The notes under the pieces were generated by a model. The model had not been told where the DNA came from. It was given only the letters and a program-made list of their open reading frames with translations, and did not search any database. A DNA stretch of 64,000 nucleotides, from IMG/VR virus record IMGVR_UViG_3300037453_000505; one strand, given 5' to 3'. The DNA is from a virus (Duplodnaviria; Heunggongvirae; Uroviricota; Caudoviricetes). Position 1 is the stretch's first letter; every line of letters starts with the position of its first letter. The translations under genes and the position numbers were made by a program. This document shows positions 1 to 64,000 of the stretch, piece by piece.

Positions 1-10
1 TTTAAGAATA

Positions 11-95
11 GATTACTTTTCCAACCTTGTCATTATCTCCTGTTGCTAGTAGTAATCAAAGGGCAGTATTAGAACAGGAGATAATGACAAGGTTG
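11..95. repeat. Perfect inverted repeat forming a long hairpin: a 29-bp stem (cttttccaaccttgtcattatctcctgtt / aacaggagataatgacaaggttggaaaag) around a loop of about 28 nt. It lies immediately upstream of, and overlaps the start of, the first CDS.
   Basis: Direct reverse-complement match seen in the sequence. Confidence 0.7.
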
Positions 96-662
96 GAAAA
101 GTTATCTATTCTTAAAGATGAAAAGCCAACCATATTAGACACAAATTCTCAATTCTTAAAGATTGAGCAGATGTGTAAGGACAGCTGAACAATTAAAAAA
201 CTTAGCATTCAAGATTGAAAGTTGGTGCTAGATTTTGATTGGAGAGTTGTTATAGATACAGATTGAGAGATAGATTGAATGGTGCTACCACCATTTCAAT
301 TGTTAATTGACCTTAGAAATTATACGGTCAGATGAAATCGTTGTTATCACCCACATATTATGGGAGATTATTCGCTTTGTATGGGTTGAAAATTAACTGA
401 TTTAGTTTCAGACTGTATTGCTAAGAGAGATTTGACTACGTTAGTGGGTTGAATGATTGACTTTTGAAATAGCTGGACATCAAGCGATGCTGGAGATAGC
501 GTTAGACACCCTGCTGAATGTATAGTAAGTTATTATACAAACAATGGAGTATCTAGTTGGAATGATTTACCTGTTTCAAAAGAAGCTATCGATAACACAT
601 TATATGACCGCTGACTTGAACGTAGTGAATTGGGAAGTGGATTCTCTAATTTATTTGACTAA
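84..662 (+). CDS. UBC-like E2 ubiquitin-conjugating enzyme homologue (code 25).
   Basis: Translates to about 192 aa with TGA read as Gly. It contains ...RCYHPHIMGDYSLCMGGKL..., which matches the E2 active-site pattern HPN-I-x3-G-x-(I/L)-C with the Cys eight residues after HPx. It is the first gene of the E2-X-E1-JAB cassette. Confidence 0.5.
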
Positions 663-673
663 TAAAATAACTA

Positions 674-1237
674 ATGCACAGAGATGAAAATGTTAGTGCT
701 GCTACTAGCACGGCATACTGAGCAGTAAATCTAAAGGCATTAGCTGACCATTGATACGCTTATCTAGGTAGAGATTTCGATGATTATTATTTTGTTAGGA
801 GAATAGGCGATGGTTATATAATTAAGAGAGTTATAACACTAGATGATAGTGATATGTCAGAAAGAATGCGGGAATGATTTGATGCTCACGATGCTTGGGT
901 TGATGCAGTTAGAAATGGAGATACAGATGAGAGTTATGAAAGTCGACAGAACGATATAGATATTCGAGATGAAGAAGATAGTGAAGATTATCACGATTGC
1001 TGTCAAGAAATTGTTGACATTCTTCATTGATTATGATTATGGAATGGTGATTATTCAAGCTATAACTGAAATTATTTAGATGAGTTTAACACTCAGACAA
1101 TAGATGTAAATATGCTAGATAATCTCTATAATAAACTAGATAAAAATGACGTCTTCAATGAAGAATTATGGAATGATATAGAGAAAACATATTGACTACA
1201 CCAGGTAGAATTTTTAGCTGCTGAACCTATAAGATAA
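674..1237 (+). CDS. Hypothetical acidic protein inside the ubiquitin-like cassette; possibly the conjugated substrate or Ubl component.
   Basis: Continuous ORF of about 187 aa under code 25 (MHRDENVSAATSTAYGAVNLKALADHGY...AAEPIR). No motif recognised. Its position between E2 and E1 is the only basis for the functional suggestion. Confidence 0.35.
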
Positions 1238-1269
1238 TGCCAGAAAGAAACTTTGACAGGGGGTTAGAT

Positions 1270-1893
1270 ATGTTTAACCCTAATCTTTTTAAAGAAAAAA
1301 AGATTTGAATCATAGGTGCTTGATGAATTGGGAGCAATTCAGCCTATGTGTTGAGTAAAATGTGATTAAAGGTTAAGGTCTGCGATTTCGATGAGGTCGA
1401 TGACGTGAATACTAGTTCACAGTTTTATTCAATGGAACAGTTAGGGAAACCTAAGGTAGAAATGTTAAAAGAAAACATAAAGAAAATGTGTGATGAAGAT
1501 ATTGAGATAGTAAATAGCAAGTATGAGAAATGAATGTTTGATGACTGTGATATTTTAATCTTAGCTTTAGATAGCTTAGCAGTTAGAAAACAAGTAATTG
1601 AAACTTGTAAGGACACTCAATTTATTCTTGACACTAGAATGGTTAAGAAAATAGCACAAGTAAATCTATTGTATGGTATTCAGAGACAGACACGAATGGA
1701 AAAAGAATGGAGAGAAGATGCCGACGCTAATAATGCAGGGACTCGTTGCACAGAAAAAGCAGTTGCTTTCAATGCATTATGAATGGCTGCATTAGTTGGT
1801 AGTATTGTGGCAGATAAACTTAATGGTAAAGATTTGAAATATCAATACACCCTAGATTTAGAGAGCTATAATTTATATGTTTTTAATTCATAG
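1270..1893 (+). CDS. E1-like ThiF/MoeB family adenylyltransferase (minimal E1).
   Basis: MFNPNLFKEKKIGIIGAGGIGSNSAYVLSKMGLKV...QLGKPKVEMLKENIKKM...DCDILILALDSLAVRKQVIETC... The Rossmann GxGxxG motif uses two TGA codons as Gly. The PKVE motif and the D-x-D-x-L motif are typical of ThiF/E1. The gene ends with TAG. Confidence 0.8.
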
Positions 1894-1895
1894 GT

Positions 1896-3137
1896 ATGAG
1901 AGAGTGAACAGAAAAATTAAAGCCTATTACTCAGGAAGAAATAAAGCCTATTGATTATAAAGAAATCAATGAGAAAATCTGACTGAATAATATTAAAGTT
2001 CATCAAGCTCCTGTTCTCACTATCTCAGCTTGGTGTCATAATCATATCAGAGCATTACATAAAAAGTATCCATCAGAAGAATGGACAGCTATTTGTAAGA
2101 TAGTTAATCATTGAGAAGGACAATTTGAAATGGTTGATATGATACACCCTTGACAAAAAACAACTAGCTGAGATGTAGAAACAACTGATGAATGAATGGA
2201 ATGGGCTATTGACCACTTGTTAGAACGTGGTGAAGATTTGTGAGAATGGAATTGTATTCTACATTCTCATCATCATATGGGTTGTTTCTGGTCTGCAACA
2301 GATGACAATGCTAGACTAGGAATGAACGATTGAAGAATGCTTATGTGGGCTGTGGTGACAGCTTATAAGTGAGAAGAAATAGATTATAAAGGTTGCCTTA
2401 ACTTTTATAAGCCATACCCTATTGAGATAGATTGTGATATAGAATATTACACAGAAGATTTATATTGACAGAGAGAACAATGGGGAGATTTTATAGAGAA
2501 TAGAACAAAAGAAATCTATAATGAAATGGTGTTGACAGATGAAACATTAAAGGAATATAAATGCGAATATGATTATGATAACCTATTAAAATATTTAGGT
2601 ATAGACATAACAGATGAGCTTAAAGTTAATGCTAATGTAGTTCAAATGAAAATGCCCTGCGAGTGATATGAAAATAGGTTGAAAGAAATTATGGAAGAAG
2701 CTAAGGAAAAAGTTCAGGAAGAGGTATGAGCGCCGGTAGATAATGAGCTTGTTGATTGGTCTAATTGGTCTGATAATTTACTAGAACAGTTAGATGAAAA
2801 CAAGAAAAAATCTGAGGTAGTTAAAACAACTAAATATAATTATGACTATACCAATAGCTGGGACGATTATGAATATAATCGTTTTTATAATACTAAGCCA
2901 ACTAAAGTTAGTAATAGAGATTTCTATGATAACCCTGAAGAAAAGTATTGCGAGTTTAGTTCAATAAACTACCCTACTAAGTGGAGTTTAATAAATGCTT
3001 ATGGTTTGAATGAACAGTTTGAATTTAGGTTGAATGCTGAAAAAGAACGAGAGGTCTATAACACCCACTATAAAATCTGGTGCTATGTATGAGATGAGTT
3101 AGAAGATTTATACACATATCCAGAAGATTATTTATAG
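1896..3137 (+). CDS. JAB/MPN (JAMM) metalloprotease; deubiquitinase-like.
   Basis: About 413 aa. It contains ...EWNCILHSHHHMGCFWSATDDNARL..., the JAMM zinc motif H-x-H-x7-S-x2-D. It starts 2 nt after the E1 stop. Confidence 0.7.
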
Positions 3138-3154
3138 AATAGTTCGGAGTGGGC

Positions 3155-3236
3155 TTAAATGGTGGTAGAGAGATAGGTTATTTTCCGTTGTCCTATCAAT
3201 AGCTGCTAAACAAATAAAGCTCTGCCACCACTTAAG
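3155..3236. terminator. Structured element downstream of the cassette: a 14-bp long-range stem (ggcttaaatggtgg / ccaccacttaagcc, one mismatch) enclosing an inner 6-bp hairpin (gatagg...cctatc).
   Basis: Inverted repeats seen in the sequence. Function is inferred (terminator or small RNA). Confidence 0.3.
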
Positions 3237-3327
3237 CCTGCTCCTAATAAAAAAGAATTAAAAGAAGAGTTGAAATTAGAAAACTAATGTTTATTATAAC
3301 AATAGTTTTATTTTTTTATTTATTAAA

Positions 3328-3861
3328 ATGACAGGTCGTATCAAGTTAAATGCTAAAATAATTGATTGATTATTATGTATTCAATGTAGCAAATGTTCGG
3401 AGATAAAAGATTACACTCATTTTTATAAAACTAATAAGAGTTCTCTTTGATATAGGTGAGTATGTAAAGAGTGCTGCCAAAAATATAGAGAAGATAATAG
3501 AGAAAGAAGACATAATATTTGAAAGAAATATTATGAAGAGCATAAAGAGAAAAGAAAAGAATATAATAGGCAGTATAGAATAAAGAATAAAGATAGATTA
3601 AAAGAATATGATAAGAAAAAGAGGGCTAAAATGTGATATGTAAGTATTCATAATAAGACTAGGAATTTTGTAAAAGAAAATAATTTACAACTTAATGAGT
3701 GTTGTATTTGTGGTAGCTATAGAAAAATAGAATTACACCACCCTAATTATAACAAGCGATATGAGGTTGTTGTAGTTTGTAATTGATGCCACAAAGAAAT
3801 TCATTCTTGATATAGACCTTGCCCTAATGTAATAAATCTTTTAACATTTAACCAACAATAA
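3328..3861 (+). CDS. HNH endonuclease-like zinc-finger protein.
   Basis: About 177 aa. N-terminal CxxC...CKEC followed by a basic repeat (KYYEEHKEKRKEY...). C-terminal ...ECCICGSYRKIELHHPNYNKRYEVVVVCNGCHKEIHSG matches the HNH pattern C..C...HH....VV.VC..CH..IH. Confidence 0.55.
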
Positions 3862-3919
3862 AATGTGCCCGAACCGATGTGAGTGAACAGTTATTATATC
3901 TCGTTTATCGAGAGATAGA

Positions 3920-4491
3920 ATGGAGAGAATAAAAAGGTGGGCAGAAAATGGCAAGCTATGTCAGATGATTATGCCCTACCCAAAAGACGTTAAAGATGAC
4001 TTACAAATAAAAAGACAATATGAAAAAGAATGCGATAGAGCAAGAGAAGAAAAATCATACACAAGAGATACACGAGAAAAACTAAAAGAAAAATATCCTT
4101 TTAAAGATTTACGATATGATTGGTGTGCTAATAATCGAGGTAGTAAGCGAGATTTATGTTATTGTAATTGACATATAAACAATGATTTAACTCTACAATT
4201 TGAGACAGCTTGGTCGCCTGTATTAAATGTCTTTCAGAAATTAAGTCAGAAATATAAATGCACCGTCTATTATGAATTTTCAGAGCCTGGTTGTTGGTTT
4301 AGTGGTAGGTATGTTTATATAGATTGAAGATTAGATGAGTCAGAAAACTTTAATGACCCGTGGTTTGGAGAATGAGTTGAGTGTAAAATATGTCATAATC
4401 ATTATGACGGTAGGTGCGAAGATGATTGGGGAGATATGACAAATCATATCTGTTTAGAATGTTATGAAAATCAATGAACTTAAAACGAGCA
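3920..4491 (+). CDS. Hypothetical Cys-rich protein (about 190 aa).
   Basis: The ORF-track fragment 3920..4171 continues through a TGA into ...CKICHNHYDGRCEDDWGDMTNHICLECYENQGT. Confidence 0.4.
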
Positions 4492-4822
4492 ATCTTTGGG
4501 GCTGATTATTGCCCTTGCCTTTTAACAGAAGACTTTACGGAGGTAAAGCAATTCTTTAGAAACCTAAAATCTGAACATAGTAGAAACGATGATGAATTAA
4601 GCTGGACAGAAATTACATCTATCTATCTATTTGTTTATGATGATAGGTATTCAGTCGAATCTGATATGAGTTGAGAGCTCCTTGTTTTAGATAAGGAGAC
4701 CGATGAGATAGTAGAACAGCAACACTGGGCTGATAGAGTTCCAGGTTTTTTCTATTGTCAGCCACTATCTTTAGAAGATTTTTTAAGACTTAACAAAGAT
4801 TACAAATGAAAAGATTGTATGT
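4474..4822 (+). CDS. Hypothetical protein.
   Basis: The ORF-track fragment 4474..4674 extends through a TGA (..DMSGELLVLDKETDEIVEQQHWADRV...). Confidence 0.3.
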
Positions 4823-5181
4823 AGTTTATGGTTGAGATGATAGACCATTTGCAGAGTGTGAAAGATTTAGGGACGCATATCGTCAAGCAAGAGAATGTCT
4901 TGGGAATGGTAGTGAATATATAACAATAGATATTTATTTGTGGGACTGAGGTAGATGATATACATATGAATGTTCTTATGGAGATTTCTATTTTATAGAT
5001 AGAAAAGGTAATGCTATTCTACCAGAAGACTTATCTGAAATGTGAGTGCTTTGGCTTAATTTATTTAGCCTCGATAAAGATAATATTGATATACTTAAAG
5101 ACGTGGCTAAAACATTTGAGTTTGAGCTTAACGATATAGGCGAATGAATTTATAAAGATTTATATTCTATTCAAAGAAACA

Positions 5182-5510
5182 ATGTTCATAAAAAATAAAG
5201 AGCTTGTTGGAATAACATTAAAGCGAGATGAGAATGAGTTTGGAAAAACATTCCTCAATTTTAGGGGTATCATTTTCATCATACACCCTGTATCAGACAG
5301 GGCTTTTGGAGTAGAGGTTTTATTTCCTAACATATGGCAAGATATGGTTGAAAGCACTCAGTGGCTAGCCTATGATAGAGATTTCGCTGAGTGATATGAG
5401 AGCATAGAGAGCGCACAATATGCAGTGGAAACATACCTATCAAATGTTTTATGATTTACTTTTGAGGAAGATGAGAAAGATAACAAATGACGCGGTTAAG
5501 TCGTTCTTTA
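5182..5510 (+). CDS. Hypothetical protein.
   Basis: The ORF-track fragment 5182..5394 extends through a TGA under code 25. Confidence 0.3.
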
Positions 5511-6280
5511 ATTTAGACTACTTTAAACGCGACAACACTAGAGTGGAACACTTGCCCGGAAGGGTAGAGATGTATTTGTTTTGAAATCGCATAGCAACAT
5601 ATTGGATAAGAGATTGAGTAGTGGAGTTGATAGATTGACATCATCAAACTGTTACGACAAAGGAAAGATTAAATTGAATATTACAATATATGGGTAAATG
5701 ATTTATTTATCAGAAAAACTATGATTGGTATTGGTCTGATGAAAACAATACAGTTAGACCATTTGGTAAATGAATAGCTTTTAGTTGTTTAAAGAAGAAT
5801 GGCATATGGCATATGTAGTATCAATAGATGATGGGTGGGCGACAGAGAACTATTACTTTGCCTATAAACAGAACGCCCTAGAAAAATTTAATAGCCTACT
5901 TGCGGAGGTGGGTAAGGTTAATCTTAACGGCGATAAGATACCGTGTAATGTAGAGAATTGAGAATGATGGATAAGAGTGAAACAAATAAAATGGAGCGAT
6001 GTGGCTAATCAGAAATTTATCTTTGTAGATAATGAAAATAATTTTGTATTAGTCTTAGGAGATTGTGCTACATTTGAGACAGAATATATCAAGCTAACTA
6101 AAAAGTATCGAGATAAAGACTTAGACTGGTCGGGCTTTTACGATGAGTTAGAACAAAAACTAAAATGAAAGGGAGTAGATATTATTCCTGATATTCAAAT
6201 AGTATATCACGACACACTCTCTCGAAATTAAAACAAAATTAAAAAAACACTGGATTTTTTATTTTATTTAATTATAACTA

Positions 6281-6538
6281 TGGCACGAAAAGATTTAGTT
6301 GTGAAGAAAAGATGAAGACCTAAATGACAATCAAAGAGAGTATATAAGTTCTCTTTTGATTGAGCTTTAAAGGGTATGAAGAGTTGAGATATTCTTTATA
6401 CAAGAAAGTTTGATGCAGACGTTACCTCGAGAACTACTGCTCTAGGGTTGAATGGGACATTTAAAACAGAGAGAGTAGTTATGATTCATATGAAATCTGG
6501 AGAGACAGAGAAAGGTGTTTTAATTACTAAATTATAAT
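6281..6538 (+). CDS. Small basic protein with an AT-hook-like KRGRPKG.
   Basis: MARKDLVVKKRGRPKGQSKRVYKFSFDGALKG... is continuous under code 25. Confidence 0.35.
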
Positions 6539-6540
6539 TA

Positions 6541-6973
6541 TGGCAAAAAAACTTAAATCATTATCAATTGAAGAAAGAAAAAAATTATTAGATGAAGCAA
6601 TCGATTTCTTCTCAGCTCTTGGAAAAGAAAGAGAAGATATGGATTATCTTTTATTTAAAGCGTCAGCTATGTCGTGAGTAAGAAAAGCTTTTAATTATAT
6701 CTCAGAAGATGTAATGTGAAGAGAGTTAAAAACAGATAAAGATATAGAAGAAGCAACTTATATTATGCTACAGAATATGGACTTTGAACAATTAATAAAA
6801 ATAGAAAACATATCAGATAGTGATGCCTTTTGGTATTATGGTTGAGTTGGTTTAGCTATTGGTATTTTAAAATGAAATGACAAATTAATTAAAGACTTTA
6901 AAGATGTTCAGAAGGCTCAGGAAGATAGCTGAAACTTATCAACAGAGATAAATATTTTAAATCTTAATGAATA
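6541..6973 (+). CDS. Hypothetical protein (about 143 aa).
   Basis: Continuous code-25 ORF beginning MAKKLKSLSIEERKKLLDEAIDFF. Confidence 0.3.
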
Positions 6974-7335
6974 ATAGGTATGTTTATTGGTGCTATATTG
7001 GTAGCGATATTATGTGCTTGGGGCTGTTTTAGATGATTAAATGAATGACTGCCTAAGCGAATAATTAGACAGAGCTTTTGATTGATAGAATTTTTTTATA
7101 GGTTCTTAAATGTAATAGCTCCAATGTCTTTATTGTATTCACTACTTGCCTTTAAATTCCATTTACCTTCTATAATTATTTGAATTATATTATATGCTAG
7201 TGCATATCTAGTAAAGAAAATAGTTTGGAAGAGTGTTTATGGAGATTATTTAGATTAAAAAATTACAATGTCTTGATTCGCTTTTATCCTAAGAAGGATT
7301 ATTATTAAATTAGTTTTACATTTTAAAAAATAATT

Positions 7336-7739
7336 ATGGCAACTAACAGAAAAGATTATATGAGAGCGTATTATGACTCTCATAAAGAAAAGATTCAGGC
7401 TCAACAAAGAGCTTATTACAAAAGGAAGAAAATGCAGCAAGCTAACCCTTGACTACTAGATTTAAGGGTAGACTTTACTACTCCAACAAGAGAAGATTTT
7501 AAATCTATAAGCCAACCAGAATTGACTTATTCTCAAAGATATTATGCTGCTAATAAAGAAAAAATTAGAGCACAGCAAAAGGCTAGTAGAGAAAAAAAGA
7601 AAAGACAAGAATATCAGAGAGAATATTATAAAGCAAACAAAGATAAAATTAGGGCACAACAAAGAGCTTCATATGCTAAGAAATATAAGAAATCCCTTTT
7701 TAGTAAAGTTATATCAAAGTTTAAATCTTTATTCAAATA
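7336..7739 (+). CDS. Small basic protein with three internal repeats of the motif YY-x-x-(H/N)KEKI-x-AQQ-(R/K)A.
   Basis: MATNRKDYMRAYYDSHKEKIQAQQRAYY...YYAANKEKIRAQQKAS...YYKANKDKIRAQQRASY. The same flavour appears in the HNH protein N-terminus. Confidence 0.4.
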
Positions 7740-7965
7740 AGAAATGTCATATTTAGATGAATGATTCAAGTGGATACGTTGATATGAAGGGTATTATTCC
7801 ATTAATAAAAGTGGAGATATAGCTAGTTATCATAAACTCTGAGGTAGGAAATGATGGGTGTTGAAAGAATATCCCCAATCATTTCTTAAACCTCAGGTGC
7901 AAGACAAATGTTTAGTAGTTAATCTTAATAATGGAACTTGACAAAAAAGATTTAGAGTTAAGAAA

Positions 7966-8250
7966 TTGGTAGCTGAAGCTTTTCTCCATTGCGATAGGAA
8001 TTGCAAGGAAGAAATATATCATAAAGATAGAGACTTTCATAACTGTAGTGCAGATAATTTATATTTGTCTAAATCACATAGTAATGTTATGAAGCATTAT
8101 ATTCACACCCCAGCATATCAAAAGAAACATACACTATTATTAATGAAACAAATTGAAAAAAGGCAAGAGAAAATTGAGAAAGAAAGAAAAAGATTAGATA
8201 AGGACTTAGATAAAGCAAAGGAATTTTTTAGAACTTTCTCTTGCAATTAA
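7966..8250 (+). CDS. Hypothetical protein (ORF-track fragment).
   Basis: 94-aa ORF on the correct strand for this arm. Confidence 0.3.
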   Translation: MVAEAFLHCDRNCKEEIYHKDRDFHNCSADNLYLSKSHSNVMKHYIHTPAYQKKHTLLLMKQIEKRQEKIEKERKRLDKDLDKAKEFFRTFSCN

Positions 8251-8299
8251 TAAATTAATCAGTAAGTTAAGATTAATATAATTTACCCGGAATTATACA

Positions 8300-8725
8300 A
8301 TGACTAAATTTACAGGACGTTTCGCAAACGATATGGAATGGCGATTTGCCCAGCCAGAACCTAAGGCAGGTAAACAAGTATTCTATGGTAGATTATGTTC
8401 TTGATATACAAAAGAACAATCTATCTTAACTTGAGAAAAATGGCTAGAGGTTATGAGGGCTAAATGATTTTATGGGAAAGAAAAGAAATATGTCCCTAAA
8501 TATTCTCGCCTACAAGAAGATGAATGAGTAGCTGAATACACTTGAATAGATATTACCTATTCAAAAGATGAGGCTAGAGTTTTTAGAAAAGAGTTTGCTA
8601 ATGTGATAGAGAATTTAGAACGAGAGCTTAGGCAAACAGAAGATAAGAAATGTATTAAGGAATTGAACGACAAGATAGAATTGGCAAAAGCTGAATTAGA
8701 TTTATTTAATAAATATAATAAGTAA
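8300..8725 (+). CDS. Hypothetical protein.
   Basis: Continuous code-25 ORF: MTKFTGRFANDMEWRFAQPEPKAGKQVFYGRLCSGYTKEQ... Confidence 0.3.
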
Positions 8726-9300
8726 TGGAAAAATTAATTGAACTAATTAATCAATATGTAAAAGAAAGAAAATGAGATTATATTATAACAGACTATGATG
8801 AAAAATGAACAGGTTTTGATGTAATTCTAGATTGAAAGATAGAATTTATTGGAGAAGAATCTATTCTATGTAAAAGATATGGGTTTATTAAGTGGCTATG
8901 TGAAAGGGGATTGATAGATGAAGATAAAGAAATAGGCTATTATATATTAGAATGATTTGATAAAGAAGATGCTATTCTTATGATGTTAGCCATCAATGAA
9001 GAACCTATTAATTTATTACTTAAGTATATAAAATATACGACAGAAGAAGAAAAATTATATGCGAGAATGCCTGAGTGAGTGATAGGTATCGAAGATTGGA
9101 ATCGATATGATGGTATCGCTTATTATCTAGATGAAGAAACTTGACAGAAATATTCTAGAAATGGGTATCCAATTGCTGATGATGAGATGTGTAAGTGGTG
9201 AAAGATATATAAAGTAGAGACTATTAAAACAGGTGAATGAAATTGGGATTATAAATTTAAGATTTTATCTATTAGAGAAGATAGTCCAACCTCTGCATAA
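8726..9300 (+). CDS. Hypothetical protein.
   Basis: Continuous code-25 ORF: MEKLIELINQYVKERKGDYIITDYDEKGTGFDVILDGKIEFIGEE... Confidence 0.3.
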
Positions 9301-9325
9301 ATGTTTTATTTTATTAGGTAGTACA

Positions 9326-9772
9326 ATGGTCGAAAAGAAAATAATTGATGAAGCTATTGAGCTGACGAATAATATACCATCTACAGATGATGTGGCTCTA
9401 GAAAAATTTGATAGCACGGAATGAACTGATATTTTAGTTCCACTACAACCAGAAGAAAAAGATTTAACTCCTTACCCAGAGGTAGAGTACAAAGTTATTG
9501 AAGCTCCAACTATGGATAAGTTAGTTAGAGATGTTAATACACATTTAAATAGCTGATGGCAAACTGAATGATGAGTTCAAGTAGTTAGTGGGGTTTCAAC
9601 TAGATTCTATCAATCTATGATAAGATGGAATGTTGATGCTAATGTTGGTCTGAAACCCGAAATGCCGTGTGAAAATTCCGAAGCCGGTGCCTTGGGTACC
9701 AAGCCCCTATATATTCCTGGGCTAGAAGATGAACCAGATTTATATGAAGATACTATTAGCAATGAAGCTTAA
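9326..9772 (+). CDS. Hypothetical protein whose C-terminus carries a GC-rich PEMP-x-E-x-SE...LG..P module.
   Basis: ...VGLKPEMPCENSEAGALGTKPLYIPGLEDEPDLYEDTISNEA. The ORF-track fragment 9233..9424 extends through a TGA. Confidence 0.35.
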
Positions 9773-10313
9773 TGAAACTATCCTTCCTGATAAAAGGAAT
9801 TATGAAACATATGATAATCCGTCTGAAAGAAATATTAGGTTTAACGAATTAAAAAATAGATGAAAGAAACCTGAGATGGGGCAATATGAAAGTATGAGTT
9901 GATGGATTTATTTTATAATCTATAAAGAGTAATTAGTATTTCTATATAACAGGGTCAATTCAGGGTCAACTTTTAAACCATTGATACTGTTTATAGGAAA
10001 AGCAAGTTGGAATGCTGGATGCCATAAAGAACAGCAATGCCAGGGGATACTTGGTATTTACCGAATGATGTGTATGTGTAAGCTCTACTAATCTATTATA
10101 TTGATTATAGATTGGACATAGATGTAAGATTTGGGGAGTTTTATAGTATTTCGGCCCTAATCTGAGACTTGGTCTATGGTGCACTCATTGGATAATGAGG
10201 TGTTTACAATGGGCGATAGGTTCTTTTTACTCTGTTCTTAGTTAGGAGTAGAGGTTTATATAGCCGATTAACATCGCCCCATACAAAGTGTTTTAGTCTT
10301 TATTATATTTACT

Positions 10314-10526
10314 ATGGAGAAACCTATAACTCTTAAAGAAGAGATTGCTCTTCTTAGAAAAGATTTAGCTCATCTAAATTTGGTTGAACAAAAACTAGAT
10401 TTAGAAATTAGAATGTCTAGAGCTGAAAAAGAAATTGCTAGGAAAGAAGCAGAATTTAAAAGATTGCAAGACCCAGACGAGGATATATATCCTGACTGTC
10501 CACTAGAATGTGCTTGCTGTCGTTAA
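10314..10526 (+). CDS. Small coiled-coil protein ending in a Cys cluster (CPLECACCR).
   Basis: ORF-track 70 aa on the correct strand, immediately upstream of the tRNA cluster. Confidence 0.35.
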   Translation: MEKPITLKEEIALLRKDLAHLNLVEQKLDLEIRMSRAEKEIARKEAEFKRLQDPDEDIYPDCPLECACCR

Positions 10527-10624
10527 TCTAATTGGAACGTCGGACGCCAATTTCTAAAGAGTCGACCACAATTGATTTGTGTGATTGTTTTTTATTGCAT
10601 TAGGGGGCTTCGGCTCCTTGATGT

Positions 10625-10715
10625 GGAGAGATGTCAGAGTGGTTGAATGTGGCGACTTGCTAAGTCGTTAACCGGGTGAGAAACCGGTTCGTAGGTTCGA
10701 ATCCTACTCTCTCCG
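10625..10715 (+). tRNA. tRNA-Ser (anticodon GCU), type II with a long variable arm.
   Basis: Cloverleaf folded by hand: acceptor ggagaga/tctctcc, anticodon loop ttGCTaa, long variable arm aaccgggtgagaaaccggttc, T-arm gtagg-ttcgaat-cctac. Confidence 0.75.
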
Positions 10716-10719
10716 AAGA

Positions 10720-10790
10720 TGGGAACTAGCCTAATGGTAGGGCAACAGGCTTTGAACCTGTGTGTCTAGGTTCGACTCCTAGGTTCCCAA
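10720..10790 (+). tRNA. tRNA-Gln (anticodon UUG).
   Basis: Perfect 7-bp acceptor tgggaac/gttccca, anticodon stem acagg/cctgt with loop ctTTGaa, T-arm ctagg-ttcgact-cctag. Confidence 0.75.
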
Positions 10791-10798
10791 AGTTATAT

Positions 10799-10875
10799 GC
10801 GGGTGTGACGTAATTGGTATAGCGTAGCAGACTTCAGCTCTGCCCGTACGGGTTCAAGTCCCGTCGCCCGCTCCA
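10799..10875 (+). tRNA. tRNA-Gly with anticodon UCA, which reads TGA codons.
   Basis: Acceptor gcgggtg/cgcccgc with discriminator U and an encoded CCA. Anticodon stem gcaga/tctgc with loop ctTCAgc. T-arm acggg-ttcaagt-cccgt. The GCGGG acceptor plus U73 are glycine identity elements. Confidence 0.75.
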
Positions 10876-10876
10876 T

Positions 10877-10953
10877 AGGAGATTAGCTCAGATGGTTAGA
10901 GCACTTGTCTGATATGCAAGGTGTCACTGGTTCGATTCCAGTATCTCCTACCA
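10877..10953 (+). tRNA. tRNA-Ile (anticodon GAU).
   Basis: Acceptor aggagat/atctcct, D-arm gctc-agatggtta-gagc, anticodon loop ctGATat, T-arm actgg-ttcgatt-ccagt, encoded CCA. Confidence 0.75.
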
Positions 10954-10956
10954 TAT

Positions 10957-11028
10957 GTACCAGTAGCTCAATGGTAGAGCAGTTGGCTGTTAACCAATTG
11001 GTTATAGGTTCGAGCCCTATCTGGTGCG
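10957..11028 (+). tRNA. tRNA-Asn (anticodon GUU).
   Basis: Acceptor gtaccag/ctggtgc, D-arm gctc-aatggta-gagc, anticodon loop ctGTTaa, T-arm atagg-ttcgagc-cctat. Confidence 0.75.
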
Positions 11029-11035
11029 GGATATT

Positions 11036-11112
11036 GTGAGTGTAGCTCAATTAGTTAGAGCGCTTGTTTGTGGAACAAGAGGTTGGGAGTGCGATTCTCC
11101 TCACTCACCCCA
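11036..11112 (+). tRNA. tRNA-His (anticodon GUG); no G-1 is encoded in the genome.
   Basis: Perfect acceptor gtgagtg/cactcac with discriminator C and an encoded CCA. Anticodon loop ttGTGga. The base at position -1 is T. Confidence 0.7.
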
Positions 11113-11118
11113 ATTTAT

Positions 11119-11189
11119 GGCGGTATCGTTTTATGCAGGTAAGACGGCCTGGTAATGGCAGAAATGTGGTGCAAGTCCCTTTGCCGCCC
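11119..11189 (+). ncRNA. tRNA-sized structured element of unresolved identity; possibly a degenerate or atypical tRNA.
   Basis: A 7-bp terminal stem ggcggta/tgccgcc encloses 57 nt with internal hairpins (gtttta-tgcagg-taagac; gcc-tggtaat-ggc). I could not fold a canonical D/anticodon/T cloverleaf by hand. It sits between tRNA-His and tRNA-Arg. Confidence 0.3.
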
Positions 11190-11193
11190 CTAT

Positions 11194-11267
11194 GTCCCCA
11201 TAGCATAATTGGATAATGCAACAGCCTTCTAAGCTGTGGATTGGTGGTTCGAGCCCACCTGGGGATA
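11194..11267 (+). tRNA. tRNA-Arg (anticodon UCU).
   Basis: Acceptor gtcccca/tggggat, D-arm gcat-aattggata-atgc, anticodon stem acagc/gctgt with loop ctTCTaa, T-arm ggtgg-ttcgagc-ccacc. Confidence 0.75.
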
Positions 11268-11290
11268 ATTTAGATTTAATTATTATAAAA

Positions 11291-13471
11291 ATGAGAACAT
11301 TACTATTATTTAGATGAGCACCTTGATGTGGAAAGTCTACATTTATAAAAGAACATTGATTAGAACCATACACTTTATGTGCAGATACTTTTAGAATGTT
11401 GTATTCTTCTCCTACATTATATGTAAATGGAGAGGTACATATTCCACAAAATGTAAATGGTGTCGCTTGGGATAACTTATTCTCTTGTCTAGAATATAGA
11501 ATGCAAAATGGAGAGTTTACAGTTATCGATGCTACAAATTCTAAAACTGTGGAGATGAATAAATATAAGAAACTAGCTGATGAATATAGATATAGACTTT
11601 ACATTGTCGATATGACAGATATTCCTATCGAAGAAGTAAAGAGAAGGAACAAACTTAGACCAGAATGGAAATGGGTACCAGAAGAAGCTATTGATAATAT
11701 GTACTCTAGATTTTCTACACAAAAAATTCCTAGCTGAATTAAAGTAATCAAACCAGAAGAGGTAAATGATTTATTAAGATGGAGAGCTGTAGAAATTCCA
11801 GACACATATAAAGAGGTAGTACACATAGGAGATATCCATTGATGTTATGAAACATTAATGTCTGCTCTACCTAATGGAATTGAAGAAGATAAATTCTATA
11901 TATTCCTATGAGATTATTATGAAAGAGGTCCAGAAGATGTAAAGACTTTAGACTTTATGGAAAGTATAATAGATTTGCCTAATGTTGTATGTCTAGAATG
12001 AAATCACGAAACTCATTTATGGACTTACGGTATAGGTAAAATCCCTAGAAGTAAACACTTTATGGGATATACTGTGAATGAATTAATCGAATGAGGATGG
12101 GATGCAAAAAGAATGAGAATATTTATGAAGAAATTACTTCAATGTTATTACTATACTTTCAAAGGTAAAACTGTTTTATGTACTCATTGATGAATAAGTA
12201 ATTCTAATTTTGAAGAATTGTTCCCATTAGGGTTAACTTGTCTTGCTACAATAGATTTAATTCATTGAGTAGGTTCTTACAATGATACTTGAGAATGTGA
12301 CAGTAACTTTGCTAAAGGAGATATATTAAGCTGTCACTGACATAGAAATATTGAAGATAAACAAATAGAATGAATAGCTAACCTAGAATGATGAGTTGAA
12401 TGGGGAAAAGAATTAAGAGTTGCTATACTAAATGATAAATTAGAAATAGTTAAATATCCATACAAAGATAGAATACCTTCTAAAGAAGAATTCTTCTGAG
12501 TGAAACAAGATATAACTGTGAAACAATTTATTGAGAGCTTAAGAAAAAATAAGTATATCAATGAAAAAAATGTGCAGTGAAATATAAGTAGCTTTAACTT
12601 TACTAGATGAGCTTTTAGCAGAAGCCATTGGGATAGAGAAACAGTTAAGGCTAGATGATTATTCATTAATACTAATACCTATAAGATAGTTGCTAGAGCT
12701 TATAATAAGTTCTTCAATGTAGATGAACAAAAGAGCACAATGCTATTTAGTATAGGACAAAATGCTCACTTCCCTATCGTTGGGTATAAGAAATATAATG
12801 GGTATTTGTGAATAATTTGATACGATGAAGAAAGTGATGAGTTAGTATTCACAAGTAAATCTGAAGTGGGTTGACCTCACGCTCAACGACTTAAAGAAAT
12901 AGTTATAGAGAAAGGTATAGACTTAGATAAGGTAAAAGACTATTTAAAAGAAAACTTTTGTTCATTAGTCTTTGAGGTAATTGACCCTGTGAATGATGCA
13001 CATATTATTAAGTATACTGAAAGAGATGTAATTCTATTAGATTGTGTAAAGAATACTATTAACTTTGAGAAACTAGATTATAATAGTCTATTAAAGTTAG
13101 GAGAAATACTTTGATTCACAGTGAAAGAAAAGTTAGTAGAGTTAAAAGATATGGTGGAGCTAAGAGAATGTATAGATGAATTACTTAATCCTAATTCAGA
13201 ATACAATACTTGAACTCCTATTGAATGAATGGTATTTGTTGACAAAGATGACTTTATGTTTAAGCAGAAATGAGAATACTATCAGCAATGGAAAAAACTT
13301 AGAGCTTTGATATGAGTAGTAGCAAGATGACAAAACTTTACTCATACTTGAATGTTGACAAATCCAGAGATGAATGAGTTCTATTGATGGTTAAAGGAAC
13401 AGGCTTTAACTTGAGAAGAAAACATTATAGAGCTTAGAGATAAGTTCTATACTAACAAAGCTATGATTAGC
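11291..13471 (+). CDS. Trifunctional Pnkp-like RNA end-healing and sealing enzyme with kinase, metallophosphoesterase and ligase domains.
   Basis: About 727 aa under code 25. The N-terminus carries a P-loop, LLLFRGAPGCGKST, with the first Gly encoded by TGA, and VIDATN, which is kinase-like (compare T4 Pnk). The middle region has GDIHGCYETL...FLGDYYERGPEDVKTL...CLEGNHE, the calcineurin-like phosphoesterase motifs GDxHG / GDxxDRG / GNHE. The C-terminus has ligase motifs I (KYNGYLG), III (SLVFEVIDP), IV (EGMVFVDK) and V (FMFKQKGEYY). This is the domain order of bacterial Pnkp. Confidence 0.7.
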
Positions 13472-13604
13472 TAACATAGGGAGTCGTCCACCTAGGCACG
13501 GACGGATAATGTGGGGTATCACACTGTAAATATTGGCTTTAGTATTAGTAATGCGAAGTACAAACATTATGAGTAGTAAGGTTGATATGATATATCTCCC
13601 CTTT

Positions 13605-13677
13605 GGCGGGGAAGTCCAACGGTAGTGGCGTTGTCGGCTATAGACAAAGGTTGTTGGTTCGAATCCAACACCCGCCG
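13605..13677 (+). tRNA. tRNA with a CUA-type anticodon loop (ggCTAta, which would read TAG). The loop has an atypical G32-G33, so the identity is uncertain.
   Basis: Acceptor ggcgggg/acccgcc (6 of 7 pairs). D-arm gtc-aacggtag-ggc. Anticodon stem ttgtc/gacaa with loop ggctata. T-arm gttgg-ttcgaat-ccaac. No CCA is encoded. Confidence 0.45.
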
Positions 13678-13771
13678 AGGAGGAGTTTGAAAAATGTGTA
13701 AAATATGTATCAAAATAACTTGAAAAATGTGTAAAATGTATGCTATTTTATATTGAAAAATGTGGGACAGA

Positions 13772-14100
13772 TGGAGAAACTTATAGAGTTATTGAATGAA
13801 TATATCAATAAAACAATTCTGCCTTATGATAGAGGTGCTGAATGTATTAAATTTGAAAATGGTTTTTTCTATTTCAGAGATTGAGATTGTTTAATAGAAG
13901 ATACCATAATCTCAAACCGTTATTGATTTATCAAGTGGCTAGTAGATAATGATAAGATAAAAATACCTCACGAATTAGATGAATTACCAGCTATGTATTG
14001 ATATGATTATGATAGTGTAGAATGTAAAGCAGATAGATTACTAATGCTACTATCAATATCTAGTTCGCCGATAGATGATTTAATTAGTTATTTAAAATAA
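13772..14100 (+). CDS. Hypothetical protein.
   Basis: Continuous code-25 ORF: MEKLIELLNEYINKTILPYDRGAECIKFENGFFYFRDGDCLIEDTIISNRYGFIKWLVDNDKIKIPHELDELPAMYGYDYDSVECKADRLLMLLSISSSPIDDLISYLK. Confidence 0.35.
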
Positions 14101-14101
14101 A

Positions 14102-14293
14102 ATGCAATACACTAAAGAATGAACTATTGAAGTAAGGGAAGATATTTTTAATCAGCTTAGAGCTGAGAATGATTTGCTTACTCAAGAGAATAGAGAGCTT
14201 AGGAATATGCTAGAGCTTGCCATTAGATTATGTGAGAGATGGTCTCAAATTACTATCGAAAAATGAAACCTTTTAGATACTTATTTAAAATAA
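14102..14293 (+). CDS. Small coiled-coil protein.
   Basis: MQYTKEGTIEVREDIFNQLRAENDLLTQENRELRNMLELAIRLCERWSQ... Confidence 0.3.
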
Positions 14294-14298
14294 CAATG

Positions 14299-14517
14299 TA
14301 TATTCCAAACACACCAAAGATTGCCGAGCCGCAATCTGAAGAGCTAGCAAATGCTCTAGCCGAAAATCAAAGGCTCAAGAAAGAATTAGAACTTGCTAGA
14401 ATCAGAGATGAGAATAGGAGAATGCAAGAGGAAATTAATAGACTTAATTGGCCAGATAAATTGTGGCCATATACCGACCCATATACTCCTAATATTATTT
14501 ATTGTGCTAATACCTAA
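14299..14517 (+). CDS. Small coiled-coil protein.
   Basis: The ORF-track fragment 14239..14517 has a likely start at MYIPNTPKIAEPQSEELANALAENQRLKKELELARIRDENRRMQEEINRL... Confidence 0.3.
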   Translation, partial: YIPNTPKIAEPQSEELANALAENQRLKKELELARIRDENRRMQEEINRLNWPDKLWPYTDPYTPNIIYCANT

Positions 14518-14664
14518 TAAAATGATTTGAGATATATTCTTTACTTTATGGTTATTCTCTCTTATGGTTATAACCATAATAGGTTGATTGGTCGCTATAG
14601 ATTGTATGGCATTAGATTGAATAATTACGGACGTAATAAAATCTAAACTTAGAAAATGGGCTAA

Positions 14665-14699
14665 TAAAAATAAATAATTTTATTTATTAATTATATTAC
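14665..14699 (+). promoter_or_regulatory. Conserved AT-rich motif AATAATTTTATTTATTAATTATATTACT immediately before an ATG; copy 1 of 3.
   Basis: Near-identical sequence recurs at 14868..14902 and 15153..15180, each time directly upstream of a small membrane-protein gene. Confidence 0.45.
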
Positions 14700-14879
14700 T
14701 ATGTGACTAATACTTTGAATTTTTCTTACTATACTAGCAATAATTCTTATTGTAGGATTTCTTTCTACGATATTTGTAATAGTCGACTTGGGACTTTTTG
14801 ATGGGGAACTATCAGAGCTCATACAGGATAGAGCTAAAGAATGGCTACATAAAAAATTAGATAAAGAATAATTTTATTT
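14700..14879 (+). CDS. Small single-pass membrane protein (59 aa).
   Basis: MGLILGIFLTILAIILIVGFLSTIFVIVDLGLFDGELSELIQDRAKEWLHKKLDKE: a hydrophobic helix followed by a charged tail. Confidence 0.45.
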
Positions 14880-14902
14880 CTTAATTATATTACTATGGAT
14901 AT
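14868..14902 (+). promoter_or_regulatory. Conserved AT-rich upstream motif; copy 2 of 3.
   Basis: aataattttatttcttaattatattact directly before an ATG. Confidence 0.45.
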
Positions 14903-15154
14903 AGGATGAATTGTATTATTGTGTCTTCTAGTAGGAGTAGTTGCATTTGTAATAGGGGCAATAGTTACAGCCGAGGGTTTAAAGAACTTATTTTGTAGGC
15001 ACGATTGGGAAGAAGTTTACAAAGCTAATAGTTACCAAAAAGAAGGAGATATAGAGAAAGGACTAACTAATTGAGTTGACATTGGGTTTGTTTGTAAAAA
15101 ATGTAAAGCAGTAAAAAGAAGCTCGGTAACATTCTACCCAATAGAAGATAGATA
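14903..15154 (+). CDS. Small membrane protein with a C-terminal CxxC...CxxC zinc ribbon.
   Basis: MDIGGIVLLCLLVGVVAFVIGAIVTAEGLKNLFCRHDWEEV...GFVCKKCKAVKRSSVTFYPIEDR. Confidence 0.45.
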
Positions 15155-15180
15155 ATTTTATTTCTTAATTATATCACTAT
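15153..15180 (+). promoter_or_regulatory. Conserved AT-rich upstream motif; copy 3 of 3.
   Basis: ataattttatttcttaattatatcact directly before an ATG. Confidence 0.45.
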
Positions 15181-15341
15181 GTGTGAAGACTGCTGAAGTG
15201 GACCTATAATAGGGATTATAATTGTTTCATTACTTTTCTTATTTATTGTGATTAACCTTGCTACAGATTTGGAACTTAGTGAATGGATAAGCGATTGGCT
15301 TAAAAGTTGGATAAGGAAATTGCCTCATCCTAAATATTAGT
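15181..15341 (+). CDS. Small membrane protein.
   Basis: MCEDCGSGPIIGIIIVSLLFLFIVINLATDLELSEWISDWLKSWIRKLPHPKY. Confidence 0.4.
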
Positions 15342-15366
15342 TTTTATATTTTTACCAATATATATT

Positions 15367-16152
15367 ATGAAAAGTTTTGTTTGGAGTATTGTTATACTCT
15401 TGTTAGTAATCTGTGGTTTTAACTCTTGGTTTGTAGTTGAGCCAGGTTATAATTGATTTACTGTTACCTTGGGTAAAGTAAATAGTACCGTTTATACAGA
15501 TGGATTACATTTTAAAACTCCTTTTATTACTAAGTCTGTAAAGTATAACATTCAGACACAAAAGTTAGATGCTGTAGCAGATGCAAGTAGTAAAGACTTA
15601 CAGAGTGTAGCCGCTGCAATTGTAGTTAACTACAAATTCAAAGAAGATGAGGTAGTTAAACTTTATAAGAATGTAGGTAAAGAAGATAAAGTAGCAGAAA
15701 AGATTATCACTCCTGCTATTCAAGAAGTGTTTAAAGCAGTTGTTGCTAAATATTCAGCAGAGCAATTGATTACTGAAAGAAGTGATGTGTCTAAAAACAT
15801 TGAAGAAGCATTGAATAAAAGACTTGAACCATATGGAGTTCAAATTCAACTATTTAATATCGTAAACTTTAACTTTAGTAAATCATTTAACGATGCAATT
15901 GAAGCTAAGGTAACTGCTGAACAGAATGCTCTTGCTGAGAAGAATAAGCTAGAGAAGGTTAAGTATGAAGCTGACCAAAAAGTTGTAGCCGCTGAAGCTC
16001 AAGCTAAGGCTATTGAAATTCAAGCTAAAGCTATTCAGAACCAATGAGGTGAAGAATATGTAAAGCTTAAATGGATTGAAAGATGGGACGGTAAACTACC
16101 TGTAACTATTGCCTGAGAAGATACTTCTTTTATTATGATGATGGATAAATAA
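15367..16152 (+). CDS. SPFH/band-7 (prohibitin-, stomatin- or HflC-like) membrane protein.
   Basis: N-terminal TM segment (MKSFVWSIVILLLVICGF). The core ...TVYTDGLHFKTPFITKSVKYNIQTQKLD...ITPAIQEVFKAVVAKYSAEQLITERSDVSKNIEEALNKRLEPYGVQIQLFNIVNFNFSKSFNDAIEAKVTAEQNALAEKNKLEKVKYEADQK... is SPFH-like with a coiled-coil tail. The ORF-track fragment 15469..16047 is the central part. Confidence 0.6.
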
Positions 16153-16546
16153 TGAAACGATTTAAGCCATTCACTCCAAGCTATAGAAAAAAGCATAAAT
16201 GGACTAGCTTTCGAGAGCATAGGATGGAAGAACTAGCAGAAATAAATTGAGAGTATGTTTATGTTAAAGAGAAATATGGTAGGATGGATTACTCATTTAT
16301 GTGATGAGTTAGTGATATCCTAGAAGAAACAATGGAAGATTATGAAGCTCTTAGTGAAGAGAGTTGTATGTATTGCAATAGACATTGTAAACAATATTGG
16401 ACACACGAAGACAGTTGGGTTATTCACCTCTGTCTTCCCTGTCTAATAGGGGACAAAATTACTATTTTACTTGAAAAGATTATCACTCGATGGGAAAAGA
16501 GAAACGACAGAAGTGGTTGATATATCTCATTTACATCTGCATAGGA
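16152..16546 (+). CDS. Hypothetical Cys-rich (zinc-binding-like) protein.
   Basis: ...EESCMYCNRHCKQYWTHEDSWVIHLCLPCLIGDKITI... The ORF-track fragment 16332..16520 is extended upstream through TGA codons. Confidence 0.35.
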
Positions 16547-16600
16547 GAGATTATTCTCTTCTGTGCTTGGTGGTATTATGAGATTAATTTTGTTAGCTAA

Positions 16601-16674
16601 AGGTACGTGGTGTAATGGTAGCACAGGAGCCTCCAAAACTCTTAGATTAGGTTCAATTCCTAGCGTACTTGCCA
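16601..16674 (+). tRNA. tRNA-Trp (anticodon CCA).
   Basis: Acceptor aggtacg/cgtactt (one G-U pair) with discriminator G and an encoded CCA. D-arm gtgt-aatggta-gcac. Anticodon loop ctCCAaa. T-arm ttagg-ttcaatt-cctag. Confidence 0.65.
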
Positions 16675-16697
16675 TTTATATTTATACAAAAACAAAA

Positions 16698-17672
16698 ATG
16701 AAAGTATTATCCCTATTCGATTGAATAGCTTGTGGGTATGAAGCTTTAAATAGAGCTTGAATACCTATCGAAGTTTACTATGCTAGTGAAATTGATAAGC
16801 ACGCAATTAAGGTAGCGACCACAAACCATCCAGACATTATTGAAATTGGTGATGTGTGTGAAGTAAAATGAGAAGACTATCAATGAGTTGACCTAGTTAT
16901 AGGTTGAAGTCCTTGTCAATGATTTAGTATGGCGGGTAAGATGTTAAACTTTAACGACCCCAGGAGTAAGCTATTCTTTGAATTCGTTAGATTAGTTAAA
17001 GAAGTAAAACCTAAATACTTTCTCTTAGAAAATGTGAAGATGAAGAAAGACTTTATCAATATCATTAATGAGCAATTATGGGGAATAACTCCTATAGAAA
17101 TTAATTCTGCTTTAGTGAGTGCTCAAAATAGAAAGAGATTATATTGGGTTGGTAAACTTCAAGAAGATGGGACTTATACTAAGGTAGAAATACCCCAACC
17201 AGAAGATAAATGAATTACATTGAAAGATATTCTACAAGAAGATGTAGATGAAAAATATATTTTAACACAAAAACAAGTTGATATGATTGCTAATTGGGGA
17301 TGATTTGAAGACCCAATCGCTAGTATCAAATGACCAGATGATAAGATGTGAACTCTCACTACACACTGTGGCAAGATGTCTAATGGGATTAAACTAATTA
17401 GATGAAGACCTATAATGCCATATGAACCAGGGCATAGAAGATTAAAATACACAACTTATATAGATAAATGTCCTACTCTTACTACAACTTGTGCTAGTGG
17501 AGACCAAAAGAATGTGGTATTAAATGGAGATGTAATTAGAAAATTGACACCTATAGAATGCGAGAGATTACAAACATTGCCAGACAATTATACTTCTGCC
17601 GCAAGTGACACACAAAGATATATCCAACTTTGAAATGGCTGGACGTGCGATATAATAGCACACATATTTAGT
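16698..17672 (+). CDS. DNA (cytosine-5)-methyltransferase.
   Basis: Motif I LFDGIACG (FxGxG). Motif IV GGSPCQGFS (PCQ, with the first G encoded by TGA). An ENV motif is present. AQNRKRLYWVG is QxRxR-like. The C-terminal PIECERLQTLPDNYT matches the conserved end of C5-MTases. About 324 aa under code 25. Confidence 0.75.
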
Positions 17673-17689
17673 TACTTAAAGTAGCAAAG

Positions 17690-18331
17690 ATGAGACTACA
17701 AGACACATATACAAATGAAGAGGCATTCTCAAAAATATTTATGAAGAATAACGTGAGAATTACTGTGTGGAGACATTACCCAACTGCCCTTTGCCCAGAG
17801 AGGTATTGTTGACATATACAATATCATAGCAGAGATGGTAAAGATTATCTTTGGAATATTCCTTGACCAGATTTATATACAATCCTACCAGACCTCGCTA
17901 GAGATATGAACCAAGATGTAGCTATAGTTATTTATGAAGCTCTATGAGAATGGTTTAATGAAACGTTATATCAATTTCAAATGGGCGACTGACTTATTGC
18001 TGAAGGTATAGTTACTCTTACAAATTGTTGTCAAATAATGTTTCCTCCAAAAGAAGACTTTAGTGCAGAGTTACAACTAATTGAGGCAGAAAAAGGTAGG
18101 ATAACTACAACTACTGATATTTGAGGAACATTTTATTATGCTCAAAGGCATCCTACTCGTGATGATTATAGACATAGAATCGCTGAAGCTTATAGATGAG
18201 ATGACTCTTTAGGTGCTTGGCTTAGCAATAGAAGCCCGACTGATATTCAGTATATGACAAGTGAAGAATATGAGAGAGCTAGAGATGAAGGAAGGATAGA
18301 TAAAGACACATTGTATTTAATTACTAATTAA
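17690..18331 (+). CDS. Hypothetical protein.
   Basis: Continuous code-25 ORF: MRLQDTYTNEEAFSKIFMKNNVRITVWRHYPTALCPERYCGHIQYHSRDGKDYLWN... Confidence 0.3.
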
Positions 18332-18339
18332 TTATACTT

Positions 18340-18672
18340 ATGAGAATTCAAAAAGAATCCCTTATCGATGAGGATTTTATCATCGATAGTCTCGCTTGCC
18401 TGGCAGAGGATATAATAGACCTGAAAGATGGGCAAGAAGACATTGTTTCCTGTCTAATGACAAAGTCAGACATAGATATGAAACAAACAGATTTTATAAA
18501 GAAACTTAACGACGATGTAAAAAGTCTACATTGAAATCAGTTGAATCTTAGACTTAGACTAGGAGACCTCTCTGATGAGACAGAGGAATCACGCATTGGG
18601 CTTATTGTTTTTGGTGCAGTTATGGTAATATGGAATATAGTTTTATCAGCACTTATTGCAAATGTACTCTAA
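18340..18672 (+). CDS. Small protein with a C-terminal transmembrane helix.
   Basis: The ORF-track fragment 18340..18534 extends through a TGA into ...RIGLIVFGAVMVIWNIVLSALIANVL. Confidence 0.35.
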
Positions 18673-18684
18673 CAACTTTATAAG

Positions 18685-18888
18685 TATGGGCTTTGGTTGT
18701 TGCCATTGCCCATATTGTCGTCACGTACGGAAAAATAAATATGGGAAACGAAAGACTAATAAGAAATCTTCTTATTGGTGAAGCCTTCGTCCATATCAAT
18801 ACAAGAAAATAATTAAGAAACTTAGGCAGCACAAACACGATGAAGAGTTGCCTAATAGACTTTTTAATATTTTGCAATACACAGACTA
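18685..18888 (+). CDS. Small basic Cys-rich protein.
   Basis: MGFGCCHCPYCRHVRKNKYGKRKTNKKSSYWGSLRPYQYKKIIKKLRQHKHDEELPNRLFNILQYTD. Confidence 0.3.
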
Positions 18889-19439
18889 ATGAATAAATAC
18901 GAAGTAGAAAAAGCTGCTGAAGAATTAAACAGAATAGCAGGAATCCCTTGAAACGAAGGAAGGGCTATGGAATTAGCTAGAGCTTTAATAGCTCATTATA
19001 AGGGTGAAGATAAAAAGAAAGATGATAGTCAGTTAGAAATACCTTTTGATAAGGAATAGGTTATTAAAATCTGACAAAAATATATAATCTATATATAGGG
19101 ATTTTATTTCTTTACAATAGATTATATGTCGAAATGAGAAGAAATTATAAAAGAGCACTTCTACAGTAAAGAGGAAGTAGAAGAAGAAAAGGAAAGAGTT
19201 TGTGAGAAATGAATTGAAATTGAAAGCTGTAGAAAATGCTTATTTGAAACACTATGTCATTATGAGAAAATGTGCGAAGAAAATAAAGTTTGGAAAGGCG
19301 GAACTCTCTAGCCGTGAATAGGGGTGTACGCGCCAGCTCGGATTTAATCTGGAACTATTCTAAAGAGGAGAAAAGGATATGGTCGGCACCTTAATATACA
19401 AATTTGTATATTTTGGGAAGATTTAAATCTTAATCTATC

Positions 19440-20030
19440 GGATGACCAACAAACGATTAAAGCTTCTGATAGTTGTTATGACTATTATCTTAATATTTAT
19501 ATTAGGATATAATCAATGACATACAGAAGATATTATTATTGAGATGCAAGAATCTGTTGGTTCGGGAGAGGTTCTCACTTGAGAGACTACACCAAGTATA
19601 GAAGAAACAATTGTTTATACTTGGGAGATGACCGAGCAGAGACTTGCAGAACAGGTTGATAAACTTGTGGGGAATTACGATATTAGTTACACTATCGTAC
19701 ACGAATGCGCATCTAAAGTTGAGGACTATAAGAAGTGTATTCAAGATGTTGTATGAGTAAGCAATGCCGAATCATCAATATTCAAGAAGGGGATGTACCC
19801 ATCTAATAATGGCTTTTGATTAATGCAAAAAACTAAGAATGGATACATTAAAAGAAAGTTTTCTTCTGTAGAAGAAAGCATTAAGTACCGAGTGAATCTC
19901 TATTCAGAGAAAGAGTGGTATAAGAGAACGACCAGTCAAGCTCGGTTAGATTGAAAATATTGCACTAGTGAATGTAGTTGACGGAAGAAAAACTATTCTA
20001 GTGCTATCAAAAAACTTGAGCTAGACTAGT
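19440..20030 (+). CDS. Secreted or membrane-anchored protein (N-terminal signal/TM).
   Basis: MTNKRLKLLIVVMTIILIFILGYNQGHTEDIIIEMQESVGSGEVLTGETTPSIEETIVYTWEM... Confidence 0.35.
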
Positions 20031-20399
20031 TCAAAACAGGCCATATCCTTTTTGTAAAAAAAACTTGCAATTGGTATAAAATTCAGTATAAGATAATTGA
20101 TAAATTAATTTACCCAAAAACAAAAACAAAAATGAATGTAGTACCTCATATCCTTATGCAAGCGGGGGATATAATAAAAATGCCTTGAGGCTGAATGGAT
20201 TACTTTGTAAAAGTTGTCTGACTCGTAGAATGATATTTGCGAGTAGAACACAACAACAACAGATTCACTCTGCCTCGAGGTTTTTATTTAAAGAGCAAAG
20301 ATTATTACATTCCTTTAAAATAAAAAATGTGAATAGATTGACACCATTATCTATCCACAAATTCTTTTACTATATATATGAGAGCCGATGAACAACTAT

Positions 20400-20560
20400 T
20401 ATCCATTGCCGTGGGTCCGTAACAAAATATGAAAAGATACGGTTGAGCAAATGGTCGTAAGCCCAATCGAGAGAAAGGGTTGGGCTTACTTATTTGCCGA
20501 CAATGACTGAGAGTGGCTATCAGTGAGGACGAATCACTGCCACTCAATCACCTCTGTATC
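20400..20560. ncRNA. Candidate structured RNA: a GC-richer island with several nested hairpins.
   Basis: Hairpins ccgta...tacgg, aagcccaa-tcgagagaaagggt-tgggctt (8 bp), and gagtggc-...-gccactc (7 bp) enclosing cagtga-ggacgaa-tcactg (6 bp). No convincing code-25 ORF covers it. The ORF-track minus fragment 20347..20547 looks like an artefact. Confidence 0.3.
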
Positions 20561-20755
20561 CTTTACCCACAAATACAAAGGAATTTGAATGAGCTTAAAA
20601 AGAGCCCAAACAAAATGATTTAGAATATGCCGATACCCCGGAAAGCTAGTTAAAGAAGAAAATTAATAAATGTCAACTAGCTAAAATATCAGCAGAGTCT
20701 TTTATATAGATTCGAAATCTAAAGTCAAGAGAAATTTTAAAAAAAGTATATGTAA

Positions 20756-21040
20756 TGAAAAACACAGTATCTAACAAGCGAAAAACCTTTTCATTCTCAC
20801 AAGCAAAAAAGGTGTTACAGGAAGAGGCTGTAGCTTCGTGATTAGAATGGGCAGAAGAAGTTAATGGAGACTTCTCTAGTGAAATAGAATTCATTTTAGG
20901 TCTAAAGGGCCGATGGCTCCTTTGCCATATGGGGAAAAATTATCCCTACACTATTAGATTTAGACTAATATGAGAAAGAGATTACATTAGAAGCCAACCA
21001 CAAAACTTCATTACACTTGCGAAAGAAAGACTTTTACATT
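20756..21040 (+). CDS. Hypothetical protein.
   Basis: MKNTVSNKRKTFSFSQAKKVLQEEAVASGLEWAEEVNGDFSSEIEFILGLKGRWLLCHMGKNYPYTIRFRLIGERDYIRSQPQNFITLAKERLLH. Confidence 0.35.
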
Positions 21041-21054
21041 AATTATAATCAACT

Positions 21055-21339
21055 ATGGGAATAAATCCATATAAATCTGTGAATGGTTACACCGTAGTTT
21101 ATAACCACTGAACCATTAAGATTATTACTAAAGACAAACTAGATGTTATGGAATGAGTTGTATACCTACCAAAGTCACTCATTCAATTTATCCTAGAACA
21201 AGATTTACCGTCACCACTAAAAGGGTCTGTATTATCTCTTAATGAAGAAGTGGGTTGTATAGTTGATGCTATATGTTTTTCTCCTGATGAGAAAACAGGG
21301 TTCTTAACTCTAAAGAACCTATATTACATAACGAAATAA
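21055..21339 (+). CDS. Hypothetical protein.
   Basis: MGINPYKSVNGYTVVYNHGTIKIITKDKLDVMEGVVYLPKSLIQFILEQDLPSPLKGSVLSLNEEVGCIVDAICFSPDEKTGFLTLKNLYYITK. Confidence 0.35.
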
Positions 21340-21408
21340 AAATTTCCTCTTGACTTGGAAAGTTAAATCGTTAAAAAAGGGTTACCTTTATTTAATTAAC
21401 CTATTTAA

Positions 21409-22073
21409 AAAGATGCCAATCTTTGGACAAACAACTAGCGATAAGCCTAGACATCCCTCATCTTCCTGGGCTAATTGGAAGAATGGAAAATTCATTGCTT
21501 GGAATAGAGACACTCAAGCAGAAGAAGAAATTACTTTACCTAAAGAGTTTATTGTTGTAGCAGAAAGCTATAGCATTAAATGATATCTAGCTGACAAAGG
21601 TGGAGTATGGTCAAATGAAATCTATTCATTTGCTAATGACCCATTTACAGTTAGAAGTAATACTGGTGAAATCCTTTACGAAGGTTTATGGAAGGACATC
21701 AAGGATAAAGTAAAAGCATTAGGGTTAAAGATTACAACTAATGTACATTATATTGACCCTAAAGAAACAGATGTACTTAGAACATTCTGTATCAAATGAG
21801 CAGCTTCACAAGAATGGATGAACTCATTTAGTAATGAGAACAGAAACGCTGAAGCTAACAACACTGTAACTTTGAAAGAGGTTAAAGATGGAAAAACTTG
21901 AAGTGTCAAATACACATATCCATCATTTGCTACAGTTACTCCACTCACTTCTGAGCAGAGAAACTTACAGCAAGAATGGGGTGCTAAGCTATTAACTTAC
22001 AAAAATGAAGTAAGTGAAGAAGCAGAAGAAGCTCCTGTAAATAAATATGATACAGACGAACTTCCATTTTAGT
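21409..22073 (+). CDS. Putative single-stranded DNA-binding protein; annealing-protein context.
   Basis: Ends ...EEAPVNKYDTDELPF, an acidic D-x-x-(I/L)-P-F tail like those of bacterial and phage SSBs. The ORF-track fragment 21350..21583 extends through a TGA. The start may be the ATG giving MPIFGQTT at about 21409. Confidence 0.4.
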
Positions 22074-22093
22074 TCACAAATAATTACCAAATA

Positions 22094-22842
22094 TGCTCTA
22101 TCACCAATTTGCTCCCCTTAAGGAAGATTATAAAACTATTATAGTCTCAGTTACTGAAATTGAAAAAGCTCTTGTTCCTACTCCTCCATTTGTTGGAGAG
22201 TTAGAACCTAAGAAAAAAGCTAATACTTATTGGGTTTGAAACTTAGTAGAAAATATTGTATTCGCTAGAATTAATCAATGAGTTGATGCAGCCCAACACC
22301 AAATTGAAATAGCTAGGAGTATGATGAATCCAGAAAGGATGAAATATTTTTCTTCTAGTTGAGATGAAGATAAGCAGTTTCAACGATTATATAATTGACT
22401 AGAACAGTTGATACCATTAGCTGAACAGTATGAAGCTATAGGTATGTATGATATAAGAAACCTTAGGAGTGCAGTTGAAATAGATTTTAGTGGTTATAAA
22501 ATCATATTAACAGGAGAAATAGATTGGTGAATGGATTGAAGTATGCTTTTCGATTGCAAGACAGCTAAAAAGAAATGGAATGAAACAGAGAAGCGAGAAC
22601 TTTGATGTTATCAATGAAGGTTCTATCCTTGGTTTCAATTCTTACAGCATCCAGAAATAGATGTGATTTCATTTAGCTATCTTGTGTTCACAAAGCAGAA
22701 AAAGATTCAACATCAAAACATTACTCATATCATTAAAAGAGATGAGGCAGAGCAATTCGTAAAAGAAAAGCTCTACGATTATTTAGTGTGAGTTCACGAA
22801 GGTAATATAGAAACTACAGAGAACTCGCTCGATAGAATGTAA
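22094..22842 (+). CDS. PD-(D/E)xK-type recombination exonuclease (lambda Exo / YqaJ-like).
   Basis: ...YKIILTGEIDWGMDGSMLFDCKTAKKK... contains E-I-D ... D-C-K, the PD-(D/E)xK catalytic motif. It sits next to the SSB-like gene. Confidence 0.4.
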
Positions 22843-22843
22843 T

Positions 22844-23303
22844 GAATAAAGATAGTCAACGTTGAGAAGCTACAGAGCTTATCGAACTTATTGCTAATCT
22901 TATTGCTAGCTATTCACATCATTACGAGTTATACAACTCTCTACAAGTAGATTTAAACAACAGAAAAATCTTTACAGAAGATGAAGCTGCTGACTTGGAA
23001 GAGCAAAGCATATGGCACGAGATGAAAATGGAGAGCCTCTTGGAGGAGAGAAGATTAGCTATGAGAAAATTAAAGGAAATGGCTGTTGAGTGTGATGACC
23101 ATATGCGATGCTTGGTAAAACATTCAATAGCCATTTATCAATTTAGCCAAGAAGTTTTAAATACAAAAATGGATGACCTAGACTATATCCACTTGGCTGA
23201 AACTGCTTACCAATATATGTATGAATGTGTAAGCAAATTCTTATGAGTTACATTAGTAACTTGTGCTCGTTGTCTAGAGGATGAGCTTAGTTTAAACAAA
23301 TAA
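22844..23303 (+). CDS. Hypothetical protein.
   Basis: Continuous code-25 ORF that includes ORF-track 22995..23246. Confidence 0.3.
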
Positions 23304-23313
23304 AAAAACACAA

Positions 23314-23874
23314 TGCCAAAGAATATCTATGAAAAGGTATTGGACTTGTACGAAAAGGATATAGAGCAATGAAGAATATTCCTATATGAAAATATGGAAT
23401 TATTAATGAGAAAGAATCCTTTATTACGTCACAAGAACTATACTTATACTAAAGACGATATTCTTTCTGAGAGCTTTCTTATTGCAGACAACATTATATT
23501 GAGAGAAGATGTTGCTAATGAGAAAAAAATCAGTAAGCTATGGTATCTATTTAATAGATGAGGTTGAGTTCTATATAATAAACTTAACCAATATTGATTA
23601 GAGAGTTACACTATTGACGATATAAGAGATAGTGAACATCGAAGCTATGATATGGATATCGATATGCTACAATATGTATTAGTCGCAAATAATGTTATTA
23701 CCCCACTAGAAGCAAAAGTTCTTCAGCACCTTTGAGAAGGTAGGGGCAAGTATGAAATCGCAAGATTAATGAAGACTACATATTATAATGTTAGAGATAT
23801 CGTAGATGCTATAGCTACAAAAGTAAAAAGATTTATCGAACAAAATGATTTAGAAGATGCAGACGACCGCTAAA
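23314..23874 (+). CDS. Sigma-factor-like transcription regulator (sigma-70 region 4 / LuxR-type HTH).
   Basis: C-terminal ...ITPLEAKVLQHLGEGRGKYEIARLMKTTYYNVRDIVDAIATKVKRF matches a region 4.2 HTH pattern. Confidence 0.45.
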
Positions 23875-23943
23875 TGAACTCGTAAAGAGTTAAAGCAGTT
23901 TATAACTGTGTACCAATGAATACTAGAGTTCTCTTTAGAGAAG

Positions 23944-24435
23944 GTATGATTGGAGGTAATTATTAAGCATAACAAAGCTGACCCGGACGATATGCTTGAT
24001 GATGTAAATGCTAAACTAATTGAAGTATGTGAGGAATACCTAGAAACTCACAAAGTAGGGTTGGATAAATTCCAACTAGCGACAGTAGTTATGGATTTAT
24101 ATACACAGACTATTTCAGAATTACCCGAACCTTTCAAGGTTATTGCTAAAGAAAGTAAGACCTTAGTAAAGGAATACCTTGAAGTAAATAAATCTAAAAG
24201 AGAAGCTCTAGAAAGAATTAAAAATGAGAATGATGCCTTGGATAAGGAGATTCTCGTAAGGAAAAAAGAACAGAAAGAGAAAAAAGCTATTGTAGTAGCG
24301 GAACCCGAAATGCCGGCCGAAATTTCAGAACCCGAGTACTTGGGGTCCCAAGCCCCCCGTCCTAAGCCAAAAAAGAAAGTAGCTAGAAGTACCGATGCTC
24401 TAGCGATAGATAATTTTGTTTTACCTAAATACTAA
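23944..24435 (+). CDS. Hypothetical protein with a C-terminal GC-rich PEMP-AEISE-PEYLGSQAP module and a lysine-rich tail.
   Basis: ORF-track 23950..24435: ...AIVVAEPEMPAEISEPEYLGSQAPRPKPKKKVARS... Confidence 0.4.
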
Positions 24436-24888
24436 TGGGGATGCACAAGTTAGATTATATACGTAGAGCCCCAGGTATTGGGGATTATAATGCTTTAGTA
24501 GAAGCAATAAATTATTTGATAGATAAGGTCAACGAAAAGAGGGAAATTGTCCCAATTAAGATAGAAAGAGAAGTAAAGGACTTTTCATTCTTCTGATGAA
24601 ATGAAGTATCGTTACCTTATAAGAATAATTACATATTAGTTATGCCAGAAGATGCTACTAATGTGTTTAGTGAATATGCTTTCACTTATAAAGAAACATC
24701 ACAAATCAATGATGCTATACTACAATGAAAAATTGTAGCTTTGGAAATTGAGGTTACTGAGAAGATAACTGAAAAGGAGAAAAAACAGGAGACTATCTTT
24801 GAGACAATAGAAACTATCGAAGATAATGAACCAATTAAAACAAAAAGGAAAAGAGGAACTAGAAAGAAAAAATCTTCTTGGAGTTAAT
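24436..24888 (+). CDS. Hypothetical protein.
   Basis: Continuous code-25 ORF: MGMHKLDYIRRAPGIGDYNALVEAINYLIDKVNEKREIVPIKIEREVKDFSFFGGNEVSLPYKNNYILVMPEDATNV... Confidence 0.3.
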
Positions 24889-24908
24889 TTATAAACAAAA
24901 ACAAAATT

Positions 24909-25525
24909 ATGGAACAATTACAAAATGAATTAAACAAAGCTCTTGCAGACTTTAAAAGTCGAGGTGATATACAAAATGACCATTATGATAGCTATACTAG
25001 ATATATCTATAATACTAAAACTTATGATATGCTAGTGAAGAAAACAAAAATGGTTTGCGAAATATATCCGCAACTAGAATATGATAAAGTGTTTAGATAT
25101 GCCCTAAATAGATGGTTTAATCATATTATCTCATTGTTTGCAGAAGATGTTTTTGCAGAACATAGTATAGTAGAAGAAGAGCCAGATATTTATAATAAGG
25201 AAATCGACTTCTATATTAATTCTATCCCATTTGACTTAAAGATGTCTGTCTTTCCTAAATGATTTGGAAAGGATATTGATTATGCACTAGAGCATAAAGA
25301 GGAATTAATTGAATGGATGTATAAACATTGTTCCAGAGAAAAAAGATTGCATAATGGGAATAAAATCTTTATAGTTTGTTATTCATCTAACGGTGACCAC
25401 AACCAGGTGAAAGGTAACTTACAGCTAGTTAAGAATGCTATAGATAATTATATTGCCAATTATGATGAATGAAACTTAACTATACAAGATAATAGTCTAT
25501 CTGATATTATATTTATTATTAAATA
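24909..25525 (+). CDS. Hypothetical protein; possible PD-(D/E)xK nuclease.
   Basis: ORF-track 24909..25262 extends through a TGA. ...IDFYINSIPFDLKMSVFPKGFGKD... contains a D-x(n)-D-L-K arrangement. Weak call. Confidence 0.3.
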
Positions 25526-25811
25526 AACATAATGGAGAAGCAAGATTTAGCTATAATAGACACTCTACAAAAGTTTTTAAGTAGATTTAATTGCGCCTTT
25601 TATTCAATAGAAGACCCTGTAAAAACTTTAGAGGAGTATTTTGATTTACATTCAGATTGAGACTGAATTATTTATGTTCACGTTAAAACTTCTGAATGAG
25701 AGTTCTCCCATTGATATATCTTAGATATAGATATGGCAGACTTACAATCTATTATTAATTGGCTAAAAAATTATACAAGAAATGTTTTACGTTTGCAATA
25801 TTGAATAGATG

Positions 25812-26328
25812 CCTAAAAAAAAGTTTGAATGATGGAAGCGAGATAGTATAAATGCTGAAATCATTGAAAATTCTGATAAGGCTATAGAAATTATTCTCTA
25901 CGGTTTTATACCTAGCAAGAAAAATAATCGTAGAAACTTCTGACGCATATCTTTACCTAGTGAAACCTATATAGAACGGCATAAGAGAATAGTGAACGTG
26001 TTATCTTGAATAGAGTGGGAATATAATACATTTCCCTGTAAGATAACAATAATATCTATAGCTTGAGATAGAGTTAAATCAGATATAGACAACCAAGCTC
26101 AATCTATATTCGATACATTTACAGACTTATGAATAATCCCAGATGATAATAGATTTATCGTCCAAGAGTTAAACATAAAGAATATGGGCTATGCAAAAAA
26201 TGCATATATGACTAAAGTTTTAGTCCAGCCTCTCAATGGAAGTCCCTACAATATAGAGCACGACCATAAAGGAGAGGACTTAAAAAAGTTCACACATTAT
26301 TTAGATTTATTTATTACCAATAATTAAT
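25812..26328 (+). CDS. RusA-family Holliday-junction resolvase.
   Basis: MPKKKFEGWKRDSINAEIIENSDKAIEIILYGFIPSKKNNRRNFGRISLPSETYIERHKRIVNVL...CKITIISIAGDRVKSDIDNQAQSIFDTFTDLGIIPDDNRFIVQELNI matches the RusA pattern (D-x-D-N ... DD). Confidence 0.6.
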
Positions 26329-26829
26329 ATGAAATGAGTTAATATCAAGGAAGCACGCCTATTAGACCAATGGCTTCATACAACTATCGCTTCAGTTACC
26401 TGGAGAGATTTAATCAACTTCTTTGAGAAGGATATCTCTACTATTGCTAAAGCTGTAGAGGAATTAGACAAATCAGAGCTTTATAAAACTGTAGGAACAG
26501 ATATTGAAAATAAAGCTAAAGAAATTGTAAAAGAAAAATGCGAACCAGAATGGAACAGAATCTCTGAAGAAATGAAACCTTTAGGAGAAAAAAGAAATGA
26601 ACTAGCTAAAGAAAAGGCTGGGGGAAATTGGGATAATGAGAAAGAAGAAGAACTTAATAATTTAGATAAACAATTATCTGAATTATCTGAAAGTTATCAG
26701 AAAGTAACTACTGATGCTAATGCTGAATTAAACGAATATAAAGAAAAGAGAATTAATGAAGAACAATGAGCAGCTTTCTTATTAGAAGACTATGACTATG
26801 ACCTTGTAGGGTGATATGTTGGTTTCTAA
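26329..26829 (+). CDS. Hypothetical coiled-coil protein.
   Basis: Includes ORF-track 26572..26769; continuous under code 25. Confidence 0.3.
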
Positions 26830-26858
26830 TAATTTTATTACTTAAACAAAAATAAAAA

Positions 26859-27540
26859 ATGACACTTATTTGAGCAACAAAAGTGAAGGGTAAATGGACT
26901 TTAGTAGCTGATAGTGCAGTTACTATCTGACAAATTATGACTGATGCTTCAGAAGGGTTTCGTCCTAAGATTAGAGAAATTGTAGGGAAAAATGTAACCC
27001 TTATTGCTGCAGGTTGTGGGACGATAAAGGACATTGACTTTACTTTGAATATTATTGAAAATAAACTTGCAAAAAAGAAATTTAAAAGTAAAAATGAATT
27101 AAAGTTCTTTATCCAAGAAACTTTAGCAGATAGCTTTAGAGAATTAAAAACTCTAACAGATAGCCCACAAGCAGCATTTGTCTTCTTAGAACCAAAAACA
27201 GATACACTATGGATGTGTGATGAATATAGTGTAACTGAACCAAAAGAATGTGCTCAAATAGCTTTTGGGTCTGCTGACCAAAATTTCTATAAAGCGAAGA
27301 AAAACCAAGATTTCTTTACAGCATTCTGTCATTGTGTCGAGTGTGACGAATTCTGTAACTTCCCTATTATTGCTTATAGAGATTGAGAAGTTCATAGTTT
27401 CAATGGACGAGAAAGAGCTGATAGTTTTTATTCTATATTAGGTTGATATAATGAGCCATCAGAACTCTGCTGTGAGCCAGTTGCAGACCCAGAATGGGCA
27501 AGAGAAGAATATATCTGCGACTGAGCAGATAAAGAGTTGT
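26859..27540 (+). CDS. HslV / proteasome beta-subunit-like N-terminal nucleophile (Ntn) peptidase.
   Basis: MTLIGATKVKGKWTLVADSAVTIGQIM... resembles the HslV N-terminus TTIVGVRR-G-V-IAGDGQVTLG, with Thr at position 2 as the nucleophile. ORF-track 26937..27386 is the core. Confidence 0.5.
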
Positions 27541-27678
27541 AATAGATTAATTGAAACTCTCATTTCAAAAAATAGTAAACTCGAAAAGAGGATGAAAGAT
27601 ATGGAATTAAATTTTTCTATATTGTGTATTACTTTAATAGTCTCATTAATCGCAGTATTCATAATCTTTTCAATATAA
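27451..27678 (+). CDS. Small protein with a C-terminal TM helix; last gene of the + arm.
   Basis: ORF-track 75 aa: ...NFSILCITLIVSLIAVFIIFSI. Confidence 0.35.
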   Translation: MSHQNSAVSQLQTQNGQEKNISATEQIKSCNRLIETLISKNSKLEKRMKDMELNFSILCITLIVSLIAVFIIFSI

Positions 27679-27679
27679 A

Positions 27680-27712
27680 AAATCCCCTCGGAAAAGGGGA
27701 TTTTTATTATTG
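27680..27712. terminator. Bidirectional rho-independent terminator at the convergence point of the + and - arms.
   Basis: aaaaatcccctcggaaaaggggatttttat: an 8-bp GC-containing stem (atcccct/aggggat) with A/T runs on both sides. Confidence 0.7.
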
Positions 27713-29069
27713 TGTTATTTTATCTCGAAGTTTATTTGTTGTATCTCATTGGAAAGTCTTAGGCGCTATCATCTGTGCAGATAATGTAGTTCATCAGAAG
27801 ATAGATTGGAATTCTGTAGATTGGTCTCCAAATCACACAAATCTATAGTGTGCTGTATTATAAGGAGGCATTCATTGGTCATTTAACATAGAGCCCTGTC
27901 ATCTCCATCATAATGTGATTACATCTCCAGCTTCCAAATCTACAAGACAATCCATATTATATGTAGCCCAAGGTCAATCTAATTGACTACGTGCTTGGCT
28001 TTGTCAAGCAATAAATTCTTGTGGAGTAAATTGTACTGTACCTCATCATTCTGGGATAGATTTACCAACAGTTCAAGTAACAGATATTGTTCACATATTA
28101 TCTGTTTTAATTCAATTACCTCAATACATTATTGGGCTAATTGTATATCCTCAATGCTTTGCTGTAGATAATCAAGATACATATTGAAATACTTCTCTAG
28201 CTCAAGTAATTTTTAGAAATCATCTTCATAAGTTTAGGTAACATTCAGTTCAGACATTGAACTGTACTGTAAGTTGTCAAGTTATTCTATAATATCAACT
28301 TGCCTTAATTTTAATTCAGTTCCTTGTGGCTAATTCTGTATTTCAAGTACATCTATTCCAATCTCATTCAATAAAGTCTACTCTATCCATATTTCAACTC
28401 ACTGAATCAATAGTACATTGTCTTGTTAAGTCGTGGTCAAAACCTATACATACATTATTATCATAGAAAGTATTCTCTTTATCTGAAATCCATATTGTAT
28501 GTCATTCTGGTCAACCATAGCTAGTTGTGATTAGTTTAGAAGTATTATTGACTTTTATCTCAGGATAATCATATTCTGGACAATCATAATGGGCAGATAT
28601 TCTTATCTTACTATTACTTCAATCACAACCAACAGGTTCTATTGTAATATTTTCTCAAGCTTGTAGTTTTTGATTTAAATATCAAGGAGTGCTATCTCAA
28701 CTACAGGCTTTTACTTTTTCATCTGTAGAGCTGATTTTCCATCAACCTTTTATTCAACAATCCTCTCAATCAGCATAACAGTCGCTTGGGGGAGTAACTT
28801 CTGTCACTGTAATATTTTCTCAAGCTTTTACATATGTAGGCTTTGGACACTCTGCTGTAAGTTTAACTACACCACATTCGCTTGTATCTACAACAAGACA
28901 ATCATTAGTAGATTGAATATTTATTCAGCAGTTATCTTTGCAAGATTTTCAGCAGCAACTTGTGTTACAATCTTCTGCATCTAATATATCCACCTTTAAT
29001 ATTTCTCCATCGTCTGGGCAATTATTATTGCAAGGATTACAAGGAGATTTACATTTACAATCACTCATT
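27706..29069 (-). CDS. Cys-rich N-terminus with a Gly-rich body; a structural (fibre/receptor-binding-like) protein and the last gene of the - arm.
   Basis: MSDCKCKSPCNPCNNNCPDDGEILKV... then ...GGYTISPIMYGGNGIKTDNMGTISVTGTVGKSIPEGGGTVQF... Many TGA=Gly codons. Coordinates approximate. Confidence 0.35.
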
Positions 29070-29074
29070 GTTAT

Positions 29075-29449
29075 AATGTGTCTTTATAAAATTTACTTGT
29101 TTCATTAGAGAACAATTCTTTATTTCTATGTTTAGGCTTAACTAGTTCTTCTTTATAAAATACTCATCTTGGCAAAGAAAGAATAGCATAAAGCTCATCT
29201 CTAACTCATTCACCTAATACAGGTTCTCGTAGTTCTACCATTTTCTTTAATTGAAGGTGTGGTGCTTGAGCATCTCAAAAGAAATTATTAAGATGAACGT
29301 GGGTTCTCCTTTTTATCTTCTGCTTATTTATTGGGTTATTTATATCGTATCATTCGTGCCTTAAACATTTTCAAATAGTATGGTGAATATCTTCGGCCGT
29401 AGCATCGATAACTCTTTGTAGACGATATTCTTTCCCCTCAATAACCATT
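29075..29449 (-). CDS. Hypothetical protein.
   Basis: MVIEGKEYRLQRVIDATAEDIHHTIGKCLRHEGYDINNPINKQKIKRRTHVHLNNFFGDAQAP... Confidence 0.3.
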
Positions 29450-29464
29450 CTATGTTTGTCTACT

Positions 29465-29950
29465 CACATTTTATTCTTCTTCATTTAAATCCTCATCTTC
29501 TGTCTTTGGCATTTTACCTTTCAGAGTTTTTGCTATAAATTGGACTAATGCCTCAAAAGCATCAATCTCTGGCAAATGAGAACCGTCTGTGTTGATTGAA
29601 TATATATGTCCTATGATAGAATATCATTCAGTGATAATCAACATAGAGAATATAACAGTAGAAACGAATTCTAAATCTCAAGCTCAAACTCATCTAAGAA
29701 TTACAACGACTATCAAAGGTAGCATCCAGCGAGTCATCTTTTTAAATATCCCCTTCCACATTTTCTTAGATGTTACTTGTGTTTTATCATCTATATAAGC
29801 ATCAGCTATTCAAAAGATATAATCTAGTGCAAGCATAACAGAGAGAATAATTAGGACTTCTCAACTGACATTAAAATATTCTAGCATACTTGCTAATCAT
29901 ACACCTCAGATAGCTGTAGCTACCATTCCCCCTGTACTTACTTCTGGCAT
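29465..29950 (-). CDS. Phage holin (toxin-secretion / phage-lysis holin family, Phage_holin_4-like).
   Basis: MPEVSTGGMVATAIGGVGLASMLEYFNVSGEVLIILSVMLALDYIFGIADAYIDDKTQVTSKKMWKGIFKKMTRWMLPLIVVVILRGV...MLIITEGYSIIGHIYSINTDGSHLPE... matches the holin-4 pattern (A-M-V-L-D-Y-I-T-G ... GY-S-I ... EN). Confidence 0.55.
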
Positions 29951-29961
29951 ATATAAATTAT

Positions 29962-30887
29962 TTACAAAGGTAAATCAGAATTTAACTCAGGGTAAGCTTT
30001 TCTTAAAGCTTTACTTAAAGTTTCAATTCACATTTTAGTATCTGAATTTTCTTCAGGGTACATCTTTTTAAGGACTTGCAAAACTATTAAAGCCCTATTT
30101 TTTCTCTTTAGATATTCTGGGTCGACTTTAGCGTCTTCCTTTATATATAATACCCAATATCTATAATTGAATAATCCTTTAAAGTCTTTTAATGTTTTAT
30201 ATGAGATATGAAATCTTGATTTGAGTTTCTTCTCATCATTAGGTGTCCAACTATTTACAAACCAGAACCCAGATTCATCCCAACCTACTAAAGCAATACA
30301 ATGTCATCCAGTAGGATTTGTAGGTACAGTTTTGATTTCTCAAGCTGTCATCTCATTCCAAGTTTTCCTATCTCATCTAACACACCATACAATAGGACAA
30401 CCTTGATAAAGATATCTCTTCATTAAATCAATTCCTTTATCTGTTCTATCCCATTCTTGTGTAGCATAAGCATCAAACTTAGCCAATTCTCAATTCTCTT
30501 CTATAAGAATTCATTCTTTAAGAGCTATAGATACAGCTCTTTCTACATAGTCTCAACCATCATATTCAGTTGTACTATGTCACATTTTACCCCACAAATC
30601 TCTCCATTGTGGAGTAATTATATTTCTATCTTTAGGTTCAACTCAATTCTTTTTCACATTAAGGATTTGAACTCAATGCGTAGTTCAGAGGCTAGTACAA
30701 GCCCCTAAACTTCATTGATTAGATGTCTTATAAATCCATTTTCATAGTGAATAGAATTCAGGAAGTTTAACAGAATAATCTACTTTAATAGCTTCTTCTG
30801 CCTCAAAGTCTGTAGCTTCAGCAAAGGAAGCTGGTAGAGTTAAGCAACCTTCAAAAGCTCTCAACTCTTTATCTGTCAATTTATCCA
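29962..30887 (-). CDS. Papain-like (C1 family) cysteine peptidase; candidate endolysin or lysis peptidase.
   Basis: ...QGSLGACTSLGTTHG... matches the Q-x-x-x-G-x-C active-site Cys region. ...NPTGGHCIALVGWDESGFWFVNSWTPN... matches the catalytic His-x-(V/I)-x-x-V-G-Y ... W-x-V-x-N-S-W motif of papain family peptidases. It is immediately upstream of the holin. Confidence 0.55.
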
Positions 30888-30984
30888 TAGTATTCTATTT
30901 ATAGGATAAAATATATCGGGTGGACAATTATTCCACTTTGATAACGAACGTGTCTTATTTTAATTTTAACTACAGTACCACCTG

Positions 30985-31198
30985 CTATTTCATTATCTTA
31001 GCAAGAGCTTCATCATAATCAATTCTCTCATTTCAGAAATAGATTACAGGCAACTGTGTGGCTCATTCTATTTCTTCTGGCTCTGCATTATGTATATCCT
31101 TTTCTTCAAAAGACATATTGTTTTCTTCTGCATATTTTTTTAATAGAGGTGATATTAGGTGACATCTACTGCAGAATTCACCTGTTATAATTTTAATC
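30985..31198 (-). CDS. Glutaredoxin/NrdH-like small redox protein.
   Basis: MIKIITGEFCSRCHLISPLLKKYAEENNMSFEEKDIHNAEPEEIEGATQLPVIYFGNERIDYDEALAKIMK: CxxC at the N-terminus of helix 1 and a cis-Pro-type LPVIYF motif. Confidence 0.5.
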
Positions 31199-31404
31199 AT
31201 TTTTATTTCAGAATTTTCTGATAAAAGCTGAATTGTCTATCTTATCTTCTTCAAAGTTTTTTCTTCAATAGAACTCGCTCTTTTTTCATAAATTATATCC
31301 TGATACTGGGCGGATATATCACATTACACGAGTCCATATCTCGCATTTCGTTCTCTTTGAATTGTCTGTTGTCATTAATTAATGGTGGGGTAAGGGGTAA
31401 AAAA

Positions 31405-31746
31405 TTATTCCCCTTCAAAAGAAGGGCAATCTTTTCATATCATATATTTTCTAATTGAATTACAATGTACACATCTATCCCAAGGGGAATTCCCTAAGAA
31501 GACACAAGCTTTTGATGGGTTAACTGTTTGAATAAATCCCTCCACTTCGCTCTTCTTCTTTTTAGGAGAAGGCTGTTTTCTAGGGGTGTATTGCTCTTTA
31601 AGCTGATTAAACTCTTCTTCAGAGATTACCCCTGTTAGATATTCAAAAGCTGTATAGCTATCTATTTTTTCTGTAAGGGAATGTATCTCTTTAAGTTTCT
31701 CTCTCATTAGGTCTTTCGTTATTCCAAAATTAAGGAGGTCATTCAT
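31405..31746 (-). CDS. Hypothetical protein with a C-terminal C..C...C..C cluster.
   Basis: ORF-track 31435..31746 extends through a TGA: ...ACVFLGNSPWDRCVHCNSIRKYMIGKDCPSFEGE. It is followed by hairpins at 31395..31430. Confidence 0.35.
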
Positions 31747-31794
31747 AAAAGAAACCTGTTTATTGGTTGAGTTACATCAAGGACAACCTCAGCC

Positions 31795-32094
31795 TTTGCA
31801 AGAGCAACGGCAATTCTTATTACATAAGTTACAGTGCATTATTCTAATATTCATTCTAAAGCTTGTTGTTTCTTCGCTAGTTGATTTTGCCTAGCTCTAT
31901 TTTTCCTAATTACTGCTCTCTTTTCAGAGAATAAATTAGAATATTCTTTTCATTGGTCTGTTAATTGATATGTCCCAGGTTGAATGTTCCCATTCTTTAC
32001 CTGCTGATAATAAGCAATCCTTTTTGCATCAGCAAGGGAATATCCTCTTTGCTGGAGTTTCCATACTTGCCTACTGAAAATATTTCTAGCCATT
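31795..32094 (-). CDS. Small hypothetical protein.
   Basis: MARNIFSRQVWKLQQRGYSLADAKRIAYYQQVKNGNIQPGTYQLTDQGKEYSNLFSEKRAVIRKNRARQNQLAKKQQALEGILE. Confidence 0.3.
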
Positions 32095-32099
32095 TTAAT

Positions 32100-33300
32100 T
32101 ACTTTATTTAATTAAACCTCAAATTCATTTTCAAAGTTCAGCTCACCAAAATCAAACTGGATTAAGCATAGCATTAAATACATTAACCCAATTAACATCA
32201 GAACTATTTCAGCCTGCATTTCTACTTCAGTTACCTAATTTAGATGTATCTGGATTAGTATTATTTCATTCTGAAGTTCAATTGCTTTGTCACTTAATTA
32301 TTCAATCTGTAGTAGTTGTAGGGTTTCAGTCCTTATCAACTAATCAAATTGATTTAAGAATATCGTTTAATGTGGAATTACCTCATCCACTTCAACTAGA
32401 AGCAAATCTAAGTTTATTATAGCTATCTAAATCTTGTGCCGCAGAAAGAGCTACATTATTATATAGGTCATTAGCTCTTTTATATAGTTCAATTATGTAT
32501 TGGTTTGTTGTATCTCAATATTCTTTTCTTAATGTAGACATAAAGTTAATCAAATTAGAAGCTATCTGTTGTTTAGCATTAATCTGTTGTTCTTTAGCTT
32601 GAATATATCTAGCAAAACTTTCATTATATGCCTCATTTTGCTGAGCTCTAATAGAACCTAGACTAGCACCACTATGAACTCATTGTGCTGCAATATTAGC
32701 AGCTTGTCTACCAGCATCTGTAGCTAAATAATTTCATAGGTCATCATAATATTTATTTACCTCTTGAGTAAGTTCTCCTTCAGGTCAGAACATTCTATTA
32801 ACATAATCTCTTTGCCTAGAGATATCGCTTGAAAGTTCATTATATAATTTTCAAGCCGCACTCTGAAGTTTACCTTCATTTCAAGCTATATAATTCAAAA
32901 GGTTATCATATGCTCATAATGTTGTATTAGCATATTGAGAATATTTTCCTAAACTATTAGCTAGGTCTCAATAGGCTGTAGCCATAGCATTATCTCAAGC
33001 ATTAGCATAACCTTGTGCTTGAAGGGCATATGTTTCAGCAGGAGAAAATGTTCTAGTAGGTAAATCAGCTGAAGCAGGGATAGAACTTGGAGTTGCAGAA
33101 GTTGTAGGACTTCAATAGATATTGTCCTCCATTCTAATCTGTCCCGCTGTTTTAGTTCAATTTAATAAACTATTCACCTGACTTAAAATATGGTCGGGAG
33201 AATAAGTTTTTTCTGGCACATATTTAGTTTCCTCAATGACATTCCCATTAGGGTCTATATATCATCAGGTAACTACATATCTTCAATTGTTTATTGCCAT
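32100..33300 (-). CDS. Hypothetical structural protein (about 400 aa), Gly/Asn/Ser-rich.
   Basis: MAINNGRYVVTGGYIDPNGNVIEETKYVPEKTYSPDHILSQVNSLLNGTKTAGQIRMEDNIYGSPTTSATP...GFWGAELGKGIGGLIK. Its N-terminus is like the next gene's. Confidence 0.35.
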
Positions 33301-33317
33301 TATTAAAATATTATTTA

Positions 33318-33866
33318 ATTAAATTATTTATACATTTCATTAAAGTTTGCCTCATCTATAAGAGTATCAAGTTTGTCTGAAAATATACTTAAAAAAGGTT
33401 TCCTTCATTTCAATGGTTTATATTTGTTTTCTTCCGCATTATAATCTTTAAAATATTGACTAACATCCACTCTATTATGATAATTTATAGTAAACGGCAT
33501 CTCGACTTCTTCGTCTTCTCCTTTATTATTTTTTGTAGTATATTTTACAAATCACTGCTTTTTAAATAAACCATCATCATCTTTGTATTCTTCTATCTTT
33601 ACGTGAAATGTTTTATCTTCTCAATTCTCATTTGTTTTTATCTCATACCATCTATTATCTTCAGGAAGTGTTTTTGCTCAAGGGGCTATCCCTATAAATA
33701 AGTTAGGACTCTCTACTTGTATATGAGGTATTTTTTGTCATCTTGCGGCTCTACGTAAAGTTATTGTTGAATCTTTTTTTATTATAGGCCTTAATAAACG
33801 TTCTTTGCGAATTACAGGCTCATTCGCTACAGCTCAGGCAAAAACTCTTCAATTATTAGTCGCCAT
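33318..33866 (-). CDS. Hypothetical protein sharing the N-terminal motif MA(I/T)NNGR with the preceding gene.
   Basis: MATNNGRVFAGAVANEPVIRKERLLRPIIKKDSTITLRRAARGQKIPHIQVESPNLFIGIAPGAKTLPEDNRWYEIKTNENGEDKTFHVKIEEYKDDDG... Confidence 0.35.
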
Positions 33867-33985
33867 AAATTATTTATTATTTAGTTAAATTAATACGTCC
33901 TATATGAATTGTTGTTTCTATAAGCCCTCTGTCAAATAACATTATATCAATATTTATCTTGTAGCTCATTTAATCATTGAAGATA

Positions 33986-34534
33986 GCTATCTCATCTTAG
34001 TTTTCTAACATTCTGAATTTCATAAGGAACTTCTGGTGCAGCAGTTATACTTCAAGACAATCCTAGATTATTATTTATCATACTTGGATTAGGCTGGTAA
34101 TTGCTAGTAGGGATATATGAACTATTCTTATTGTTTAGATTTTGAAAATATTGATATGTTCTAGAATTTTTTAAATTTTCAGGAACTGTAGTCGTAGCAG
34201 GTAAAACTTCTTCATAGTTGTTCGGATATTGTCTTCTTCTAACCGTAGAAGTTTGTGTTGGCTGTGTCACTGTAACTTCATTTAAACTATTCACAGCATT
34301 CTGTGCTTGTTGAACTCTATCTTCAGCTCAGTACATAGCTAATTTAATAGCTTGAAAGTTGTCCATAACATCTCTCATATATCCACTAGCAGCAGCTTGT
34401 TTCTCTGGAGAAGCATTTGCATAAGCCTGCAATACATTTCTATATGTATTATATTGATTAGCTAATGATGCATAGTTATCATTAGCTATTTGCAATTCTG
34501 CATTAGCTGCATTAATTTGTTCTTGAGTTGGCAT
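33986..34534 (-). CDS. Hypothetical protein (coiled-coil N-terminus, Q/N/T-rich C-terminus).
   Basis: ORF-track fragments 34328..34534 and 34052..34294 are joined by TGA=Gly and extend to about 33986. Confidence 0.4.
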
Positions 34535-34694
34535 TACTATTTATTTAATTCATCTAAAGAAAGGATTTCTACTTTTTCTTCTTCTTTCTTCTTTTTTGAG
34601 TTTTTCTTTTTCTTAACTCACATTAGTTTCTTGAGGTAGTCGAAGTAATCTTCTTTCCCTGGCTTATATGTAAATTTCATTATTGTTTATTTAA

Positions 34695-35186
34695 GGGGTA
34701 AATTAGTCTGCATTAATGCTATCTAAGTAACTAGCTATAGCAATAGCATTGATTAAACTACCACTATCTAATCCTAGATATTTACAATCAATAGCTCCCA
34801 TAGCAGATACATATAATATGAATGCAGAATCTGTATTAGCTAATTCATCATCACAAGTTCCAGTCTCATCTACAGTTAATCCTTCATCAGTAACATATTT
34901 TTCAAAAGTATTACCTGCTTTAACTGCATTATAAAAAGGACGCAATTCTTCTCCAGCTCATTCTATAATCGTATTAGCATTAGCTTGTACTGTATCTGGG
35001 TCTGTTACATTTTGCATAAGTTCTGAAGTCGCAAATCGATTTTCTGCATAGCTTCTCATATCTCAAATTGTAGCATCTCAGCATCCACAATTCTCATTAG
35101 CATAACGCCAACAACTGAGAGTACGACATTGACAAGGCCCACAAGCCAACATTTCTTTCTTTCTATTACGAAGGAATTGTTTTAAT
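34695..35186 (-). CDS. Hypothetical protein with a Cys-rich N-terminus.
   Basis: MRQLKQFLRNRKKEMLACGPCQCRTLSCWRYANENCGCGDATIGDMRSYAENRFATSELMQN... includes ORF-track 34703..34945. Confidence 0.35.
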
Positions 35187-35375
35187 TGTCTCATTTACAA
35201 TTAATTTAATTATTAAAAATTAAACTCCTAGCTATCGGGGGAATAACTAGGAGCATAGAGAAATTACTTTCTCTATATTTAGATTATATATTTAAAGGTT
35301 TTTGCTATAACTTTTTCTAATTATATAAAAAGCCTCTCTATTAAAGAGAGACTTTTGAGGTTACGACATTTACTA

Positions 35376-35897
35376 ATACTATCCGTTACTTGCAGTTGTT
35401 GCAGGTGGATAAATAGATGTGTAAGGAGAACTAACTATCCAGCTTGGAGTTGGATATGGAGCAAGTCTATTAACTAAGTCAATAGTTTGCTGTGCGTTAT
35501 TAGCTTCTAACTTAGCTTCAGCTAAATCAGTTCTTAATTGAGTGATTGTGTTTGCACACATCATATCAAGAATCTTTTGAGTGTTAGCTGTATCGTTAGC
35601 TATAATAGCAGCAGTATTTTGCTGTCATTGGAGAATAGCTTTTTCGATGTTGCTATTTACTCAACAGAAACCTTGAGTAATTAAGGTTGTCTGATTAGCA
35701 AGAGCTTGTTGGCTTGCTAATTGGTTCTGCCACATTGTGTTATTTTCAATTAATAACTCGGCAGCGCTAGGTCCTTTGTCTTGACTTGCAGCCCCTGCCA
35801 TAAAAGCAGCAGCATTATTATTACCTCCAAACGCGAACCCATTGTTACCCCCCAATAGGAACAAGAATAGAAGTAAAATAATTAGCCAAGTTCACAT
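35376..35897 (-). CDS. Membrane protein: N-terminal hydrophobic helix, Gly/Asn-rich linker, coiled-coil C-terminus.
   Basis: MGTWLIILLLFLFLLGGNNGFAFGGNNNAAAFMAGAASQDKGPSAAELLIENNTMWQNQLASQQALANQTTLITQGFCGVNSNIEKAILQGQQ...; ORF-track 35661..35864 and 35379..35564 are joined by TGA. Confidence 0.4.
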
Positions 35898-35904
35898 TCC
35901 TGGT

Positions 35905-36270
35905 GTCGCAATTGATGTAGTACCATCCATCGGCTTTTACAATTATGGAATAAAAGATAACTGGTGTATCGTTGTTATGCTAGCCACCATATCTTCTTAC
36001 TTCACATTGTCGATAATTTGTACAACTTCGTTCTGTCTATCAGCTCATAACATAGAAGAGAATCATTTAATCTTATTAGCTACATCTTTATTATTAGCTA
36101 ATAGTCAAGGCATAATCTCTTGTGCTAATTGATTTAAGCTGTTCAAATCAGAAAAGTTCACATTTTGGAGCTTTTCTTGTGGTATTCATAACTGTAATAA
36201 CTTATCCTTTATCCCAGAGAAGTTTCACATTCCCATCAACATTTGTAATAGATTATTCATCTCGAGGCTA
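35905..36270 (-). CDS. Hypothetical protein.
   Basis: MNNLLQMLMGMGNFSGIKDKLLQLGIPQEKLQNVNFSDLNSLNQLAQEIMPGLLANNKDVANKIKGFSSMLGADRQNEVVQIIDNVK. Confidence 0.3.
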
Positions 36271-36500
36271 TTACAAATTAAATGATGTGATACTCTTCTT
36301 TGAGCTCGTGGATTTCTTTGTGGTAGTGTTTATCTACCTCATTCTTTTTACCCATATATTCTCCTAGAGACTTAATCTCATCAAAAACATAGGTTAAAAT
36401 TTTTCTCATCTCTTGCGGATGTTGTGTAACCGTGTTGATTACGTTTTCATAGAGAATTTCTTCTCAATTGAAAAACATTTCTCTCTTTAATTCCATCGTC
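36250..36500 (-). CDS. Small hypothetical protein.
   Basis: MELKREMFFNGEEILYENVINTVTQHPQEMRKILTYVFDEIKSLGEYMGKKNEVDKHYHKEIHELKEEYHII. Confidence 0.3.
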
Positions 36501-36617
36501 AATTTGGATTAAAATATAAAAGCAACCATAATATATAAATATCATCACAATAATTTACTTATAGTTATGAAATTGTTCTATACTATGGTTGCCTTATATT
36601 ATCCAAATCTTTTTGTT

Positions 36618-36860
36618 AACTATTTGTTAGTTATATGTTAAGAGAATTTCTCAATTCTCTAATATATGATTTGATTGTTTGATTACCCTATCTAATCGTT
36701 CTTTGGTAATCTTTCTCTCTTGTAATGTTTTAATTAACCTTTTCTTGTTTACAGACACTTTAGCTGCATAATAATTTCTTTCATCTTTACATCTCTCACA
36801 GATGGTTGTTCAGGGTCTTATAATGTCTCCACAAACCCTACATTGATTTTTAGTTTGCAT
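36618..36860 (-). CDS. Small zinc-ribbon protein.
   Basis: MQTKNQCRVCGDIIRPGTTICERCKDERNYYAAKVSVNKKRLIKTLQERKITKERLDRVIKQSNHILENGEILLTYN: CxxC...CxxC. Confidence 0.35.
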
Positions 36861-36949
36861 TGCGCCGATTTTAATAATAAAAAACAGCGCTGTAAAGTTT
36901 TTCTGCCGGTTTCAAATCAAATTTCAAGAGATTTTACTATTTTATAGTG

Positions 36950-37618
36950 GCTCAGCAGGTATACTACCTCAGCTACCTCATCAACTACTATTAGGATTAT
37001 AGCTTCAATAATATTCTGCTGCAAAGTCATATCATCATCATTGAGAATATCACATAGTTTGCACAGTTGCTTTAAATTCGGTTCAAGTAGTTATGTAATA
37101 TACACAATCTGCAGCAAGTGATTGATAGATTTCAACTTTTCAACCGCTTGTACCTGATACATAAGTTCATCCAGATAGACTATGATAACATCCAGAACCT
37201 CACGAACTTCCGTTACTTCGGAATGTTCAAGTTATATGATAATATCAGGTGTATGGAGCAGTAAATAATGTATATGAAGAAGTTACATATGCTGCGGTTT
37301 GAGAATAACTTGTGGCTGTCATAGTAACAGGTATTACCTGAACAACATCACAAGTTGTGCTTGCACTTCACCGTCTAGCAGCACAAGTAATAGTACAGCT
37401 CCCAGGAGTGACACAAGTGACTAATCCTGTTTGACTTACTGTGGCTATACTTGTATCACTACTTGACCATATAAGCGTTTTATCCTGAGCGTCACTAGGA
37501 GATATTGTAGCTGTTAGTTGCTGTGTATCTCAAGCATCACGAAAGATAATCGCTTCATAGTCTAATACAATTGAAGAAATAGGCTTAATGTAGTAGTGAA
37601 AACTTAATACATTTCTCA
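36950..37618 (-). CDS. Bacterial Ig-like (Big_2) domain protein with a Gly-rich C-terminus; a structural or decoration protein.
   Basis: ...QQLTATISPSDAQDKTLIWSSSDTSIATVSQTGLVTCVTPGSCTITCAARRGSASTTCDVVQV... matches the Big_2 consensus (tatv-P ... vtWsSsd-siAtV ... G-v-a ... G-a-itat ... v-V). Confidence 0.55.
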
Positions 37619-37790
37619 TAATGGAATAATAATTATTATAAAATTACTTTACTGCAACATCTGAAACTATGGTTCAATTACTTCATCAACTTGAACTACT
37701 ACTAGAACTTGACGTAGACCTTCTTCAAGGGATATATTTTATTCAAGTTACTCATCACCATAGATTTCAGTTATTTGAGCTTTCTCGGCC

Positions 37791-39239
37791 TCTATTGGTT
37801 CTGATAAATGTATCAGATGAATAATAATTTCAAGGTCAATAATTACTTGCATCTACTTGTGTTGTACTTTGATTTGCTATTGTTCAAGTTCGTGGAAATC
37901 AATAGTTATTTCATCGTTGATAATACTTACCACAATTAGCCTCACTTAATGTATCTCCACTATTCCATACTGTAGTAGCTCACAAGTTTTTATCTGCTAT
38001 TGTTACCCAAGTTTGTCAGTCGCTACTTAAACTTATAAGTCAGTCTGTGCTACTCCAAAATATTCATCAGCTTTCTATACTTGTTCAATATAGTTTAGTC
38101 CAAGATGATGTAGGCACAGTTGGGGAATTCTTGAAACAACGGACAGAGAAAACGTAAGAACGGTAGTCGCTATTCTGGGGATTAAGAGCAGTCGAACTGA
38201 AGTATAGGTAGTAGGAGCGATTTGCATCGCTACGAGAAGAAGACCAATAGTACCCGCGGGTACCCTGACCGTCGATATTAGTAGTCAAGGGGTAACGTCT
38301 ACCAGCGAAAGGCAACTTCAACGCTATTCCAAAGTTAGTTCAATCAGAACTTCATCCACCTAAAGCTGTCCATATATCATATACAGCTTGCCACTCTGTA
38401 TTAAGTGGTACGTGAAACCCACTTGGACAAGGTCCCCTCATAGCAGAATAGTCCTTATAAGCGTGGAAAGTTCAAATCGCTCAATGAAGCTTCATATCAG
38501 GAGTTCCCCAAGTTCATTGGGTTACTCATCACCAAAGGTTATCATTTTGAACGGTACTCCAATCATAACTTCAAGTTCCTCTGAATGTATCACCCTCATA
38601 ATAATTTCAAGGTCAATAATTTGAAGCATCTACTCTAAAAGAAGTAGCAGGGATATTTCAACTATGTGCAAATCACAAATTATTACCTCGTTGATAAAAA
38701 TTACCACAGTTAGCATCTGTTAATGTATCTCATTGGTTATATACAGTTGTAGCTCATAGGTTTTTATCTTGTATCGTTATGGGATTTGTTCATACAGTTC
38801 AAGGAGAAATTGTTATAAGTCATAAAGCCTGATTTCGCCAAATTCACGTTTGTCAAATTCAAGGATTATATATTCTAGTCCAACTACTATCTGGTATTAC
38901 AGGCGCATCCTTGAAACAACGGATGGTAAACCCTGTAGAACGGTAGTTGCTCCACAGAGGGTCGATGCTAGACGAATTGAAGCCTAAACTATAGGCATAA
39001 TTAGCATTGTTCGGAGTAGAAGACCAGTAACCACCACGAGACCCCGCGCTGCTAACATTGCCGTCACTGTAGCTACGATATCCAGCCATAGGCATCTTTA
39101 AGTAAGTCCCCATAGTTGTGGCGTTCTGTGCCATTGAAAATGTAGAAGTAAGTATCCCACACAAAGCTGACCATTCACTCTGAAGTGGCACGTGAAACCC
39201 ATCTGGAGCTGGACCTTGTGTATCAAAATGTATTGCCAT
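37791..39239 (-). CDS. FISUMP (Fibrobacter succinogenes major paralogous domain, lectin-like) repeat protein of about 483 aa.
   Basis: ORF-track fragments 38859..39239 and 38085..38321 are joined by TGA=Gly into one frame, with a checked length of 1449 nt. It contains ...PAPDGFHVPLQSEW...GGYWSSTP...GFTIRCFKD, then ...ITIQDKNLGATTVYNQGDTLTDANCGNFYQRGNNLGF...CPSGFHVPLNTEW...GYYWSSS...SVRCFKN, then ...VTIADKNLGATTVWNSGD...CGKYYQRGNNYGFP... These are the FISUMP hallmarks IGNQxWMAENL, YGxLYNW, CPxGWHxPSxxEW, GYYWSST and GFSVRC. Confidence 0.65.
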
Positions 39240-39264
39240 AATTATTTACTTAAGAAATAAATTA

Positions 39265-39900
39265 ATTTCATTGAAGATAGATAATCACCTCATAGAAGTT
39301 ACTAGCCTGTCAAGTCCACCATCTTCAAGCACGAACTCACATATAATATAAGTCTGCATTAACAGAATTCGGAGTAAAACTTGTAGTCCAACTTTGTCAA
39401 GTACCTGTAATTATAGAGAAATTCCAAGTTCATTCTTCTAAAGTTCAAGTTATTGTTACTCTAGTTGTAGAATTATTTTTATTTTCCTTAAATTTTTGAG
39501 TTCAAGTACCACTAACTATCTCTCAAATATAAATCAGTCACGTACTACTTCAGCCATATTCTGTACTACTAGCCGAAAACTCTATTCAATTATTAAAAGA
39601 TTTTATATTACCTCAGCTAATAACCCCATCAGAAGATAGAAAAAAATTCCAACCATCATAAGAGTTACCAGTACAAGCAGCTATAACTTCAAATCAAACT
39701 ATTTTTTTATCGAACTGTTTATAATGTAATCAAAACGTATCTGTAGCATTTACATATCATTGCCAATAAGTAGTAGCATTATTAATACATTGTGTACCGT
39801 TTAATGATAATTCACTATATCTATTTGTACTACCTCAATCTGAAAGCATAACATATTCTTCTGTAGGTATAATGTTCTCTCCTATATAAATATTCTGAAC
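39265..39900 (-). CDS. Hypothetical tail-associated protein.
   Basis: MVYTIKDVQNIYIGENIIPTEEYVMLSDGGSTNRYSELSLNGTQCINNATTYWQGYVNATDTFGLHYKQFDKKIVGFEVIAACTGNSYDGWNFFLSSDGVISGGNIK... (about 212 aa). Confidence 0.35.
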
Positions 39901-39939
39901 ATCTTTAATTGTATAAACCATTTATAATTATAGAATTAT

Positions 39940-40991
39940 CTAAATAGATATGGATTTCGCCAAGGTAAATCCGTAAACGTTTTATTTGTTTTTAAAATTA
40001 CTCAACTTCATCATCAAGAAGTAAGTGGATAAATATATCATTTCTCATCTATAAATCAAACATCTCAATGAATGCTTGTATCATAAGGAGTAGCCTCTTG
40101 AGTAAGTAAAGTCATATTTCAAGATGTATCTATGTAATAATTATTACTTCCATATCAGCTTCAAGTTCCATTATTTGAATTCATTCATCAAGAAACAAAG
40201 TTTCATAGAAAATGAACATACCTATCTCAATATGCAGACCAAGAAGTTGAATTTGAATTTCCTACAAATCATTCATCTCAAGTTCATATCTTCTGAAAAC
40301 GTCACCATCAGTTATATCTAAATGCTCATCTATATAGTTTTCAATCAGGGCCAGCAAAACTATCATTACTACGTCTTGAGTTACTTCATCAAGTAAAATT
40401 AGTTATAGCATTAGTAGATGGATTTACATAAGCAGAATATCAACTTCAAGAAGTATCATTTCCGTTAGTTAAATAAGCACCTAAATGTCAATAATACATA
40501 TATCAACTACCTTGGTCTGTTCAAGATGTTCAGATTTTTGTAAAGGTTATATTGTCTCAATCGACAATACCTTTATAAATATCATATCAACTATTAGCCC
40601 ATACTACTCAAGGTTCTCAAGGTACTACAGATGTATAAGAGAAAGAAGATATTACATTTCATTGAAAGTCTAATATTCCTTTAGGAGTTAATATTCTATT
40701 ATCTCAGAAATATCGAATTCTAAGCCAGTTGTTAGGCATAGTTACAGATAATGTTTTAGATGTACTTGTGAGGTTGTCTAGATTTATGGTTCTCATAGTA
40801 TTAGAATTTTGCTGAAAATCTAATGCTGTTCTATTTCAAATATAAACCCCAGAATAAAATCTAAATCTACTTCAGCTATCTACAAAGTTTATGCTTCAAA
40901 TATCTGTAACTAGGTCCTGGTATTCCTGAAAGTTAGCTTCTGAATAATAATAATTTGGTTCAGGAATGTCTATATAAAGATGTATTGCCAT
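39940..40991 (-). CDS. Hypothetical Gly-rich tail-associated protein (about 350 aa).
   Basis: MAIHLYIDIPEPNYYYSEANFQEYQDLVTDIGSINFVDSGSRFRFYSGVYIGNRTALDFQQNSNTMRTINLDNLTSTSKTLSVTMPNNWLRIRYFGDNRILTPKGILDFQGN... Confidence 0.35.
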
Positions 40992-40998
40992 ATGATTA

Positions 40999-41695
40999 AT
41001 TATTTATATTAAAATCAATATTTTTTCTTTGTTTTATTAAAATATTCTAATGTTTCTTGGGCTGTTCGCTTCTTATTTTCTACTATTACATTATTTATCC
41101 ATCAATTTACTATTCAGCTTCAACCAGGCCTTCATCATATATATAAATCAGAGCTTCACGTAGTTAAACTAACTGACTTACTTCAAATTAAACTTCAATT
41201 AAGATATATCTCTACAGTGCTTCAATCGTAAGTTGCTACCATATTATATCGGTTTCAAGTAGAAAGAGTAGTAGAACTTTCTATGTCGGCTGAGGATGAA
41301 TATCAAGAAAAAGCATAGTAATATCCACCGTTATCTCATAGAGAATAAAAGCTATAATTACTTTCACTTCATCGACATACAGCAGTTCACCAATTACTAC
41401 CATCTATTGAATAATATTTAAATCGAAAACTCAATGTTCTTGGTCAGTTTCAAGTAATTACAGCACTAGATAACCCATATAACCTTCATCAATTAAGCCT
41501 CACACATTTTACCCCTCATTCTGTAACTAGGCTAACCGTTCAGGTAGTAGTTAAAGTGGCTCAACTTATTTTATCTTTGTAATCATCTGTTAACGGCAAA
41601 TATATTTTTGTGTTACTTCAAGGAAACCATCCTCAAGGATAAATCTCATTTTCAACTCAATTCACATATTTAAAGACATTCTTAATTTTAGGCAT
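40999..41695 (-). CDS. LamG / concanavalin-A-like lectin-fold protein; candidate receptor-binding module.
   Basis: MPKIKNVFKYVNGVENEIYPGGWFPGSNTKIYLPLTDDYKDKISGATLTTTGTVSLVTEGGVKCVRLNGGRLYGLSSAVITGNGPRTLSFRFKYYSIDGSNWGTAVCRGSESNYSFYSLGDNGGYYYAFSGYSSSADIESSTTLSTGNRYNMVATYDGSTVEIYLNGSLIGSKSVSLTTGSSDLYIGGRPGG... shows the LamG_3 pattern (SFRFK ... W ... ATYDG-T-x-IYLNG). Confidence 0.5.
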
Positions 41696-41710
41696 AGGGT
41701 TATTTATTTT

Positions 41711-42196
41711 TTAAGTTAAAACTGTTACTGTTTTTCAACTTGAACTTTCATAATAAGTTCAATCAACAGAGGTGTCCCAATAAGTTGTTCGACTATTTCA
41801 ATCTCAGCTACATTCTAATTTTACTCCTGTATAATATCTACTATCTCAATAATAATTCCAAAATGTTATGGTTTCTATTTTATAAATATCTCATAAATCA
41901 ACCTGTAACGTAGAAGCTCCACTAAATCATATATATGTCCCCGTTGGGGATTCACTACCATTTACCCATCTTGAAAGTGCTGTACTATCTTCCCTTGTTC
42001 AACTAATCGCTGTAACGGTTTTATTTAACGCTACATTGGTTCAGTTAACAAAACATTTTATTTGTACATAATGAGTAGAGGCATTTCTACTATTGCTTCA
42101 TAAAGATAGCCTAACATATCTATATCACTTATTTCAAGGATATATTTCTTTTTCTACCCCCCCCCCTCGAATTAATACCCTTTTGATTTTAGGCAT
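41711..42196 (-). CDS. Small discoidin (F5/8 type C)-like protein with an in-frame G10 homopolymer near its 5' end; candidate phase-variable receptor-binding module.
   Basis: MPKIKRVLIRGGGVEKEIYPGNKGYRYVRLSLGSNSRNASTHYVQIKCFVNGTNVALNKTVTAISGTREDSTALSRWVNGSESPTGTYIGFSGASTLQVDLGDIYKIETITFWNYYGDSRYYTGVKLECSGDGNSRTTYWDTSVDGTYYE... Codons 11 to 14 are GGG GGG GGG G, which is plus-strand C10 at 42157..42166. Confidence 0.5.
42157..42166 (-). repeat. Homopolymeric G10 (C10 on the + strand) tract inside the 5' coding region of the discoidin-like gene.
   Basis: Counted directly: tttctaCCCCCCCCCCtcga. It is the only long G/C homopolymer I noticed in this AT-rich window. Confidence 0.85.
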
Positions 42197-42262
42197 AAGA
42201 ATTATTAATTTCAAAATAAATATAGAGCCTACATAGAATTTTCTATATAGGCTCATCTTTTT

Positions 42263-44991
42263 TAATATGTCATATATGCAACGTTCTCATCATAGCTAGT
42301 TAATGCAGCATATTCTGCTTCAGTACCTACCCAGATTTGACTTATAGATGTAGTTGTTCAAGTTGTATTAGATGTGATAGCTCAACCTCATCATCCACCA
42401 CCTCATCATTCAGGTTGTAATTCAAGGTTACCTCATATAGCAAGGAAAACAAACTGGTCAATTCCATCTGCCGTAAGGGTTGTATCTGTTTCATAAGGGT
42501 TAGTCACATTTGTTCAAAGTGTCATTTCATATGCAGTACTTCAATTCTCAACTCTTAATATGTAAGTCTGTCAATCCTTAATTGTAGCTGGAGCATTTAC
42601 TGTAAAGTTCGCACTTGGAGTATATGTTGAAGCTAAGTCAAGAGTAATTGTTGCTCAAGTCTTTGCTTGCCATCAGAAATCACTATAAGACATATCTCAT
42701 CCTCAAGCTTGTGCTACAGCATCGTCTACATATTTCTTAGTAGCTGGACTTCAATCATATTCTGGAGTATAAGGCGAAGAATAATCTTGTCAAGTAGCTA
42801 AGAAATATCAAAGTGCTTGAGTTGATGTACTTACTGCAGAAACTGTTTTAGAACTTCAACTTCAAGTTAACGTAAATACTATACTTATATGATATATTCT
42901 ACTTCTATTACCTGTACCAGTCACATCTCAAGTAGCATAAGCTCTTAAAAATGTAGCTTTACTAGAAGATACCGAATATAATGTATATATATTATTACCA
43001 TAATCCAAAACTGGTGTTTTTCAAGCTTTATACCAATCATAAGCTGCGATAGCATTTGTTAAATCTGATGTGCTAGCTATTGAAAATACCTTAACATTAG
43101 TAGCATCAGCTTTCCCTGATATAGTTGTATCCATTGCAGATATCTTATCATATACAGCATTCTTAGAAGGAGCTTCAGTTGTTACTCAATCCCAGCTAGA
43201 ACCGTAAGCTGTATCTGAAACTTGACTTGGATAACTTATATTTACCTCTGTAATTCCTGTTACTTGACCTAAAGTGTTCGTTGTTATCTGTGGAACTTTT
43301 GTAGCAGAACCTTTTGAAGTATATGCTGTTTGTGCAGTTAAAGCATCTTGCTTTCAACCGATAGTCGTATCCATAGCATTAATCTTATCATACACAGCAT
43401 TCTTTGAAGGGGCGTGAGTTGTATCAGCATCCCATCCGCTTCAATATGCCGCATCAGATATTGCACTTGTTCATAACTTACCATTGAAAGTTTGCCAATC
43501 TGCACTACTTAAATATCAATCATTACTAGATGTAGCAGCTCAAAGTTTAGTTTGAATTGTTGTCTTAGTTTCGTCTCAAGTATTTGTGTTACTTGTGTTA
43601 GAAAGTTTTGTCCTTTCTGCAGAAGTAAGGAATAAATTAGTAGAACCTTGAGTAATAGCATCACTTGTTTGAGTAGATGTATTAAAATAATTAGTTAAAT
43701 CTACAGAAGTTTCTCATATCATTACCCAAGTATTATTTGAGTAGATATATTCTTCGTATTTATCTTGTCCACTTCAAACAGGTCAAAGCAAATATATTAT
43801 TGTTGTTTTAATATCTGTAGTAGGCAATGTAGCTACAACTTTAAATCAAGCAAAGTTTGCTACATAATCAGCTACTTCTTGTTTTGTGTATGTTTCACTT
43901 TTTGTATAATAATTTGTTAAGTCGCTTACAGCCTTAGTAATATATCCAGCATCATTAGTTAATGTAGATACATTATCTAAAGGTTGAACTGCAGAATTAG
44001 CTTTAGTTCTAATAGAACCCAAATCTGATATAGTATCTTGCTTTCAAGCTATCGTTGTATCCATAGCAGATATCTTATCATAGACAGCGTTCTTTGAAGG
44101 AGCTATACCTGTTATTCAATCCCAACTAGCGGCATAAGCATCATCTGAAACTGCTCATTGTGTAGCAGCAGATATATTATCGTCTACATATTTCTTTGTA
44201 GCAGGACTACCTGCATAAACAGGTGTATATGGAGTTGAGTAATCTGTAAGCGTGTCTAGATAACTTCCAGCTCAATTTCAACTTCCATAATTTATTCTAT
44301 TAACAGTTCAATTATTTGTTAGTATAAATATTTTATCAAGACTTAATGAACTAGCATCGCCCATTCCATTATCCAAACTCCTTAATCAAGGGAAGATGAA
44401 AGAAATTCAATTAGTAGAATATGTTCAAGAAAAAATATATAGTCATTTTCTTTCAACTGGGTCAGATGGAGTATAATATACTAATGGGTTCTTACCTGCA
44501 TCATACCAATCATAAATATCTTGTGCTGTAGTTAAATCTGATGTTCAATTTAGATAGAAAGTTTTTGTATCGCTTTCTGGGATGGTAACAGCTCAAGTGT
44601 CTCAGTTTACAGAAGTAACTCAACTATTACTAATAGTCATATTACCACTACCAAACGTTAACCCTATTCAAGTACCTGCCACTGCTTTAGCTGCAGTATT
44701 TCTTACAACTACAGACCAAGTTCAGTTAGAATTTAGTTTATAAACATAAACTTCGTCTAATTGATTAGCTGCGCTATTATGGTCGCTTCTACTTCTATAA
44801 TATTGAAATTCAACTTCAGTAGGAGTTGTGGCATCATTTACATATGCCATAAATGCTAGTCTAGTTTGACTTCACGTAGCAGGATTAGAATTAGAAGAAG
44901 CTCTACAATAAACTACTCCATTCTTATTATAAGCAGTTATGAAATCATTCCAAGTCGAACTACCATAAGAAAGAATAACCATATCATCCTG
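42263..44991 (-). CDS. Large tail-fibre protein C (about 909 aa) with three internal about 35-aa repeats of the motif SWD-x3-APSKNAVYDKI-x-AMDTTI-x-GK-x-DA.
   Basis: N-terminus MVILSYGSSTWNDFITAYNKNGVVYCRASSNSN... Repeats ...AYAASWDGITGIAPSKNAVYDKISAMDTTIAGKQD..., ...AAYGSGWDADTTHAPSKNAVYDKINAMDTTIGGKQDA..., and ...TAYGSSWDGVTTEAPSKNAVYDKISAMDTTISGKADA... The C-terminal module ...PSANFTVNAPATIKDGQTYILRVENGSTAYEMTL... is shared with gene B. The start may lie upstream at a non-ATG codon. Confidence 0.5.
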
Positions 44992-45087
44992 TTTAGCATC
45001 CAAGGCATTTTTCAAGTCTGTTTGGTCTGCTAATGTTCAAGAAATATTTCACCATTCTGCACTTGTTTGTGTATTAGAAATTACATT

Positions 45088-47453
45088 ATTAGCGTCAATA
45101 CTAATTCAAGTACCTGCTGTATAAGTTGTATCTGTAGATGAGATTATAAAATTACATCATTGTCATTGACTTACTCATCATCGAAGATTGTTGTTTGATG
45201 TGCTTGACCAATCCCAATCTGAATCTCCATAGCTCCTTGTTATGAATGTACTTGAACTATAATAATTTCAAGGTCAATAATTTGAAGCATCTACTTGCGT
45301 TGAAGAAGTTGTTATAGTTCAACTATGTGGGAATCAATAATTATTTCCCCGTTGATAGAAGTATCAACTATTAGCATCACTTACCTCATCTCAGCTATTC
45401 CATACTTGTGTCGCTCATAAGTTCTTATCTTGTATTGTATACCAAGCAACTCCGTCACCACTTATTGAAATTAATCCATCTATTGTATTATGGAATATTC
45501 AAGCACCTGCTGCTACTGAACTTCAATCATATAATGTTGTCCAACTATTATCTGGAAGAACAGGAGTGTTTTTAAAACAACGTATAGATGCTGCATTAGA
45601 ACGAGCTATACTTGTAACTCTTGCTGAACCACTACCAGCTGAAATACAGTAAGCATCATAAGAATCTGATGCTGTCGATGCCCAATAATATCAATATCAT
45701 TGACTAGAGACACTACCGTCCGTCATTCAACGCAAACCAGCAAGAGTCATTTTTAAATAGTCTCTCAAAGTTGTATGGTAAGAAGGCAAAGATAATGTAG
45801 TGAATAATATTAAAAGTAACGCATCCCACTCATCTTTAGTAGGTACGTGAAATCCACTAGGTGCGGGTCATTGTGTATCCCATCCACATCTTTCTTCAAT
45901 AGTGATATTATCTCCTGCAGTAAGTTCACCCTGCTTAGCATCTAAAGCATTCTTTAAATCTGTTTGGTCTGCTAATGTACCTATAATATTTCACCATTCT
46001 GCACTTGTCTGTGTATTTGAAATTACATTATTATTTGAAATTGATATTCCAGGTCAGGCTGTATATGTTGTATCTGTAGAGCTAATAGTCTTTCAATCTG
46101 CAGCGATTTGAATATTTGTTCAAGCTATTAATTCATCTTGTTTTCAGCTCCAAGTAGTTCTAAGCCCTGTGCTATCAGCTAAGTCTTTTATATCAAAGTC
46201 ACCTGCTACATAAGTTGTATCTGTAGCAGAGATTGTTTTTCAATCTGCCGCAATTTGAATATTTGTTCAAGCTATTAATGTATCTTGCTTTGTATTGTCG
46301 TGATAAGCATCTGTTATATATCAAGCATCATTAGTTAATTCACTAATATTATCATTAGGCTGAATAGCTGTATCAGCTAAAGTACCTTGTGTTGCTGTAG
46401 CAAATTCACTTACATCGTGAGTAACTATATCTCAATAAGTTGCTATTGTATCAGAAGCTGATTTACCCGCAGAAGCGTTACTTCTAATAGTAGATAAATC
46501 TGATATAGCATCTTGTTTTCAATTAAAGGTTGACCAATCTGTTGAAGTTAGGTAACCATCGTTAGAAGATGAAGCTGCTCAAAGTTTTGTCTTTATTGTA
46601 GCATTAGTTTCATCTCAAGTATTTGTTCAAGTTGTGTTTCATAATTTAGTTCTTTCTGCTGATGTTAGGAATAAGTTTGTTACTCATTCTGTAATGTCAT
46701 CTGCAGTTCAAGTTAGCTGACTTAAGCTATCTCAAGGTTGAATAGATGTAGCTCATAAAGCTGCGCCACTTCTAATGGTTGCTAAGTCAAAAATTGTATC
46801 TTGTTTTGTTGTTAATGCTTGTGTGATTACTCTGTTTTCTACAGGGTTAGTACTTACTGAAGACATAGCCGTATCAATAGCTATAGGTCTTTCTGTATTA
46901 ATAAGTAATAACCATTGAGTTCAATCATACGTATAAAAGTCTCAAACCTTTACAGTTTGTTGCTCAACTACAGTAGAAGCTAATCAAGCAGTATATTCGC
47001 TACCATCTGGACGATAGTTAGTTCATCATTGAGCAGCGACTACACTTACTACATAGTAATCTCAAGCACGATATTGATATGGGTTATCTACAGGATTAGT
47101 CATAGGTAATCAAGTAGTACAGTTCCAGTTAGAAAGATATCTTCATCTAGAACCTGCGTTCTGTATATATTCATACAAAACCTTTCATTGCTTTGCGGAT
47201 AGAGCATCTGTAGTAGAAGTCGAATATAAGTTATCCTCTACTCAAGGTACAGATATATCAACAGCCTTATTCTCGTCTGGAGTTAATGCTTCTCAATTAA
47301 CTTTTACAGTTTCAATTACATTAACCTGAGCTCAAGCTTCTATACTATTGATTTTCTCCATAACACTATCTTCTATGGCGAACTCCTTTTTCTCCTTCTG
47401 TATAGAGGTTTCATCTGCAAAATATTGTTGACGTGCTTTTGGCATCAATCATT
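45088..47453 (-). CDS. Large tail-fibre protein A (about 788 aa) with an N-terminal STSTTDALSAKQGK fibre motif, internal repeats and a C-terminal FISUMP lectin-like domain.
   Basis: N-terminus MPKARQQYFADETSIQKEKKEFAIEDSVMEKINSIEAGAQVNVIETVKVNGEALTPDENKAVDISVPGVEDNLYSTSTTDALSAKQGKVLYEY... The C-terminus contains ...PAPSGFHVP... and ...YTIQDKNLGATQVWNSGDEVSDANSGYFYQRGNNYGFP... An in-frame stop follows at about 45088. Confidence 0.45.
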
Positions 47454-47574
47454 TAGTTAAATATTTAAATAGTATCTATATTTAGATTATATTTTTCTTG
47501 CGTTTATCTATAACAAAATAGCCACACCTATACATTAAGTATAGATGTGACTAAAATGTATTTTAATAATAATC

Positions 47575-47920
47575 ATATATTGTACCTCAAATACTTCATT
47601 GACTTCAAGGAATCCATACTTTTAAGACATCTCACGCTGATGCTGTATATGGTCATAAAAAATATTCATCGTGATAAGTTCAAGAAGTGAAATAATAATT
47701 AAACATCTCTACATCATTTAATGATAGAGCATATCAGTGCATACTTCATACTTTTACAAATCAAAGTCATCTGAATGTATATGTAGTAGGTCAAGAAAAA
47801 TTTGTCGTATGTACAGTTCAATATTCTTTACAAGCTTTTGCGAAAGCTCACATTGAGGCTCACGAAACTGATATATTTTTTATAATGCTAGTATCTACTG
47901 AAATAGCATCACTCACTATT
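47575..47920 (-). CDS. Small Gly/Tyr-rich protein between tail-fibre genes B and A; possible fibre chaperone or assembly factor.
   Basis: MGAFAKACKEYGTVHTTNFSGPTTYTFRGLGFVKVGSMHGYALSLNDVEMFNYYFTSGTYHDEYFLGPYTASAGDVLKVWIPGSQGSIGGTIYDYY. Coordinates approximate. Confidence 0.25.
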
Positions 47921-47997
47921 CAAGTTATCTCTCACCAAAGATTATTATTATTTGAACTATCCCAACCAGATGGGCTGGTTGTTCTAATTATAAATGT

Positions 47998-50564
47998 GCT
48001 ATTATCATAATAATTTCAAGGTCAATAACTAGAAGCATCTACTTGTGTAGACGAAGTAGTTACAGTTCAAGTTCGTGGAAATCAATAGTTATTTCATCGC
48101 TGATAATATTTACCACAATTAGCTTCACTTAATGTATTTCAATTATTATATACCGTAGTAGCTCATAAGTTTTTATCGGCAATAGTTATCCAATTATTAC
48201 CATCACTAGATATAGAAATAATTCATAATGATGGGCTATGATATATTCAAGAATTTCAGCTGCCCTGATATAATACTGTCCAATTACTATTTGGACTTAT
48301 TGATATATCTTTAAATGGACGAATTGAATTTGCATCTGAACGCCTACTGAATTGAGTAGGGTTTACAATATCCCCGAATTCAATATTATAAGCAAACTCT
48401 TCACCAGCGTGTGTGGATGACCAATAATATCCAACGTGTTCTTGATTAAACTCGTGAGAATCTTCATACCAACGACTTCCTGCAAACGGTATTTTTAAAT
48501 AAGTTTTAAAATCGCTTCATCAATTAGAATTCCAAGCTCATAAACTTACTCACATATCATATAAAGTTACCCACTCATCTTTAGAGGGTATATGGAATCC
48601 ATCATCACAAGGTCATTGCATAGCTGAATAATCGTCTCATATTATTATTCACTTTCAAGCATTATAACTTGTTGCTTCTGGGTCTCCTGGTTGTAACTCT
48701 AAATTTCAGCCCACGGCTAGAAATACAAACTGGTCAATACCGTTTTCAGTTAATGTTAAATCTTCGTTATAAGGATTAGTTATATTTGTTCAGAGTGTCA
48801 TTGTATAAACTATTGCTCAATTTGTCACCCTTAATATATATCTCTGTCAATCCTTTATAGAAGATGGAGCATTGATAGTAAAATTCGCAGACGGAGTTAT
48901 TGAAGTAGATAAATCTAGAGTAACTGTAGCTCAAGATTTATTCTGGAAATTGAAATCATTATATTTCATATCTCCATCTCAAACAATTTCCCAACTATCT
49001 CAATCCCATACCTTTAATATATTATTAGTTGTATCATACCAAAGCTGTCAAGTAACTGGATTAGAAGGAGCTGTAGTTCAAGATGTTATAGCGTTTTTAA
49101 CTTTATCATCTACATATTTCTTTGTCGTAGGACTTCAGTCATAAGCTGGAGTATATGTAGGTCAATAGGCACTATAGTTTACATCTGTACTAAGGAATTT
49201 TACTAGCTTTTGATTTTCATATGTGATACTTGTAACTACATCACTAGAGTAGTTTAAATCTAATCTAGTATTATGTATTTGTGTATCTCAATCTGCACTC
49301 ATTACAGAATATCCTGTATAAGCTTCATAGAATGATAATTTATCTCAATTAAGATGTGAATCTGAAGTGAGATGAAAGTTTGTTGTCTCATCTGTTCAGA
49401 ATACAATTATAGGATTATTTCAAGCTTTCCAATAATCATACGCCGCCTGTGCCTGAGCTAAGTCTGTAGCATCAGCCTGTGAAGCAGACTTTATGTAGAA
49501 AGCTTTTACATTTGTATAAGTATCCACAGGAGTCCAACTTGTTCAATTATATATTTTTAATATATGATTAGTTGTATCGTACCACAATTGTCATTCTGTT
49601 GGATTTTGTGGAGCTGCGCTTCAAGAAGAAATAGTATCTCATATACTATCATCAACATATTGTTTATTAGCTATAACTGTAGTATCTACAGAAAATTCAC
49701 CAGAACTAAGATTTAATCAATATCAAGCTGTATATGTAGTATCTGTATCTATAATATCCCAACTTGTTCAGTTATATACTTTTAATAAATCATTAGTTGT
49801 ATCATACCAAAGCATTCATTCTGTCGCAGGAGAAGGGGCTGTAGGTCAAACATATTTACTTCATTCTATTGCGTCATTAATAGCTGAAGCAACTTCTCCT
49901 GCAGTTTGATACCCTATGTTATTTGTTAATTCTGTGATATTATCTCAAGGTTGAATAGATGTAGCTCATAAAGCTGCACCTGCCCTAATAGTAGATAAAT
50001 CAAGAATATTATCTTGTTTTGTAGTAAGAGCTAAATAAACAGCTCTATTCTCTACGGCGTTCCTAGATGTAGGAGATAATCCATCGTCTATAATTATTTC
50101 TTTTACTTTATTAACCTGTAGTAACCATTGATTTCAATCATAGATATAGAAATCATTTACATTAACTTCCTCTGTCTCAACAGTCTGACTTGCTACTCAA
50201 GGAGTGTATACACTTCAATGAGGGCGATAATTTAACTGTCAAGTAGGTGCAACTGTAGCAACTATATAATAGTCTCAAGTTGCATATGTATGAGGAGAGT
50301 CTACTGGGTCTGTTACTGGCAATCAAGTAGTACAATCCCAAGAAGATAAATATTTATTTAATCAAGTTATTGCATTTATCTGGTCTTGTAATGCCTTACC
50401 CATATTAGCAGATAAGGCATCAGTTGTAGACGTTGAATTAATGTTGTCAATAACCCCAGGAATATTGTTAATTTTTTCTTCAATTTCCTGGGTTAATTTA
50501 TTGACACGCTTTTCCTTATCTGTATACACTCAATCTCAATTATATATTAATCTTGCGTCTGCCA
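47998..50564 (-). CDS. Large tail-fibre protein B (about 855 aa); paralogue of A (N-terminus) and C (C-terminal module), ending in a FISUMP-like region.
   Basis: N-terminus MADARLIYNWDWVYTDKEKRVNKLTQEIEEKINNIPGVIDNINSTSTTDALSANMGKALQDQINAIT... The internal ...PSANFTINAPSSIKDGQIYILRVTNGAIVYTMTL... matches gene C. The FISUMP C-half (PDGFH..., GYW...) and module lie at about 48005..48640. The stop, TTA on the + strand, is at 47998..48000. Confidence 0.45.
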
Positions 50565-50593
50565 TATTGTGTATTTAGATTAAGGAATAAAAA

Positions 50594-52241
50594 TTAAGGC
50601 TGTGGCTCTGGCTCTGGTTCAGAAGCGACAGGTCTAATTACTATATATTTATAACTTCAAGTTTCTGTCTGATTAGAAATAACTGTAATCTGTCAAAGTC
50701 AAATAACTTCTCTAGTATCTCATTCGATATCCTGATAGTTAGTGATAAGCACAGCAGAATCAGCTGTAATATCAGCATCTACTACAGTAGAAGTATCTGA
50801 ATTGGCAAAGTTACCTACTCCAACTTTAACCCAAGCGGAAGTAAATAAGTTAGGCAAATAACTTGAATCAATCTTTCCATTTGCATCCAATGGAGCAACT
50901 CCATTAGGCTGTCCTTTTTCAGATTGTAATACAAAGTCAGGAGCTTCAGCTCATTGAGAAAGATATAATCCTTCAGAAATTCTAGCCTCATCAGCAATTA
51001 TTTCATCTGTTCTAACTGTATCGCCTTCAATCTGTCCTGTAATTGTCATTCAATTACCACCATTGATAGCTCAAGTAACTCTTAAAGTTCCATCGATATC
51101 AACACTTCAATCAGTTTCTACATCTTTAAGATGTGTACTTCCATTTACATATAAATCATCTGTAATAGTAGTATCTCCACTAACATTTAAATTTTTAGCA
51201 ATAGATACGTCATCAGAGAAAATAGCATCTCCTGTAACAGTTTGATTTCCTGTAACAGTTGAATTACCTGCTACAGATAAATTTCCTCCAACAGAAGTAT
51301 TTCCACTCAAAGTAGAAGCCCCTGCTACAGTTAAAGTATTATTTAAAGTTGTAGCTCCTGTTACTCAAAGAGTTCCAGCAACAGTTTCATTTCAAGCAAC
51401 TGTAACATTATTAAGATTAGCAGCTCCCGTAGAAGTAATGTCATTTAAAGTTACTAATCCTGTGAAAGATGAAGTTCATCCTATAGTAGCATCTCAAGTA
51501 ACTGCTAAGTCTCATCCAACTGTAGCAAGTCAAGAAGTTTCTAAAGTATCTGAAGCAATTCATCCTGTAACTGTTAATCCATCTCCTACTGTAGCAGCAC
51601 CAGATACATCTAATGTAGCTGAGTCTATATCTGTAGAAGTTAAAGAAGTAATATTTCAAGAGTTAGCAGTTATTGAAGCTGCAGAAGCATCTCAAGTAAC
51701 AAATAAATCTGCCCCTGTTGTCACGTTTCAAGTTAGAGTTGAAGTTCAGCTAACTGATAGAGCTCCAGCTGAAACTGAATTAGAAGTTACTGTACCTAAC
51801 GAAGCATCGTTAGAAGTTATTGTATCAGAAACTATTGAGTTAGAAGTTATGTTAGTTATGTTTCAAGTTGAAGCATTTATTGTATCTAATGTAGCAGAAA
51901 CTCAAGTGAATGTTCAATCTGCAGTTATATTTCCTATAAATTCAACATCACCATTAATTGTCTGTAAAGTCACATTAGATAAGTCTAAATTCATATCTTC
52001 AATAACACTTTCTAATGCAGTACTATCAAGAGAAATTCTATAAATATTTTCTCATTCAATAGCTACTGAAATAGGAGAACTCCCTGTAATCTCAAAATTT
52101 CTTACATCACATTCGTTGTATCTCTTTCCTGTAGGAATTCTATATACAGCTTGTGTTGTAGTTGAACCAGTGGTTGTATTGGCTACCCTTCCAGTTCAAA
52201 GTCTTTGTCCACCGTTTTGTGGTTTTCTTTGTCTAGGCATT
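50594..52241 (-). CDS. Tail-fibre protein with beta-helical Gly/Thr/Ser/Asn repeats and a conserved LD-x-NGKI-x3-LP fibre motif.
   Basis: MPRQRKPQNGGQRLGTGRVANTT... Repeat arrays ...SGNTSVGGNLSVAGNSTVTGNQTVTGDAIFSDDVSIAKNLNVSGDTTITDDLYVNGSTHL... (ORF-track 51107..51310 is a fragment). ...GVAPLDANGKIDSSYLPNLF... matches the widespread tail-fibre P-x-LD-x-x-GK-(I/L)-P-x-x-x-LP motif. It ends ...SEPEPEPQP. The + ORF 51438..52043 is its antisense shadow. Confidence 0.7.
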
Positions 52242-52558
52242 GTTTTGTGAATTTAATAAATTAAATTGTTCAGCCATCCAGATTATTAAGTTAGCGAATT
52301 CTTCTTTTGGAAGTCATTCTAACATAGGCTGGATGTCGATTTTAAGCTCTTCGATATCGTAAGCTGGCATTTCTTGAGGAAGCTCACCCTCTGTGTCAAC
52401 AGCTTCTTCCACAGCTAACTCTCATCCTGGAGCAAACATTGCTTCATCTTCTGGAGTTAGTCAAGCTGTTTCATCATACATAGGGGCCTGTTGTGCCTCA
52501 GGTGACACATCAATACCTAGAGCAGCCATCTGTTGTTGTATGGCATCTAATTCGTTCA
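52235..52558 (-). CDS. Small acidic protein directly upstream of, and overlapping, the tail-fibre gene; possible fibre assembly or chaperone protein.
   Basis: MNELDAIQQQMAALGIDVSPEAQQAPMYDETAGLTPEDEAMFAPGGELAVEEAVDTEGELPQEMPAYDIEELKIDIQPMLEGLPKEEFANLIIWMAEQFNLLNSQNNA. Its TAG stop overlaps the tail-fibre ATG (AATGCCTAG). Confidence 0.4.
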
Positions 52559-52559
52559 T

Positions 52560-54915
52560 CTATGTATTAAACATAATATAAATAAACCAGATTAACCAAT
52601 AAGAATTATTCACAGTTTGTATTAGGCTGTAATTGATATTCTCAATCTGGTCAAGTTGTAAATAAAGGAGCAATAAACATTTCAGCCAATCGTCAACCGA
52701 AACAAATTATATCTCCCTTTCATCAAATCAATTCTAATTTTATTTGTGTACAATAGTCTTGATTTTCTCATAAATCTGTAACTAAAGGCATAGTCGAAGC
52801 TAATTCATATATCTTATCATTAATACATACTCAGTGACTTTCAGTTATTAATTCATCATAATCTTCACACCAAGGTGAGTTCTGAGCTATGTACTGTCTC
52901 ATTACATCTTCTTCTGGACAGTTAGGTTGATATTGAATTTGACTATCCTGTAATACAGATAACATACATTCTATTTTTTCCTCTTCTTCTCTAGTTAGTC
53001 ATTCATTGAGATAATAACTTGTCATAAGTCATAACCAAGTATTTCAATCTCAGCTAACAGGAAATTCGTATGTATATCCTATTCATTTAGAATAGTTTGT
53101 TATTTTTATTTTCGTACCATTTGAATATACTCCTGGTCAAAGAGTTGTTATTAGTCTATTAAGTTTTGCTAAGTTATATAGTTTAGGTCTATTAGCTAAG
53201 GCACTATTTACTCATTCCCAATTACTTTCATTCTCTATTAGATATGCTGATATACGTGCATTATATTCGCTATCTCAGCAATCCATAACAGCATCATCCC
53301 TTATATAGATTCAATCTTCTCAAAAGTATACTCATTCAGTAGCTCATTTTATCAAATGTCAATTTACGTGGTCTTCACTCCATACTTTAAATAAAGTATC
53401 GAATTTGTATATGTGAGTAGAGGTAGGGTCAAAATCTCTTATGTCTGCACGATTATGTCGTTCTTCATATGGAAGATAACTTACATTACAAAATACCCTA
53501 AGATTATTGTTATCATTTCAGATAAATACTTCGTCTCAAGGACGTAAAGCAGAGAGTTTTCAGTTAAGTCAACTTTGAGCTCAAACATCATCAAATGTAA
53601 GTCAATATCTTCAAGCAGACTGTACAGTTAAGGTTAATAATCTTTTGTCATTACTTACCAATACTAAGTCTCAATCATATTCAGTGAAGGAATATCTACT
53701 CCAAAGTCATATACTAGCTGATTGATTATACATAGTCCAGAATCTATTTTGTTCATCTGGCACTCATAAAGATATATGTTTTCTTCAAAAAGCTAATACC
53801 ATATCTCTATATGCTGTAATGGATATTTTATCTACTCAGGCGAACATATCATCATTAATAAAGAATTTATTATATCATCAAGTGTCTTTATTATAATGAA
53901 TATACCCATTTTGAGTAAGGATAAATATCTTATTATTAGCATCAGCCACTCAAATTATTTTTCATTTCGAACTACCTGATAATCATCAACTATCTTGATT
54001 ATATACAGCCATATGTCTACAATCTCAAGGAGCATACATTATTTCTATGTCCTTGTTATTTGTAAATCAAATTACCTCTCACCAATTATCAAATATAGCA
54101 TATGACACTCAATATCAAGTAACTTCTTTACCTTCTTCTGGGACCTTAAATCAAAGCCAAGGGCTATCTACAGTTATTCTTCCTTTACTATCTACTCAAG
54201 TAATCATTCTAACTTGTCAAGAGAATCAATCTCCGTCCAAGTTCCTGCTATGATAAACTAATAAATAGTTTCAAGGAGATACAGCTCAACTTGTTTTAAA
54301 TTGAGCATATCAGTTTTCTACATTTTCATCAGAAAATAATCATAACGTAGTTCAGAGATTATATTCATTGATTTGAATTCAGGTTCCTAATCAAGTAACT
54401 TCTTCTGCAGTAGTTCAAGATATTTTTTCTAATACCTGGTCTGAGCTTGTTATTCTTTCATCTTTCATATACCTTGTTCAGGTAACATAATCTGTAACAA
54501 AAAGCTTCCAATCTCAACAGTCCTTACTTTGAACCATATCATCCTGTGTACATCTGAAGAATCTTCATACACATCAACTACTGATAGGAGCGGCGAAGAT
54601 TGCTTTTATTTTGTCTTTTTTTCACATAGCGTAAACGTTTCACATTACATTTTTACAATCTTCATCCCAGAGGATTTTTATATCAGTTACTTCGAATCAA
54701 GAAGTTTCTTCTCAAGTAGCCCATCTTTGACTAATAGAATAAGCTAATCTTGTTTTTAAAAAGAATGAGGAATTTCTATGGTTTGTAGCATATGGCACGT
54801 GGCACACATCTACATTAATAAAATCATAATATAGATTATTCACAGCACCAGCAAGCACCCCATTCCAATACCAATCTGTTTTATCTTGTTGCATCATTTT
54901 ACTTGTTGGCGGCAT
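52560..54915 (-). CDS. One or more large structural (tail) protein genes. The N-terminus, MPPTSKMMQQDKTDWYWNGVLAGAVNN..., is at about 54915; downstream boundaries were not resolved.
   Basis: ORF-track 54712..54915 continues through many TGA=Gly codons (..SISQRWATGEETSGFEVTDIKILWDEDCKNVMGNVYAMGKK..). I could not place the internal stop by hand. Confidence 0.3.
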
Positions 54916-55522
54916 TTAAAGCTCAAGGAACAATGTATTTAATATTATTATCATACATTTCCTTTAATTTCTTAAGTTTAGTTTGGAACTTACTATAATA
55001 ATTAGCACTAGCATTAATGTCACTGCTATTTTCTAGAGCGTATTCACTTTTCATATAGAGTCTTAATAAAGAAAGAGTATATCTATCTATATCAACATCA
55101 TCATCCATAGAAGACACTTCTTCAAATCATTTAGAATAGACTATAAAAGCATCCGTTAGTCAAGAAGGCAATAATACATTTACTTTATTATCTCCTACTA
55201 TAGAATAACTATTTCTATCTAAATTATCTCAATACATCTCTTCCATAAGAAGTCTCTTGTATCCAGCACAACAATCTTTAGGGTCTAAACTACATCATAC
55301 ATTACAACCCTTTCAGAAAAAACCTCGCACCTTAGTAATAGGATACGTAGTAGTTATCTGTGCTTTACAATCCGCTACAGCAAATCTCTCTATAACCTTC
55401 CTAGGATAAAAGTCATAGATTTCCATTGCAAAGGAATTTAAAATATCCGAAAATCTAGCTATTTTACTTTCACATCAACTGTCAGTGATGTTTGTTCAAG
55501 CGTATATATCTTTTACTTTCAT
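54890..55522 (-). CDS. Hypothetical structural protein (about 210 aa).
   Basis: MKVKDIYAGTNITDSGCESKIARFSDILNSFAMEIYDFYPRKVIERFAVADCKAQITTTYPITKVRGFFGKGCNVGCSLDPKDCCAGYKRLLMEEMYGDN... includes ORF-track 54923..55117. Its stop overlaps the next ATG (TAAATG). Confidence 0.4.
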
Positions 55523-55529
55523 TATAAAT

Positions 55530-56538
55530 TATTTGTTTAGTGTAAAAGTTGCTATTCAACAATCATAAATTTTTACAAATCAACTCTCAACCATACCGCA
55601 CATATTGTCTTCTAAATCAATAATATGCTCCTCTGTTTTAGGATTATACCGATGGGCGGTTGGTTGACTTATATCTAATAATTTATATCATAGCTTTATA
55701 ATATCGGCATACATACATTTATCTAATCATACTTTTATTTCATCAGTATGATATTTAACGTTATTTAGTAAATTAAGCACATCTTGTTTATCGTCCCAAT
55801 CCCGTACCATAATAATATTATATCAATGATTTATAGCGACTATTGCTTTATCTTGATGATAACTTTTCCGTTTTGGTCTTCATTTTGGAGCTTTAGTAAC
55901 ATTATGATATGTATTAGGATTTATCTCTATAAGAGTATTGTTTGTCTTTATATCAAATGGAGTGCCTCCAATAATAAATTCCATATCCTTTGATTTTTCC
56001 CCTATATCTATATTATATCCATTATTATTCAAGAACCAGGCAAATTTTATATTATAAGAAGATTTAGGATTAGGATTTGCATTATGTAAAGGCTCTAACC
56101 TCTTTTTCTTTTCTTCTTCAGATAAAGAATTAATATGTTTACTCCATACAATTCAGCGACACTTTAAGCTACAGCATTTTTGTCCTTTATAATAAGGTTT
56201 AAAAATTTTTCAACAACCTCCGCACTTTGTTTCGGGGATAGCCCTTACTGAAAAAGCACATTCATTACTACAATATTTTTGCTCCTTATAATATGGCTTA
56301 AAAGTTTTTCAACACAATTCACATACTTTATCGTGCAAGACTTTATGACTAGCATAGCCGCACTCTTTACTACAGAAAAACTGAGTAGAATTTTTAGGAC
56401 GAAATTCTTTTTTACAAAATTTACACAGTCTATCTTTTAATCTTGTTCTAGATTTATAGGAGCATTCGTTGCTGCAATATCTCTGTCCTCTACGAGGTAA
56501 AAATTCTTTTCAACAATATTCGCAAGTTTTAATAGTTT
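55530..56538 (-). CDS. Protein with four tandem zinc-ribbon repeats (C-x2-C-G-K-x-F-x-P ... Q-x-Y-C-S-x-x-C) and a C-terminal domain of unknown function, possibly a nuclease; immediately downstream of the capsid gene.
   Basis: MCNKTIKTCEYCGKEFLPRRGQRYCSNECSYKSRTRLKDRLCKFCKKEFRPKNSTQFFCSKECGYASHKVLHDKVCELCGKTFKPYYKEQKYCSNECAFSVRAIPETKCGGCGKIFKPYYKGQKCCSLKCRG... then ...FIIGGTPFDIKTNNTLIEINPNTYHNV... Confidence 0.45.
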
Positions 56539-56722
56539 TATTACACATAATATTAGTAATAACGCTATAAATATATAATATATTTATATTACTGATAAAT
56601 AAGAGAAATACAAGAGATGCTTAATTAATTAAAAGAAAAGGGAAGGCTAATTAAAGCCCTCCCATATTTGAAAGACTAGATTAGTCTAAAAATTCTACAT
56701 CATCTAATCCACATACTTCACA

Positions 56723-58165
56723 AGAGTTAAGTACGCATTTTCCAAAGTTCTTAATGAATCTATATGCTCCTTTATCAACTCACATCCATACTACAGCAAA
56801 TTTAACATCTCCAACAATCTTATTACATTCTCCGAGTTGAGCTCCGATATTATAAGGATTGTCTGGTAAGTATCTAAGCATAGGAGTTCCGTTCTTAATG
56901 CTTCCATTAATAGGTGCATTAGAAACAACTTTACCGTTAGTATCAACTACAGTATATTTTGGCTGGAATACTCCAACTTTATCTTCAGGGATTGTCAACA
57001 TTACAGAGAAGTCGAAGTCGTTAAGAATTGGAAGATATTTGAAAGTAATAGTTGTTCCAGCATATCTAATTCTTGGTAATCCAACATCGATATCATATTG
57101 ACTTCCATCTAAGAATCCAACATTTCCATAGTCTTGGAAATATCCTTGCATCATATGAAGTCCTTCCATAGCTTTCTTGTTCATAGCAACTGTTACGTTG
57201 TTTTTGTACATTCCAGAAATCATAGCTTTATTGATAACGATATCTAAGAAAGCTTGGATTTGATGTCTAGCGTTTGTACATTCAGAAGCTGATTCATCGC
57301 AGCATCCTTCAAGGTCGAAAGCAATCTTTAATCCATTTTCTTGTGCTTTAGCAAGAGCAGGGAAAAGTCCCATAGTCTCCCATTTGTATGTAGAGATTTG
57401 CATATTTCTATCATAGAAAGCTGCGTGTAAGAATTCTTTAATAGCTTCTACATCTCCTTTTCTGAACATAGCATCTACGATAGCTTGGATTCCTCCAGAG
57501 ATAAGGTAGTCTTTGTTCAAGTCACACCAATTGAATTCGTGAGAAATAGAGATAGTTCTGAAGAATGCAGAATAGTAATCCATTCCTCCTAATTCTACTG
57601 GATTGAAGATTTCAGTTGCACAACTTCTATCTCTTAAGTAAGCTCCTCTTCTAACTTTATCTCCTGCTTGTAATTGAACAGAAGGAGCTTCTTTCAAAGT
57701 AATAACATTTGTAGCAGAATTAACTGATTCAATGTATAATCCATTAACTGGATTTCCTCCTTGTCTCATAACTAAGATAGTTGAATCTCTATTAACTCCT
57801 CCTAATTTTTCAAGAGAAGCAACTTCAATTTCAGCTCCATTTACAGAAACGATTTCAGTCTCTTCACCACAAATTCTTGGTTCATACCAACCTACTTTAC
57901 AATCTCCATCTAACAAAGTCAATTCACTAGAAGCAGCTAAATTGTCTTTGAATTTATAAGTTACATATACTTCTCCTGTTGTAGGGTCTTTTTGAGGTAC
58001 TACATCGAAGAAAATAGTCTCATATCTTAGGAACTCTTCATATTGTCCCCAAGTTTCGAGAACTCTACCATTAGCATACAATGGGTTCAAAATGTCTTGG
58101 AAGCGAACTGATTTTTCAGATAAACCAGTAGCATCGCAAGGATTACAGCTTTGTGTGCTTGCCAT
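56723..58165 (-). CDS. Putative major capsid protein (about 480 aa), a highly expressed structural protein.
   Basis: This is the only ORF over 400 aa in the standard-code track (56780..58165). It has no internal TGA in 461 codons and extends 19 codons past a single TGA near the C-terminus. It lies directly downstream of the scaffold-like gene and portal candidate. It is preceded by AAAGGTG. Function is assigned by position, size and codon usage only. Confidence 0.45.
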
Positions 58166-58289
58166 TTAAGTTCACCTTTTAAAAATAAAAAGAAAAAAGC
58201 TCACGCTATTCCAAGCGTAGCTCAAAAGTTAATTAAATAAATAATTAACCACTAGACTAATACATTCATCTTCTTGATAAAGGTATTCC

Positions 58290-59165
58290 TCTAGGAGTGG
58301 TTTGAGTAGGTTTCTCTACTTCAGCAACTGGTGCGGACGTAGGTACACCTTCTCACATAGTGTTTGATTTTAATGGAGCATTCGCAAAAATGTCCATAAT
58401 TTTGTTAGCACTTATTGAAGGATTCAATACTGCTAACTTTGCAACATAATAGCGAGTTAGATTTTTCTTACTAGCATCGCTTTTGTCTTTTTTGTACGAC
58501 TGTTCTAATCTCCAAAGAGTATAGAATTCATCATCCAATTTTGTTACTCTAGGGTCATTGTCCGTAGTAGTAACTTGTTCATTAAGTTTCTTATTCATAT
58601 CCTTAAGAATTTGAATAGTATTAGCATTCTGTTCGTTATCGAACTGGTGCATACTTCTTTCTTTTTGGAATGCTAAGTAAACTTTTTTAGCCATTTCTTC
58701 TGCAGACTTCTTATCCTTGATATCTTGAAGTCATTGCTTTAACTCTTCGTCAAGCTTATCTGATTCTTTAGATGAAGAAGTTGCTTCAGCTTTTACATCC
58801 TTAGCTTCTTCAGATGGAAGGTCTTTTGTTTGTTCTTTAATAATCTCATCAAGAGCAGCTTCATTCTCTTTTTGAGTTTGATTTGCATCAGCTTCTTGAG
58901 CAACAGTTTCTAATGTTTTGTTTTCGTTAAGTATTTTATTAACTTCATCCAAAACATCTTTTTGTTCGACAGGAGCTTCAGCAGTTTGAGTTGTTTGTGC
59001 AACATCTCAACTTGAAGTTCAAGTTCAGTTGTTATTGGCAACTGTTTGTTCAGATTGTGCAGGCTGAACTACCTGTTCTGCAACTGGTGCAGTTTCATTT
59101 GGATTGGAAATGTTTTGCTGACTCTCAGCAACTTGTCCAATTGTTGTGGTTTCTTCCCCGTTCAT
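58290..59165 (-). CDS. Putative scaffolding protein (acidic, Q/E/K-rich, coiled-coil).
   Basis: MNGEETTTIGQVAESQQNISNPNETAPVAEQVVQPAQSEQ...; ORF-track 58731..58952 and 58353..58694 are joined by TGA. It sits between the portal candidate and the capsid gene. Confidence 0.45.
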
Positions 59166-59587
59166 AATCTTAAATTTATGAATTAAAATACGAATAGATT
59201 TTACTAGCTATGTTTAGATTTTACTCGCTTCCCTTGCCTACCAACTCAAGGTACTATCCCATAGCTAGCTAATCCATTCAACCACCATCACCATTATGCG
59301 TCTACGCATCACTTATAAAAGGTGTCCAATTATCACCTTTTCTATATATAGATTATAAATTTTAAGTTTTTTACTATAACTTTTTAAAATAAAAAGAAAA
59401 ATCTGAGTTCTAAACCCAGATTTTCTTTCTATATTTTATTCTTCATCACATTCTTCATCTCGGATGTTTTGTCATCGTATCGACATTTTTATTGTTGTGG
59501 CAATATAAAATCGAGCTGACTTTCATCTACTTGCTCTGTAGGATATGCAGAATTTACATATGGCGCTTGTGATTGGTCTGGATTAGC

Positions 59588-61509
59588 TCATTGTGCTTGT
59601 TGCATCATTATAGCAATTTCCTCTTCTGAAGGTTGTCCATTGGTAGGCTGTTCAACCTGTTGTGTCTGTTGTACTTGCTGTTGTGCTTCTATTTCTTTTT
59701 GCTGAATGTAATCTTTAATTACATAACTATCGTCAATATATTGTTTTTGTTCATCAGTTGACATAGCTTTAAATCCTTTAAGTCCTGCATAATCTGCAAC
59801 ACTTTCAAGGAATGCTCTATTATCAATATCAGGTAATCCTGTAATAGGGTTAGTAGCGAATGCTGAAGTGTTCTGCATCATAGTCAATAATCATTGAACC
59901 TTAGAAGCTTTAGTTTCTTCAACACCAATATCTGCTGAACATACAATCTTAAATTTCTTATCTAATTCAGATAAGTTGATTACATATTCTTCATCTTCGT
60001 TCTGCACATAAGCTACACTAGCTCAACTTTGTTTAGCAAGTCATAGCCAATGGTAAAACAACTTAGCATAGAATCTACCTATAGATTTAATCATAGGACT
60101 AAGTCTAGCCTTAGAAGCATTAACTCTTTGTTCTGCTCAATATCTTGAACGTTCAATTTTTCATTCTCAACCTAGAACATATGAGTTAACTCAACAAATA
60201 GTATAGGCATCAGCTTTGATATTCTCAAACTGATTCATAGCTAATTGAAGGATATTGTAATCAGTAAAGTCTATCTTTGTAATAGCATTATTCATTCCTG
60301 CATATGATGGATTGATTGAATATACCTTTCATTCATCATAACCAATACTTGTAGGAGCATTACCTGTGGTAGGGTCGGTAATAGCTCATTGAACTGCAGC
60401 TAATACAGGATTCAAATGTCTATAAACAGCATCTGCAATAGAATTAAATAAAGCATTACACTGTTTCTGATGTCACATAACTTTCTTTCAAATTCCACTT
60501 GGAATACATCAAACTCACTTTTCAAATGTTAATTCTATAAATGGTCAATCTTTTCCAGAAATAGCAAAGTCTTCTCAATATTTGAAAGGACTATCCCCTG
60601 AATAAACAAAATAACCATTTACCATAACCATAAGCTTATCACCTATGTATAAGTCAACTACTTCACAGTAGCTAGAAGTATCCAAAATATTAAATGTATC
60701 GTCATAAATCATACCCGTAGGAGTTCCATCACCCAGGTATCCCAAATACGTTGCGGAATACGCATCAATATCATATATCTTTGTAAAATCTGCTTTACTA
60801 AGTGGCATAGGTGCTTCTAGAATGGCTGATTTCTTTTTCTCTACTTGCTTTCACATTCAATCCTTTCAATCCCATATAGGATAGAAAGCATCTTTTAATC
60901 AATCAAATGGGATAAATCTTCTTCTAAATTTCTCTGGTGCTTTATAGAAATCTGTAGCTCAAACGCTATAGAACATTTCAAAAGCTGACACAGGGAATAA
61001 GCAAGGTATAAATGTAACTACATTATCACCTTCATCATTCTTCATTAAGCTTGTAGTATAACCTGGCATTCCATAAGAAGCTCAAATCAATGAAGCTTCA
61101 TTTCTAATAATTTCATTAGTTTGTTCTGTTTCAGAGATTTCTGTTCCCCGTTGGAAAAATAATTGAGCATCGTCAACTATTTGTGCTTCTACTTCTTCCA
61201 TAGGATACACTTTAGGTCTTAAGTCATTATCATATAATGAAGCCATAAATGTATCGTGAATTGAAGTTATTAAAGGATAAATTTTAGCTGACTTATATTG
61301 CATATTATGTTTCTTAAGTCAAGCTTCATACTCTTTAGAATATAACTTATCCATCTTAATAACATCAAACCATTCTGGAAAGATATTGTCTCTAAAGTGG
61401 ATTAGAATGTTTTTAAGTTTTCAGTAGATGGTACGTTCAGCATCAGTGGAGTTATCTTGGTAGATTTTATTCTTTTTCTCCTGCTCCTGCTTTTTTACTT
61501 CGCTATCTA
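59588..61509 (-). CDS. Putative portal protein (about 640 aa).
   Basis: MENIDSEVKKQEQEKKNKIYQDNSTDAERTIYGKLKNILIHFRDNIFPEWFDVIKMDKLYSKEYEAGLKKHNMQYKSAKIYPLITSIH... ORF-track fragments 61082..61303, 60575..60808 and 59588..59887 join in one frame. The assignment is by size and synteny (large ORF, small gene, this gene, scaffold, capsid). Confidence 0.4.
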
Positions 61510-61514
61510 TATTT

Positions 61515-61847
61515 TCCATTAATTTAGATTAGTAGAATTAAAAATATCTGATGCACTTCTGAGTTTTGTCTCAATCTTTACATCCCTCTTATCCTTAGAG
61601 AAACCACAAATATTATCGATTTCTTTGTAATATTTTAAAAGTTTCTCTTCATATCCCTTCTCTTGGGAATCTTGTAAACGTTTAATTTCTTGAACAAGTC
61701 ATCTAAGGTAAAGCTCTTGAGCAGACATTCATAACTCTTCTTGAACGATTCTGTCTAGCATTTCCTTAGCCTTCTCATTTTCTGGGGCAATGTGTTCTGT
61801 CATAACATCATCTTCCATCTGATTTACATCTATTGACATAATTTATT
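61515..61847 (-). CDS. Small protein (about 110 aa) whose stop overlaps the portal start (TAATG).
   Basis: MSIDVNQMEDDVMTEHIAPENEKAKEMLDRIVQEELGMSAQELYLRGLVQEIKRLQDSQEKGYEEKLLKYYKEIDNICGFSKDKRDVKIETKLRSASDIFNSTNLN. Confidence 0.35.
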
Positions 61848-62174
61848 GGCATAAAAATATAAAAGAAATATTAGGTACTTTCGTTGTAAAAAATAATTTA
61901 AGACACATACAATGTTAGAGGTGGACAATTTATCCACCCAAACATTTTGTATGTCTTATTAACTTTCTGCTTCAAGTGCTTTGCTTGTTTTCTTCTCAAT
62001 ATTACTTAATTGCTTTTTTGTTGAAACTTGTTGTGTTTTTGTTGCTTTAACATTTCTGTTAATATCTTTAGCTAAGCTTAGGTCTAAATGAGGTTTGTAC
62101 TTACTAATAGATATCTTACTTACTTCAGGAGTATAACCTTTTAATCACAAATCCTTTACTAGACTTGCACCCTT

Positions 62175-64000
62175 TATAGTTACAGGCACCCATTGTTTAT
62201 AGCTTGTAGTTCCTCAAGCTCATCAATTACTTCTTCAACTACCTCATAACTTACTTGCTAAGTTCTTTAAGGCAGACGAGAAACTTGATGCGGCCTTTCA
62301 ACTTCAAGAAGAACTCTTTCAACTAGTTTGCATACTCTCTAGATTAGATATAGCCATTCAATCCCATTGGTATAGCATTGAATTCATATAATCAGCATAC
62401 ACATCATAGTCATCTCACAATAAAGCTCTAAGCTGCTCTGGGTTCTTTTGAATAAACTCTTTGTTTTTATGGAATAACGCAATCATAGCTGCCTGCTTCT
62501 GTTCTGGACTAAAGCTATCTGTATCGTAAATTCTATTATAGATACTATCAATTAATGTAGCAGTAATAGCTCCTGTAGGGTCACTATTCTTATACATATT
62601 GGTTAAAATAGAAGCTTCAGCAACAGCTAAATTTACATCTCAATCCTCAATAGCTTTAGATACAGCTCAAATCTGTCTAAGGGTTTGTTCATAATTATAT
62701 TTCAAACTTACAGATTTACTTCAATCATCATTCTCTTTCACATTAAAGAACCTATCTAATATCTTCCTATCTCATTCTTTAGCTTGACTTTGAATAATCT
62801 GTAATGCGGCAACTGTAGCGTCATCTTCATCTAATACTTGAAGTTTATCGAAGAATGAAATATTTTCTCACTCTAAAGGCTGTTGTCACATCTTTAACAA
62901 TAATGCCTTATCTAATCATACATTTTCAAATTCTGTCTTCGTCCATTTATTATCTTTACCTTTAGCTCAGGCATTTAAAGCTTCAATTAATTGACTTTCT
63001 CTAGTAGAGATTAAGTTATAAGCTTGTCATTGTCATAACATCTTTACATAAAGCTGATAGTTAGGGTCAGATGAATGATTATTTAACCAATTCTTAGCAT
63101 AATTATAAATTAAATTTGTTGTATAAGTTTCATTATATCAATGGGCTTTTACATCTTCAATTAATTTATTCCAAGATGGGTCAACAACTTTTTCGCTACC
63201 ATTCATTTGAATTTCTCAATGTTCGTTAGTTATATGCTTCATATGGTCTAACCAAAGTTCCATTTCAGTATCAGCCTCATTTCAACTTTCCTTACCATTC
63301 ATATGTCAGTAATCTTCGTATTGAATTAACGACTTAGTAAAGTTAGAACTTCAAGGACGATATTTAGCATTCTCTAACATAGTATTAAAGAATATCTCAG
63401 CCTCTTCTGGAGTTTGTGGAGTAACTATTCATTTCTTATAAAACTCTAATCAAGCTCTAGTATTTTGCATAGTATCAGCTAAATCATTAGCTGTAAAATA
63501 ACTAGGGGCGTTTCTGTTGATAGCTTTCATTACATTCTTAGGTAATGCAGCTAATTGGCTTCAGTTAATAAATGTTTTAGCTAAGTTTCAAGCATAAGTC
63601 CATCTAGTATCCCAAGGCAACCCTGAGTCAAACATTTGTTTAATAGTTTCCCAAGTTTCTGTATTATCTATTTCATAAGAGAAGTTTTTATCTGAACCAA
63701 GTTTGCTTTCTCCCATTATAATAGAAGGGATACCTCAAGTTTGTCAAGTCATTTCATATGTATAACCATATGAATTCATATCTTCATTAACCATATATCT
63801 AAGACTTCAGAACGATAATTTCCACCATTCATTTTCTATATAAGCCCAAGCTCAATCTGGTCAATCTGTAGTCCAAGCTCAAGCAAGTTTAGCTATCCAG
63901 TTATATGGTTTCCATTGTCTTCAGAAGTTTTTACCTAAAGCATTAAAGAAAGCTCATACTCAGAATGTATCTTTATATATAGTAGGGTTCATTGCAGAAG
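62175..64000 (-). CDS. Large ORF truncated by the window edge (at least 608 aa in the window); possibly the terminase large subunit by synteny, unverified.
   Basis: There is no in-frame TAA or TAG on the minus strand from 64000 down to a TAA at about 62175; many TGA=Gly codons. ORF-track 62415..62597 lies inside it. The Walker motifs expected for a terminase ATPase would be beyond the window, so none was seen. Confidence 0.3.

Follow-up and report, generated by a model that had tools for sequence, protein, structure and literature searches.

A conserved 21-residue N-terminal head on sequence-unrelated, lectin-type proteins from a phage with TGA as a glycine codon

Two adjacent phage genes, gA and gB, encode small proteins that begin with a common segment of 21 residues, here called the head, and continue with bodies of different kinds, discoidin-like in gA and LamG-like in gB. 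Judged by sequence comparison, the head is a separable module common to five sequence-unrelated body types, found so far on about 20 independent contigs and in 16 protein clusters. We lean, with limited conviction, towards a reading in which gA and gB are exchangeable lectin-type accessory proteins, the head being a docking tag and a poly-G tract within the gA head a slippage switch for one module. Positions refer throughout to the window, that is, the whole 64-kb stretch of DNA that was analyzed, and its relevant features are summarized in Table 1. We take the phage to be probably podovirus-like, with a member of the Absconditabacteria or Gracilibacteria as its probable host; BLASTN of the region against 50,697 GenBank phage records gave no match.

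Both genes are legible only in genetic code 25 (TGA = Gly), which has been described in phages (PMC10746230); a table 11 reading was rejected, as it breaks gA and gB into fragments. In the window, TGA encodes glycine, a conclusion that follows from four observations. In-frame TGA occurs throughout, and in each late gene TGA and GGN jointly account for 4-14% of the codons (overall 9.1%, compared with 3.5% for GGN alone). TGA sites in one homologue align with GGN-encoded glycines in others (NwTNVALNK versus NGTNVALNK), and the phage tRNA(UCA) carries the bacterial tRNA-Gly acceptor set G1:C72, C2:G71, G3:C70 and U73. Finally, gB translated with glycine reaches the Pfam family Laminin_G_3 at E = 5.6e-14. 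If TGA is treated as a sense codon, 55.7 kb of the window falls within open reading frames of at least 150 aa, as opposed to 4.7 kb if it is not.

Table 1. Positions of the genes, heads and sequence elements discussed in the text
Feature	Position	Strand	Description
gA	41711..42196	-	161 aa; head (residues 1-21) and discoidin/CBM32-like body (residues ~25-160); 12 TGA = Gly codons; code 25
gB	41009..41695	-	228 aa; head (residues 1-21) and LamG/ConA-like body; 25 TGA = Gly codons; code 25
gA head	42134..42196	-	MPKIKRVLIRGGGVEKEIYPG, 21 codons
gB head	41633..41695	-	MPKIKNVFKYVNGVENEIYPG, 21 codons
G10 homopolymer	42157..42166	-	C10 on the + strand; codons 11-14 of gA, GGG GGG GGG Gta
Terminator-like hairpin	42225..42254	-	13-bp stem and T-rich tail, between the fibre stop and the gA start; z = -4.9
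Tail fibre	42262..47445	-	1727 aa, directly upstream of gA; tip motif IWVGTEAEYAALTSYDENVAYMTY at the C-terminal end; Pfam Phage_fiber_rpt 8.9e-9, Phage_tail_C 7.2e-7
Second tail fibre	47563..50565	-	1000 aa
Gly-rich protein	39936..40991	-	351 aa; conserved downstream flank of the cassette slot; no Pfam or PHROG match
Protein with a possible second head class	39262..39921	-	219 aa; starts MVYTIKDVQNIYIGENIIP, possibly related to MVLVQKPIKNIYLG of L009/L010
tRNA(UCA)	10799..10875	+	phage tRNA with tRNA-Gly identity elements; decodes the TGA codons needed by gA and gB

The limits of the two genes were settled as follows. The start of gA was set at 42196 because the upstream in-frame ATG at 42256 falls within the terminator-like hairpin, at a place where relatives carry stop codons. 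For gB, the span of 40999..41695 given in a preliminary description of this DNA was corrected to 41009..41695.

The body of gB is readily classified: residues 78-214 match Laminin_G_3 (PF13385) with 53 bits, above the gathering score of 27.6, and the profile of the gB family (homologues P0001-P0004) matches the solved LamG-type structure 4qvs in the PDB at 3.9e-7. In the case of gA (homologues P0005-P0009), the earlier discoidin assignment falls short in Pfam, where F5_F8_type_C (PF00754) scores 25 bits (E = 2.3e-5) and thus stays below the threshold of 28.2, but residues 26-159 match an internal module of the phage "tail protein" phrog_21973 (PHROG 21973) at 1.7e-15. The gA body also matches the CBM32 of AlyQ in the PDB weakly, with the matching segments in permuted order. 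AF2 models, for which the inputs were database versions with tryptophan in place of glycine, reached a pLDDT of 56 for a gA homologue and 29 for a gB homologue, and a Foldseek search with the former model yielded chance-level matches only. Once the heads are removed, body-only BLASTP finds no similarity between gA and gB.

The heads themselves are alike at 14 of their 21 residues, with no similarity beyond the head, and BLASTP of this segment alone gives E = 3e-6; the N-termini are as the preliminary description gave them, provided that they are read in code 25. Among the 3240 pairs of 21-residue N-termini that can be formed from the 81 genes of the window, gA and gB make the top-scoring one, the runner-up reaching 10/21. 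At the DNA level, 42 of 63 nucleotides agree (67%), and seven of the 14 conserved residues are written with different synonymous codons, which argues that selection is acting on the head peptide. Related contigs share the consensus MPKIKxV-x5-GxExxIY(P). Starts of the form MP(K/R) are common to many genes of this phage.

These figures bear on two explanations that would deprive the peptide of a function. Chance resemblance, or the remnant of a recent tandem duplication, could be suspected in a segment of merely 21 residues in a genome where genes often begin with MPK, but the pair ranks first of 3240 and the head recurs on five body types across some 20 independent contigs and 16 clusters. Recent duplication is excluded because the heads diverge synonymously, and we reject this explanation, chance included, as extremely improbable. 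Alternatively, conservation could reside in the nucleic acid, the first ~60 nt serving as a translation-initiation region or as a patch of recombination homology. The frequency of MP(K/R) starts and the presence of recombination junctions in or beside the head (see below) would suit such a role; against it stand the 67% DNA identity of the two heads in the window, the changed codons at half of the conserved residues and a conservation that reaches residue 20. We know of no start-codon context effect that extends as far as residue 20, and we consider this explanation very unlikely.

Structure prediction suggests, with low confidence, that the head forms a β-hairpin whose turn is occupied by the invariant Gly13 and after which a Pro/Gly break follows; in the predicted models of the Trp-for-Gly database versions it scores below 50. 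A search of the head profile against PDB sequences returned chance matches only, and no solved structure fits.

A profile search of 1.84 billion (1.84e9) protein representatives, by which further MPKIK-headed genes were sought, recovered 16 genuine head-bearing clusters, all of small proteins (92-249 aa) with the head at the N-terminus or at most 17 residues from it. DNA-pattern scans for the head detected one contig in JGI metagenomes and none in IMG/VR or in GTDB genomes. The discoidin-like body of gA occurs behind the head in the window, L007/L008 and L013-L015, and the LamG body of gB in the window, L001/L002, L009/L010 and L016-L020. A 189-aa body is headed in L007/L008 and L013-L015, a 209-aa body in L012, L020, P0023 and P0025, and a 249-aa body in P0028 and P0030. 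Body-only BLASTP among the discoidin, LamG, 189-aa and 209-aa bodies gave E > 0.8 whenever two different types were paired, and the 249-aa body, compared with all open reading frames of the window and L001-L012, did not significantly match the other four. The proposal that an N-terminal module is combined with unrelated lectin-type bodies has therefore been borne out, and extended to five body types without similarity between them. Different bodies with one head class co-occur inside single genomes.

Conversely, the bodies are found apart from this head. The discoidin body has other heads or none in P0006-P0009; in L012 the LamG body makes up residues 494-710 of a Fib_succ protein of 711 aa (E = 1.6e-23); and the 209-aa body is the C-terminal half of 342-aa proteins in L003-L005 (E = 1e-23). 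Other heads exist as well: MVLVQKPIKNIYLG in L009/L010 is identical at 14 of 14 residues with the remainder unrelated, and another type, MLII..NDE, is present in L006.

The genomic arrangement adds to this picture. The slot between the tail fibre and the 351-aa gene holds gB alone, gA with gB, or gA with the 189-aa gene, so that related phages differ in their combinations at this position. Comparison of the window gB with that of L001 reveals a rise in DNA identity from ~50-70% to 90-100% at about codons 12-14, and in the pair formed by the L009 gB and the 209-aa protein of L012 the heads are identical at 58 of 63 nt, with divergence right past the head; recombination junctions thus fall within the head or directly past it. 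Modular cassette exchange, as the preliminary description had suspected, is evident because the head is carried by five bodies, the slot varies, and bodies occur without the head or inside fibre-type proteins. The terminator-like hairpin is also conserved in L001 and L007, where it precedes the first headed gene. Two narrower schemes were rejected: position-specific heads, one type per slot, since L017-L019 have the second type in the first slot; and a recent deletion between two heads as origin of the L001 arrangement, since the heads of L001 and gA differ at many synonymous sites.

We infer that the 1727-aa fibre is a candidate docking partner of the head. It has its N-terminal 214-245 residues in common with the 1000-aa fibre (49% identity), along with other modules. 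Every head-bearing locus with at least 8 kb of context encodes a fibre that shares the C-terminal tip motif of the 1727-aa fibre, but common ancestry confounds this association. When the late proteins were scanned (Pfam and PHROG; Pfam only in the case of the two fibres), Phage_fiber_rpt, Phage_tail_C and Fib_succ_major were the only matches, and no T4gp10-like branching domain or other recognized docking domain was detected.

This lack of a partner domain in the scans is consistent with a different role, in which the head would serve for self-association or folding, for instance as a β-hairpin that trimerizes or caps otherwise monomeric lectin domains, rather than as a tag for a virion site. 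The predicted hairpin, low in confidence as it is, and the usually oligomeric state of receptor-binding proteins point the same way. Yet the bodies occur with quite different heads or headless, so the head is not required for their fold, and the occurrence of one head class on different bodies per genome fits a common external partner better. We regard self-association as the sole role as rather unlikely; it is compatible with a docking tag, and the two are not mutually exclusive.

Gene order bears on a further alternative, to which we give a similarly low probability: gA and gB may be soluble or host-directed late lectins that are not part of the virion, binding for example glycans of the host or of partner cells at lysis, with the head as a targeting, regulatory or chaperone-recognition peptide. 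In L009, L010, L012 and L016 the headed genes adjoin a holin, a lysin or a 132-aa gene and not the fibre, and in the window the terminator-like hairpin separates the fibre gene from gA, both of which speak for this alternative. On the other side, headed genes lie directly 3' of the fibre in the window and in five other lineages, the bodies have homologues among the modules of tail and structural proteins, and the head, as read from its sequence, has no hydrophobic signal-peptide character.

According to the docking-tag reading that we favor, the gA/gB family would comprise small, single-domain lectin-type accessory proteins, each built of a head of ~21 residues and an exchangeable carbohydrate-binding-type body. 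The head (M-P-K-I-K-x-V-x5-G-x-E-x-x-I-Y-P) would attach each module non-covalently to a common site of the tail-fibre apparatus, and docking at one common site would allow adhesin specificities to be changed or added by swapping bodies behind a constant tag. Attachment to the virion is proposed by analogy with the N-terminal docking peptides of K1-5, SP6 and KP32.

The G10 tract in the gA head is the only run of G or C of at least nine bases in the window, with 0.01 expected by chance. A homopolymer of at least eight bases in a reading frame can truncate the product by a one-base slip, and this holds for gA: a -1 shift leads to an immediate TAG and a +1 shift to a TAA eight codons on, with the premature stops at codon 14 or 22. 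A tract of G9-G10 is kept in seven contigs (the window, L007, L008, L013-L015 and L020), on two body types, although the codons flanking it differ synonymously between contigs; G9 and G10 differ by a substituted base at the edge of the tract. GGG is rare as a glycine codon (45 of 1001), and the nine-glycine linker of the fibre is encoded without a homopolymer. By these comparisons the tract is clearly non-random and conserved. Relatives have further G tracts at other genes of the same module.

Switching of gA through this tract is plausible. The tract would encode the hairpin turn of one head type and be prone to slippage, which would silence one module in a fraction of the progeny and so produce a mixed population. 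All seven assemblies are in frame, with G9 or G10, and frame-changing length variants were absent among them. The preliminary description had the tract regulating which of the two tips is made; its conserved, non-random character stands, but the tract cannot select between tips because gB has its own start codon and a frameshift silences gA only. At most, poly-G would decide whether the discoidin-type module is added.

A conserved docking tag with interchangeable adhesion modules is a principle already known from other phages. In branched receptor-binding protein systems, such as those of E. coli K1-5/K1E, Salmonella SP6 and Klebsiella KP32/KP34, among others (PMC6872550, PMC13352976), secondary receptor-binding proteins carry short conserved N-terminal docking peptides (PMC6872550), which have been validated by experiment (PMC13352976); these are group-specific, range from 7 to a few tens of residues, and a swap of the body behind them changes host range (PMC6872550, PMC13352976). 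As in K1-5, SP6 and KP32, the adhesin genes described here are neighbours that follow the tail genes, and a short N-terminal peptide is constant within the phage group while the remainder is exchanged horizontally. The cargo differs, being a large trimeric β-helix tailspike or depolymerase in those phages and a single LamG or discoidin-like domain of 140-230 aa here; their acceptor is a T4gp10-like branching domain, for which the scans above gave no counterpart. The head also has no sequence similarity to their peptides, belongs to a phage with code 25 and, in one head type, contains a poly-G tract.

Other comparisons are looser. The small adhesin gp38 of T2/S16-type phages is reportedly encoded directly 3' of the fibre gene, and its conserved N-terminal part is said to bind the fibre tip non-covalently while a variable C-terminal part confers specificity. 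The likeness to gA and gB is limited to gene position and logic: the attachment domain of gp38 is much longer, its C-terminus is a polyglycine-rich sandwich instead of a LamG or discoidin fold, each fibre has one adhesin rather than a set of alternatives, and neither gA nor gB gave a Pfam or PHROG match to it. BppA of the lactococcal phage Tuc2009, reportedly an accessory carbohydrate-binding baseplate protein, likewise represents a small extra carbohydrate-binding module added non-covalently beside the main receptor-binding protein, as would be the case here if the proposed attachment holds; it belongs to a siphovirus baseplate and has no sequence relation to gA or gB. The N-termini of lactococcal receptor-binding proteins (..IKKVYRG) may resemble the IKNIYLG-type heads of relatives.

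For the tract, the closest parallel is offered by receptor-binding genes of Campylobacter phages, which have hypermutable poly-G tracts according to Sorensen et al. 2021 (Cell Rep 35:109214), as cited in PMC10877375. There as here, a tract (G9-G10 in the present case) interrupts no frame but lies within the coding part of an adhesin-type gene in a phage of low GC content, the product is cut short by a frameshift, and additional tracts occur, here at other module genes in relatives; the differences are that all seven copies are in frame and that the tract falls in the putative docking peptide instead of the receptor-binding part.

A wider picture is possible, although we put it forward tentatively: phages of CPR bacteria that use code 25 may have plug-and-play adhesins, with several tag classes and sites and with poly-G tracts that vary the decoration of the virion. 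Tag classes such as MPKIK..IYP, M(S)PIYI/MAIYM and MVLVQKPIKNIYLG would each be addressed to a separate docking site of the fibre apparatus, with single-domain lectins as their freely exchangeable cargo, and hypermutable poly-G in tags, 5' ends or upstream regions would stochastically vary the modules per virion.

Absconditabacteria and Gracilibacteria are uncultured bacteria of small cell size that may themselves be attached to other bacteria in their way of life; to our knowledge, almost nothing is known of how their phages recognize hosts. A catalogue of lectin modules behind a constant 21-residue tag would offer a direct handle on receptor recognition, through the glycans bound by the bodies. 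The head could further serve to flag adhesin genes in metagenomic phages that are recoded and for which standard annotation fails: in public gene calls every TGA of the head-bearing genes is read as tryptophan, and under table 11 the genes fall to pieces. Should the tag prove to be a docking peptide, the "conserved peptide" design principle of Klebsiella phage engineering would reach a distant group of phages and cargo of monomer size, and poly-G inside the tag would, if true, be a new location for a phase-variation switch.

The neighbouring genes gA and gB encode proteins with a common N-terminus of 21 residues (the head) preceding different remainders (the bodies). The heads are identical at 14 of 21 residues (segment BLASTP E=3e-6), the best of 3240 N-terminal pairs among the window's 81 genes (runner-up 10/21), and BLASTP of the bodies detects no similarity once the heads are removed, which confirms the near-identical N-termini and unrelated C-terminal domains of the preliminary description; its gB coordinate, 40999, was ten bases off. 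gA starts at 42196; an in-frame ATG further upstream was rejected as its start, since it falls within a terminator-like hairpin and relatives carry stop codons at that place. The hairpin is kept in relatives, and the accessory genes beyond it may be expressed less strongly than the fibre or separately from it. The gB body is LamG/ConA-like (Pfam 53 bits, cut-off 27.6), with a family profile matching the solved LamG-type structure 4qvs (3.9e-7). The gA body appears discoidin/CBM32-like from a Pfam discoidin match of 25 bits, below the threshold of 28.2, and at residues 26-159 it matches a module found inside large phage tail proteins (phrog_21973, 1.7e-15). A weak PDB alignment to AlyQ CBM32, together with Pfam coverage, suggests that this fold is circularly permuted, the 'RYVRL...E' strand, last in canonical F5/8-C domains, coming first.

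Under the bacterial code, the region yields short ORFs only, and the peptide MPKIKRVLIRGGGVEKEIYP stops at TGA; ORFs of at least 150 aa total 4.7 kb with TGA as stop versus 55.7 kb with TGA as sense. Four lines of evidence establish that TGA is glycine in the window. Across 28 late genes, GGN alone makes up 3.5% of codons, TGA plus GGN 9.1% (4-14% per gene), and TGG 0-3% throughout; in homologue alignments, TGA in one protein stands opposite GGN-encoded Gly in another; and gB read with TGA as Gly matches Pfam Laminin_G_3 at 5.6e-14. Fourth, the phage supplies its own decoder for TGA as Gly, a tRNA(UCA) encoded apart from an ordinary tRNA-Trp(CCA); its acceptor set, including U73, is the bacterial tRNA-Gly identity set. 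The window is a portion of an 84.9-kb metagenomic contig. Code-25 phages are known for Absconditabacteria and Gracilibacteria (PMC10746230), and the genetic code would place the host in one of these groups. The very highly expressed major-capsid-like gene avoids the recoded codon (one TGA in 494 codons, 0.2%; GGN 8.3%), against 5.6% TGA and 3.5% GGN in late genes overall. Both Fib_succ_major copies of a 531-aa protein (aa 1-126, 263-384) are free of TGA and the rest is rich in it; from this mosaic codon usage, the domain could be a recent arrival from a standard-code source.

It is at the peptide level that the head is conserved. Its DNA is identical at 42/63 positions between gA and gB, with different synonymous codons at 7 of the 14 conserved residues, which argues against a conserved RNA or DNA signal; this synonymous divergence also excludes recent duplication or gene conversion as the source of the likeness. 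Positions K3, I/V4, K5, G13, E15 and Y19 are invariant or nearly so. A 30-column head profile, searched against 1.84 billion representative proteins at E<=1e-3, gave 17 matches, 16 of them genuine, all in proteins of 92-249 aa with the head at, or at most 17 residues from, the N-terminus. Public gene calls of this lineage carry Trp at every TGA because they were made with code 4; all 16 matches are Trp-rich and hence derive from TGA-recoded genomes. A DNA pattern of the head gave, separately, one hit in JGI metagenomes. A profile search of the PDB found nothing resembling the head, which forms a low-confidence beta-hairpin (residues 7-11 and 14-18) in poor-quality models of Trp-for-Gly mistranslated homologues.

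The hunt for further headed genes in related contigs, proposed in the preliminary description, was positive: in the homologues' contigs and one JGI contig, the head is carried by five body types. Body-only BLASTP gave E>0.8 between any two of the discoidin-like, LamG, 189-aa and 209-aa types, and the 249-aa body has no significant match to these four; its only shared stretch, a short one, is with modules of fibres and other large proteins of tail type. Remoter homologues of the discoidin-like body (34-43% identity) have another N-terminus or begin directly at the domain; in L012, a 711-aa Fib_succ-containing protein carries a homologue of the LamG body at residues 494-710 (E=1.6e-23), and in L003-5 the C-terminal half of the 342-aa proteins corresponds by homology to the 209-aa body (E=1e-23). 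These modules thus come in two forms: built into larger proteins of fibre type, or standing alone after the head.

Lineages were compared in the interval (slot) between the fibre gene and a conserved 351-aa gene, whose contents vary. In L007/8, gA and the 189-aa gene are followed by a Gly-rich 237-aa gene in place of the 351-aa gene; in L009, L010, L012 and L016, headed genes adjoin lysis genes instead; the L013/14 contigs end inside the gene downstream of the slot. Between the window and L001, gB DNA is 90-100% identical from about codon 14 onward and ~50-70% before, and the L009 gB and L012 209-aa genes share 58/63 nt of head and diverge directly past residue 23, which places exchange junctions in the head or directly behind it. 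Modularity and cassette exchange of the bodies are thereby shown, so the interchangeable modules of the preliminary description stand on five bodies, a varying slot and junctions at the head; the docking it attached to them is what we infer. The 351-aa protein, although a conserved flank, has zero matches in Pfam and PHROG; it begins with MAIH, as does the 531-aa protein, where MAIH is the beginning of the Fib_succ domain.

Codons 11-14 of gA contain ten G (GGG GGG GGG Gta), the sole G or C run of at least nine in the window (0.01 expected from shuffles). GGG is a rare Gly codon here (45/1001), and nine consecutive fibre glycines are written TGA TGA GGT GGT GGA TGA TGA GGT TGA. Five other gA contigs have G9. 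Among further G10 tracts, one occupies the same head position on an L020 LamG body, one precedes a LamG-like gene by 29 nt (L020), and one falls in codons 2-5 of a 92-aa ORF (L016). Codons around the G9/G10 tract differ synonymously between contigs. A -1 slip in gA would give an immediate TAG and +1 a TAA eight codons on; none of the seven assembled copies is out of frame, and a base substituted at the edge of the tract, rather than an indel, separates G9 from G10. Hypermutable poly-G tracts occur in receptor-binding genes of Campylobacter phages (Sorensen et al. 2021, as cited in PMC10877375), which these resemble, except that all seven copies here are in frame. Given the in-frame copies and edge substitution, switching of gA is plausible but unobserved. 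Since gB has its own start codon, slippage could only turn gA off, and the proposal that poly-G selects which tip is made was overstated.

These phages generally share heads between different bodies. In L010, two proteins have MVLVQKPIKNIYLG in common (14/14) and nothing beyond, and a 219-aa window protein starts with the similar MVYTIKDVQNIYIGENIIP. A discoidin and a 210-aa protein of L006 share MLII(E/N)(S/N)NDE..Y. LamG-like and Gly-rich proteins begin alike with MSPIYI in L009/L010 and with MAIYM in L020, so within each genome this head changes in concert. Two early genes sharing MEKLIEL(I/L)N(Q/E)Y... (10/21 residues) were rejected as such a pair, their likeness spanning ~100 residues (35%, E=2e-9) as in ordinary paralogues.

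Features and loci considered (W, window; L, related contigs or loci)
Feature	Sequence	Coordinates	Strand	Details
Early gene	W	8725..9300	+
Early gene	W	13771..14100	+
tRNA array	W	10624..11268	+	seven genes, including tRNA(UCA)
tRNA(UCA)	W	10799..10875	+	acceptor stem GCGGG.../...CCCGC, discriminator U73
tRNA-Trp(CCA)	W	16601..16674	+
531-aa protein	W	37644..39239	-
219-aa protein, possible other head	W	39262..39921	-
351-aa protein	W	39936..40991	-
gB	W	41009..41695	-	228 aa; head MPKIKNVFKYVNGVENEIYPG
gA	W	41711..42196	-	161 aa; head MPKIKRVLIRGGGVEKEIYPG
gA body, putative permuted fold	W	41714..42124	-
Terminator-like hairpin	W	42225..42254	-	13-bp stem, z = -4.9; between fibre stop and gA start
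1727-aa tail fibre	W	42262..47445	-
Second large tail fibre	W	47563..50565	-
Major-capsid-like gene	W	56681..58165	-
G10 tracts	L020	6550-6559, 8031-8040
G10 tract	L016	756-765
Other heads	L009	10709-12903
Other heads	L010	1892-4047
Other heads	L020	6588-7971
Other heads	L006	10001-11647
Headed discoidin-like body	W, L007/8, L013-15
Headed LamG bodies	W, L001/2, L009/10, L016-20
Headed 189-aa body	L007/8, L013-15
Headed 209-aa body	L012, L020
Headed 249-aa body	L021
Slot: gB	L001, L017-19
Slot: gA, gB	W
Slot: gA, 189-aa	L015

The genes upstream of gA and gB are tail fibres (Pfam Phage_fiber_rpt, Phage_tail_C). The two large ones are mosaic, with 214-245 N-terminal residues in common (49% identity); both also hold a Fib_succ_major-containing block and a common block of ~230-280 aa, in differing order, and the 1727-aa fibre has its nine-glycine linker ahead of the tip motif. 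All head-bearing loci with enough context have a fibre ending in IW[VA]GTE..YA.L..Y.E..AY[MF]T[YF], which the other lineage lacks in all four of its loci, a co-occurrence confounded by relatedness. Pfam and PHROG scans of the late proteins (fibres by Pfam) found no T4gp10-like acceptor domain. Given the upstream fibres, carbohydrate-binding-type bodies homologous to tail-protein modules, and one head with several bodies per genome, the head is best read as a docking peptide that recognises one shared site of the fibre apparatus. Its nearest known analogue is the 'conserved peptide' borne by the secondary receptor-binding proteins of branched systems, of 7 and 11 residues in K1-5/K1E/SP6 and longer in the KP32/KP34/Menlow groups (PMC6872550), which is experimentally required for incorporation and permits cargo swapping (PMC13352976). 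Unlike those systems, the present one has monomer-sized lectin cargo, code-25 phages and a conserved homopolymer inside the tag; its logic is of a docking-peptide type, by which the head would attach differing bodies to one site on the fibre apparatus.

Follow-up and report, generated by a model that had tools for sequence, protein, structure and literature searches.

The poly-G tract lies in the first small gene downstream of a tail fibre gene

The window, i.e., the whole 64-kb stretch of phage DNA analyzed here, carries a run of ten G residues near the start of a 161-codon gene, which itself lies just downstream of the gene for a 1727-aa tail fibre (Table 1). This agrees with the sequence-only reading, made from the bare letters before the present analysis, which had placed the gene in a tail-fibre cluster. 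Further upstream, beyond the fibre gene, we found additional fibre-like genes and one gene that matches portal and head-tail-adaptor proteins weakly. A hairpin resembling an intrinsic terminator separates the fibre gene from the 161-aa gene. It is conserved in all relatives and was the sole strong structure shown when the region was folded. A sigma-70-like match at 42214-42186 was rejected as a promoter, because transcription would begin downstream of the ATG. Since no credible promoter follows the hairpin, expression of the small genes probably depends on read-through of this terminator-like element and is at a reduced level. The upstream ATG at 42256, on which the IMG/Logan gene call of a 181-aa protein (P0003) is based, was rejected as the start codon, because it lies inside the terminator hairpin; the ATG-hairpin segment is also kept in relatives whose genes start at MPKIK (161 aa), which counts against it as well.

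Table 1. Features of the poly-G locus and the phage tRNA discussed in the text
Feature	Position	Strand	Description
Candidate switched gene, 161 aa (code 25)	41711..42196	-	ATG 42196, TAA 41711; predicted discoidin / CBM32 / F-type-lectin-like carbohydrate-binding module
Conserved 21-codon leader (MPKIKRVLIRGGGVEKEIYPG)	42134..42196	-	strand-turn-strand-like N-terminal module, tract at the turn
G10 homopolymer (putative slippage tract)	42157..42166	- (C10 on +)	codons 11-13 and first base of codon 14 (GTA)
Intrinsic-terminator-like hairpin	42225..42254	-	13-bp stem, then T-rich tail; between fibre gene and 161-aa gene
Tail fibre gene, 1727 aa	42262..47445	-	Phage_fiber_rpt, Phage_tail_C tip domain, internal Fib_succ_major-like module
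Laminin_G_3 (ConA-like lectin) gene, 228 aa	41009..41695	-	E 5.6e-14; leader MPKIKNVFKYVNGVENEIYPG; no homopolymer
Two further small genes of the variable region, 351 aa and 219 aa	39262..40991	-	no Pfam match
Phage tRNA, anticodon UCA (ARAGORN 'SeC')	10799..10875	+	acceptor stem GCGGG…, U73 discriminator

The next gene downstream had been described as a paralogous LamG-like neighbor that lacks the tract. Both the LamG assignment and the lack of a tract hold, but the paralogy is confined to an N-terminal leader of about 21 aa, which is the only part that the two genes have in common. In the LamG gene, the codons equivalent to the tract read AAA TAT GTG AAT TGA GTT. The two small genes that directly follow the fibre gene have the leader in common, and relatives with other C-terminal domains carry it too. 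Leaders of the wider family resemble a strand-turn-strand, e.g., MWYKLKRILIYPDGVTEKQVYP, and the tract falls at the 'YPDG' turn. The 351-aa and 219-aa genes are present, absent, or replaced in relatives.

The phage reads TGA as glycine

Under translation table 11, the region contains only ORFs of 40-60 aa. Reading TGA as a sense codon raised the amount of DNA in ORFs of more than 150 aa from 4.7 to 55.7 kb, and recoding of TAG or TAA had no such effect. Table-11 ORF calling, which yields a 40-aa ORF at the gene, was therefore rejected, as TGA read-through gives 12-fold more long-ORF coverage. TGA is used 670 times and TGG 196 times. Translated with code 25, the proteome contains 1.4 % Trp and 7.7 % Gly, as against 5.9 % Trp and 3.3 % Gly with code 4. 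Moreover, TGA is found at the invariant glycines of C5-methyltransferase motifs I, IV, and X, of the Walker A motif (G-x-P-G-x-GKST), and of the metallophosphatase motifs GDxHG, GDxxxRG, and GNHE. Composition and these invariant-Gly motifs led us to reject code 4 (TGA = Trp).

The phage encodes a tRNA with the anticodon UCA, whose acceptor stem and discriminator base we take to be glycine-type identity elements, and a separate tRNA-Trp(CCA). ORF coverage, composition, glycine motifs, and tRNAs thus assign the window to a code-25 (TGA = Gly) phage. Judged by these sequence features, tRNA(UCA) reads TGA as glycine, which leaves the 161-aa ORF open: the ORF contains 12 in-frame TGAs, and table 11 stops it six codons past the tract. 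As a practical warning, standard-code tools split the gene into fragments. The sequence-only reading made no statement of genetic code 25.

The genetic code points to Absconditabacteria or Gracilibacteria as the host. Phages with code 25 have been predicted to infect these two groups in a study that deals with coding strategy and with host links based on CRISPR (Liu et al., 2023, mBio, PMC10746230), and in those phages, as in the window phage, TGA stands for glycine throughout the phage genes. Unlike the present study, the abstract and outline of that paper make no mention of homopolymer switches. Exact DNA patterns of the leader or tract had no match in 185,579 GTDB species genomes.

The 161-aa gene encodes a predicted lectin module and is under purifying selection

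The protein had been called discoidin/F5-8-type-C-like in the sequence-only reading. In Pfam this assignment is weak, with the single sequence matching F5_F8_type_C below the cutoff of 28.2 bits (E 2.3e-5, 25 bits), and a PDB search with the single 161-aa sequence gave no match. A 12-sequence profile upheld it, showing significant similarity to the discoidin / F5_F8_type_C / CBM32 / F-type lectin superfamily. This profile matched solved F-type lectin, CBM32, and discoidin modules with E-values of 4e-10 to 1e-7; its matches in all comprise FBP32, chitosanase discoidin domains, Sm-hPAF, CBM32s, neuropilin b1/b2, and lactadherin C2 (E 4e-10 to 1e-3). In addition, the protein matched PHROG 21973, annotated as 'tail protein', at E 1.7e-15. 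Taken jointly, Pfam, PHROGs, and the profile identify the 161-aa protein as a predicted galactose-binding-domain-like lectin module. Gene order and domain type suggest that it may be associated with the virion and bind a receptor.

Between the allele lineages described below, dN/dS of the discoidin gene is 0.07-0.12 at a pS of ~0.18. With a ratio of about 0.1, the gene is, by this measure, functional and under purifying selection. Three of the 22 allele differences sit in the 4 nt abutting the tract, compared to ~0.2 expected by chance according to our own estimate. This clustering suggests local instability at the tract border.

The G run stands out at the nucleotide level

On the plus strand, the sequence around C10 reads …TTTTTCTA-CCCCCCCCCC-TCGAATTAATACC…. 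Read in the direction of the gene, the tract is GGG GGG GGG G|TA in phase 0 and begins with codon 11 of the 161-aa ORF. This confirms two earlier statements, namely that the tract represents codons 11 to 14 of a 161-aa protein, which it does with TGA as sense, and that a perfect G10 is unique in this AT-rich window. C10 is the sole G/C run of at least 7 nt in the 64 kb; the remaining G/C runs of at least 5 nt comprise seven of 5 and two of 6, with none of 7-9. Other homopolymers of at least 8 nt are limited to two A8 runs (20056-20063 and 25815-25822). G8 was matched at three overlapping positions where 0.02 matches are expected, and none of 100 dinucleotide-preserving shuffles reached the observed number. 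By our own estimate from the GC content of 32.6 %, the chance of a G10 or C10 is ~2e-3 per window. As is characteristic of contingency loci, the homopolymer thus has at least 7 nt, lies in the 5' part of the ORF, and exceeds what composition would give.

Codon usage points in the same direction. GGG makes up only 5.8 % of the glycine codons of the window, so that three consecutive GGG codons have a probability of ~2e-4. Eleven runs of at least three glycines occur in the window genes, and ten of them are made up of TGA, GGT, or GGA codons, with at most 2 G in a row; GGG GGG GGG is confined to the leader. Even the nine-Gly linker in the adjacent 1727-aa fibre gene keeps its G runs at 2 nt or less. 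At the same time, the G run is retained even though residues 10-12 of the leader vary (RGG, WRG, YVN, YPD). On this evidence from codons and aligned leaders, the G run is a feature of the nucleotide rather than of the protein sequence. Retention of the tract across a pS of ~0.18 is, taken alone, not statistically significant (~0.56 by chance, three third positions).

We then examined the consequences of slippage in silico. In the CGA context of the window, tract lengths of 7, 10, 13, and 16 (3n+1) keep the ORF in frame. The earlier claim that gain or loss of one G frameshifts the protein was borne out: with G9, a TAG directly behind the tract ends translation after 13 aa, and G11 yields a peptide of 22 aa. 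G8 and G12 are also null. No restart codon (ATG, GTG, or TTG) occurs in the domain frame within 40 codons. All alternative frames reach a stop after 13-22 aa and thus contain no substantial second product.

Tract length and frame differ between assemblies of close relatives

To find relatives, we searched 5.8 billion proteins. The search returned one close cluster of proteins called with code 4 (P0001, P0003, and P0004) and a single homologue of 43 % identity, which lacks the leader. Exact-protein look-ups of this kind return intact copies only. A second sampling was made through the adjacent downstream gene family (P0005-P0028), which is unbiased for the state of the tract. The alleles obtained are listed in Table 2. 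The sources include, in addition to the runs named there, SRR12681650 (window-type, G10), SRR7340303 (L043), and the assemblies ERZ27297585, ERZ27297592, ERZ27268086, ERZ27268089, ERZ28633672, and ERZ28633575.

Table 2. Tract alleles in the window and in assemblies of its relatives
Locus	Context and tract	Frame	Remarks
Window	ATT CGA G10	in frame	discoidin-like
L045 (Logan assembly, other source)	ATT CGA G10	in frame	100 % identical to window over 6.7 kb
L007, L042, L043, L044	ATT TGG A G9	in frame	
L008	ATT TGG C G9	in frame	
L046, L047	TGG-A-G9	in frame	found via neighboring gene
L048 (SRR16020861)	CGA G9	OFF, 13 aa (MPKIKRVLIRGGG-stop)	remainder open in other frame
L052 (SRR31764248; contig seen in 2 samples)	CGA G14	OFF, 21 aa	remainder open

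The flanks of the tract are shared: GGTATTAATT precedes CGA, TGGA, or TGGC, and TAGA[AG] follows the run. Ahead of the tract, the leader DNA fits the pattern CCTAARATYAAAARGGTATTAATT, then N(2-5), then the G run. The TGG-[A/C]-G9 allele was found in frame in seven assemblies representing seven sample or run accessions. All seven have G9, and the consensus is stable in this context. The in-frame CGA-G10 and TGG-[A/C]-G9 alleles have the same total length. A compensated-frameshift origin of CGA-G10 from TGG-A-G9, by deletion of a G, slippage by +1, and a T>C change, would take three events, as many as the alternative of three substitutions.

The CGA alleles include different lengths in an identical leader context (…GTA TTA ATT CGA-Gn-TAGAA…). 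The comparison of G9, G10, and G11 variants in related assemblies that the sequence-only reading had proposed gave G9 OFF, G10 ON, and G14 OFF in this context. When G10 is restored in L048, the gene encodes a 234-aa Laminin_G_3 protein (E 7e-10); L052 with G13 restored encodes a protein of 224 aa, whose domain is of a third type and has no Pfam match. Both OFF genes are otherwise intact, and a single-base change restores the frame. The tract is thus polymorphic in length among close relatives, and length alone switches an intact ORF between full-length and truncated products. As assembled, these sequences show that tract length differs between natural populations, with 9, 10, and 14 G in one context.

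L048 and L052 were found through the neighboring gene, so that their sampling was not biased toward intact copies. They are the only two OFF observations, both from single-run Logan assemblies, and represent two of about ten informative neighbor-sampled loci. Contigs of the L042 lineage were recovered again in this sampling. A homology search with the leader peptide had one match, the 41-aa OFF product of L052.

The more distant code-25 relatives (~100 kb sampled) contain no G/C run of at least 8 nt. The feature is therefore lineage-specific and not a general strategy. Exact DNA-pattern scans of IMG/VR for the leader or tract gave nothing relevant; the IMG/VR matches L049-L051 were rejected as relatives, being chance intergenic matches. 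Protein-pattern matches from viral and metagenome collections (L001-L006, L012-L041) were likewise rejected. They stem from standard-code phages that have only the discoidin domain in common with the window and are thus uninformative on the tract. Confirmation by standard-code tblastn probably discards true code-25 relatives.

The tract is probably a contingency locus

We consider it probable that the G tract is a hypermutable contingency locus operating by slipped-strand mispairing. It occupies the 5' leader of a small lectin-type gene, the first to follow the main tail fibre gene of this code-25 phage. The phase variation suggested in the sequence-only reading is supported by the occurrence of G9, G10, and G14 in different samples with matching frame states. 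Polymerase slippage during replication of the phage DNA would continuously yield a mixture of ON and OFF genomes, and the 21-residue leader may be what docks the lectin module to fibre or baseplate. Slippage and docking together would result in progeny populations that are mixed for a carbohydrate-binding accessory protein, and adsorption specificity would be hedged against variable host surface glycans. A switch of this type should operate at a high rate and reversibly. The position of the gene and its domain type suggest that switching affects adsorption or host recognition.

Foremost among the competing explanations, although unlikely in our view, is a non-adaptive mutational hotspot, in which the tract is hypermutable and the OFF copies are decaying loss-of-function mutants of a dispensable gene, with no selected switch. 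The modest share of OFF loci in the neighbor-gene sampling fits this explanation, as do the free gain and loss of cassette genes of the region between relatives and the fact that more distant relatives manage without the tract. However, two alleles have kept the tract, and it is found ahead of three different cassettes, although the synonymous codons TGA, GGT, and GGA, which the phage uses everywhere else, would abolish it. In addition, the OFF ORFs carry no second lesion, and dN/dS of the ON gene is about 0.1.

Alternatively, the true tract might always be in frame, with G9 in L048 and G14 in L052 being errors of sequencing or assembly. Illumina chemistry is known to cope poorly with long G runs, and runs of G9-G14 are error-prone; both OFF contigs come from short-read assemblies of single runs, and contig L053 begins with an adapter remnant. 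We nevertheless regard such an artefact as improbable. The Logan assembly L045 reproduces the G10 of the window together with 6.7 kb of flanking sequence without a mismatch, seven assemblies from different pipelines concur on G9 in the TGG allele, and the G14 contig was recovered from two samples. Furthermore, to turn the nearest in-frame lengths into G14, or G10 into G9, the errors would have to be at the level of the consensus and not of single reads.

Programmed recoding, i.e., ribosomal -1/+1 frameshifting or transcriptional slippage that provides two products or a fixed level of expression without heritable switching, is very improbable. G GGG GGG formally matches the slippery pattern X XXY YYZ, and long homopolymers can cause RNA polymerase to slip, so that OFF templates may be leaky. 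Yet the short peptides of the alternative frames offer no second product, and the length of the DNA itself varies between populations. It is scarcely credible that the run merely encodes a Gly-Gly-Gly turn required by the protein: the position does correspond to a turn in homologous leaders (…LIYPDGV…), and G13-V14 is conserved across paralogues, but residues 10-12 are unconserved where the G run is conserved, and the ten other glycine runs avoid G runs.

Leader and tract precede different C-terminal domains

In an alignment of the five locus types, conservation extends from the C-terminus of the fibre over hairpin, spacer, and leader to the tract. It breaks down ~25 nt past the tract, where the cassettes differ, marking a recombination boundary. 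Behind leader and tract we found three C-terminal domains: the discoidin-like domain of the window, a LamG-like domain, and the third, Pfam-less domain. The second gene is a cassette as well, encoding the 228-aa LamG protein in the window and an unrelated protein of 189 to 195 aa in other relatives. Some relatives have an extra gene for a 237-aa Gly-rich protein.

These arrangements allow a wider and tentative proposal, which we consider unlikely, that leader and poly-G form a portable 'dock-and-switch' module in a combinatorial host-range system of phages of uncultivated code-25 CPR bacteria. The end of the fibre gene, the hairpin, and the leader would serve as a homology anchor for swaps of lectin cassettes ~25 nt downstream. 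Lectins sharing the leader (discoidin, LamG, and others) would be rivals for a single docking site on the fibre, and the tract would decide stochastically which of them occupies it. If this were true, the hosts would be expected to present variable surface glycans.

Comparison with known systems

The locus would be an independent, non-homologous example of a poly-G switch in an uncultivated code-25 lineage, presumably a phage of Absconditabacteria or Gracilibacteria, with ON and OFF alleles already visible in public assemblies. It bears on whether bet-hedging on adsorption proteins also occurs among phages that infect CPR bacteria, and it points to a carbohydrate as the receptor of hosts about whose surfaces next to nothing is known.

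Small genes located immediately downstream of a long fibre gene are familiar from T2 gp38-type adhesins and from Tfa of Mu and P2, which are exchanged as cassettes and determine or assist receptor binding. The window genes resemble them in position and cassette exchange; no homology was detected, and in the window docking would be through the leader. Variation in the T2 gp38 and Mu/P2 Tfa systems comes from recombination or inversion (Gin/Cin) instead of a homopolymer.

Bacterial contingency loci, such as surface genes of Campylobacter, Neisseria, and Haemophilus, resemble the window in having poly-G close to the 5' end of an ORF that is ON at one length class and otherwise terminates early, and in that the gene encodes a surface-interaction protein. 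They differ in that the tract of the window is carried by a virus. A virus particle owes its phenotype to the genomes that replicate in the cell producing it, and the genotype and phenotype of a single virion can therefore be uncoupled.

Contingency loci have also been described in T2/T4 and other phages, where short homopolymers in ORFs slip during replication and cause reversible frameshifts, a form of bet-hedging (Gomez, Barrick and Waters, 2025, bioRxiv 10.1101/2025.10.21.683753). The preprint argues that phages possess such loci in general. The loci described are mostly runs of at least 6 bases in genes of many functions and are under-represented in the tail-fibre genes of coliphages (bioRxiv 10.1101/2025.10.21.683753). 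The concept is the same, but the window has one long, unique G10 in a gene of the tail cluster.

The closest counterpart in function is found in the Fletchervirus phages of Campylobacter, in which poly-G tracts of 7-11 G in receptor-binding proteins generate phenotypic diversity (Sørensen et al., 2021, Cell Rep 35:109214, as summarized in PMC11959909 and bioRxiv 10.1101/2025.10.21.683753). According to these accounts, Fletchervirus is the only case with experimental proof of phase variation by poly-G slippage in genes for host recognition by phages, and one review speaks of an 'exceptional case'. As far as these summaries describe the Fletchervirus tracts, both systems have homopolymers of the G7-G11 class inside host-recognition-type genes of AT-rich genomes, in which the tract stands out, and in both a change in length shifts the frame. 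Mixed progeny have been shown in Fletchervirus and would be expected here. A blastn search (word size 11) with positions 41000-43000 against 50,697 phage records gave no match, and the locus is not homologous to the Fletchervirus receptor-binding proteins. Its PHROG matches are to generic tail-protein domains, so that it would work like the Fletchervirus proteins without being a member of their family. The window phage further differs in phage lineage, inferred host phylum, and genetic code (25), and its tract sits in a portable 21-codon leader common to exchangeable lectin cassettes. Poly-G switches in phage receptor-binding genes are thus already known from Fletchervirus; new here are the code-25 lineage, the natural ON and OFF alleles, and the location of the tract in a leader that exchangeable cassettes have in common.

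Homopolymers and glycine codon choice

To gauge glycine codon choice within the phage itself, the nine-glycine linker at residues 1680-1688 of the tail fibre was taken as an internal control. It is encoded by TGA TGA GGT GGT GGA TGA TGA GGT TGA, in which the longest G run is 2 nt. Codons 3-5 of a 172-aa early gene (AAA AAA AAG) contain an A8 run, which overlaps the 3' end of the preceding ORF. Judged from the window alone, this tract is a second, shorter 5'-proximal homopolymer, and it may be able to slip. The other A8 run is intergenic, and the related loci span neither of the two. A conserved G7 run lies within P0010, a 199-aa homologue from the family of the gene adjoining the switched gene downstream, and has equal length in the two contigs that carry it. 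P0010 comes from a more distantly related code-25 phage, which has an integrase gene as well.

Location of features in the window and in related contigs
Feature	Location	Strand	Remark
tRNA cluster	10624-11268
tRNA-Arg	11193-11268		overlapped by called start of 11216-13474 ORF
AAA_33 kinase + Metallophos phosphatase + T4-type RNA ligase 1	11216-13474	+	domain matches
tRNA-Trp(CCA)	16601-16674
C-5 cytosine DNA methyltransferase	16698-17684	+	PF00145, E 7e-52
A8 run, intergenic	20056-20063
172-aa early gene (MPKKKFEGW…)	25809-26327	+	A8 near 5' end
A8 run in 172-aa gene	25815-25822	+
Fibre-cluster gene	37644-39239	-	repeated module
Tail fibre	42262-47445	-	repeated module
Fibre-cluster gene	47563-50565	-	repeated module
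237-aa Gly-rich gene	L007 2050-2763; L048 2524-3237; L052 2618-3331		Pfam ALK_LTK_GRD glycine-rich domain
G7 run in P0010	L055 560; L056 5533

Related loci and contig ends

Code 25 (TGA read as Gly) applies throughout the window (1-64000), in the early (+) and late (-) gene blocks alike, and the phage carries a tRNA(UCA), designated 'SeC' by ARAGORN, in addition to tRNA-Trp(CCA). Standard-code tools broke every gene of the window into fragments. Of the candidate related loci found as protein-pattern matches, standard-code tblastn confirmed 6 of 12 in the viral collection and 30 of 249 in the metagenome collection, all of them from standard-code phages. True code-25 relatives were probably rejected at this step, because 12 in-frame TGAs break the tblastn alignment.

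At its start (positions 1-22) the Logan contig L053 carries a remnant of an Illumina adapter (CAGACGTGTGCTCTTCCGATCT); this start lies about 45 nt downstream of the expected tract position. Two ENA contigs (L046 and L047) start 4 nt ahead of the ATG. Breaks in the assemblies thus tend to fall around the leader, the conserved 5' part of the switched gene, a pattern that is consistent with strain or length heterogeneity at this place but short of proof for it. In the variable region that follows the fibre gene, some relatives have an additional, extremely Gly-rich gene, which the window lacks; its match to ALK_LTK_GRD (E 1.2e-5) lies narrowly above the cutoff.

Fibre-cluster and tRNA-associated genes

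Three fibre-cluster genes share a repeated module (…GPAPSGFHVP…DKNLGATTV…CGKYYQRGNNYGF…). In the 531-aa protein among the three, which has a 9-Ser run close to its C-terminus, the module matches the Fib_succ_major domain, which occurs there twice (E 2.4e-12).

The methyltransferase gene lies directly 3' of tRNA-Trp, and a longer ORF call with a start at 16578 passes through the tRNA gene. Immediately 3' of the tRNA array lies the gene for a three-domain protein. Because its called start overlaps tRNA-Arg, translation probably begins 25 codons further downstream, at the Met of MRTLLLF. This protein resembles a Pnkp/Rnl-type tRNA-repair enzyme.
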